A stretch of 64,000 nt of DNA from Balanoglossus misakiensis (taxonomy: Eukaryota > Animalia > Hemichordata), in contig CM082587.2 of assembly GCA_040954595.2 (NCBI GenBank), positions 1,765,000 through 1,828,999 of the forward strand, read 5' to 3'. Below the pieces are notes generated by a model. That model had not been told where the DNA came from. It made no database searches and was given only the letters and a program-made list of their open reading frames with translations. The position numbers were made by a program, and so were the translations under genes. This document shows positions 1 through 64,000 of this stretch, in pieces (position 1 is the stretch's first letter; each line of letters begins with the position of its first letter).

Positions 1-733
1 GTCTGTACACGTTGCAATGCACGTAATCACCTGGGTGGTTATTTTATTGTGCAAATTTCTTATTAAGGTATTTACATTAATGCCTCCGGACGTGTGTGTG
101 TGTATCTATATATCTCTGTATCTATGTATGTATCAGCGTATGTATTTACCCATGAGTGTGTGTACATTATAAGCCCTACAATATACATTGAAGTTCTTCA
201 TTGAACGACTGGAAAAAAAACTTTGAAATCTTTAACCATGATAATCACGACTTACCGGCGATGTTCAATACAACATTTTGTGCAATTATTTTTATTAAGG
301 AAGTGATTTAAGTTCTGACTGGTAGGATATTGCCGTGATTTTCCTCTGAAATGTTTACAAGAATTTTTCCTGCTTCGGCCAATCTGTAAGACTACCCGCT
401 CGTCCTCTGCTGATATCACAGGAATATAGAGGGCGTATGTATACAGTTACAAACGTATGGAAATGGACTCCTTAGCCAGATATTGGATTGCTGATTTTAA
501 AAATATATAGGGAAATCCCCGTCTCATCAACGCTTAACTGGTGATGTCATAGCCCCGGGGTCACATAGTTCATACTGGTGGTTGTTATCACAGTTGGCGT
601 TCATTCATACACTGATAGCCACCGCAACGGTCCAAAGAGCAAGTTTCCGCCGACTGGGCATTAAACAAACCACGCGCAACGCACAGTCACTTTATTTTTT
701 AACGGGTTCATCTCAAGGCAAGGCGTCCGCGGA

Positions 734-3700
734 ATGGCAACCAAACGACTCGGTGAGGTTTTCGGCAAACAGGCTCTCAGCAGCCACTTACACTGCGACT
801 ATGTCGCTGACGTGCGCTGCGTCTCCGTCGATGGAAATACAGACTGGGCTGAGTTGGAGAAGGAAAACCCCTGGCTGGGAAGCGAAGTGAGTAGCCTTGT
901 TTTCTAACAATTCATTCAGCTGTGTATTTGTGGAAATTTTGACATTTTTCTTTTGCTCTTGTATATCTTCAGGTTGGTTTTACAGATAAATTCACAGTCA
1001 GACAAATAAGTTAATACATACATACAATGCACATGCACACATTCAGTAGTATGATAGACTGATCCGGGTCAGGCCTGGTTCCGGATGTTAAAACCCAAAC
1101 CAACAAAATCAGTGCCAGGATATAAAGGTCACATAGTGTCACGAAAGTAGCCTATTGGAATTACTGCTCATTTATACAAGGAATCTTGATTGACATACAG
1201 AGTGGAAATTTATTTTAATAACTTCGACAGAAGCATTTCCCGTGTCATTTTTTTTAGAATCTGGTTGTGAAACCGGATCAACTCATCAAGAGACGAAGCA
1301 AACATGGACTGGTTCATCTCAACAAAGACTTGAAATCCGTCAAAGAATGGATAGCCGACTACCAAAGCAAGGAAATCGAGGTCAGTGACAGTATGCAGTT
1401 TTACTTGTACTTTTTTAAATTACTGGAGTAGCTTTTCGTTTATGTAGAATTACATTGTGTAAATTTTGTTTTATTTTTCGGATATATTTGTCGGACACTT
1501 ATACTTATTATCCTTTCTGGAATGTTTAATCAATGTGGTTTAACTCGTATGAAAGTAAAATGCCTAATTAAACTAATGTTCTTGTGCAGGTGGACGGGGT
1601 CAAGGGTCGCGTACAAAAGTTCATAGTCGAACCGTATGTTCCGCACGACCAGAAAGATGAGTACTACGCCTGCGTGTACTCCACCAGAGAAAATGACGTC
1701 ATCATGTTCCACCACGAAGGAGGCGTGGATGTTGGAAACATTGACGAGAAGGTGAGTCAAGTGCGGTGTCTCTGAGAAGTCGACAGTTTGTGTGATTAAT
1801 ATACATGATATTAGTTTTCTAACATACTGTGCAGGAATTTTACTAAGTGACCCAGTCAGGCAAGAGCAAGCGAAAATGAATGCTCACAAGTGAGCGAATA
1901 CACCCCGAAGAGAAGTCCAATGAATATATGGACTGACATGGCCCCAGCTTATTGGCTGACCCGATTTTGTTTCAGGCGAATAAATTAGCTGTCAGCATAG
2001 ACGGTGATGTGAGCAAAGAGGAGATCAAGAAAGAACTGGTGAAAGGGGTTCCGCCGGAGAAAGAAGAGTAAGTCGAACAATCTTTCATTTTGGATGCAGT
2101 TGAGTTATTTTTCGGGAGAGCAGTGATACAGGGAAACGTCATTCGAAAAAATCGTGCTTTCCCGATGACAGATAATATGGTAATATCTCCCATGCAACAG
2201 GTGTTGGTCTTCGCGCAAGGAAGAAATTCTTTTGTTGTTTGTGGTCCAAGAAGACAAAAGGCATCGATTTCTCTGACACGAGTATACGTTTACCGGAGTC
2301 ACGTTTCTGTGCATTTCACTTGCCAAAATACAAAAAAGTAATAGCCCAACCTACGCGTAAACTATGTATTTTTTTACAACATAAAACTGGACAGCGATTA
2401 AAGCAACATCGATGTAATATCTTTTCCTGCAGAATGCTCGCTGATTTCCTGGATAGCCTCTTCAAAGTTTTCCGGGCGCAGTGCCTGACCTACGTGGAGT
2501 TGAACCCGCTGGGTAAGTCCGTCTATTAGTTGAGGCGCTCACACGCGCCTCCCTAAAATTAACCATTCCATGCATTGGGTAGTATGTTATCGCTTATGTT
2601 CGGCCAAATCACACATGACAAGTCACAGGCAGATAATGATGCATAAAATATATTCTCGTTCGTCTCTCACAGTGGTCACAGATAAAATCTATCTGGTCGA
2701 CGTGGCTGCTATGATGGACGTCCTTGCATTTTCATCAAAGCTTCAGGCGGTCGGCAAATCCATCGAGAAGACCAGGGTGAATTTCACCACACCATTTGGA
2801 CGTGAGCTGCTGCCTGAGGTAAATGAATTAAATTGCAAAGATGTGGTTATTCCTTACTTACCATTGGTTAAGTTCTATAATATCTACGTATTAATCCTAT
2901 TTATAATTGGTAAAAAATCAAAGATTAAATGCACGATAATTTTGTTCACAATTATAGGAAGTTCGAGTAGCCAAGCTAGATCAACAGGGACCCGGTGAAT
3001 TCAAACTGACGGTCCTGAATCCCAAAGGACGTGTTTGGATGATGGCCGGTGGTGGCGCTTCCTCCTTGTTTTTGTGGTGAGTCAAACCACAGTCACTCCA
3101 CACTGTGGTCAAACCAAATTATTCATCGCTCAAGAATCTTCAGATCGGAGATGATAGTACGGAATTGTAAGAATTTGTTTCAATCATTTATGCCCTCTGT
3201 GATTTGTTTCATTTACACAGTGATGCGGTGTGTGATGTTCTTGGTGCGGACCAGTTGGCCAATTATGGTCAGTTTTCCGGCAAAGCTGTCGGTGGAGAAC
3301 GATCGGAGTTTGCGCAGATAATAATCGACTTGATGACCAGGGAAAAAGTTGACGGAGGCAAACTGTTCTATGTTGCCTCGACCGTTGGTCCCGTTGGTAG
3401 CGGCAAGGGAAGTTCGGATGTTTTCGTGGTATGTAAATAAAGTCTAGCAAGCGTTTATATTACTCTTTAGTCGCTTATAGTCGCAGATATCCGCTAAACG
3501 ACATCTGAAAAAGGTCGAGCAACTGATCAACCAAATGAATTTTCTTGCAGGCAGTGGTAGACGTCTTGAAGGCAAACAAGGACAAATTGAAAGAGTACAA
3601 CATAACCATAGCTGTACAACAAGGCGTTGTCTCTAAGGATACAGGCAGAAAAGAGTCTTTACAAAAATTAGGTAAGCAAACGCCAAAATGTTCAGTGCAC

Positions 3701-6595
3701 TAACGATGTCTACCTATCAATATATGACCGATATCCTTTTCCTGTTACCGTTTTCCAGAAAACTTTCTAGGAATTCCAGTACACGCTTATGGTCCAGACA
3801 AGAGTTGCCAAGACATCTTGAGTGAAATATTTAAAATAGATCTTTCCACCGTCGCCAAAAAGACAAATGCCGTGAGTAAACCCTCGATTTTCAACTACCA
3901 ACATCATGTTGAATTTGACGAAATTACAAAGATTTCTATTCCTATCCTTTTATCTATTTTACCAAACATTTCATCTGTTACTTACTACAGAATGTCGAAA
4001 ACGGTGACGATGATTTTGACTATCTGACTTTGGCTGAGAAGAACTTTAAACCAGAACAAACACCCTTCACCAGTAACACTAAGGTAAGCTGTCGTTTTGA
4101 TCGTGTAGATATCGATCTGAACCTCACGATTGGCTTTTGTAATAATGTCATGTACCACTTGCATTCATTTGTGTAGGCACTATTTGCTGGAATTCCACGA
4201 CCCGTTGTACAGGACACCCTCGACGTCGATTTCATTGGATCAAGAACAACGCCATCAGTGGCAGCGTGGATACAACCTGACAGGTGACAAATTTTGGTTG
4301 GTTTGAAATCGGGAAAACATAAGCCAAAATATATATAACGTCATTCCAGAGGATTATATATGTTACCGGTGTTCCTTTGTCTTCTCTAAGTACTTATCTT
4401 TTTTTTTTCTTTTTAAACAGTGAAGAGACTGAGGCCAAATTCAGATGGGGTGATGGAGTCATTTCAATACCAGGTTAGTTGATTATCTTATCAGTAGAAA
4501 GACACGTCAGAAAATACTCTATATATCTCTGTTCGACGTCATCATAATGTTCTCGTCAGACACAACCGTAGAAATTGATCTCTTGTGTCAAAAACAGTCC
4601 TGATTGAACCACATTTTGAAACCATCGTTATGGGTCACGTGACTGCGGGTGTACGTTACTTTTGATTGACCAAATATTCGGTTTTTATTTCAGTTTACAA
4701 GAGGATTGACGAGGCGTCTGAAAATCACAGCGACGCTGATGTCCTGGTTTTGTTTGCACCGCCGCCATTGGCCTTCAAAGCCTCCATGTTTGCCCTCAAA
4801 CAACCAAAGGTAAATTAGCATATATTCTTGGCCAGTATGTATGTATGTATGGTGCAGCTTCGTTTATGATCTATTATATTCATTTAATCCAGATTATCAC
4901 TTCTTCCAGATTAAGACTATCATTCTGAATGTCGGTGGCATGTCAGAACTACAGAGCCGTCAACTTCTGAATCTTGCAAAGAAGAAAAACGTGACAATCA
5001 TAGGACCGGGATCGGTGAGTTCCCTTCCAAAAGCAACGATCTAGATTTGTAATAACAGTCCTATAATTGGACATGAATCACTATTACTGAATTTGGAAAC
5101 TGGCATAATGTTGGTCACTGGTCCGGACAGGCAGGTTTCCATAAATGACCAATGGCTGGTTGAAGCATAAAACACGTGACCACTTCATCATGTTTCTCTC
5201 TTTTTTACATTTACCCAGATTGACTAAATTTAAACTGTCTGATCATTACTTTATTTTCAGCTGAAACACCCGATGCAGGTTGGAGGCATTAAACCCGGAT
5301 GTTTCCAGTTTGGAAGAATGGGTGGGAATGCGGATAACGTGTTGGCCTGCAAGCTGTATCGCCCAGGCAGTGTGGCGTTGGTATCCAGAACAGGTGGTTT
5401 GTCTAATATTGTAATTCACACCATCGCACAACACACTGATGGAATCTATGAAGCCATTGCCGTCGGCGGGGGGAGGTAAGCTTTGTCTGGTATTATTTTC
5501 GTCCGTCTTGCTTTCCTGTCCTGTTTTACAGATGTGTTGCTTATGTTTTAGTCAGGTACATGGACACAGAGCACACCAGTGATTATGACTGTCTGGTTCC
5601 TCTTCCTGGTACCCGAAAATACACCTTCCAATTCTGCCACATAACAGCATAATTCCACTCTGACGTTATCTTTGTGACCCCCTTTACAGCTACACCGGTA
5701 CATCCATGGTCGGACATGTTCTGGGATACCAAAACAACCCCGATGTCAAACTTATTGTTGTTCTAGGCGAGGTATGTTCTCAAATCTCTAAAGAATGACT
5801 TTAACGTCAAAGAGTACGATTCTAAAGATTTAATTCTATATTCCAGTATCAATTGAAGCGACCCTTTCAATGAAGGTATTCTATCCACACACAGGTCGGA
5901 ACGGCAGAAGAACATGATGTTGCTGTGGCAATAAAGAAGGGCCTGATAACAAAACCTGTGGTGGCGTACTGCGTTGGAACTTGCGAGTCTGCTTTCAAAC
6001 AACAGGTACTGGTCCTCAACTTTCTTTAACTGTGACCAATTTCTGGAACTCTCATTAACGAACCTTACAAACAACCTGAGTATTGAGAACGTGTAGTCGT
6101 CTATGATTTTATTTCGACAATAGATCAGGTAATTCTACAGTAAATGTTTGACTGGTTGTGTTTTTCTTCCTCATTTAGCCTGTTCAATTCGGCCATGGTG
6201 GCCTCACAACCGTCGGTGTAGCTGAAACGGCCACTGGTAAAAACAAAGTCTTCAAAAATGTCGGAGCCATTGTACCAGAGTGTTACGATGACATTGGGAA
6301 ATGTTTGAGGTATGTACGAGCACATCCCGCGGATAGATGATTAAAACTTGCAAAATACGACTGCACAAATAACGGAAATATGTGAGGCCAAAAGCGTGCA
6401 GAATATCATACACTAGTTTAGCAGAAACCCGCTCACAACATTCTATAATCAGCATACTCACAAAGCTGACTTTTACAGACTCGGTATTAAAATGTTTTCT
6501 CCCACAGTACCGTATATCAAGAATTGTTGAGTAAAGGTATTGTTGCACCGAAACCCGAGATCCAACCTCCAAGTCTCCCCGCAAAGGACAAATAA
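734..6595 (+). CDS. Divergent ATP-citrate lyase paralog: fused CCS-beta/CCS-alpha (acyl-CoA synthetase) module only, no C-terminal citryl-CoA lyase domain; ~799-805 aa, 20 exons
   Basis: Hand-spliced GT-AG exons: 734-886, 1258-1380, 1590-1751, 1976-2067, 2433-2512, 2673-2818, 2958-3076, 3221-3428, 3551-3671, 3759-3871, 3991-4083, 4177-4283, 4421-4473, 4694-4809, 4910-5014, 5261(or 5279)-5475, 5690-5771, 5895-6005, 6179-6309, 6508-6595. All phases are compatible. ACLY motifs: [78 protein letters not shown]. Ends ...[15 protein letters not shown]. Confidence 0.93.
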
Positions 6596-6984
6596 TTGAA
6601 CTGCACGTTCAACTGTAAGAAGAAACGCAGCTCTAGATTACAGCGCCATACTTTCTGAGGCGAGTTGTGTCAAGTATTTGGATTTGCAGAAACTTTCACG
6701 TCATGCGCACGTGTTTTGCAGTGCCTTCATAATTTGGATGACGAACCAGAAAATACTTTAGAAACAACTGAGGATTTTATCGGGATTTTATTTATAACAT
6801 GACAGAAAAATTAACTGTTGGGAGTGAACTGCTGTAGATAAGAGTCTTGTGTAGAATGCCAGCCCTTATATACAGAAGAGATACATTTATATTGTAATGT
6901 AAATTTTATACTTTTTCGCAGTCAATGTTTGCAGAAAAGCGTTGAGTTAAAATGTCTTATAGCGAATAGAATTATGTTGATATG

Positions 6985-7119
6985 GAATGAATGAATGAAT
7001 GAGTGAGTGAATGAACGAATGAATGAACGAATGAATGAATGAATGAATGAATGAATGAATGAATGAATGAATGAATGAATGAATGAATGAATGAAGTGAG
7101 TAGGTGAGTGAGTGAGTGA
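6985..7119. repeat. (TGAA)n microsatellite with GTGA variants
   Basis: Direct tandem GAAT/TGAA units visible; these produce the spurious FIHS-repeat ORF 6972-7292. Confidence 0.97.
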
Positions 7120-7919
7120 AATCTTATCTCAATCAAGTTTGTTACAATTATTTTGAATATTTCCATAGTTTTTATATCTTGTCGCATTTCTGCGCTGTGG
7201 ATACAAATGTTGGTAAACAAGTCGAAATTATTGCGATATACGTTTATAATAATAAATAAATAAATAAACCAGTGTCCCATAACCACTTGCACTTAGGAAT
7301 TTCGCGTTTGCTACTAGATTAATCTAAAGAGGGTACAAACTGCCGTTTCCATGATAAGACATCGAGAAGTCTACATGTATTCTCGATTATTTCACACCAC
7401 ATTGCGATATTTCTACTAAATGTAATCACAGACATTCCAATCAAAACCATAACTTACACCTAAGCACATTTAGCGACCCCCTTCAGAATCAAGAAGCTGG
7501 CCAGTTCCCTAATATAAGACGAATATCGTGTCATTGCGGAAGATAAAGAGCTAAACATTCATCTGTGCAATGGTACCGCGAAGGGAATCCTGTATGACTT
7601 CAAAACGAGGCGGGGAATCCCTCTGTCGTCACGCATTTCCGGTTCATATATTTGTAGAAAAAACGACTTTATTCCTCGAAATTTAGTGTCTCTTAGGGTC
7701 TGTCTGTGGTCGCATATTATTATTTTAATCGAATGTTCATCCAATTTCGGAATAAAATGTCTTGGGAGGAGGAATTTCACTAAAAGAAATGCATGTACAA
7801 AAACGTAAGAGTAAAGATACAGCAAACAAGCGAACGAGGAGTCTGTGTACGTACATGGCGTCCTGAGAGCTGTCGGTTTCTACTTCGTTGCTGTGAAAAT
7901 TCGTGTTTGTTAATCAACC

Positions 7920-10431
7920 ATGGGGTTTCCAGCTGCTCTAACGGAAGAAGAAGAAATACTCAAGAGGAAGTATGCATTACTTCGGAAGAAGGTAATTCAA
8001 GGAGATAAATATTAGCATAATGATGTGTGGACTGTTGAGGATTTTGCCATCCTATGGCCCATTAAAGTCCACCTTTCATTCAGAGATTAACGTAATTGCA
8101 GCACATGTAATAGAGACTTTGACACCGTTAATGATACTACATACATCTAAGCTTGCACTCGTATCTTATTTTACAGAAGAAAGCATTGCAGCAAATGAAA
8201 CAGATAAAACGACAAGCTAGTACATCTACAGCATCGACACAGCAGAAGAGAAGTAAGTAAAGTAATTCACGATGGATTCTCCATATATGATATAATTTCA
8301 CAGTCTGTGAAATGACTCAGTTGGCATCTGAAGCTTTTGAAATGGCTTAATTGCTTAGCTGTGATGTAATGGCCATGGTTAGTGTGATGAGATAGACACC
8401 TTCTGTGGCAATTCCTAAGTTGGTCATGTTTTTCCTGTTGTCTGTTTCAGTGGCTGTAGAAGAAGTCAGTGAAGGAGCTAAGGTAGCTGCCAAGGAAGTG
8501 GCCAAAAAATTAGTCGCTACTGGCGTAAGTGTTTCAGTGGTTGGGTGCCATTTTCTATCTTGTATTATGTACCTGTTGTCGTTATTGTTGAAACATTGAT
8601 CCAAAGCATGTTTGTCTCCCATAGGATAAGTTCAAGTTCGCATCTAGTCAATATATTTGGCCTTTACCATCTTTGTATGATGCCATCCTTGTTGCAGGCC
8701 ATTAAGTTAGATCCGGACAGCAAAAGCTCTGGTTTCAAGAGATCCAAGAATCTTGAGCACAAGCTGAAAGATCCTGAGAAATCCCACAACACACTAAGTT
8801 TCCAGCCATTCAATCCAAGCCTGCCGAGTTCAGAAGATGGTACTCCGTCACCCAATAAAACCGTCAAACCACTCTATGAGAGGTATATAATGTATAATTT
8901 GTCCTTTTGGTCACCACACAAATCACATTGTTTCAGCTCTGTTGTTTGTAGTAGTACAGATAATCCATGTTCATGTACATGGGTTGACAGTAGCATTGGC
9001 ACAAGTTTTTGCATTGAGTATACTGGAACCAGTGCGAAGCTTCTAGCGACATTTCCAAGTTACAAAGTGTTTACACTTATACAATCTCCTTTAGTATGAA
9101 ACAAGTGAACAATGTGTAATTTAAAATTATTCTTTTTTCAATTTTCAGTTTCGTGAGCAGTGGAACAAGTGGTTCCTTATCAAGAGAATCCAGTAAGTTT
9201 GTTCATTTCCTCCCTGTTAGCTGTCTGACAATCTCTCTGCCTCTCTCTTTCTCCCTCCCCTTCTGTCTCGTAGAGAATACATGAATGATTTCTTGTCGGG
9301 CACAACAAGCAGTTTCCTCAATCCTTTTACTTTCTTCAAATTTTAGGACCAGGTGGCCACTATGATGACAGACGAGAGCGCAAGAAAGGAAACACAGTAT
9401 ATGTTCATGGCCATGGCATCACAGAGCAGATATGTCAACAAGCTTTCAGCAGAATTGGTAGAATTGTCAATATAAATATGGAACGAGACAGAAGGCAAGT
9501 TTCTCCATGTTTCATGTATGATATGCTAGGAGGGAACACAGTTCAGTTTTTCAGCTGTAACCCGTGTATCTATAGCAAATTGTATGTTTCTATGTGAACA
9601 AAGAATTTCTGTTGAAGTACGTGCATTAGATTTGCCCAGCCATTTGAATTTTCTATACTCTTTTAAATATGGCATCATGACCCCTCTCATGTATGTCAAA
9701 AATAGACCACAAGCCATGCAAATTGTCATTTGCTTTTAAATATGCCAAGCCCCGTGTCTTTATTTATACTTTCACTCTTTGAAAGCCACCTGATGTTCTA
9801 TTTCTAAGTAAAGCTTTCCAGTAATAGTAGTGCATTCAGTTGTATTTTTAGGTGTAGTGTTCAATCACTCAGAATAGAAGTAAAGTACTGTGTATGTCGA
9901 AGAGATGGATTTAAAAAAATAAAATCCAGAATTTAGCCAAGCCTTTTTTAGATCCTCTAGCCCCCTACATGTGCACATTGGTAACAAAAAAGATGACAAG
10001 GAGTTTTTATCTTTATTCCAATAGTTGTGGGTTTGTTACCTTTGAGAAAATGGAGATGGCAGACAAAGCTATCGATGAAGTCAGTGGTACCCTCGTGGCA
10101 AGTGTCTTGTTGAAAGTGTCCATGGCAAGACGACAGCCTATGTTAGAAAGTGCCACAGATAACTCCCCATGGGGCAGTGTAGGTAGGTATTGTGACATCA
10201 GCTTTACATGTGGAATCATACTGTGAGAATTTGGATGGAAGCACTGGGATGTGTGTAGAAAGTCAGTGATGCCTAAATGAAGCCAACAGTTTCACCATGT
10301 GTATTCTCATATTCATACACACAGTGCATTTATTAAAAATATGGCTGTTTATCATTACAGCTGCCGGGATCACCAAAAATTCCCACAGAGAAAAACGAGA
10401 AATGGTCGTGTACGATGAAGATGCATTTTAA
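7920..10431 (+). CDS. NELFE: Negative elongation factor E (NELF-E), 8 coding exons
   Basis: N-terminus MGFPAALTEEEEILKRKYALLRKKKKALQ; GFKRSKNLE and FQPF motifs; RRM (KGNTVYVHG...CGFVTFEKMEMADKAI...VSMARRQPML); C-terminus HREKREMVVYDEDAF*. Exons ~7920-7991, 8177-8252, 8451-8524, 8698-8882, 9149-9192, 9347-9494, 10025-10182, 10361-10431. Confidence 0.93.
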
Positions 10432-12953
10432 GTCAAATGGTTGTGCATTTTATTTGCCATTCCACAAGACAAGGTACTCTTCTGGGTCCTGTTACCAAAG
10501 CAACAACTCAACTAAATGTGAGACACAATCTCATAGTTGTTGACTGAATAATAGGGTGCTTTCAGTGAAGAACGCCCTCAGTGTTCACAAAGAGGCGCAA
10601 GTATGCTCTCACAGACTGCCTTTTTGTCGTTATGAGACTTGTGTGTGTCTCAAGGTTTGATAATCTGTATATAATGGTTTCACATCAGTGAATCTGCCTT
10701 ATCAAAATACCACACATGGTGTCGATAAACGACTACACTGGATGAAATGATGTCAAGTGTGGCCACCCCTATATACTGAAGGACAACACACAATATGAGT
10801 TATCATACGCTGTGGAAAAATATGGCAATAGTGCACGAGACTCAAACAAAATATGGTCTTCATAATTATTGTGCTGAGCAAAGTGCATTGAATGCTCATG
10901 GGTTAAGTGCCCTAGGCTTGAAAGAGTGTTCATTGTACCACGATCATGAAAACGAACAAGTCCAGGCAGTTTTTTTTCTCTTATGAAAATACTCGTTTAT
11001 TCCAAAATCACTTAGCTTTACACTGAGTAAAGGGTAATTGATGTACATCAAAATAAATAAACATGATGGTGATGATGATGTCCACATTCTATAATGCCAT
11101 TGGGAAAAGACATTGTTCCACTATCTATAATAACATCCAGATATGAAATTGTCTGTAGTGTATTAACCTCTATGTAAAAGTTGTGTTAAACAAGTGTGAA
11201 AGTACACACACTCCGTCATCCAAATTGAAAAATCTGAATTTTGATGATAGTCTGGAATATACATAATATAACACAGCTTTCAATGTTACAGACACAAGAA
11301 AAGTTAAAAGTAAAAATTTGAAATTTATTGTAATTATCTCCCAGGCTTAAAACTATATAACCCCCTCATCATATGCTGTAGTGAATTGATCCAGCTTTGA
11401 AATGCCATGAACTGGATGATACCATTGGTTATTTTAGGGGATGCGCTGTGAAAGTTTCCCAACAAGAGTTTGACAAAAATGAGATGTCTTTCTCGATTTT
11501 TCAAGTTTCCGTCTACTGTACAGTGGAGAGACTAAGATACTCAAAATGGTATATACAATGGGAAGAAATTGGTTCTTGTGATACTGGCAATGGCTAATGA
11601 AATATTGATAAGATTACACAACTGAATATCAGTCCAAGTTAACGTTTGTCTGGTTGCCAGTTTTTAGAAATGGATATCAACAAACCCATTCCACAGAGGA
11701 AATGCTGTGAAAATGAAAATGACAGCTTGGACTTACTCTTCCCATTAACACTCGTGGAAAAGCTGTGTAAATGATACAAGTGGCGTTCGAAGGGCGAAAA
11801 GGGAATTGGTGCGGACACTAGTACAATTTACATGTAATCCAAGGTATGTGACAGCGAATGTACAATGTTCAGATTTTATTTTTGGCTGTAGAGACACCTT
11901 TCCACCACCAGTGTTGTTCCATCTTTACCATTCAAACCAATGATTTGACTGAACTGTTATGGTGAAAGGGATGTTATTGCATCGTTGTGTCCTGTGTATT
12001 TACACCCAGTGGAGCAATCCTGATTGAGAGTCAGTCCAACTAGGGCACACTGCAGACTATGAATTTCATAGAGGGACTGAGCCGAGTCCATACGGCCCTT
12101 TTTAATAATAAATACATGATTGTATAATTTTGCTCTTCCAAAGCAGAATTAATAACAAATTTAATTTTTAGTCACTGTACATGTGAACAAATTCTTCTTG
12201 AGTTGTGTATTTGTACAGCGATCACATGCAAATTGGATAAAAAGCACCATATCTTGAAATCAGTCCAATTACAAATGTCATGTTCTCCATGATTCAGTCA
12301 CTTCTCAATGGTTCACATTCTATGGTAAAGTTAGACCTTTTGAAGTGTGAAAGAGTAATGTATGTCAACGGTGCCTAAGCAAATTCGAGTGGAAAAGTGA
12401 ACAAGACAGAAAATGATTGATGTGCTCAATTTGACCATTCAGAATACAGCACTTTAACAATTTGCATAGTAAGCATAACCAGGTGCCCATGCATGTTATG
12501 TGTCAATACATCAATATTTTTAACTTAATGCAGACATAAAACAGATTGTACTAGTAGATGAATAGCATGTAAAATTTAATTAACACAAATTTTGACAGTT
12601 CTTGAAATTGAGCTCTGCTGTATGCATGGCTACCACCATCCCACCCTAATTCTGAAATGGGGAATTCATTAACAATGGGAAGACTCAACTGTTTTGAAAG
12701 ACTGGGGGTGTCCGAGCCACTTGTGGGAGGGGTAAATACTATGTACATCAAATACAATCCAGGTACCCAATAATGAAAATATGTTAAAAAGAAAAAATTT
12801 GAAAGTGTGAGGAGTACACTTTTTCATTATTACACCTAACGTCAGCCTTTCCTGGGAGACATTAAAGTTAGAAAAGAAAAACACAGAAAATATGTTTGTT
12901 TTTGATAGTTGTCTTATTGTTGGGTTTGTACATGTTCGTATTACAGAGGCATG

Positions 12954-29909
<16,956 letters not shown>

Positions 29910-30144
29910 ATTTGCTATCGGGAGATCCCGGTGCACACACACTCCAACTTTTGTATGGTTTCACGATCGCCGATCGGATTGTTCGATCATGAAGCTCAAA
30001 TCGCCATCAAATTCTCAGAATGGTAAATTGTGTAAAATCCAGAGCTTTCCGGCAAAATAGCGATGTTATCCCCAAGTAAACTGGTCAGATATCGAGTGAC
30101 AACACTAGCAAACTCATCAAACCGTCAGTAGAAATTTTGATACT

Positions 30145-30239
30145 GTCACGTGATAAAGAATATTGACCAATCAAAAGTTATCTTTTATATGTACTTGTAG
30201 CATATGTTAAGAGTAGAATGATTGGGTAAGGTGACGTCA
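30145..30239. promoter_or_regulatory. Bidirectional promoter between PKN and HMCES: E-box, two opposed CCAAT boxes, CRE
   Basis: Start codons are 660 bp apart and head-to-head. GTCACGTGA 30145-30153, CCAAT 30167-30171, ATTGG 30221-30225, TGACGTCA 30232-30239. Confidence 0.6.
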
Positions 30240-30569
30240 TCTGTGACTTCCTTGTTGTCTTTTATTTATTTATTTTGTTTATATTTGTTTTTATCGCGCC
30301 TCACCAAATATTTTGAAAATCACGCATATTTACAGAATATTCCCAACTATTTGCAACAGAGAGTTGTCCCAGGCAGAAAATGTCAATTGCACTTCATTAG
30401 TATATTCAAAATGGCTGACTAGGCAGATTCATGTTGCTACAAGTCGGGTGTGTTTACTAAAAATAGAATCGTTGAATCACGGCAACGGAGGGTCGACAGA
30501 GAATAAAAGCAACAACACTACTCTGCTGGTGTCATTCAGACAAGAAGAGCTACAACGATAAGGATCAAA

Positions 30570-32324
30570 ATGTGTGGCAGAACAGCTTGGTAAGTACTAG
30601 TGCACCTGAAGTTGAAATATGATCATGACAGTGGTAAAACAAAACAAAAGTAAACATGCCCCGCCCACTTTATTACCAACTACGGTACGCAAATGAAACA
30701 ACACTAGTAAACTATCACTCCATAACATTATTTCAAGAACATGTCCTTTCTTCTTTTATCAGTACACTCAAACCAACAGATATCTGCAATGCGTGTGCAT
30801 ATAAAAACAAACAGGGGAAACGAACACGCCCCCAGTGGAGAGATGGAGGGGGAGGTGGTGGTACTGATGGCAGCTCAACTTCTGGAAAACAGTATCAGAC
30901 ATCATACAATGTGGGACCTCAATCATACACGTGAGTTATCTGCTAAAAAAGTTTGCACTCTAGTACGTCAAATAAAATGAAGAATGTACCAAGTTTGCAT
31001 ATTTTTCGTCCAACTATTTGAAGTTCATGATATCATGTTTGTTTTTGCCACCAGACCAATCATGGTTTCTAAGGCTACACTTGATGAAGGCAGCAAAGCT
31101 GTAGAAACTGAAGGGGAAGAGAGAGTGATCACTCCTATGAGATGGGGACTTGTTCCATCCTGGCTCAAAGGCAGCCCCAACAAGTTTAGTTACAGAACCA
31201 TCAATTGCAGAGATGACAGCCTCAAAGAGAAAGCTATCTTCAAAAGACCTCTGGAGAGAGGCAGAAGATGTGTAGTATTGGCTGATGGGTAAGGAAGTGT
31301 TGTATACTTTTCCCCACAACAGCAGAACTGAAAAGCCAACCAATTTTTCTGTCAGATAAAACCTGAACACTACTACAGTGTCTCATAGAAATCATGCGCT
31401 GAAGATGTTGTGTTTGTGGTACAAAATAAATACATGATCTCTTCATACCATTCCTCATTTTGCAGTTTCTATGAATGGAAGAAAACCAAGGATGGCAAGA
31501 AGCAACCCTACTTCATCTACGTTCCCCAGGACACAAATTGGTCGGAAGAGGCTCAGGAAGAGAAGAACTACGATGCGGATGGTAACTGGACTGGAAGACG
31601 AGTCTTGAAGATGGCTGGAATTTATGACATACTGAGACCAAAGAATGAGGGTGAGGAACCCCTGTACACTTACACCGTCATTACAGTGTCCGCATCACCT
31701 GAGTTGTCATGGTTACACGATCGCATGCCAGCCATATTGGAGAATGACGAGGCCATCCGCGACTGGTTAGATTCCGGCACCATCCCGGCCAACAAGGCAG
31801 TTGACCTCATCAAGCCAACAGGCAAAGTACAGTGGCATCCAGTGTCAATGGTTGTCAACAGTGTCCGGAACAAAGAACCAGAATGCATCGTGCCAGTTGA
31901 TTTAGAGTAAGTGTTACTTCAGCCATTATTTTGTGATGAGACGTCATGCATTGTATTTTGAAGTGATGCCACACCCATTGGTGAGGGTACAATGTTTCCA
32001 TCCTGTTAAAGTTGATCTAATGTACTTTCGTTAATGCAATACAGCAAGAAGTTAGATGCTGCAGTTTGCTAGCTATGATCTAACAATATTTTGTTTCACT
32101 TCTGCAGCAAGCCAAAACCAGAAAGTAAATTGATGTCAGCATGGCTGGCAAAAGGAAGCAAAAGTGCTCCCAAAGAAGAAAAGTCCAGCAAGACCAGTCC
32201 GAAGAAAAAGAAACCAACTCAGAACTTGCTGACTTCTTGGGTGAAAAGAGAAAGTCCAAGAAAACAAAAGATGAAAGAAGAGGCAGAGGGAAGTCCATCA
32301 CCAAAGAAGATCAAGACTTCTTGA
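30570..32324 (+). CDS. HMCES: Abasic site processing protein HMCES (SRAP domain), 5 coding exons
   Basis: MCGRTAC N-terminus with catalytic Cys2; MRWGLVPSW, INCR, RRCVVLADGFYEW, KQPYFI, LHDRMPAIL motifs; basic C-tail with QNLLTSWV PIP-like motif. Exons ~30570-30589, 30763-30930, 31054-31288, 31466-31906, 32108-32324. Confidence 0.96.
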
Positions 32325-33097
32325 AGTATGTGAACAGAATGAGTAACTGTAGGCAAGAGTGCAAAGTTGGACTTCAGTTGAAGTCCATGAAAGGTGGAAA
32401 TGAGTGTGTTCTGGTGAAGTGCAACATTCCGCAGTGCCTGTGTTGAAGGACTGCATTTTAGGGCCGTCTGTAGAATTGAGAGAACATCAGAACTAGAAGT
32501 TGTCAGTTGTGTTGAGAAGTATTGATCAAACATTTGCACATGACTTGTTTAGGTTAATTCTGTGTAATCCACATGTCCAAGCAAAGCAAAAGACCAATCA
32601 AAAATTATTTATTGTTTAGAAATGTTTATTACCTCAAGTACTGTTATATTTTTACAAATAAACATTTATGTTCTTCACTCTGTGATTTTATGTACTCTGT
32701 TTTTCCCTCATGAGTGTCCTGTTGATGGGCTTGTGGCTCTTCCCAACAGTTATACTCAACAAAATTTCAGTTTTTTGAGGGAACACATCATGAACATAAA
32801 CTGTCTTTCACATCTGGAGAATGACTATATTGACTTTAAATGCATACACCACTGTCAACTGAATCAGCTTTGCAATGACATATAAAATACTGTATCAAAA
32901 TAATTTCATAGCAAAATTGAATTGGACAATAGCAGCAAGTAACTAAGACTATACATGCCTGGACTTCAACAGTCTTCATGGAATTATTGCACACTAAAAT
33001 ACTTTTACAATTACATTTTCCAGAAAAAAAAGATCTTGTTTTTGAATCACACATTCAGTTTTGACATTCTCCTCCACAGGTTCTCGCCAACTGCACT

Positions 33098-36000
33098 CTA
33101 CTCTTTGTCACCTTTTTCTTTGAGTTTCTTGTACTTGAGTTCAATGAACTTCTTCTGATGTTTGAGTTGAGGGAATCGATCTGGAAATGTGACAGGAAAT
33201 GTACATAATTACTGGTGCGATCATCCAACGTATTCAAATTGTCCAGTGACTGTACAGAAAAAAGTTATAATCAAGTCTACAGAAGATTATATACTTAGAT
33301 GACGATAGTGGTCTTCATTTTGTCTCTTTACCTGTGTTGACATAATCTGACTTCTTTCAGACTTGAGATTTGTAGCTGAAATCTATACTTACATGAGTCC
33401 AGGGCATTCTTTGCAGCTATCATCTCTGCTTGTTGTACACTGAGTGAGTGAACAGAAATATTGTCAGTTTGCTAACTTGATATGAGAAGTGCTTACTCCA
33501 TGTTCAACTAATTTCTGATTCTAATGTAGTTTCATACTGTGAGACAAATCTTACCTTGACCATGATCCACTTGCTAGTCTATCCCCTTGGAAGTAGACTG
33601 CAACTGTGTATTTTCTGGAGTGAGACGGTCCCACCTGATTGACAATCCTGTCGACAATCAGTCAATAATGGAGGGTCAACAATGCAGGGTCATATATATA
33701 AGTATCAATACTGGCAGTCGATAATTGGAGCTGATAGTGGTGGTCAATAACAGTAGTCAATAATGCAGGTCAATAATGAGAGGCGATACTGCCAATCATA
33801 AATGGTAGTCAATATTTATGACCCTAAGGCGTTCCATTCATTCAGGATCAACAGCTCTGATAGGTCACCATGTTTGGATTTTAAGTTTGAAGAAATTGGG
33901 AGTCTTACTTGTAAATAGGTATATCAGGTTCTTTCCCTTCAGTACGCAGAGTTAAGCAACATTGCTGTAACTGAGATTTGGGATCGTTCCAGTCTTGATT
34001 GACAATGAAGTCCTGAAATGAACAAGAATAGTGTTTATTTCCAGTGCACATTTAGGCAGTGTAAAGTTGAATGACCATGAAATCTGGTGTGTGCTGCAGT
34101 GTTATGCAGCACTGCCTCTTGGGGAATACTGTAAGAAAAAGTTGATGCTCAAAGCGAAGAAAATGTAGAGAATGCTTGTTGTTCTTACCCGCAATCTTGG
34201 GAAGAAACAAACTTCACAGAAGACTCTCACCCAATCCAGGTTCTTATCAACATAAAGAGCACCCAGAAAAGCTGGAAATGAAGATGATGGTATTTGTGTG
34301 TCATTTCTCTAGTCGTTCACTGGAATAGTCCGAAGCAAATGGAATAAGCATCAAATTTTACATCAATTCATGTCCCTACCTTCCAACAAATCTGCTAATA
34401 CTTTCACCCGTAGAGCTGGTTTGTCCTTCTCCCTGTTTCTGTTAAAATTGATGATAAATTCTTCCATTCCGAGGTCACTGGCTACAGTGGCCTGGGTGCG
34501 ATTGTTGACTAAGGAACTCCTCAAAAGCTGCAATGATAGAGTCAAAACTCCAGCTTGAAGACTACATTATTTTGGACTTAGATCACACTGCTTTGTGGAA
34601 AAGAATTTTATGAATCCACTTCCAAAGGAAATGGCATGATTTTCATTTTAAAGACACAGTTTCTGAAATACTCACAGACAGGTGGCCTTCATGATGGTCT
34701 GGAAAATGTTTAAAGAGATATTCAGATGCCACAAGCTGCATTGCTGAGTCTCCCAAGAATTCCAGTCTCTGATTGTGTCCTCTGAAATAAATTAAGGCTT
34801 GAGATTTATATCATTCAATAGTCTAGTGATAAAATAATATTACACATCATTGAGTCTTTGATTGCATTTTGGTTATTTGGTGAAGTATAGTGACTATAGC
34901 CTGTATTTGTGTTATAGTGACATTTCTGTGATCAGTCAGCTGGAATATTCAACTTTTTGGCCTTGTTTTCTATAAGCAGTTGTAACTTACAGTGTGAGAT
35001 TTGTGTATCCGACAGTTCTCTGTGTAAATGATCTTGCCAGAAGACGGATATGATTGAATTCTATTCCAGTGGTATCCTCAAACTGTTTCAGTTTCTGTGA
35101 ACGAATGAATGAATCAATCAAACAAGCAGTTTAGCTTCCTTCACTTGGTCAACACTTTGTTCATTTAGAACGAGAAAATAGTTTTGAAATCTGTGAAGGG
35201 ACACCAACCAGGAGAACGGGTGAAGAGTCTATCAGATGTCTGTCTCCTCCAGGTTCTTGATCCTGAAAAGGAAAAAATACCCATCCATTACTAACGATGA
35301 ACTGTATGAACTGCACCTTTACAAAGGAACTGCAAGAATATAGGGTTGTTCACAAAATCCAGTTATATGATATGCCCATATCTGTCAAGTAGGTGAGGCA
35401 TGTAAGAATACCTGTAAGGGGTGCTTTGGGTGCTGTACCCAGATACTCTGCAAGTCAGGTTCACTGAACAACAGCTTGCAGAAAATCTCTTTCACTTTCT
35501 CTTGTCCAGCTTCAATGTAGAGGGCGCCCATCACAGCTTCAAAGCAGTTGGCCATTGCATGTCTAAGATCAGCAGTGTGGCACAGATCAGGCCCATGGGC
35601 GTACAACATATAGTGATCCAAATCCAGTTTCTGCATGGGAAATGATAATCATACATTAGGGATTCAATACAAATGTACTCTACAGAGAGTATGCAGTTAC
35701 ATACATGTACAAAATGGACACCGTAATAATAGCCATGGTTTTCAAAACAGTGGATGAGCTCACCTTTGCTAGAACAGCCAGATGTTGGTTCTGCACCAAG
35801 GCCATTCTGTATGTTGCCAGTCCTCCCTCCTCAAGGTGTGGAAACAGGAAATATAGATGACAGCTGCAAGAGGAATAACATGATTTTCTATTTTTGTCAA
35901 CATTTATTTGGATAGTCATACTTGACACATAATGGTGTCATACAATACTTTTCAGATGCTCATTCCATTTCAGGCGGTAGAACAAAATTACCTTATGGTA

Positions 36001-39000
36001 AATTCCAGGACAGCATCACCAAGAAACTCTAGTCTCTCATTGTGTTGTATTCTAGATTTGATTTCATCTTCACTGGCCATACGAGACATGATGTTGATCA
36101 AAGTATTGATACCTGGTAGAAAGAAAGAAACAAAAGTAGAATTTGTCAATATCATCATGAGTTCTCACCTCATGTGCATCAAGTGATACATATGGCCCTA
36201 TTCAAGAATATAAAGACTCATATTGCCAGCTAAACTAACCTTTCTTTCTGGTGTGTTCATGATGGATCCTCCTGTCTCCGTATTCCGGCTGCCTAACTCC
36301 GCAATTGGACAGGGAATTCCTCACATGATCCGGATTCATTCCAAAGTTCAAGTGGTGGGATGGATGGGTCATGGCAAGCTGTCATATTTTTGGGGAAAAA
36401 TAGGGAAGAGAACTGAGTAAACCAAGAATATCCTTACCAGTAGTTTGTGTGAAGTTATCTGTGAATTTACCTGTGGCATACAAAGATTCCAACCAACACA
36501 TTGGGAGATTTCGGACAGCACTCACCTTGAATAATGCTCTATCTTTGAATGTGTAACCTAGCTTCTTATCCAAAGTGTGCAAGCAGGCAAAATATCTAAG
36601 ATGGTGAACTAAGACTGGTAACATCATCGCATGCTGACTGACATCAGCTCGTATCCCAGTTCGTATCATTCCCTGACTGCTGAGTTCGACCGTCACCTCT
36701 CTCTTCATGTTCCCTCTGCTGCGTAGTTTCTGCAGCTGTTCTTCCTTCTCCATGAGTTTCTGTCGGTCTTCGTAAGTCACTTTGGGTCGGTTTGCCATCA
36801 GATGTCGCATCTTCAGATAAGCCTTGAACAGTTTCTGGTAACTGAAATTTGCAAAGTTGTCATGGCATGGGTCAGGTGTATGAAGTACATGTAGAGCTTG
36901 CGTTAGGATAAGTGTCCAGTGGGGGAATGTCCAGCAGGGTAACTGTCCTAGGACCAGTGATGTGAAGTGGCCTTAGCCAAAAGAGATCTCTACAGATAAT
37001 TACACCCACATACCACATATATACATGGACCTACCCAGGATCCCCTGCATAGCTTAGCTGTGCAGGTCTTGTACCAAAATGTACAATGACAGGATAGTTG
37101 ATGACATCATTTCTGCTCTGTTCTCTGTCTAGCTGATCAATACGCACAGACGATGGTTTCTGAAATGGGTACAAATCACGAATTATGGCATCTGCTTTTC
37201 TTGAAAATGAGGTACTAACAGAAGTGGTTCACAATGGTCGTAGAGGTGAACCAATATACAATTGGGATAGCTAGCAAAAACAACCATACCTTGCCTGGAT
37301 AGGACACAATCATGTTTTTGGTTTCGTCTGCCACTTTCTCCCAATCCAGCTCATCCATCTGCAACATGGCCGCCAACTCACTATCCTCAACCAATGGCCT
37401 GTTGTTCTTCAACAAGTACAGCAGCACTTGGTGCATGGACAGCACTTCCTTGCCGTTGTCCGGCAGACTACGGACAAATCTTGGCATGAAGTAGAACGGT
37501 CGGCAGCCATTTTGATCTGCAGAGCCCATCAAGAATGGAGAGATGAAAGAAAGGCAGAGTTGAAGGTGTTTATTTATTCTTAACAGTGAAGCACTTTTAT
37601 TTGTCTGACCAGCAAAACAAATAGCGACAAGTCATGCATGTGACAATACTTACCTTTCAGGTCAAAATCGAAGAGTTCCAAAATTTCTTCAAAGAGGAAA
37701 TCGTCAAACAAGCTTAGACCTTCAACGCAGAAATGCTACAATGTAGGAATTAAATAATCTGTTAAACATATGCAACAATGATGCGCACAGAATACTTCAA
37801 CATACATAAAAACGGAAATTTGTCTTTTAACAATATACACAAAATTCGTACCTCGGGCATTGGCTCCTTCAGGAACAAGATGGTGTACTCTATATTGAAT
37901 CTAATCACACTGCATTCTGGGAAACCATCCAGAGGGTAGTGGGAAAACATCGAGAATCCTTCAAAGATGTATTCGTGGTCATCATACTCAATAACCGTTG
38001 GCCTGTCACTCTGAAAAAAATCAAATCCCAAGGAATCATTAATCCCTTCACCCCAACGCATGCTGGAATTACCCTAAAATGTGGAAACAAAGTACAAACT
38101 TACCAGGAAGTTGGTGCCTGGTGATACTGTGACTCTATAGTGATGCAATCTACCAGCGTTGTTTGTGAGTGGATCTAACTGTCGAAGGCTGTCCTCCCCT
38201 GGGTAGATATTGTGACGGATGCCAGTCTGTCTGGCCCGGTAGCTACATTTGCATAATGGTCCATCATTCATCTACAAATAATAAAGACAACTGATTGGAA
38301 CTGAAACAAAATCATGTCAAAATTCCAAATGAAAAAACACTTAAACTAAAAATACACCTCACCTCTCCTGGATCATTAAACCATAACTCTTCGTGTAGTC
38401 TGAGAGGGTGTTTTTTCTTTCGTCTCATTTCATTCATTTGTTCAAAAGTTTCGGCGTCTGATTCAGAGTCATTATCACTGTCACTGCTGCTGCTTTCACT
38501 GTCAGAGATGTGCACTTCCACTGAAATCACAAAAAATAACACCATTTTCTTATATTTTTCAGCTAAGCATACTAATGTTATCAGTCAATAATTTCACAAA
38601 CTGCTATCCTTGAATAAAATTCCCACATCACTCCCCATGATTGGTCTCACCTTTGTGGGCACATTTCTCCTCTCTGTAGTCTGGAATTCTCTTCTTCAGC
38701 TCTTCACGACATCGTTTTCCTCTCTCTACAAGATTGTGTCTCACTCGAGCATACAAATCTCGTAACTTACTTGTACCAGCTACTGTCGAGTCATGCTACA
38801 AAACAAACACATATCAAAGTTTGAGATTTGCTAATAAAAAAGTTAAAAGATGTGTCAGTAATGACACCTGTCAGGGGGTCAAAGGTGAGAGGTTATTACC
38901 TTTTGATCCATAGGATCTTTAGAATAGTACTGATCTGTTGGAGTACATCTGATCCAATGAGGTGTCTTGTCATCTGCATCTTCTTTTGTCTCCTTGGAGA

Positions 39001-40518
39001 CGAGAGACGGTGAAGCAGTCAACAGGGTCTTTGCTGGTTTAGCCTTCGTCTTCTCTTTGATATCTCTCTCAAGGTGACTTCTTGACCTTTTCGGTGACAT
39101 GTCACTGAAGAGATGTGGGGATTGAATATTTTATTCATCACTGTTTTGTGGAGTTATGTGTATATACATTATTAAATATTTACATCAACATCACACAAAA
39201 ACCTTTGAAATCTTACCTTTTTCTATGGTCATGTTCATGGCCTCTTTTCCTTTCTGTTCTTTTCTTTTCATCGTGGCTTTCTCCTCTGTGTTCCCTGTAT
39301 CTACTTTCTCTCTCTCTCGATCTATACACGGGCAGGGGCAGAAAACAGCAAAGACAATTTAGGAATATCTCAAATATCTGGATAGCAAACTAGTCAATTT
39401 TGTGGACTTTATCAAGACTTTGATCATGGCTGCTAATGAAAATAGCGATCTCACCTATCAGCTGAACTGTGTGAGTGTCTTTTTCTGTGCCCTCCATCAT
39501 CCTGACTTCTGGGAGGTCTCCTATCATCTTCTCTGTGGCTGTGTCTACTATCAGATCTTCTTTCTCTTTCCCGGTGATGCTCGTGGTGGCCGACTTTATC
39601 GCGGTGGTGCCGGTCTCCAACTGAGTGGTGTCTGTACTCTTCTCTGCTGTGGGAGGATCTAGGTGAGTCGTGTCTATGGCGGTGGTGGTCCTTCCGCCCA
39701 TCTGAGCGTGGCACAGGGCTTTGCACTTTCCTGTGTCTGTACTGTGGGTCAGAGCCTGACCTTTCTCTATGGCTATGGTGCTCCTGTGGACTGTGGGCTA
39801 CAGCTCCATGGTGGCCACTTCCTGCTTGTGCTTGAAGAGCACTGTGGAAATTCTGAGGTGCACCTCCTTGTACTGGCATTTGTGGGGGCAACACAGGGCT
39901 ATTGCCAGGCATCACCATTGGGCTGTTCCCCCGCGCCAGCATCGGATTATTTCCAAAGGGTCCGGCAGTTCCCGGGATCTGCAGTGGGATTCCTGGCATG
40001 GCCCCTTGGTTGAACAAAGCACTCTGGTTGAACATGGCCGGGGTTGGTAAGAGGCCAGGATTCAGGTTCTGCTGAAATGGCAATCTGGTCATGGCTGGCT
40101 GGGGAAAGTTTGGTAAGAACTGTTGATGAGCCCATGCTGTGTTTGCTAACTGCAAGAAAGATTTTTTTTCACAGTTAGAATTAGATCAAGAATTAAATGA
40201 CCAGTACATGTATCATTTGGTTGTTAGCCCTGGTAGGTTGATTGGGACAACCTGGCTCTGCGTGGCGGGGTTGTGTGGCTTACGGCGATCGCCAAAGACA
40301 CACAGTCCAGAGCTAGATCTCACGGCGATCGTCGAAGACGCACATCCCTGCAGAGCTATCATATACCAAAACATGAAGGTGTACATTACCTGGCTTTGGA
40401 CTTGCGGAAAACTCGGTCTACCCCCGGCGACATGTGGTATTTGGCCAATCCCGGGTCTAATAAATGTTCTTTGGTGCCCGCCTACGGGTCTTCCTTGCCA
40501 GTTATTTCCTCGATTCAT
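33098..40518 (-). CDS. DROSHA: Ribonuclease 3 Drosha (~25 coding exons)
   Basis: Pro-rich and RS/H-rich N-terminus; [22 protein letters not shown]; [17 protein letters not shown]; RIIIa [12 protein letters not shown] and [10 protein letters not shown]; RIIIb [11 protein letters not shown] and ADLLE; ds[17 protein letters not shown]...QQAEM; last exon [13 protein letters not shown]...DKE-TAG (stop at 33100-33098). Confidence 0.97.
33660..33815. repeat. Degenerate ~14-nt minisatellite (GTCAATAATG core) in a DROSHA intron
   Basis: Repeated gtcaataat/gtcaacaat/gtcgataat units spaced about 14-15 nt apart. Confidence 0.7.
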
Positions 40519-40928
40519 CTCCGATCATTTAGATTTTGTAAAACACTTAAAAATACGACAATCTGACCTCAATGTTATTATTTATATACTGCAAGGGGGC
40601 AGCCATTATTACTGATGGATGCTGGGATAGCAACGCCATCTTCGGCCAAAAGTGTTCGTACATTTGTTTTTTATTTTTACTTTTGTTTTTATTTTCAGGT
40701 GTACAGGTCGACGGGTACTGCCACTGGACTTACCACAATCTGGCGGTGAGTGCCGAGGGTTATGTCAAGTTTAATTGTGTTCTTCAATTTTATTAACCAA
40801 TATAAAAACATACAGAACAACAATCAGAGTACTCAGTTCCACTACATGCCATCTATGTAAGTTCGTCGTGTAAATATTTCGGAATCACAGCTGCATAATC
40901 GGGATGCCTGGCCTTCGACACGGTGTCA

Positions 40929-43928
40929 TTACTGTGCCATTACTCGGACACATCCGGTATATTCATCCACTACGACCACCTTTGCAAATGGCTCGTCATC
41001 GCTGACACATATACCAAGGGGGTGTCGGACACCGTCCTGGTCACTGTCAACGCGACAGATAAAGTTCCCAATCATGTCGTACTTCATCACGCAGTGTCCA
41101 GTGTTGTTGCAGACGTACACGTAGCCGCGACTGTCAGTCGCTATGCCGGTGTGGAAATCCGTCTGACCCGGCTTCCTCTTGACGAAGTCGAAGTTGTACA
41201 GAAACTCGCCGCTCTCCGTGAAGACGCCGACGCGACTGTTGTTGCTGTCCGTAACCAAGACGTTGCCAGTTGTGTAGTCCACGGCCACGCACCACGGGTG
41301 GTTCAGCTGACCCTCTCCGCTACCTAGACTTCCAAAAGTAGCGACAGGTCGGCCGTCTAGTCGGAAAACCCGCACGCGATGAGAAGAGTGATCGACGACG
41401 TACACTTTACCGCTGGCGTGGTTAACGGCAACACCCCTCGGGTCGGTGAGGCGACCTTTTCCGAAACACCTGACTAATTTCCAGTTTTCATCGCACACCA
41501 GCACCTGTTTGTTTCCGCCATCCGTGATATAGCAACTACCGTCGCCGTGTGACACGGCCGCGAAAAGTGGTATGCACTGCTTCGCAAACCCAGAAACACG
41601 AACGACCCTCCGCTGCTCTCCTTCCATAGTGAACACCTGCAGTCTTTCATGTCTGGGATCGCACGCCAAAACTTCACCTTTCCTGGTCAACGCCACGCCT
41701 CGCCGAAGCCAACCCATATGTCCAACTCCGGCCTCCGTCTGTCCAAACTTATACAGCACTCCTTTGTGAGAGATGACGTTAATATAAACTGGAGACCTTT
41801 GCACTGGTTTTGAACCTACTGTCACCGAGAGTTCGTGTTCTCCTTCGGCTTCTCCATGACAACGTAAAACGAAGATGCGGTTCCCCGCTATACTATTGAC
41901 CTCAACCGGCCGAACGTCACCTTTCGGAGATGTCAGCTGCGCATGTATGTCAAGAAAAGATTCAAGCATTATACGCTCACTTCGCTTTATCAATGTGACG
42001 TGAATTTCCTCCCCGATTCGTGTAAACTGTGGAATGTCACGAAGTTCGTAATCCTCGCACCGATCGTCTTCTAAAGCAGTGGTCATGGCCACCGGGGTTT
42101 TTGTGGTCACAGGTGTACTTTCTGTTGCGTGGTTTGTTAAAGAATCCATTTCTGCATCACTGGTAACGTCGGTTGTTGCTATGATAGAAGCTGTGTCTTT
42201 TTCTATGGTTTCGGCATCGGGGTATAAGACTGTCTCGGCGGTCAGCGCTATGGCAACCTTTGGTGTGACAAGTTCTGTGGAAGGGACGGTTGTTTTAGAA
42301 TGTTTTATTGTCGAGTGATCAGACTCGACGACCGTTGTCATCTGACTTTCTGGCCTAGCGTGCACAACTGCAACAGAAGGCACCGGTTTGGTCGTATTCG
42401 TTGCGCTTGATTCTGCTTCACCGAAACATATTGTGGTAGACTTTATATTGAAAGACGCTTCTGTCTTGAACACAGTTTCGGTCGATGGCTCAGTTGTGTA
42501 AATATCATGTTCATTTGGTAAACTGTCCGCTAGTGTAAGTTTTGTTGTCGGAGATGTGTCGGAATCTGCAGAGGTTGTTTTCTCTGTAATGGAGTTCGAC
42601 ACTGGAATTGTTGCAACAGTCGATACTGTTAACTCTGGATCAGGAGGAAGCGTTTCTGTTTCGCAAGTTTTCGGTTCCGGTGGACCAGTTGCACAAAATG
42701 CTACCATCGCTGCTGTTTCTGCCGTTGGAAATTCGTGCTGATCATGCATAGAAACTTGGAAACCATTTTCTCTTCGATGGATCCTGCTAGATTCCTCTGT
42801 TTGTGACTTGACGGTGTGAATAACGCCCAGGCGCTCGGATTCGCAAAAGTTATCGTACGGTTTGAACTCCGGGTAGTCGTTCGTGATTGGCGAAGAGTTT
42901 GCTTCATCAGCCAAGAGTTTGTTGACCCTAAGAGTGAGCCCTCTACGGGCGGATATCACTTGTATTTTGTCCTCACTTCGAAGGAGTGTCTCCGTCGTCT
43001 CTTTCGCGTCTGCCAAATATCTTAGCGTACTTTCACATTCTTTTAAAAGAGCTTGATTGTTTACTTTCCGAGATCCAAAGACATCTTTCAGCTGTTCCAG
43101 TAATTGCTTGCTATTTTCCTCGATTTTTCGGGTGACATCTTGAATCGCACGTCTTTTATGTGCTTCAATCTTCCTCTCTTCTTCGCGATGGCAGTTCTCC
43201 AACGCAGTTGCCATATCTTGAACCTCGATCCGCCTGCGGCTGACTTCTTTTTCTCTTAACATGATTTTATCCATTTTTGCCGTTAGTTCTTTAGTGAAGT
43301 CGACTGCGGCAGTTTCCACGTCCACAGATTTGTGTTCAGGCTGTCTATGGTTACTCGTTGTGCATTCAAGGCAGACGGTAACATCGCAACTTTCACAGAA
43401 TAACGACAATTCGTTGTCTGAGTGTTTGGTGCAGTAAAACGGACGCTGTTCTGCACTAGTATAAGATCGCGGTTCAACCATATTTGTATGATTGTCCTCG
43501 ATAGCAACCAAAACATGCGACCTACTTGTAGAAGCGTTCCTGTGAATACAGGAGCAGGAATAGCATAATTGTACTGCGCAGTCCATACATTGATTTGTTA
43601 AGTTAATATCCTTACAAACGGTGCATCTCGGGATTGCTTCGGCGGACACACTTCCCTTCGCGGAGAGTCTTTCAGTTTCGCAGACAAGATTGGCCACCGG
43701 CTTTAACTTTTCGGCCGCTCCCATAAATTTCTGCGACGTTTGGTGTGATCGACGACACATGGGACAGTACAGTCCACCGCTTTTGTCCACAAGCGTGTCT
43801 ATACACCGTTCACAGAAACTGTGCAGACACGGCAAGATATTGGCGTCCTGGTACCACTCGAAACAAATCCCACACTCCAGAAAGTTGTCGTCAACCTCGT
43901 GTAAAAACTCAAACTCTGCCGCCGCCAT
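40929..43928 (-). CDS. Intronless TRIM-NHL E3 ligase (RING, B-box1, B-box2, coiled coil, T/S/E-rich insert, filamin, NHL repeats), TRIM2/3/71-like
   Basis: 999-aa single ORF. C3HC4 RING CGIC...CLHSFCERC...CPMC; B-boxes CTVC...CMDC...CYSC..H...H and CTKH...FCESC...CLEC...H; filamin GEHELSVTVGSKPVQRSP; NHL repeats DPRGVAV, FGSLGSGEGQLNHPWCVAVD, HPLGICV. Good Kozak context (atcATGG). Confidence 0.93.
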   Translation of the reverse strand: MAAAEFEFLHEVDDNFLECGICFEWYQDANILPCLHSFCERCIDTLVDKSGGLYCPMCRRSHQTSQKFMGAAEKLKPVANLVCETERLSAKGSVSAEAIPRCTVCKDINLTNQCMDCAVQLCYSCSCIHRNASTSRSHVLVAIEDNHTNMVEPRSYTSAEQRPFYCTKHSDNELSLFCESCDVTVCLECTTSNHRQPEHKSVDVETAAVDFTKELTAKMDKIMLREKEVSRRRIEVQDMATALENCHREEERKIEAHKRRAIQDVTRKIEENSKQLLEQLKDVFGSRKVNNQALLKECESTLRYLADAKETTETLLRSEDKIQVISARRGLTLRVNKLLADEANSSPITNDYPEFKPYDNFCESERLGVIHTVKSQTEESSRIHRRENGFQVSMHDQHEFPTAETAAMVAFCATGPPEPKTCETETLPPDPELTVSTVATIPVSNSITEKTTSADSDTSPTTKLTLADSLPNEHDIYTTEPSTETVFKTEASFNIKSTTICFGEAESSATNTTKPVPSVAVVHARPESQMTTVVESDHSTIKHSKTTVPSTELVTPKVAIALTAETVLYPDAETIEKDTASIIATTDVTSDAEMDSLTNHATESTPVTTKTPVAMTTALEDDRCEDYELRDIPQFTRIGEEIHVTLIKRSERIMLESFLDIHAQLTSPKGDVRPVEVNSIAGNRIFVLRCHGEAEGEHELSVTVGSKPVQRSPVYINVISHKGVLYKFGQTEAGVGHMGWLRRGVALTRKGEVLACDPRHERLQVFTMEGEQRRVVRVSGFAKQCIPLFAAVSHGDGSCYITDGGNKQVLVCDENWKLVRCFGKGRLTDPRGVAVNHASGKVYVVDHSSHRVRVFRLDGRPVATFGSLGSGEGQLNHPWCVAVDYTTGNVLVTDSNNSRVGVFTESGEFLYNFDFVKRKPGQTDFHTGIATDSRGYVYVCNNTGHCVMKYDMIGNFICRVDSDQDGVRHPLGICVSDDEPFAKVVVVDEYTGCVRVMAQ

Positions 43929-44856
43929 GATGGAATGCTACTTTTAAAACACACTGCACTATTGTATTCAGACGAGGGCACCCCCTGACATTGTTGAAAT
44001 TCTTTTATTGGTGTTCCCCCTTTCACTATTTTAATATGGATTAACTGTTTTGTTTTCATTCCCATACGATTGAGACTCTGAGATTGAGTCAATAAGACAT
44101 GCACGCCCTGTCAAGGTAGACATTTAAACAATACACAATTGGGAGAAAAAATAGGTGCCACTGGAACAGAGTAGTTGACCGGTGGTATTCAGGTCAAATC
44201 TAACTCTCTGCAGTCCTAAGTTTGACCTGTGTTTTTAGGGTTAACCATACAGGGAACAATAGTCAAATGTTGACCTATGGTTATTTGGGTCAATGAACGT
44301 TGTACGAAACTTAAAAGAAACTATAAAAGAAATAAAATAACTTATAAGAAACTTATGGAAATAGCGCATTGTTGGAAATGACGGTTTATTGGTTGGTCGA
44401 AATGTGCTACGGATTGTCTTCACTCCCGATTGTATCAAAGAAAAGTTCCAGGGTATTTTCACGGAATGCCACTGTGAAACTCAGGGTTACCTAGTTCAGT
44501 CCTTGACTGAAGATAATGGCAATGTACCGCGTCAAGACTGAACTGACTTGGTCTTGGATCGACGGACCAATATATCGGGATATACCGCCCTCTCTGTCGA
44601 CGTCCTTGTAATGAAATGATACAAAAAAAGAAAGGATATCCCCATTACCCATGATGCAACTTGATAGAAAATACAACTTCCTGGGTTGAAGACGAGAGCT
44701 GAACGCGAACGAATGGGTTCACTACACAGCGTGTGTTCACTCCGCCAAAACACGCGGATACCGTATAAACTGTGCGACGAACAGCTCACCTATCGTGACT
44801 AATTGATAAAGAGACTTCGTGGGAAACTGGTGGCCATCGAGGATAAAATGCTTTAA

Positions 44857-44986
44857 ATGGCGTTTCTACCGTACCGAGCAGTTATGCAGACCAAATACCA
44901 GTTGATGATCGGTATACTGGTTCTGACGGCCCTCTTCTATTTGGAGTCGCAGATACAGCGGCTTGAAGTATCCTTGTCCAAAATGG
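44857..44986 (+). CDS. HS2ST1: Heparan sulfate 2-O-sulfotransferase 1, first coding exon (remainder beyond the window)
   Basis: MAFLPYRAVMQTKYQLMIGILVLTALFYLESQIQRLEVSLSKM is a type II signal-anchor matching the HS2ST1 pattern (KLQLL...MLFLENQIQKLEES). Phase-1 donor G|GTGAGT. No sulfotransferase exon 2 (NRVPKTAS) was seen before 64000. Confidence 0.8.
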
Positions 44987-46547
44987 GTGAGTTCTCTCCC
45001 ACAGCTCCGCCGGTCAGCATGCTATACGTTGTTTTAACGGAAATAGCATTTTTTACTGCGATAATGAAGTTATACGTCGTCGTCGTCGTACTGTAGGTAA
45101 CGTCACTGTAGCAAAGGCACCGTGTTGTGAAACATACATGGGTATGAAATTGACAACACACACGGTGTCATAGCTCGCTGACAATATCCGAAGTTTATCC
45201 ACCGACTTTTCATATTTACCTTTGCCATTGTGTGTTTATGCAGTGCTATAGACACACTGGAATTTTATATGACCATAACACTAACCGTGGAAACTTCCCC
45301 AAAGCACATTTCGTCTGCCTGCACATCCCCAATTGAATTGTTCGGGTTTTACGGGGTCATGTATAAGCTTTTAGTCATTCACTGAACGAAAACCTTTGCT
45401 GGTTGCATACGGATCGAATTTCAACCACTGGGCGAAAACAAAGTGTCGCGCACGGCGGCTTCGTTTCTTTTAACCTTCCAAATCTCCCCCGAATACTCGC
45501 ATTCTCTTGACATAGTCAGGCGTACCAGTTGACCCGTTTGCTAAATTATATCCGTGCCGAGTTAAAAGGGGAGCTGAAATCGATTCGCGAAATCTTGGGC
45601 CCGACTTTTCAGTTTTTTTCTTTACAAAAGGCATTGCGAATTAATCGTGTGGAAATTCTTAGTGACTGAATCCGGAGTTATAGGATAGGCCATTTGTGTT
45701 TAACATCTAAGTAAGCCTGTTTTTCATGAGTCAGCTTACACGTAATGTCTTTTAGAAGGTCTGCATTACTAAGACGCTGGTTAGCAATTCAAGCCAGTCA
45801 GAAAAAAGGTTTGCAATGACATGGTTTTGACGCTTCCGTAGACTAGTGAAGTCAACGGATGCGCGGCTCCGAAGCAGTTGTTTTTCCTCGGACACTGCAC
45901 TGCGACGTACTGTCGTTTTTTTTTTTATCATTCCAAATACAAATTTAGTTACATGAACCCTGTAAGTCGAAGATGTAATTAATGTCAAACAAGATTCATC
46001 TATTAATCATTAAAACGAAATTAGTTTTGGGGTAATTGAATCAAGAAATGCAGTTTGGTGTCTGTGTGAGAGAAAGTGCAATCGATCAGAAAAGAAATGG
46101 AAGTGTGATTGCATATAATTCAAGTACTTTTCTTCCACGTCAAAGAAGCTTAGACTTATAAACAAATTCCTTTAGATAGATTTGCTACAGGCAGAGATTT
46201 CAACCCAGCTTCCACTTATATGGTGGCACTCCATTGATTGAAATGCAAAGACCAAGCATCATGTTACAATACAGTTGATTCCACCAAGTGGGATTGTGTC
46301 CATGGTGAACTTTCTGTGCTTCTTAGAACATATTCAAATCTCAATGTGCACATTTTTTTTTGTAAAGTAATATCATGCGATGGCAACATGCGTAATAAAT
46401 TTGACTCAACTTTCATGATATATGTCAAAATGTTATTGTACCGCAAAGAGTTAATTTTAGCATGTGTCCTACAAAATTTGGTGGGTACATGTACATGTTG
46501 ATTTCAAAATTCTCAGACAGTTAGAATTATATCTGCTTTTAATCTCT

Positions 46548-46585
46548 TCATTCATTCATTCATTCATTCATTCATTCATTCATTC
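46548..46585. repeat. (TCAT)n microsatellite
   Basis: Tandem ttca/tcat units. Confidence 0.93.
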
Positions 46586-49052
46586 CAATTTATATTGCTT
46601 TAAACTTTTTTTTTCAATAAAACTTGAAATTTGAATGGTTATTGTTATATTCTTATAATTTTTTTACCATATACATGTATATAGATTTTCTCTATTTCTT
46701 GATTTTCAATTATTATGGTAGACAGGTACAAAATAAAAACAGGTGTATTTTGTGAAAACCACCCATAAAAAATCAAATTGATGATGACTTGAAAAGGCCT
46801 GAAATCAAGAGTGTATTGCTTTATTGTATTGCAGTGACAAAGACCTGCCATAGAAAATTGCTTATATTCAATCAGACAGATCCCTTACAGGGTCGTACAC
46901 CAATGACCTTTGCTGTTTTTGCCACAGGGGAATTTATCCAGTAGAGTAACATCAAAGAAGCCCTCCCATCAAATGCTAGGGCCTGTGTGTGTTTGAAACA
47001 TGCCCCATCGACTTCTAAGTATTAATTTTGCCATTTGTAAATTTTCTTTCTCGGATTGTATAATTCATAAAGTTTGCCTGTGGCCGGGATTTCTCAGAAC
47101 AAGTGATGCGTTGCCAATCTTGGTGGTATTGCATTGTGTCTGTGTAGAGTGGGCTGTAGTGTAATATTCTTTGTTGAGAAGTGATTGGGTTCTGTAGTAC
47201 TATTGAACTTACTCGGTTGTGTGTGTGGTTATGGGGAGGTGGGGGGTGGAGAAGAAAAAAATCACAGCCAAGCATCTGCATTTGCAATCAAATCTGATTC
47301 AATTGTAATGTATATTAAGATCAGATGTTTCATTCAAATTACAATGTACACAGCCTTTCCAAGTGAAAAGTACAAGTAACAATATTTTCCCACTCTCTCC
47401 AAAAACAGAAAGAAAAGAAAATGGTTCTTTCTGTTATTTCAAACCAGACTGGAATATCCAGAGGTTAATTTGTACAGGCAGTTTTTAATTTCCTGAATCA
47501 TTAATTATTAATGAATCAATCACCACAACACAATTAAGACTGTTGGTTCTGTAAAAATGTTCAGAACCAATCAGTGTAATTAAAGTTAATTATTGAAATT
47601 CTTTGTCTTAGGCTAATTAAGGTAACTCCTCTGAAGAGAGCCAGTCTGGCTGACTACCACTAATAAATGAAACTTTTGCATACAAAAGCAATTGTCACTT
47701 AGCGATAGCTGGGCTAATGTAGAAATACCTGAAATAATGATCAAAACCATCGACAGGATTCAAAGACATACCACTTTGTTGAATATAATAATTTTAACCA
47801 AGGTAATTTTCACAGCAAGTTATCAGTTTGAAATTCTAAACATGACACTTGAAGTTGAATGCGTAGGCCATACCATACAAAAGTCTTGTTTCTCACAACA
47901 GTCTAAGATATTTAGCTTTTCATGTCCATTTGATTTAAACCTTGTTCCATTCCGTCGTTTCATTTTCTGTGGCTGCCACAACATTGTTTCCGGTCGAAGC
48001 GTGTTGTAAAAGGCTGGTGTGATTTGAGAGTCAAGGTGGATGGATTGGATTGGTAACACATCAGCTTGTACACAGCTCATGGTCAAAATTTCTTCAGTTT
48101 CGCAACCATGACATTCACAATATCATCAGTGTATTTCCAAGACTCCTACGGGTTTTAGTTTTATCTGAAAAAAAAACAAAACAAAGAGAATTGGCAGGTG
48201 GCATAAAATGTGAGAATCAAAAAATATATTTTATGTGGCCTGAGCATAATGCATTTAAATAGATTTTGAACAAAAGTCCTGAATACTTGTATTTTTCAAC
48301 TAAAAAGCTTGAAAACGGTCTATAATATACATCCAACAAAGTATTCATGCAACTTCCTGTGAAATCCTATGGTATCCCCCACAGGTATCTTGAGGCCTTT
48401 TCAAATTACCAACATTTCTTACAAATATTCCGACAGCATGCAATCTCCTACTCAATAGCCAACTGAGGGGAAATTTGAATAATGGATAAAGTGACTTGGA
48501 AGCCATTTTACATCAAATAAATATTCATAGAGCATTGGCAAAGCTAAATATTGGGTGATATCTCTCTGGTATTTATCAAAGGCTGCATTCATACTGTGGG
48601 TAAATGTTTTAATGACGATGTCCATTTGATTTTTTTTGGTAGTAATTTCCGTTTGAGATTTTTTTTTACAGAAATTCTACATACTATTTGGTGATTTTGT
48701 AAACAGTAAAGAATGAATTGACAATGAAAGGTGCCTTTGTAAAATGATATTTTATTTCCAATTACATTTATACCACAAATTAAATTTTTGAAATCCATTT
48801 TGACATCTAAAATTCAATAAATTCACAGTTGAGACCTGTGAGGTTTAAAGCACGCTGCAGTTCACAACTGTCTAATCTCGTATGTACATTGTACCCACAC
48901 ATACACACACATGTGAGGACACCGCTTAGCACACAGACTGCATAACTGTTCCTTTCAGATGAGCATTGTTTGTTTTCTAAAATGAGACCACCCTGGTGTT
49001 GAATAGATACGCACAGAGAGTGGCGGGCATTGCAACTTCACAGAGTGTACCA

Positions 49053-49073
49053 TGGGGGGGGGGGGGGGGGGGG
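49053..49073. repeat. Poly-G tract (~21 nt)
   Basis: Homopolymer run. Confidence 0.9.
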
Positions 49074-52000
49074 TTTCGCGGGGAATATGGTGGTCGTATA
49101 GCAAAAAATCCACCTAGCAAAGTGAAATAAATCAGACCTCAAAATATGAATTGTAACCATTTGAAAAGAAAACAGCCTTCTCCAGATTCGTTAGTGATGA
49201 GGGAGGCTTGGGAATTGTGTACTGACAACAGATGCCGTATCCTGGAGACCGGCACCATAATGAAGATTGGAAAATCATTTTACTGGAATATAAAAGAGGA
49301 CAGATCGGGGTCAGACTTGATTTGGAATTCAGAACAAAGGGGTTATTGGAAACTTCACTGCTTAGCTGCAAGTATTCTGTGATGTCAGCCGATGTTTCTA
49401 TCCCTTAGGCGGCCTTCTTCGACTGTAAATAATGGCTCAGAAAAGGGCATCGCTCAGATATCTCCCCCCACAGAGCGTTTCCAGATTTTTTTGTTATTTT
49501 TAATGCAGCGGAAATTATTTCCTGGTTTTTGTTGATGTCTGATTTATAAGCATGTCTTCAAGCCCCCCTCCCCCCAAACCCCACAAGTGTCATGTGATGA
49601 TTCTGCCTGTTCAGCAAGCTATAAATCGTCATTCGAACCCCAATAGATGTGTCATGATTGTCATCCATTGCTTTGAGGTTTCATCCGGTTGTCTGAATAG
49701 ATGATACCCTCCAACAAGATTATCCTGCATTTTATCATTGCAGTATTCAACCAGAAATTTACGCTTTTTTTTTACTGTCTGAGTCACCTTGAGAAATAAG
49801 TTGATCAGTTCCTGTCAGTTTCCCTCACAGCTCTTCCCCAGCATCCAAAGAAAAATAACAAGAAGGTTTGATTGGAATATTAGAGTCATCTTGTCATCAT
49901 TCACTCTGCCTGTCTTGTGTAGCCAGTTCCTTTTATCCAGATATTTTACAACCATCACAAATAATGTTTTACATCCTCTCTGTAAGTTGGAGTGTATTAT
50001 CTAGGGACACTAGGTGCAAGTCGATATTTTCTCGAACAAATTGTGGTGATAATCCCAGTGCAATGAAAGACCCAATTTCATGGTGTAATTTATGGCTGTT
50101 CACAGATGGGTTTATCCTTTACTTTCTGTTCAAACTCTAAGTTGTCTTTTCCAGAAACTTTTCTGGGCGGAATTTTCTTGTTGAAGTGATATCTCTGTTT
50201 GTCGACAACTAAGGAAAGTGCCAGCAAAGTGTTTTTGTGGATTGACAGGTCATTTAAAGGCAGTCGGTTTTTATCTCACCGAGCGGCCTTCCAAGAAAAG
50301 TTTAATGTAAATTGTATAGATAAAGAAGTCCCGGTAATGGAAAAAATGCGCAGATTTGTCTCTCGCACTGCAGCTAGGAGATAACAAATTGTCGACAAAA
50401 TTCATGCAAAATCTCGGTTATCTGTCCAAACATGTAAAAGCTGACCTCTACAGTGCATGTTTAGTAACCTAGTTTTCACTATATCACAGTCTTCAAGTAT
50501 CATTCCAGTGTTAAGGGAGCCAATGCACCAGGCCAGGAATTTTCAACTTAAGTGTGCTATTTGCATTAAAGTGTGCTATTTACACTGAATTAGCTGTGAT
50601 TCAGACAATCAAACTTTTCATGCATATATAGATTAGAAACTGACAAACATCCGTACTTTTAAGCATTCATCATAGGTTCATGATATGTTTGCATAATTAG
50701 CAAGCTATTTGCGTTGGGTATACAGAGAAGTACAGTTTGGGCTCAGTTAAGAGTGTTTTAGGATATCGATTTTGAAAAATGAGGCAGCAAATATAGCTTC
50801 ATCCGTTGGGTGCACACCTAACAAAAGTTCTTATTGTTACTACAAAGTGCCTTTATAAAACACTGATTTAGATTTATGTGCCGGCATAAATATCAGTAAT
50901 ATACAAAATATCAGATAAATGTCTCTTTCACCATGTTTCCATTAAAACCCGCCAGATGCCTGCTCTTTATTTTAAAACCAGGAGATCTTGTTCTATCTGT
51001 CATGGGGTATAGGCAGCTCAACATTTGTATCTATAAAATGGTGATTAAAAATGTTTAAAACATCAGCTGGCATTTTTATAGTACATGTACTGGTTATGGT
51101 TCTTTTTATACTGTGATAAAAAATCCCGATTGGAATGAAATGATCCGTACGGTCTCTCTCTATTATCTATGCTGTAAATGCACATGTACATCAGAAAGAT
51201 TATTCCGTTGAGCTATACAATTGACCTCAAAATATCTCATTGCAAATTGGCTTCATTTGTGAATTCTTTGGTTTAATTACCAGATGTCATGTGTCATAGT
51301 GTTGGCCCTGGACGGCCATGTCGAAATTCACAACTGGCACCTTCATACTACAGTTTTGGACTAGTAGATCCGATTGAAATTCATGTGATAATCTTTTCAG
51401 TTTCACCTGTTATCTGCCACAAGTCTTACATGAAGCGAGTCCCTAAAAATTGCCGATATCAGTTGATAATGGATTTTCAACAGTTGTGTATACTCACCAG
51501 AAGAGCACTTAAAAACGAGCCAACGTGTATATGCATCATTAGAAACAGAGGAGCCATTTCCCAAACACTCTCTGAAACAATTTCGTCCTTATGTTTGGCA
51601 AGGCAAGATGGATTTTACTTGAAAATCAGTGTCATTTAGAGTAACGTGAGCAGACAGGTCGGTGCCAAGTTGCAGTCGGAGTAGTGTGATGGTTTTGTTC
51701 GTCAGTGCTAAGTGGCTAGTGTTACCAATTTGACAGCTATTTAAGAAACAACTTTTAGAGGTTTCTATTGGTGCCTGTGTGTTTCTACACATTCCAGATG
51801 ATCAGCCAGATGTATCAGCAGATCACCCAAGATTTGATTGCTGGTCACATGTTAGTTTGGTGTTTGGTTTCTCCAGTAATTGACCATCAAGCTCAGGTAC
51901 ATGTGCCTGTCCCTTCCAACAATCTGTTCCACCCTCTGTCAGTGTGGTAGAATCCTAACTTCTTCTCTGTCAGGACCCCCTCCCCAATTCTCAGCACATA

Positions 52001-54244
52001 AATCCAACAACTCATTTTCGTTCCATCACTCTGCAATGAAAGCCCCTCTCCCCTCTTCTGTGGTACTTTCCCTTTGAAATGATTCGGGAACCCTGGCAAC
52101 TCTTCAACATGACTTCATACATGTAGAGGAGAACGCCAGTAGAATGGGTGGGGAACCTTGGTGGTAACTTTTACCCTGAGTACTACTGCCCATAACAAAA
52201 CATGCATGTCCAGCCTAGAAAAAGTTACCGAGTCAAAAATTATCTGAACCATGAGTTCTTGCAGCTCAGCACACATAAACCCTGCCAAAGGAGAGCTATA
52301 ACAAACTTACCTGACAGCTGGGGTGGCCTTCAGTACAACATAAACCAGTGTCTAGCAGCACCCTGAGATCCAAGTGGCTGTCACTGCAGCATGGCCCTTC
52401 AAACACAAGCTCCTCTCTCAGATGCAAGGGTGGAAATGAACAGTTGAATTTGAAGTGGTCAACCAATTCATAAAATTCAGCGTGAAAAATGTCCAAGAGC
52501 AGGTGTAGATGTAAACAAAGGGGGTCTGGGAGTAAGGTGTGAAAAGTAAACAAAGAGGGAGATAACTCATGAATATTCGAAGTGGGGTGATAATTACAGT
52601 CCTATGAAACCTGACAGTTATTTGCAATGTGGCAAAAAGCCATGGTCCTGGGTCAAAGGGCAAGTTCAGTAAGACTGATGCATACTCATGTGGTAGCTGT
52701 GGGTTCAGTTATTCAGGAGAGGCCATTTTGCCACGCACAAGAAGTCAATGATGTCTTGTATGACTTGGCATGTTTATGGCAAATGGTCTCAGGATGGTGT
52801 CTATATAAAGCCAGAAAATGCCCTCCATCAATACAAATATAAAATTTCAGTGTTTTCCCCAGAAATTACTGATGAAATATCAACTAATTTGCATGACAAT
52901 ACAACTAATTGTAATGAAATGAGTTTCTATTGTTTTCTCCATATTAAAATGTATTGGCTGATACTGATAACAATTTGGAGTTTCCACATTGTATGTGTAT
53001 GGTGTACTTTGGCTTCAAGCACATTCCCTTGAATTAATGTCAGTGTTTAAAATCAACAACGCTCAACTCTGGAATGTAAAAGAGATTACATTAGATGGAT
53101 AATTGCTTTTGCTAGCTACTGTACAAATTTTCTTCACCCTGGTTAATCCATGTTACTTTTGATGTTTGAATTTAATATGATCTTATAACAATATTTTCAC
53201 AATGTTTATCATTCATAATTTCATATGAAAGTCACTTTAACACGGCTATTTGAGAAAAAGTTAGTGATGTGTCTATACTGATCAACTCCTTATCACAGTT
53301 AATCCCAGTTCCCACGACTTTTTGGAGCCCCTTTGATGCCAAAATGCAGTTTTGGATTTAAGAACAGAGGGTAAAAGGTCAATTAAGGTCACAGTGGGTG
53401 TCTCTGAGTGAGTTTTAAACCCTTCCGCCTGTCCCCTCGGATGCGGATCATTCCTGTTAATCCTGGGTAGTACTTGATGGAGACATCTTGCGTTTGCTCG
53501 TGGCATACCGACATCGTGTTCCAAAGTTTTTCTTCATTCAAGCATACTACAAGCACCACCATATGTGTACCATTGTTTATGCCGGCTTGTTTAATGATGA
53601 TGACTGGGCATGTAGCTATGCCCCTTCACTGCCCACATGTCTGCATAGCTTTGTGTTTGTGCATGTGAAAAGCAGCCCATTGGCTTTGTCTGTTTGTTTA
53701 TCACCTTGTGTGGCTTCCACATATATTGTCAGAAACACCATTCTTGTCCAAGGTTAAGTGCGTGGGGAAATCGGCGAGACGCCGATGCCAATACTCACCG
53801 TCTGTGCTGGCGTTTGTTTGATTGATGGTGTTGTACAAACCTGCAGCTATATTAAAATATAGTTGTGATGATGTGGAGTTTTCTACAAAATGTATGCTAC
53901 TCGTGGTAGATTCTCAAAAAGAAGTATCAAGCAAATAATTCACGTTCAATCACTTCGTCATCCAGACTGGGTGCACTTGTTGTCTGTGTCTATTGTATTA
54001 CCGGCATGTGAATGGCTGTGGAACCACCAATAAAGCTGTTCCGTCAAGGTTGTCTGGGTCCACAGTGACCATGTCTTACTCTGAGGCAAACTGAAATTTA
54101 TTGGAGTGTTGAAGAAATTTAAGCGAGGCCTGATTGACCGGTTGAGGTTGTTACAGATACCCAGGAAACCAATTGTTGTGCTCTCAACTCAAGCAGACAT
54201 GGGTGCTGCCACATGCCTGTTTATAACTCTCCCCGTACCGAGCT

Positions 54245-54346
54245 GCAATAACTGTAGCAGTGGGTCGGTCGCTGTTTTCACTTTCTGAATTGGTCGCGGA
54301 TATATCCAGAAAGCGAAAAACAGCAACCCACTAGTACAGTTATTGC
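54245..54346. repeat. ~100-nt imperfect inverted repeat (hairpin; palindromic MITE remnant or pri-miRNA-like)
   Basis: Arms GCAATAACTGTA/TACAGTTATTGC, AGTGGGT/ACCCACT, GCTGTTTT/AAAACAGC, CTTTCTG/CAGAAAG. Confidence 0.75.
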
Positions 54347-57300
54347 TGCTATCCCAGTGTACCCAGACATTTGCCTACTCCACTTCCTCGGATATTCACA
54401 AAACATTCCTCTTTCTGAAGGGATAACATTCTGAGGATGCTTTTCAAGGAAGGCAGGTCCTCAGCCGGTGCACAAGGTGTATTTTACAAAATAAAAGAAA
54501 GATCGACAATAGCGGGGGAAAGGTTGGTCATGGTTCGCCTGCCTAATAGTCTCCATGGCAGCAAGGGTAACCCGATCAGCTGTCCTCAGAAACCGTGGCG
54601 ATACAATGCAAACAAACCATAGCCTCTCAGGTCTCTCTTAAATTGAACCGGACATGCCTAGTTTGTTTTTCTTGTTAACCTGGAACTATTTTCAGTGTCC
54701 TGGCCTGCGGGGCCAGTTACAAACAAATACTGGAAACTGCAATAATAAACAACTGATCTTGGATTCCTACTGAAATATTATTTTTCGCCTGAAATGAACT
54801 GTTAAATTTGTTTGAGGTATGTAGAGATGGTGCTGCTAATGTGGTAGGATCACCATATCAAGTTCATACACACATTAGCACCATACACCTGCTGGCCAAT
54901 GGAAACAGCTGCTGTATATGAACTCTATCATTCAAGCACTGCTTCAGGCCTGCCATTTCAGCTGGTGTGGGACTGACTATAAACTTTAAGTTCCTACATG
55001 ACACATTGTGGAAATAATTTGCTTCAGGTGTGCCTATAAATTGTTGACAAATCAACCTTACAGTGCATACTGCTGCAATCTTTGCTATGCTACTCTTACA
55101 TCATGTCAGTTTCAGTGCATAATTTTCTTACAAAATGAACACCAAAATGTAATTTCACACAGGGCTGACATCAACTGTCTGATGTGAACCCTAGCTAATA
55201 CTGACTCGTAACCAAATAATGATACACAGCCTGAAGCAGACCAGATGTGTGAGATTTTAAAAAAAAGCAACCAGAAGATAACAGAGGCTTTGTAAAGAAT
55301 GAAACTTAAATTTGAAGAAGTTAATGGTGTAAATTATATGATGTAGATCAGTGGATTACAGTCATTACTGAGTGGATGGATGCCCTATTCCCTGATGTCT
55401 AGCTTATCTATTGACTCTGCAACTCTAACAAAAAAAGACAAGGATTCTGAGCGTGTATCGCATGTGATTTATAACACGTCCAATTTCTCTAGTCATTAAC
55501 AGGCCAGACTCATCTAAACCCCTGAAAGTAATTTGAAGGTTTTGTGACTTTACAACCGTCCCTCATGGAAACTGAATGATGAACATATGCCTGGACCAAT
55601 CTAAAGTAGTGGCAATTACTTGGGAATGTCTTAGAAAATCACAGCCTCAGTCACGTTTTCCTTTGTGTAACTACTTCAAGATGTCTGCACAGTGTTACAA
55701 AGAAATATCGCAGCTTTTGCCTGCGCATAATCTATTGGCGGATTCATTCACTTTGAACATTTGAACGGTTTGATCAGAGTGGAGATGATTCCCCATTCCC
55801 CCCTGTATGTGACCTAATTGTGTCTTTTTTTGCTCTGTGTTTTTGTCGTAGTTGACATATTTTCATCTGTGGTCTTATCATTGGCATGTTGTCAGAACCT
55901 CCACAAAATCCAAGTTCCAAAGTCAATGCCCTCTGAAGCATTGTTTTAGTACCTGCTGATTATCGCTCTCTGAATCTCATTTGTCAAGGACTGTGTAGCC
56001 ATACGGAATTAACTTGTCCTCTCTGTTTTTATTAATGAAATGGTCCTCACCGTCGATAATGCTTTTTAGGAAATGCCTTCCGAGACCAAATTAACATGTC
56101 AAGTTTTCTGGAAAGGAAAAAAAATGACATGTCAGTACACACGCACAGCGACCGAACACAGCGGTCTTACATCACTAAGACAGGACAGATTTGGTTAATT
56201 ATTCAAATTGTTAGCTGGCAGGCACACAGAGAGATCCATTTATTTGCGACTGCGTTTTGCTTTGATTTTTTGCTGATTGTTTCCTGTTGCTGGCAGAGGT
56301 CACTAATGGGTTGCATGTTGTGTGTATTAGTAATTGTTTGGAATATTGTAACCAATTGCATTTAGGAGAGCCCAAGCTCATAAGTAAATGTGCGCAAATA
56401 TACACTGAGCGTGTAGATGGAATCCATTAGTCGGCCAGGACCGAGGAGACAGAGAGTGACTGATTGTCACCCGATGGACAGTTCTCTGAGAGGGCAGATG
56501 CAGAGATACATCAAATGTCTGGCGATGGGGTTCTGTCGTAAGATGGTTTCTCCGACACACACATAGCCAGTGCTGCTGTCTTCCTCTTCTTGGGGAAAAC
56601 TGAGAAATATTCCCGGTGTGAAGGACATTGGGATGTGACTCGTGTTTATCTCCTCATCAAGTGTCTAATATCAACCAGGCTATTAGAGTAAAGTAACTCA
56701 ATGTGGGGGGCTTGTCTCGTGTCCCTGGGGGATAATTTAGACCATTTGGAAGAAAAACCAACAGGTCCAAAGAGGTGCCACAGAGGCTGCCCTCTATCTG
56801 TCCCATAACTGTCTGGTATCACTGCTTTCCCATAGCTCAGGAACGGGAGTTTTTTGTCTTCGCTGAAAACTAAACATATCGGTCCTCTGTAATCTTGTCA
56901 TGGGCAATTTACTCTGAGAAAACAGCTGAGGGTGTTTGGGGCTTTGTGAAAACTGCTTATTTGTTTCGTCTGTGTGTGTGTGGAGGGGGGGGGGATCATG
57001 CCTATTCATAGTGAATGGCAGCGCTGTGGGGGAAAAAAGGGCCCGCAGGATTTGCAGAAGTTTAGAAAAGTCTCAGAAATAAAGCGAAGATTTCCTGTAA
57101 AAGCTGAAAGAGTGATCTGAATAGACTCATTGTTGAACTGAGACTTGTGGGCATTGCTTTAACTGTGGTGTAATATCTCTGACTGACTGAGTGAACTTAA
57201 AAAAGTAAATAGTTGATATACGAACAAAATAATATCCATAATATCCATCCGTGCCAACAACTGCTCTATCAAGACACGTGAAAAATAAAGATACATGTAG

Positions 57301-60300
57301 AAGAACTAAATCAGGACACATATGATTTCACAGAACGTGTTTCTCTTGATTAAACAAATGAGGATACATGATTGATTTACATGTTGTTCTACAATATCAC
57401 AAAGTGTGAGAAAATCTTGTCACAGAAAACGTGTTTACGAGTATTAATTTTCGCATGAGCTGCCGGGTTTCACTCTGATGTATCAATTTACAAACACTTC
57501 AATATGTATCAAGTTATCAAACTGTATTTCGCTGACACCGTTTTCTTATAATAAAATTCTGATGTAAGTGTGTGTTACAGTTCTGTGAAAATAGGACCAT
57601 GAGTTATGAACAGATGTTTCGATGTGTGAACTGCCATGTGTGAAACAAGTAGTCCAGTCTTACGCTTGGGAACATTAGACCTGGTATAGTATATGTAAGT
57701 TCTATGAAGTGATACTGGGAAACAGGTTTTAGACTTTAAAATCTCTTTTAAGGCAAAGTTCACCATGAAAAGAAGATATCGCCACCATTTGGATTTAAGC
57801 ACATTACACCCACACACCAATCCCAACTTGGTATGCACATCTGGAAAGGATTAGGAGTAGAAGTTTGTCGAATATTAATAAAACCATTTGCTTATCACCA
57901 CAACTGATTGGTCAGAATTTTCAGGTCAGGTTCTTTCCAATCTTTCATTCCTCGATTAGATTGTCTCGTAACTCCTATTTTTTCATCAAAACATATTTTG
58001 ACACTGACTCCAATCAAATTAGTTGATGGAATGAAAGGGTCTCCCATTACCCTGTCAAAGAGGGTTGTAATTGTGACTGACAGCTACTTAGTGTAAATAC
58101 TTTGGTGGATTTTTCAGTTGTGGGTGGAAACAGGTCTTTCTGTCTGCCGGCAGTCTGCTTTGAAGCAAAGCCCTATCTTCTATCTACTTAAATCCGGTGT
58201 TTTCACAATCTTTTGTATCCTCTTTATTTTATCTCACTACCTGTTTAGCCGGCGAAGGCCCTCGCCAACAGATCTATTCATTTGAACTCTGAGAGAGAAA
58301 AGGTTTTCATTTAGAACACTTGGGAGCATGGCAGCCGGTCGGCGCGAAGCTCTTTGTGGCGAATGAATGTGACCCATTTAACCATTGTTGTGAAATCATG
58401 CTGGTGCATACAGAGGATCTGATAGCAAGATGGATAGTCGGACAGTTAAAGAGGGGGAAACCTTCCTACCAATTTAATTTAGAAAGCTTCCCAGTACCAG
58501 ACTCTGTTGATTTAGCTGAAACTGGGAATTGGTGATATTAAACCTATTGAAGTAGTGTTATAAAAAGAAAAGTCTGAAGAAAATAGCCTCGGGTTAATGC
58601 ATTGGGTTGGTGCACTCTGATATCAGTCACTCTTTTCATCTCGTATTCATTGAAATCTAACATCTTTATTCTCCTTTTCCGTTGAATCAAAATGAAAGGT
58701 ATCTCAAATGGATCAACTTTAGCTGGCAGTGTTTTCATATTCACTGATCTGACCTCTCTTAAATAATTGTTTGTGCAGTGTGCTTCCAAATTTCCATTTG
58801 TGCAGTTTCTATTGGAAAACCATTATTTCGCCCGCTTGAAATAACTTGAATAGACCAAATTACAGAAGTGCCACTTATACGCTGGAAGCCAAATGTGACT
58901 TTTATACTGATGCATCAAGGCTGGGATAGGCTCCACCACTTTAAAAGGGGTACAACTGCCTACATATGCGCAAGTTTACCCATAGCGTAATAATACAATG
59001 GCAAATTGAGATCTACAGAAAGCCAATCACAGATTTTCATTTGGGTGGCCACATGAAATAGTGTGACACCACATAGTCATTAGAAGACTTTGACATCCTT
59101 TTATCGTATGAGCATAAAATAGATTTTCTTCTTTTAATATTGCGTATCATTGCAGAGTACTTAATATGTATTCTGGAATCTGTTGTCTCCATCTGCGCAA
59201 GGAAACCCCACAAGTGCTAATACTTTACTGTCCCCAGCAACCGCCTGAACTGCCATTTCCAATGTTACAGCTGTTTTAATAGGATCTTATCTTTGGCTGT
59301 GATCAGCATGTTAGACAGAACAAATATTGAAATGTAAGTTTAGTCTTTCAAGGTCTGTCACCAATAGAATGGCTGTCCAAATAAAGTCTTGGTGGTGGTT
59401 CTCCTGAGGGGTAAACATATAGTGCTACTGTTTGTGTTTCTAAATTCTTCAAAAAACATAGTATTTTTGAGGAAATCCCTCCATAACTTTTAATTAGATG
59501 TTGTACGTGTACACAACAACGTTAAACTTAAATTAACATCATGTACTTTTAATGTAATCAACAACTTAACTGGCGGCTGACAAGATAGCAATGACAAGAG
59601 AGAAAAAGCTAACTACAGAAACAGGCATTGTTGATCAATTTTAGATCACGCCATGCATGTCCATCATGGGGACAGCAAATGGTGTATAACTCAAATCCAT
59701 CCCCATTCAAGATGTCAGAATCCTTTCCACGGCAAACTTAAGATGTTTAAATGTAAGCATTGATAAAGCATGAAAATAAATTGTGTTAAATGAATGGCTG
59801 CTTCAGTGGGTTTTACAGCTTGGGGCTTCATTTACGTTCATAATGCACCCAATCAGTGTGTGTTTTCTCCATGATTTTTCCCGGCCCGTGATTGATTTCT
59901 GGCCCCTCAGGATTTGATTAAAAGTGGAAGCAGGCAATTTAGTGCTAAATAAGAAATCCGATGATTGTTCAGGGAGCTGGCCGTACAGTTACCACCTTTA
60001 TGCACAGATGAACAGATTCTCAACTTCACAGAGTGTTCTGTCCTCAGAGGGATTTTCTCTGAGTCGGAGCGCGAGCAAACAAGTCTGGCATTGCTCGTCT
60101 TGAATGTCCAATTTTGTAGAGTGTATGTGGGTGGGAATATGGATAGATGCTTCCTCTTTCCTACAAATGCAAAACTGGTACAGGATATTGTCCTCTATGT
60201 GTCAAAAGTGTGTCTTTATATTTCAAAGCACTTGCTGGGAATCTCAGTTGATCGAACTTTGCATCACTTTCTTGTTCGGGATAATGAATCAGTTTAGGAT

Positions 60301-63300
60301 CAAAACCTTACTGTTTCAGTCCATTCTTTTGAACTTTGAAATTTCCAATCTGTAAATTAATTAATTACATGCCAGCCAAGAAGCTAAGCTGGCATCTTAC
60401 TCAGTAAACATGTATTCAATTAAGGATGCCAGCCACACACAGGCTATCGTCTATTGGCTGGTGACATTTTACTTGCCTTGAGATGTTTTGTCTGGTAAAA
60501 AAAACAAGGAATGTTGTCAACGATGTGGTGGTGAGTTAATAGAATGGTATAAAAGGCTCTGTAAATATTACCGTCCTCTCTGCGGACAAGCACACTTTGC
60601 CACCTTTCTGTCTGAGCTGTTGACACGAGCGTGTACCTGGGTGATATTTCAACAGAGGATTTATTTTACGAAACCTGTTTTTAGGTGCGTTTTCAGGGTC
60701 CAAGTCAGAGTAAATATTTACCATGCTATTGAGTATCAGGTCTACAGATTGTGATCCATCATGTCGAGTTGTCAAGTGTGACCCAGGTCAGGGTGGATGT
60801 TTTTATGTACTTTAAACTGTACAGATATTTTTAACTGATTTAGCACTAGTTGGGGTGCTGTTTTAATGTATTTTGTAAGCCATTTACAAAATGTAAACTA
60901 AACTTCATTACAGCAATGGATTGCCAGTCGGACAGGATGAGAGATTATTCCTGTCACTCATTGTGTGCGCATATACGATAGGCTGTGTTGATCAATGAAT
61001 CAAGGTGCAGTTTGTATCAATGGTGCCATGTCCGCTTGACAATGCTAAGTACGCCAGCTCATAATTTAAAGTCCCGTTATCTCCTAATTTAGAGTTGGTG
61101 ATCTCATAACTCAAGTGTGCTATCTCCTAATTCCTTAAAATCTGAGCAGAGGACAACATAACAATTTGATTAACATGACTGTTGAGACAGAAGCGATGTT
61201 TGTATCTCATATTTCTTCATGACTTATACGGGCACATAATTTTGTTACGTAGATGCCAGATCCCAATTAACGCACAATTTGACATTTTCAAACAATGAAG
61301 AATTATTAATGAACAACGGACAACATATTCCTGAACCCTGCGATAACTTTAAAACTTTGGCCAACAGCTGGCCAAAGTACTGCCAGAGTAGACGCGTACA
61401 TATAAATGTGACCACGGTCACACTAATGCAGACATCCCAAGTGAAGTACCCATGCTTTACTTGAAACAACACATTAGTGTGTTCGAATGGGTCATAACAC
61501 ATCGTTCTGTGACAGCTGGCCCATTCCACAGTTCAATCGTGTCTCAGGCAAACACACAAGCCGAGAATTGTGTGTTTGCTGTTCATGCCTTTGCCACCTT
61601 TCGCACTTGTTTGGAGAGCGAAAGGTAATTTCCCGGTAATTGTTTGACACCTCCAGGAATGAAACAACACAGGAAAAAGAAGGACACGCGAGTTTGCTGA
61701 ACATGACACTGAAATAATGATTCCGGCAACTGACATTTAGCTACGGCATGCCGCTCGTCAAATGTGGAGTGCAGGGTTGAAGGGGTCAGAGTGTGAATTA
61801 AGGGTCGTACAATAAACATCAAGCTGTCAGCGGAGATGCCTTGTATTTAGTCGCCAGCTGGGTGTCTACAGATCTTTAGGAAACAAGTGTTTCTTCCTGT
61901 AGCCTGCAGAAGTTCCTGTTGAATTATAGTTGCCCAGGTCATGGATAAAGATAATTTGAAAATTGATGATGAAAATAAATTTATAGTAGAAATTTAATTG
62001 GTCTATTATACAGAAATGGACAATTTTGATCAGGGCATGGTTAATGATGTTGGTGGCACATGATTGCTCTTGTATCTAGGTGGAGATACTGTGTCACACA
62101 GAAGGTGGATTGGATTCAATTACTGCATTGTCCTCTCACTGATCAATACACCAAGTAGATTTTAATTATTTATGGTGTTTGTTGTCATTTTGTCAAATAG
62201 GAATTAGATTGCAGTATTATTTCGGTTGAAGGGTTTCATTGGAATTTGCCAGTGGGAATGTATTACAGATACAGTGACTTCGATTTGCTCCACTTTTGGT
62301 GATGGTAATCAACCATGATCTGTTTAATCTTTCATTGGGAAATAATGAACTCTAAAGAAAATCGTTGAGTCAAATAAAAAATGCAATGTTTCTTTTGAGA
62401 CAACCGCCTGTATCCGCGAGGCCAAAGGTCATAAACAACGCCCTCTTCAGAGAACGTAAAAACTGGTTGTGGTAGCATGTGTTTTGAGGTTTATCAGTAG
62501 CGCGCTATGGCCTATGCGATCAACTCGATCAGTGTTTCAACCATGCTGTCAAACATAGTCATTCCTAAGTGGTGTTGGGTCAGCAGAAAGCATAAAAAAT
62601 TCCCCATATGCTGCCAAGCAGCTGTAAGCGACGACAGTATCTGTTTTCACAATTGCAGACGTTGCAGTTGCATTAATAATAGCGTGGGCACAGATATTGA
62701 CTGTCTTCTCTGAATTTTTTATCTTGAATATAAACACTCAGAAATCATTTATTGTGGTGTATCCCCTTTCACACTGTCCCAGAGTTTCAGTCCAAGTAAG
62801 GTTTCAACCACAAAATGCACGAACTATTAAAAATAGAAGACTTGCCTCTGGGACAAGGGTATCATTATAAAAAGTTTCCCTGAACACTTGCACCACCATG
62901 TTAGTGAAGTCAGCACACAACTTTGAATAGCTGAGTAATCCTCTTGCACAAATCTTGTTGGTTGTATTGTGCGGTCTAACTATCCCTTTAGGGTCTTTGC
63001 CCGCTCTCACTAGACTTCTCCAGTTCTGTACATCTGTCTGTGCGCTGCCATCTCTGTACATTGAGCAACAGATCCCCCAGTCTAATCTCAGACCCCCTCC
63101 GGGAGTCCGGTTACCCCCCTCTCAACTATTCAGATATCTCACTTTTAAGCTTAGACATAAGTGTAACACTCATTTTCCCTTCAGATCCTTCTTTATCAAC
63201 TTCAACCGTGGGTCACTGCCACAGGGGCTTTTGAAATAGAACTCTTGTGCTGACCAAACAGACCCTGTTCTCAGTGACAGTTGGCACAAAACACGGGCAG

Positions 63301-63363
63301 ATACTCGACTAATTAACTAGCAGAATACTGGACACTTGAACATGCCTGGGGAGCACAGTTATA

Positions 63364-63541
63364 CAGTAAAACCTGTCTAAACCGAACACCAAAGGGACTG
63401 AAGAAAGTGTTCTAGGTGCAGAGGTGTCTGGTTTATAGAGGTTCTTTTAACATGTAGTTCTATGTGAAAGGGACCAGAAAAGGTGTTCGGTATAGATAGG
63501 TTTCCAGATTAGACAGGGTTTGGTTTAGACAGGTTTTACTG
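63364..63541. mobile_element. 178-bp MITE, Tc1/mariner-pogo/Tigger type
   Basis: Perfect 20-bp TIRs CAGTAAAACCTGTCTAAACC / GGTTTAGACAGGTTTTACTG, flanked by TA on both sides, with internal subterminal repeats. Confidence 0.88.
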
Positions 63542-64000
63542 TAATATGTATCAATAATACTTTAAAAATAACCAAAGGTTATTTACTGTCACTTACATGT
63601 TGACCAATAAGTACAACTGTGTATGCTGTACAGTATGAATTGTGGTGAACACCTGCATTTGTATTCAGAGCCAACGTAAATACGAGTATTGTCTAATGTG
63701 AACCCTGTTTATATACATGTATCTTCTCAACCATGACCATGGGCACAACGTGTTAACTGTCTTGTAATAGCCCTGAGCAAATAAACACTATTTCTACTTG
63801 CACCAGTTGAACTGAATCAACACTCTAGTGACCAAGCTCTGAACAGTAACTCCTCATCACTATGCAGAGAACATAAAACAGACAGTCAGTCAACTGCTTC
63901 AAAAACAGTATCCGCAGTACCTTATGCAAACCAAATTTGGCGAGTATATTTCCTGCAGAATTCCAAAATAACAACTCTATATGTATTTTGCGTAAACTGA

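Follow-up and report, generated by a model that had tools for sequence, protein, structure and literature searches.

The window, a stretch of 64,000 nucleotides from the acorn worm Balanoglossus misakiensis, carries an ACLY paralog that lacks the citryl-CoA lyase (CCL) domain at 734..6595 on the forward strand, as do the other features of the gene given below. Its 20 coding exons (734-886, 1258-1380, 1590-1751, 1976-2067, 2433-2512, 2673-2818, 2958-3076, 3221-3428, 3551-3671, 3759-3871, 3991-4083, 4177-4283, 4421-4473, 4694-4809, 4910-5014, 5261-5475, 5690-5771, 5895-6005, 6179-6309 and 6508-6595) join into one open frame from the ATG at 734 to the TAA at 6593-6595, and all 19 introns are GT-AG. 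The choice of acceptor for exon 16 gives a protein of 799 aa (5279) or 805 aa (5261). The spliced contigs of run X3, which are of the RNA type, use 5261, so the 805-aa form is the supported one. The initial annotation had described 20 canonical exons in an ACLY-colinear frame of ~800 aa, which holds at 805 aa. Besides the open frame, the GT-AG introns and the run X3 joints, the gene model is supported by 78% identity to P0002, an 804-aa ortholog with the same end in Ptychodera flava, the closest relative.

Twelve of the 19 introns (7-17 and 19) were visible as joints in spliced run X3 contigs, and introns 6 and 18 were represented by matching loose ends. The spliced contigs continued through the TAA into the 3' UTR. 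One 366-nt contig was spliced from exon 19 and then ran unspliced over 6506-6823, with 16 letter differences from the window, none of them in the TAA; this contig and another over 6794-6914 cover the 3' UTR (6596..6914). A check of the 3' end on RNA had been suggested earlier, and on these contigs the transcript passes through the TAA unspliced, with no joint leaving exon 20 listed among the run X3 contigs. The stop codon (6593..6595) lies four codons after the equivalent of human P822, as first read from the sequence, and the orthologs end 3-14 residues past the same column. The accompanying claim that no donor precedes the stop stood only in part: there are six GTs in the last exon, one of which (6537) is donor-like, but the contig is unspliced across 6506-6823. 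The C-terminal 285-aa parts of five ACLYs gave no credible tblastn match in the whole window (best E 0.19 among the matches listed), in line with the earlier failure to see CCL exons downstream, and Rfam gave no match within the window. Misassembly or hidden CCL exons were rejected because a contig runs through the stop, no CCL was found in the window and the orthologs end at the same column. Downstream of the gene are a GAAT microsatellite of 27.8 copies (6985..7095) and candidate poly(A) signals (AATAAA) at 7251 and 7259.

Allelic coding differences in the paralog comprised 13 silent and 3 replacement changes, a pN/pS of ~0.07 that is based on the 16 coding differences in the 80 rows listed, out of tables of 345 and 174 rows. 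A recent pseudogene was rejected on this ratio, which bears out the earlier suggestion that the protein is under selection. The sequence data support a gene that is intact, spliced and under purifying selection.

The gene is a member of a family found across hemichordates and echinoderms, not a one-species oddity. CCL-less orthologs were also found in sea urchins, starfish and sea cucumbers, and the hemichordate and echinoderm proteins form one group that shares a common end point, a His-bearing six-residue insert and one Pro insert. Genera with a second, CCL-less copy were Patiria, Asterias, Diadema, Apostichopus and Ptychodera. In Pfam, PF00285 was absent from all five paralogs scanned and present in P0300, a separate full-length ACLY of P. 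flava; the coexisting full-length enzyme that the initial annotation had proposed searching for is thus found in the nearest annotated relative. The database name of the paralogs, ATP-citrate synthase-like, is likely wrong, and no description of a CCL-less ambulacrarian ACLY paralog was found in the literature searched.

The paralog family had long branches, indicating faster evolution than ACLY, and these are a caveat for the phylogeny, which was based on quick trees. The tree expected from independent truncation in the two phyla, in which the hemichordate paralogs group with hemichordate ACLY, was rejected (p-AU 0.0015), and a topology with an origin from ambulacrarian ACLY was not (p-AU 0.50). 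A single origin is independently supported because both phyla share the inserts. These comparisons of sequences demonstrate one origin for the paralog group, which would have begun as an ACLY duplicate, truncated behind the ASH part before the divergence of hemichordates and echinoderms. Among the best 120, 150 and 120 matches listed there was no chordate or protostome paralog, nor one of Saccoglossus, Glandiceps, Strongylocentrotus, a brittle star or a crinoid. This does not prove that the gene was lost there, and a profile search was uninformative on absence because it did not recover all of the sequences used as its query.

The machinery for ATP binding and His phosphorylation was well conserved. 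The ATP-grasp domain is encoded by exons 1-6 (734..2818; PF24948, 261 bits on the ortholog), and K56, R63, R64, E106, E116, E199, N201 and D213 align with human K58, R65, R66, E108, E118, E201, N203 and D216, which are present in all nine full-length paralogs; G67 and K68 of the ATP loop are variable. E696 (5769..5771) corresponds to ACLY E718 and the Glu of the SCS alpha GE motif, and His739 (CAT at 6194..6196, as first reported) to the phospho-His760 of ACLY. Both are kept in all nine, as are G281, G282, S308, G664 and G665 (ACLY numbering), so the retention of ATP-grasp motifs, LGE glutamate and phospho-His noted in the one gene extends to the family. Altogether 16 of 19 ATP and phospho-His residues were identical in all nine, and the other three change conservatively (G283A, R662K, S663T). 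On the citrate and CoA side only 1 of 17 was kept (Fisher p 2e-6), although both site lists were composed after the alignment had been viewed. The ATP side also exceeded the background of ACLY-invariant columns (78/282 kept, p 1e-6), and did so for polar residues alone (12/14 versus 22/89, p 2e-5). We take K58, R66, D216, G309, N346, T348, R379, F533, S574, R576, S577, A624 and T625 to be contact residues. The roles of G281-283, S308, E599, E603, S663-G665, E118, R662, D690, R691, E718, H760 and F347 were taken from the literature.

This retention bears on whether the protein is catalytically dead, a nucleotide-binding or structural protein of the pseudoenzyme or crystallin-recruit kind. Loss of both substrate sites and of the lyase domain would suit such a protein, as would the low number of ACLY-invariant columns kept by all seven paralogs tested (95/314). 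It is nevertheless improbable, since no variation occurs over two phyla at His760, E718, E201 or the Gly cradle, and none of the nine paralogs has lost the catalytic His and ATP residues as a pseudoenzyme would. Two degenerate nematode ACLY copies, which do not score as members of the paralog family, serve as controls and have lost His760 and R66 in just this way; they keep 7 and 9 of the 19 ATP and phospho-His residues.

The substrate side has been rebuilt. Q309 (3270..3272) replaces ACLY E306 and is Gln in 9/9 full-length paralogs; of the 100 other ACL proteins that have a residue at this position, 98 have Glu. The citrate-binding loop around N346-F347-T348 is replaced (aa 343-356, 3372..3413), with N346 and F347 kept in none of the nine and T348 in two, and Q384-Q385 (3617..3622) stand in place of R378-R379. 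At N346 the echinoderm paralogs carry Asp, and in some alignments an Arg falls at 378/379; hemichordates have neither and lack R379. With such differences in the acceptor pocket from one lineage to the other, a single conserved carboxylate substrate is not evident. G571 (4934..4936) replaces the catalytic E599, being Gly in eight paralogs and Asp in one, where 97 of 98 other ACL proteins and all four SCS alpha chains have Glu. G668 (5471..5473) replaces D690 in all nine, and S574 (7/9), R576 (7/9), S577 and G600 (7/9) are also replaced. The initial annotation overlooked the replacement of the citrate loop, R379, E599, D690 and the CoA-contact motif.

New invariant residues occupy 13 columns, including Q309, H600, Q603, L644, G668 and P734. 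Five of the 13 lean to the catalytic centre, a modest enrichment (p 0.015-0.047). H600 (5267-5269) and Q603 (5276-5278) belong to the six-residue insert (aa 598-603, 5261..5278), which opens exon 16 and is included by the acceptor seen in the RNA-type joint; the CAG codon of Q603 doubles as the spare acceptor. Both are invariant in the nine paralogs and absent from all 14 ACLYs. The paralog-specific Pro734 (6179-6181) is the first codon of exon 19 and precedes His739.

These replacements weigh on two of the functions first suggested. The protein could supply the CCS half in a re-split CCS/CCL system, or regulate ACLY by docking on its tetramer: the cut lies at the CCS/CCL boundary, full-length ACLY coexists in P. 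flava, and a CCL-side peptide (PMC6037860) indicates one in A. japonicus. A re-split system is not supported, however: other residues stand at E599, at D690, in the citrate loop and in the CoA-contact motif, and in hemichordates at R379, and there is no CCL gene within the window. A regulator built into ACLY tetramers is poorly supported, since little of the stalk (810-838) is left and the residues said to hold the tetramer (D824/R829; PMC11365397) lie past the stop. Either role is highly improbable.

An ADP-forming ligase that acts on a different acid and continues to use CoA or a pantetheine carrier, bound in a new way, is the superfamily default. The Pro-rich motif at S574-S577 resembles the SCS alpha motif there, and P0140, an independent CCL-less module of the ACLY type fused to a carrier and NRPS domains, has an altered pocket and retains 18 of the 19 phosphoryl residues. 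The case for an acyl-CoA ligase, which had headed the options first offered, is weak because the protein lacks both the ACLY route to CoA, which depends on CCL, and the Rossmann motifs of SCS: the Gly-rich Rossmann and PGKG motifs have not been regained, and a six-residue insert occupies the loop matching SCS GPNC. E599 and D690, kept by ACLY, bacterial ACL and four of four SCS alpha chains, are replaced in the paralogs, P0140 differs in keeping E599, and Pfam CoA_binding was listed for one of five paralogs scanned. We regard such a ligase as quite unlikely.

The ASH fold is predicted to be intact. An AlphaFold2 model of the P. flava ortholog reached pLDDT 91.2 and pTM 0.92 on an alignment of 129 sequences, 119 of which were non-paralogs; 12 paralogs alone gave a poor model (pLDDT 57.9). 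The sole segment below pLDDT 50 in the deep model was 349-355, in the replaced citrate loop. Foldseek matched the P. flava model to truncated human ACLY (3pff; TM 0.95 by target), an Atlas model had pTM 0.84, and Pfam, AlphaFold2, Foldseek and the Atlas model all point to the fold of the NDP-forming acyl-CoA synthetase superfamily (ATP-grasp, two flavodoxin-like domains, CoA-domain fold).

Because the ATP site and the phospho-His are kept, the lyase domain is lost and the citrate and CoA residues are replaced, a phosphate-transferring enzyme with a new target appears likely. With moderate confidence we propose a CoA-independent enzyme that probably passes phosphate from ATP via His739 to an acceptor other than citrate; of the options offered earlier, a carboxylate kinase or phosphotransferase fits best. 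Mg-ATP in the ATP-grasp domain would phosphorylate His739 with the help of E199 and E696, and the phospho-His loop would swing to the retained phosphate cradle (G284-G285, S311, T641-G643). A small acceptor, most plausibly another carboxylate, would then be phosphorylated in the rebuilt pocket. No CoA thioester would form, and the product might leave the enzyme or react with a nucleophile other than CoA; the inserted invariant His600 is a candidate helper in this. According to PMC10115795, the human ASH part on its own makes citryl-phosphate and binds ATP and citrate, but not CoA, which indicates that an ASH without CCL can perform the phosphoryl steps.

The cradle residues would also be expected to stay if the paralog merely stored phospho-His. 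His autophosphorylation without a small acceptor, as a phosphate store, for nucleoside-diphosphate exchange, as a slow ATPase or as a phosphate donor to proteins, would agree with the fact that all retained features belong to the ATP/His half-reaction, with the difference in the former citrate pocket between hemichordates and echinoderms, and with the poor order of its loop in the model; ACLY and SCS swap phosphate with NME1 via this His, according to PMC11277029. We consider this unlikely, since the new invariant Q309, H600, Q603 and G668, which lie next to the site of the acceptor and the CoA arm, suggest that a second half-site is under constraint, and since conservation between the two acorn worms is no lower in the former citrate domain (80.5%) than in the ATP-grasp domain (75.1%). 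For the CoA-independent enzyme that we favour, a more specific and tentative form is a kinase or ligase built from the ACLY/SCS scaffold, in which the inserted invariant His, attributed to an acceptor shift, may stand in for the CoA thiol and for E599, whether as a base, a nucleophile or a second phospho-His, and which might serve an echinoderm and acorn-worm pathway.

To our knowledge, ACLY has been treated as an enzyme of one function, with its domains split only in bacteria, archaea and plants. A CCL-less copy kept in two deuterostome phyla, in which the ATP-to-His half is intact and the substrate half has been rebuilt, points to a new enzyme activity in standard model animals. As natural variants, the paralogs also bear on the debate over how ASH and CSH share the work in ACLY, and they are an additional candidate for the short list of animal phospho-histidine proteins.

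Compared with known systems, the paralog is colinear over ~800 aa with the N-terminal ASH/CCS part of animal ACLY (PDB 3pff, 6hxh, 6uuw), at 40-42% identity, and has the ATP-grasp domain, cradle, E718 and H760 in common with it. Unlike ACLY, it has no CCL domain, its stalk is cut after P822, N346/F347/T348, E306, E599 and D690 are replaced, and there are a six-residue and a one-residue insert. SCS and CCS (Hydrogenobacter, PDB 6hxq) likewise combine ATP-grasp and phospho-His without a lyase domain, and the SCS GE and GH motifs align with the paralog, but the paralog is one chain derived from animal ACLY and scored far below the NCBIfam cut-offs (102 versus 353 bits). It also lacks the Gly-rich CoA Rossmann motif, PGKG and the Glu/Asp matching E599/D690 that SCS has; the SCS-type CoA Rossmann motifs were present in 4/4 Chlorobiota SCS alpha chains and absent in the six paralogs aligned. 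The degenerate nematode copies (C. auriculariae P0186 and Mesorhabditis P0182) are, like the paralog, ACLY duplicates with replaced substrate sites, and P0186 is also without CCL, but both lose R65/R66 and the cradle along with His760. P0140, in which an ACLY-type ASH is joined to carrier, condensation and adenylation domains, is similar in its lack of CCL, its phosphoryl residues and its changed citrate loop, and differs in keeping E599, in its fused phosphopantetheine carrier and in falling outside the paralog family by profile score.

The ACLY paralog was rebuilt on the forward strand as 20 exons in a single open frame, from the ATG at 734 to the TAA at 6593-6595, and its 19 introns, of 87-371 nt, were all GT-AG. 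Exon 16 had two possible acceptors, at 5279 (giving 799 aa) and 5261 (giving 805 aa), the second of which was used in X3 contigs. X1, X2 and X3 were three runs from one sample, all guessed to be DNA, and the X3 contigs totaled 28 million letters. We infer that X3 was RNA-derived because a spliced joint (8880-9147) was also found in the next gene, a candidate NELFE according to the initial annotation (7920 onward, forward strand). Among the joints listed for X3, 12 of the 19 introns were present (7-17 and 19), with matching loose ends at introns 6 and 18, while introns 1-5 rest on the sequence model; these joints were absent from those listed for X1 and X2. A 366-nt X3 contig, spliced from exon 19, read through the stop to 6823, and none of its 16 differences from the window fell in the TAA. 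Further contigs extended the 3' coverage to 6914. A search of the 64-kb window for a CCL, made with the last 285 residues of five ACLYs, gave no credible hit among the matches listed. The truncation is genuine: the intact ACLY paralog ending before the CCL that had been read from the sequence was borne out by the 20 GT-AG exons, by the spliced contig running past an unchanged TAA, and by this lack of a CCL match.

Coding differences between the run contigs and the window, counted in the displayed subset of rows, were silent in 13 of 16 cases and replacements in three, giving a pN/pS of ~0.07 (binomial p 1e-6). Across 400-12000, the runs also contained a second haplotype. Its many differences from the window were concentrated in introns and in the 3' UTR, with 16 within 315 nt of exon 20 plus 3' UTR. 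At 7453, contigs from all three runs ended loosely at a common point, and X3 cover was low from there to 7725; this segment, upstream of the next gene, may represent repeat sequence or an allele-specific insertion. Elsewhere in the window were exons with a kinase domain and HR1 repeats, consistent with a PKN-type kinase gene (13583-14107 and 29392-30006, reverse strand), an HMCES-like SRAP-domain exon (31389-31907, forward strand), and a TRIM-NHL-type gene with RING, B-box and NHL domains in an intronless frame of 1002 codons (40932-43937, reverse strand).

An exon-8 query identified one protein among 54 candidates, an ATP-citrate synthase-like protein of Ptychodera flava (isoforms of 797 and 804 aa), which stopped at the same place as the window protein and shared 78% identity with it. 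The proposed check for a full-length ACLY beside the paralog had a positive outcome in P. flava: a second protein there, P0300, is an ACLY of 1096 aa that retains the CCL domain and has 42% identity with the P. flava paralog. Further relatives came from the best 150 of 3226 hits in an exhaustive scan of representatives clustered at 50% identity, from a profile search and from look-ups by name. CCL-less proteins were found in sea urchins (Diadema antillarum, two records; D. setosum, 824 aa), starfish (Patiria miniata, 819 and 820 aa; Asterias rubens and A. amurensis, 827 aa), Acanthaster planci (769 and 520 aa, partial models) and sea cucumbers (Apostichopus japonicus, 810 aa and a second partial record; Holothuria leucospilota, 347 aa, partial). 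Seventeen of the 380 proteins gathered, counting the window model, scored higher on the paralog profile than on the ACLY profile, and the named ones were all hemichordate or echinoderm, in a set that is not a census. Several echinoderms had two paralog records (P0126/P0157, P0279/P0378, P0123/P0272 and P0274/P0185); near-identical pairs may be haplotypes, and the two clearly different Apostichopus records may be true duplicates. For A. japonicus, PMC6037860 shows an ACLY peptide from the CCL side.

In quick IQ-TREE trees, the paralogs were all on one side of a branch (SH-aLRT 99 with 8 rows, 100 with 6 rows) and grouped internally as expected, with the hemichordates and the starfish each together and the urchin joined to the sea cucumber; branches were long, and no firm attachment point inside ACLY emerged. 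An origin from ambulacrarian ACLY was allowed (p-AU 0.50). A separate hemichordate origin was rejected (p-AU 0.0015). The paralogs form one family, and the shared derived characters stand independently of the tree. Residues are numbered by the 1101-aa mammalian ACLY (P0057), whose letters agree with the residue names in the cited papers. All nine full-length members end 3-14 residues past the human P822 column. Each carries a six-residue insert in which one His and one Gln never vary, an inserted Pro ahead of the His loop, and the substitutions E306Q and D690G. Both inserts begin exactly at exon starts in the window (5261-5278 and 6179-6181), and the CAG that encodes the invariant Gln is at the same time a spare acceptor; splicing there would return the loop to its length in ACLY (a 799-aa protein). 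This arrangement suggests that the inserts arose by acceptor sliding. The 805-aa form was the only one in the contigs. The two acorn-worm proteins alone have nine extra residues following the D222 equivalent (aa 220-235, exon 6, 2673-2818); echinoderm paralogs had a three-residue insert after KPG in its place.

Sixteen of 19 residues for ATP and phosphoryl transfer were kept in all nine paralogs, and the other three were changed conservatively. On the citrate/CoA side, by contrast, all nine kept 1 residue of 17, and among background ACLY-invariant columns they kept 78 of 282; the site lists, drawn in part from general background on ACLY, were made after the alignment was viewed, and p-values describe the contrast, not a blind prediction. 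Among non-paralog ACL proteins, 97 of 98 had E599, 98 of 100 had E306, 94 of 96 had D690 and 97 of 100 had N346. The predicted structure of the P. flava ortholog from a 129-row alignment (pLDDT 91.2, pTM 0.92) matched human ACLY structures (TM 0.95 to 3pff, by target), and its pLDDT fell below 50 nowhere but in the replaced citrate loop (residues 349-355). An Atlas model agreed (pTM 0.84); when the alignment was limited to twelve paralogs, the prediction was poor. The invariant His of the six-residue insert, His600 in the paralog, probably lies near the CoA arm, because it sits in the loop that corresponds to ACLY A624-T625 and SCS GPNC.

According to PMC10115795, isolated ASH makes citryl-phosphate but is unable to bind CoA; the adenosine of CoA is bound by CSH, which also builds the tetramer, and E599 is a catalytic residue. 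PMC11365397 names the catalytic center and stalk of ACLY, PMC10342173 identifies the His of SCS together with two Glu, and PMC11277029 deals with phospho-His exchange; PMC13670275 and PMC9504748 add little on mechanism. Judged against these papers, the paralog has the requirements for the ATP-to-His and His-to-acceptor steps and lacks those for citrate recognition, thioester formation and cleavage. On this basis we favor, at even odds, a CoA-independent phosphotransferase, in which phosphate would move from ATP to His to an acceptor other than citrate. The main doubt is that the acceptor pocket differs between hemichordates and echinoderms, and because of this difference storage or exchange of phospho-His is a possible, though much less probable, role. 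A new CoA ligase is doubtful, slightly more so than storage or exchange, and the CCS half of a re-split CCS/CCL system or a regulator of ACLY would be very surprising. A dead protein is improbable: two degenerate nematode ACLY copies kept only 7 and 9 of the 19 phosphoryl residues and have lost His760, which is the appearance of decay, whereas the paralogs kept 16. These copies (P0186 of Caenorhabditis auriculariae, 778 aa; P0182 of Mesorhabditis spiculigera, 1114 aa) also lack the ATP arginines and are likely pseudoenzymes, apart from the paralog family.

A different CCL-less ASH module of ACLY type was seen in P0140 (2264 aa), which keeps the phospho-His machinery and E599, has a changed citrate loop, and is fused to phosphopantetheine carrier, condensation and adenylation domains; it is possibly a new kind of NRPS loading module. 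The citrate loop of another protein, P0201, is changed similarly.

A full-text literature search, with most subscription journals and supplements outside its reach, found no description of such an ACLY paralog, and supplements of genome papers may list the gene. The family is real, ancient and apparently undescribed, and its activity is a prediction. The SCS alpha chains of Chlorobiota (n = 4) have the E599 and D690 equivalents and the CoA Rossmann motifs, whereas the paralogs lack all of these. On the features tested, the paralog protein falls outside ACLY, CCS and SCS proper, within the ACLY/SCS superfamily.

Follow-up and report, generated by a model that had tools for sequence, protein, structure and literature searches.

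A spliced ACLY-derived gene of Balanoglossus misakiensis ends before the lyase module and carries a rebuilt citrate loop

Only a single kind of ACLY is generally assumed for animals. The window, which is the whole 64-kb stretch of Balanoglossus misakiensis DNA analysed here, carries an ACLY-derived gene in which the string GPVGSGKG stands in the place of the citrate loop. The initial annotation read this string as Walker-A-like. In this study, we asked whether the loop is a nucleotide-binding P-loop, whether the protein can still use citrate, and what chemistry its remaining residues would allow.

Gene structure, splicing and the stop codon

The ACLY-derived gene lies at 734-6595 (+) and encodes 805 aa in 20 exons. 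Exons 1-5 are at 734-886, 1258-1380, 1590-1751, 1976-2067, and 2433-2512; exons 6-10 at 2673-2818, 2958-3076, 3221-3428, 3551-3671, and 3759-3871; exons 11-15 at 3991-4083, 4177-4283, 4421-4473, 4694-4809, and 4910-5014; and exons 16-20 at 5261-5475, 5690-5771, 5895-6005, 6179-6309, and 6508-6595 (all +). The encoded protein has ATP-grasp, citrate-binding-type, CoA-binding-type, and ligase domains and is without the lyase (CCL/CSH) module. The reading frame contains zero internal stops, and all 19 introns are GT..AG. The protein XP_070582143 of Ptychodera flava is 78% identical to it over 803 aa.

Contigs of run X3 contained at least 13 of the introns as joints and at least two as loose ends among the matches listed, and introns 1, 3, 4, and 5 were not among these matches. 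The introns on both sides of exon 8 were skipped at GT..AG. This expression evidence comes from one run and one sample labelled 'DNA?', and we read X3 as RNA solely because its contigs skip introns. Against runs X1-X3, 18 of the 22 listed coding differences were synonymous, where 22.7% was expected (p=7e-9). The gene is spliced and under purifying selection. A gene-model artefact or a pseudogene was ruled out by the splice joints, the open 20-exon frame, the read-through stop described below, and the synonymous excess, and a retrocopy or a recent horizontal transfer was rejected because of the 19 spliceosomal introns.

The frame ends in a TAA at 6593-6595 (+), at the position of human residue ~826 and before the lyase module, with a 3' UTR beyond. 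One X3 contig joins 6309 to 6508 and reads through the TAA to 6823; it has 16 listed letter differences, none of them in the stop. The same end point is found in the P. flava model and in every full-length echinoderm member of the subfamily described below. No match to the lyase module was found in the 64-kb window (best E 0.18), and PF00285 was absent from the P. flava ortholog in Pfam. The truncation before the lyase module is real.

The rebuilt citrate loop and the Walker-A-like string

Three stretches of the citrate site are changed. NYGQFSG (3261-3281, +) carries Q309 at the position of E306 and keeps the equivalents of S308 and G309. It is followed in the translation of exon 8 by the rebuilt citrate loop of 17 residues (3375-3425, +), which includes GPVGSGKG (3387-3410, +) with K354 (3405-3407, +) at the T348 position. 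In exon 9, AVQQGVVS (3611-3634, +) replaces the RRGGPN motif and places Q385 at the R379 position. By the PDB alignment, the loop exceeds that of human ACLY by 3 residues; this length and the two flanking replacements had been described in the initial annotation, and both the translation and the alignment bear them out. The P. flava ortholog has the same letters in all three motifs. Between the two proteins, 17 identical runs of at least 10 residues occur, the 17-residue loop among them, and the rebuilt motifs are among the longest of these runs (17, 12, and 42 aa). Since such an identical run stands in two proteins that are 78% identical, the loop is neither a sequencing error nor drift.

N346, T348, and R379 are citrate-binding residues in the ACLY crystal structures. 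In canonical ACLY they are invariant or nearly so (N346 in 96/96 sequences, T348 in 95/96, R379 in 96/96), whereas the window protein has S, K, and Q at these positions. The earlier annotation had also counted S343 among them. S343 is no conserved determinant, as 90 of the 96 canonical sequences have G and 6 have S at this position. E306 is found in 96/96 canonical sequences and is D in E. coli SucC, but it is Q in 9/9 covering rows of the subfamily. Together with E599, R576, and D690, these residues (N346, T348, R379, and E306) are 99-100% invariant in 84-96 canonical sequences, and all are replaced in the window protein. The proposed loss of citrate specificity is well supported, because the equivalents of N346, T348, and R379 are replaced and the lyase module is gone.

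The same residues bear on whether the protein could still be a citryl-CoA synthetase paired with a lyase module in trans, as CCS is with CCL in Hydrogenobacter. CCS of Hydrogenobacter thermophilus is a separate two-subunit bacterial enzyme making citryl-CoA. It belongs to the same family and likewise forms a synthetase unit without a lyase (PDB 6HXQ), and ACLY and CCS are the closest solved structures to the window protein, which shares the domain content of CCS. However, the window protein derives from ACLY, is a fused animal chain, and has both citrate and CoA motifs changed. With the three citrate residues replaced, E599 lost, and the 64-kb window free of lyase-module sequence, we consider this explanation very improbable.

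Next to the citrate loss stands the proposal that the pocket now binds a nucleotide. GPVGSGKG resembles the motifs of adenylate kinase and UreG that the initial annotation named. According to PMC11959459, Walker A is GxxGxGK[T/S], helical from Lys7, and lies between beta1 and alpha1. The window loop shares with it an exact GxxGxGK string behind a hydrophobic strand and before a helix. The longer GxxGxGKG appeared in 0.6% and GxxGxGK in 5.1% of 5000 shuffles of the window protein, figures for a pattern picked after it had been seen. GxxGxGK was absent from 131 other ACLY-type proteins examined. However, G follows GPVGSGK in the place of the Walker S/T at position 8, and the strict pattern [AG]x4GK[ST] is absent from the window protein. 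Within the citrate-binding domain of ACLY type, the loop comes after a middle strand rather than between beta1 and alpha1 of a P-loop fold.

In the AlphaFold2 model of the P. flava ortholog, the predicted strand (E339-344) ends three residues before the first Gly, the loop is coil, and the predicted helix (H355-369) begins after the Lys, whereas Walker A is helical from its Lys. Residues 347-355 of this model have pLDDT <50, and the alignment behind it contained no other sequence bearing the loop, with the helix predicted from 355. In the Diadema model, the same stretch is predicted as an extra helix. Neither Pfam nor Foldseek searches gave a P-loop family or fold match for the ortholog. The conservation of GxxGxGK was split, with the string present in 2/2 hemichordate-type members and in 0/7 echinoderm members covering the loop.

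The Walker-A-like loop is probably not a nucleotide-binding P-loop, because the string is absent from 7/7 echinoderm loops, has no Walker S/T, and lies in the old citrate loop. We therefore regard it as quite unlikely that the loop forms a genuine Walker-A-like nest for a nucleotide or another polyphosphate, which would make the protein a ping-pong nucleotide kinase; the identity of the loop in the ortholog and the shuffle result favour such a nest, but an intact ATP-grasp site already exists in the protein. In the explanation that we prefer, GPVGSGKG would be a hemichordate-specific substrate loop instead of a second nucleotide site, and echinoderms would have rebuilt the same loop differently. 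In the hemichordate branch, K354 could bind an anionic acceptor, possibly a phosphorylated or sulfated one. A G-E-G in the echinoderm loops was considered as the homolog of the window G-K-G and was rejected, as the alignment and a shared intron place it at F354-K355-G356.

An ambulacrarian subfamily

Besides the hemichordate-type member of P. flava, we found at least eight echinoderm relatives from sea urchins, starfish, and sea cucumbers. These are XP_071498562, XP_071507817, and XP_072176880 of Diadema; XP_022105155 and XP_022091448 of Acanthaster; XP_071821848 and PIK48842 of Apostichopus; and KAJ8038674 of Holothuria. Their identity to the window protein is just 30-37%, and their loops are 4 residues longer and carry D-x-x-T. 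Where covered, the members share E306Q, E599G, D690G, P693T, and an H-x-x-Q insertion, and the lyase module is present in none. They form one clade (100/100) whose branching follows the host groups and whose branches are long. Because of these shared changes, the missing lyase module, and the common clade with the window protein, the sequences identify an ambulacrarian subfamily that is mis-named "ATP-citrate synthase-like".

The echinoderm members surfaced only in a HMMER search, among the best 150 of 3226 matches, so the range of the subfamily may be wider. An exon query against longer proteins gave one match among 54 candidates. Of the 429 matches to a full-length word search, the 120 that were listed included no additional ortholog, and the 12 matches of a short-protein search were all 36-41% identical and canonical-like. 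None of ten ambiguous N-terminal fragments was named as a further ambulacrarian member. With a short-form profile, only its own 11 building entries scored higher among 285 proteins, a result that is partly circular. Among the proteins examined, no species had both forms; Patiria and Antedon had the canonical form and the others the short one.

Two trees were built. The first was quick and held three long nematode rows, and the second excluded these and 12 other rows. The clade falls outside bilaterian ACLY, a placement without starred support, and its grouping with echinoderm ACLY was not rejected (p-AU 0.09). Literature searches gave nothing relevant on the subfamily among the matches listed. 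Judged by its residues, this old ambulacrarian subfamily should not cleave citrate. Expression studies in sea urchins, starfish, and sea cucumbers may thus misread it as lipogenic ACLY.

Phosphotransfer residues, the CoA side and the proposed chemistry

The ATP-grasp region, encoded by exons 1-6 (734-2818, +), keeps K56, R64, E116, E199, N201, and D213, the equivalents of human K58, R66, E118, E201, N203, and D216. The Pfam family Citrate_synth_N matched the P. flava ortholog with 261 bits. His739 (6194-6196, +) occupies the position of the catalytic phospho-His760, E696 (5769-5771, +) is the kept E718, and the RTGG start of a power helix is retained, so that by sequence the set for a phosphorylatable His is present. 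The beta-side GGG has moved to AGGGA (A280G, G283A). In every covering subfamily row, K58, R66, E118, E201, N203, D216, G282, G664, G665, and E718 are kept, and H760 is kept in 6/6 covering rows. The model of the ortholog keeps the ACLY ASH fold (pTM 0.87) and matched truncated human ACLY in Foldseek with TMt 0.93-0.94. Pfam, AlphaFold2, and Foldseek together place in it an ATP-grasp domain, a CoA-binding domain, and two ligase subdomains with the common superfamily fold. Its worst-modelled parts are the loop and residues 598-601 of an insertion (also pLDDT <50).

Animal ACLY (EC 2.3.3.8; ASH/CCS module, PDB 3PFF, 5TE1, and 6HXH) has the same domain order, fold, ATP-grasp residues, His760, and E718, at 38-40% identity. 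The window protein differs from it in lacking the CCL/CSH lyase and tetramer module, in the replacement of the loop, RRGGPN, E306, E599, R576, D690, and P693, and in bearing a six-residue insertion. With the wider succinyl-CoA-synthetase (SCS)/ACLY superfamily it shares the ATP-grasp fold, the swinging phospho-His loop, the power helices, and the place of the substrate loop, to which the SucC loop was aligned.

These kept residues bear on a rather improbable explanation, a pseudo-enzyme. Such a protein would bind ATP, perhaps phosphorylate itself, and act as a sensor or scaffold, or it would bind a ligand without turning it over. In its favour, lineages differ in their substrate loop, the branches are long, and close to the acyl-transfer site three conserved acids have gone. 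Both Acanthaster models are also without the His760 region, one through an internal gap and one through an early end, which may be model error or real decay. This gap and R379, which both rows keep at the aligned column, also count against our leading explanation given below. Against a pseudo-enzyme, the ATP-grasp residues, E718, H760, and the power helices are kept in hemichordate-type, sea urchin, and sea cucumber members, and the rebuilt motifs belong to the longest identical runs between the two hemichordate proteins.

The CoA-binding-type domain (4177-5014, +) has changed on its CoA side: Q505 is P477, R507 is P479, F533 is D505, S574 is P546, R576 is P548, and E599 is G571 (4934-4936, +). 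Q505, R507, S574, and R576 are CoA-binding residues in the ACLY crystal structures. Q505, S574, and R576 are each found in 84/84 canonical sequences and are all P in the window protein. E599 is E in 84/84 canonical sequences and conserved in E. coli SucD, but G in 9/9 covering subfamily rows. D690 of the GGD motif, D in 84/84 canonical sequences and also in E. coli SucD, is replaced by G668 (5471-5473, +) and is G in 8/8 covering rows. Pfam CoA_binding scored 19.6 bits in the P. flava ortholog, below the cut-off of 22.3, versus 38.1 in Patiria ACLY.

The six-residue insertion LKHPMQ (5261-5278, +) lies in the GP-A-T/V-G-G loop, the CoA-thiol loop. It starts exactly at the exon 16 acceptor, where X3 contains the joint 5014-5261, and ends in a CAG codon; it likely arose from a shifted splice acceptor. 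His600 and Gln603 of the insertion are invariant across the subfamily. The insertion interrupts the GP-N-C/GP-A-T loop. Of the CoA-side features common to SucD and ACLY, the Glu-Gly, an uninterrupted GP-x-x loop, and GGD are all absent. ASTVG looks somewhat like a flavodoxin loop, but Pfam gave no support for this likeness.

CoA binding could nevertheless have been regained, because the CoA-type Rossmann domain is well folded in the model and FAPPPLA of the window protein is closer to SucD YVPAPFC than to ACLY FASLRSA. This leads to an acyl-CoA synthetase of SCS-like type that would form ADP and act on an acid other than citrate; once the lyase module was gone, stand-alone CoA binding would have re-evolved in domain 1, with His600 activating the thiol. 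The model shows all four synthetase domains retained and of good quality, the window protein and P. flava share 78% identity in domain 1, and the x-P-x-P motif resembles SucD. Acyl-CoA formation is also the superfamily norm: the characterised members described in PMC13018889 are acyl-CoA synthetases and all use CoA, which points against CoA independence. However, no member retains the ITEGI/IAEGI Glu-Gly or the GGD Asp, which E. coli SucD and ACLY have in common, and the window protein lacks the SucD ITEG glutamate, GGD aspartate, and Gly-rich CoA turn. The SucD turn GFTGSQG has become Pro-rich GIPRPV/GVPPPV, TPGKG has become acidic QPDSEE, and the Pfam CoA_binding score stayed below its cut-off. 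Wei et al. 2023 (PMC10115795) report that ASH in isolation makes citryl-phosphate but is unable to bind CoA by itself, and they name E599 an important catalytic residue. We regard this synthetase as unlikely.

The gene is likely to encode a phosphotransfer enzyme, because the ATP-grasp and phospho-His residues are kept, the citrate and CoA residues are replaced, and the lyase module is missing. We infer all chemistry of the protein from its residues. Our leading explanation, held tentatively, is a CoA-independent enzyme that would pass phosphate from ATP through a phospho-His to an acceptor other than citrate. Mg-ATP would bind the intact ATP-grasp site, and the gamma-phosphate would pass to His739 on the swinging loop. 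The phospho-His would dock on two power helices, whose Gly-rich starts are largely kept along with the S308/G309 subsite, and the rebuilt loop would hold another small acid or hydroxyl that receives the phosphate. In this loop, K354 together with successive backbone NH groups would stand in for N346, T348, and R379. No CoA thioester would form; the phosphorylated product would be released or captured by another nucleophile, and the inserted His600 is a candidate replacement for E599.

A broader claim, which we consider somewhat doubtful, is that the subfamily is the first CoA-independent branch of SCS/ACLY. It would be an ambulacrarian phospho-His kinase or ligase descended from ACLY, with a lost lyase, six exonised residues in the CoA tunnel, and a substrate loop reinvented by lineage. 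In acorn worms, the loop would then have converged on a P-loop-like anion nest that accommodates a phosphorylated or sulfated acceptor.

A natural ASH-only protein under selection bears on the open debate over the roles of CSH and E599 (PMC10115795), and through it one can directly study what the synthetase half is able to do without CoA. If the protein is CoA-independent, it would represent new chemistry in a superfamily for which acyl-CoA formation is the only known reaction and would point to a new echinoderm/hemichordate metabolite pathway.

Several intron positions of the gene appear to match junctions of the exon-skipping vertebrate-type ACLY model P0271. The span of the initial annotation, 3361..3640, misses larger changes elsewhere in the gene.

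The gene and its termination before the lyase module

The region noted in the initial annotation belongs to an animal gene rich in introns, of which it spans exon 8 and some of exon 9. The gene model has 20 exons (734-6595, plus strand) encoding 805 aa with no internal stops, and all of its introns are GT..AG. The stretch was covered by three runs of one sample (X1-X3), each labelled 'DNA?'. Among the rows listed, X3 contigs skipped at least 13 of the 19 introns as joints and two further introns as loose ends, whereas none of these joints was seen in X1 or X2. We therefore infer that X3 is spliced RNA. One X3 contig joined exon 19 to exon 20, read through the TAA and extended to 6823; none of its 16 letter differences touched the stop codon. 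Between the window and the run contigs, 18 of the 22 coding differences listed were synonymous (expected 22.7%; p=7e-9), the 22 coming from the best rows, with 41 and 49 weaker rows beyond them in two listings. The ACLY-derived gene is genuine; it is spliced and evolves under purifying selection. Past the portion of the 3' UTR covered by X3 lie a tetranucleotide microsatellite (6977-7121) and an A-rich repeat (7243-7275), the latter containing AATAAA at 7251 and 7259.

In the alignment, the protein ended where the citrate-synthase-homology (lyase) module of human ACLY begins, and six lyase-module queries found no match in the window (best E 0.18). Canonical ACLYs, which carry this module, were 38-40% identical to the protein. 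The sole close relative among the matches listed was Ptychodera flava XP_070582143 (804 aa, 78% identical), which terminates at the same point and lacks PF00285 in Pfam. Both hemichordate-type proteins also carry roughly five additional residues behind the D216 strand (window 2700-2770, aa ~220-235), modelled as a helix at the position of the ACLY W-G motif.

A lyase-less subfamily in Ambulacraria

A HMMER search was performed over 1.84 billion representatives, and the best 150 of 3226 hits were followed by a column scan. At least six further proteins carried the same marks, in clusters from Diadema antillarum (2), D. setosum, Acanthaster planci (two genes), Apostichopus japonicus (two genes) and Holothuria leucospilota; databases name them ATP-citrate synthase or ATP-citrate synthase-like. 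The lyase module was absent from every subfamily model, three of which are partial. In the subfamily rows covering the sites, E306Q was found in 9/9, E599G in 9/9 and D690G in 8/8. These sequences point to a lyase-less ambulacrarian subfamily with a remodelled CoA site as the main finding, a change larger than that of the loop. The subfamily was undescribed in the literature searched, whose coverage left subscription journals largely outside.

A 36-row quick tree recovered the short forms as a single clade (SH-aLRT 99), as did a 21-row careful tree (100/100); the branches within it were hemichordate-type, starfish, and urchin together with sea cucumber. Long-branch effects could contribute to this joining; the shared insertion and truncation are evidence for the grouping independent of the tree. 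A duplication on the ambulacrarian stem was not rejected by a topology test (p-AU 0.09). The junctions of P0271, an exon-skipping vertebrate-type ACLY model, coincided with window exon boundaries, which suggests an origin by duplication of an animal ACLY gene.

The GP-A-T/V-G-G loop carries a six-residue insertion (5261-5278). Since the start of the insertion coincides precisely with the exon 16 acceptor and its end is a CAG codon before V-G-G, and the Holothuria model enters intron-like sequence at the same point, it likely arose through an 18-nt shift of the splice acceptor and later became a conserved element bearing His and Gln, both invariant in the 8/8 subfamily rows covering it.

As exceptions to the subfamily pattern, both Acanthaster planci models (P0139 and P0170) lacked the catalytic His760 region and had R at 379, and P0139 had an internal gap of ~49 residues roughly matching window exon 19. 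This reflects either model error or lineage-specific loss. Separately, three highly divergent nematode ACLY-like proteins, from Caenorhabditis auriculariae (P0199), Mesorhabditis spiculigera (P0195) and C. angaria (P0142), had no His aligned at 760 in the column scan, and in P0199 (778 aa) the lyase module is missing as well. They are possibly independent pseudo-enzymes.

Active-site residues and the rebuilt loop

Residues were numbered from a 1101-aa mammalian ACLY. By alignment, the protein retained K58, R66, E118, E201, N203, D216, G282, S308, G664, G665, E718 and H760. E306, N346, R378 and R379 (each 96/96 in canonical ACLY), F347 (96/96) and T348 (95/96) were changed; S343 lacks conservation in canonical ACLY itself (6/96). 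We take N346, T348 and R379 to be citrate contacts, and their replacement supports the reading in the initial annotation that citrate binding has been lost. It is extremely improbable that the protein is a citryl-CoA synthetase working with a lyase in trans. Q505, S574, R576, S577, E599, D690 and P693, each 84/84 in canonical ACLY, were all changed. E. coli SucC/SucD likewise have an acid at the E306 position, E599-G600, D690 and P693, which are therefore very old features of CoA-using enzymes.

Wei et al. 2023 (PMC10115795) describe an isolated ASH part that binds citrate as well as ATP and produces citryl-phosphate, but is unable to bind CoA by itself; they name E599 as an important catalytic residue and F347 as a contact of the pantetheine arm. 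Of the catalytic centre given in an excerpt of PMC11365397 (G281-283, S308, E599, S663, G664-665), the protein keeps G281, G282, S308, G664 and G665, with S663 to T, G283 to A and E599 to G. From PMC9504748, only inhibitor docking contacts were obtained.

Translation of exon 8 gave the sequence first described, with NYGQFSG (3261-3281), the 17-residue loop (3375-3425) and GPVGSGKG (3387-3410); exon 9 gave AVQQGVVS (3611-3634). PDB alignment agreed that the loop is 3 residues longer than in human ACLY. The loop had been read as Walker-A-like, possibly holding a nucleotide or a phosphorylated or sulfated ligand. Walker A, according to PMC11959459, has the sequence GxxGxGK[T/S]; within a P-loop domain it connects beta1 to alpha1, and it is helical from Lys7. 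In 5000 shuffles of the protein, GxxGxGK occurred by chance in 5.1% and GxxGxGKG in 0.6%. The loop was identical in P. flava; GxxGxGK was found in 0/7 echinoderm loops and in 0/131 other ACLY-type proteins examined, and the strict [AG]x4GK[ST] pattern was absent from the protein. The Foldseek matches listed were all ACLY, CCS or SCS entries, and Atlas matches were citrate-binding domains. The echinoderm loops, the missing strict pattern and the ACLY-type fold indicate that the P-loop reading is probably wrong, and a true second nucleotide site is very doubtful.

The P. flava model (97-sequence alignment, mean pLDDT 85, pTM 0.87) predicted a strand at 339-344, coil at 345-354 and a helix from 355, with pLDDT <50 at 347-355, too low to judge a nest. 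Echinoderm loops are 4 residues longer than canonical, with D-x-x-T, and are predicted to form an extra helix (343-349) in a Diadema model. Their G-E-G was ruled out as the counterpart of G-K-G, as a shared intron anchors its alignment to F354-K355-G356. Because the rebuilt motifs of the window and P. flava proteins are identical (runs of 17, the loop, 12 and 42 residues), the loop is evidently constrained in the hemichordate-type branch. K354 aligned with the T348 position and so would face the old substrate pocket, where it could replace the lost R379 charge. Such placement would suit an acceptor that is anionic, and a nucleotide site need not be invoked.

Proposed chemistry and neighbouring genes

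Excerpts of PMC13018889 and PMC13670275 describe the general swinging-His mechanism. As the likeliest of the readings considered, we tentatively propose that phosphate passes from the ATP-grasp site to His739 and that phospho-His739 then phosphorylates a non-citrate acceptor held in the rebuilt pocket; the CoA step would be absent, with His600 as a candidate new base. An acyl-CoA synthetase that acts on an acid other than citrate and has regained CoA binding appears unlikely: FAPPPLA of the protein is similar to YVPAPFC of SucD, but prolines fill the Gly turn and acidic residues stand at TPGKG. A pseudo-enzyme seems quite unlikely.

The next downstream gene (7920-~10300, plus strand) starts MGFP, has an RNA-binding-like exon near 9969 and presumably resembles NELF-E. 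A PKN-type kinase gene (~12950-30000, minus strand) has Pkinase exons (13583-14080) and an HR1 repeat (29392-29964). An HMCES-like exon with a SRAP domain (31410-31910, plus strand) and an intronless 999-aa TRIM-NHL open reading frame with RING, B-box and NHL (40929-43928, minus strand) were also found.
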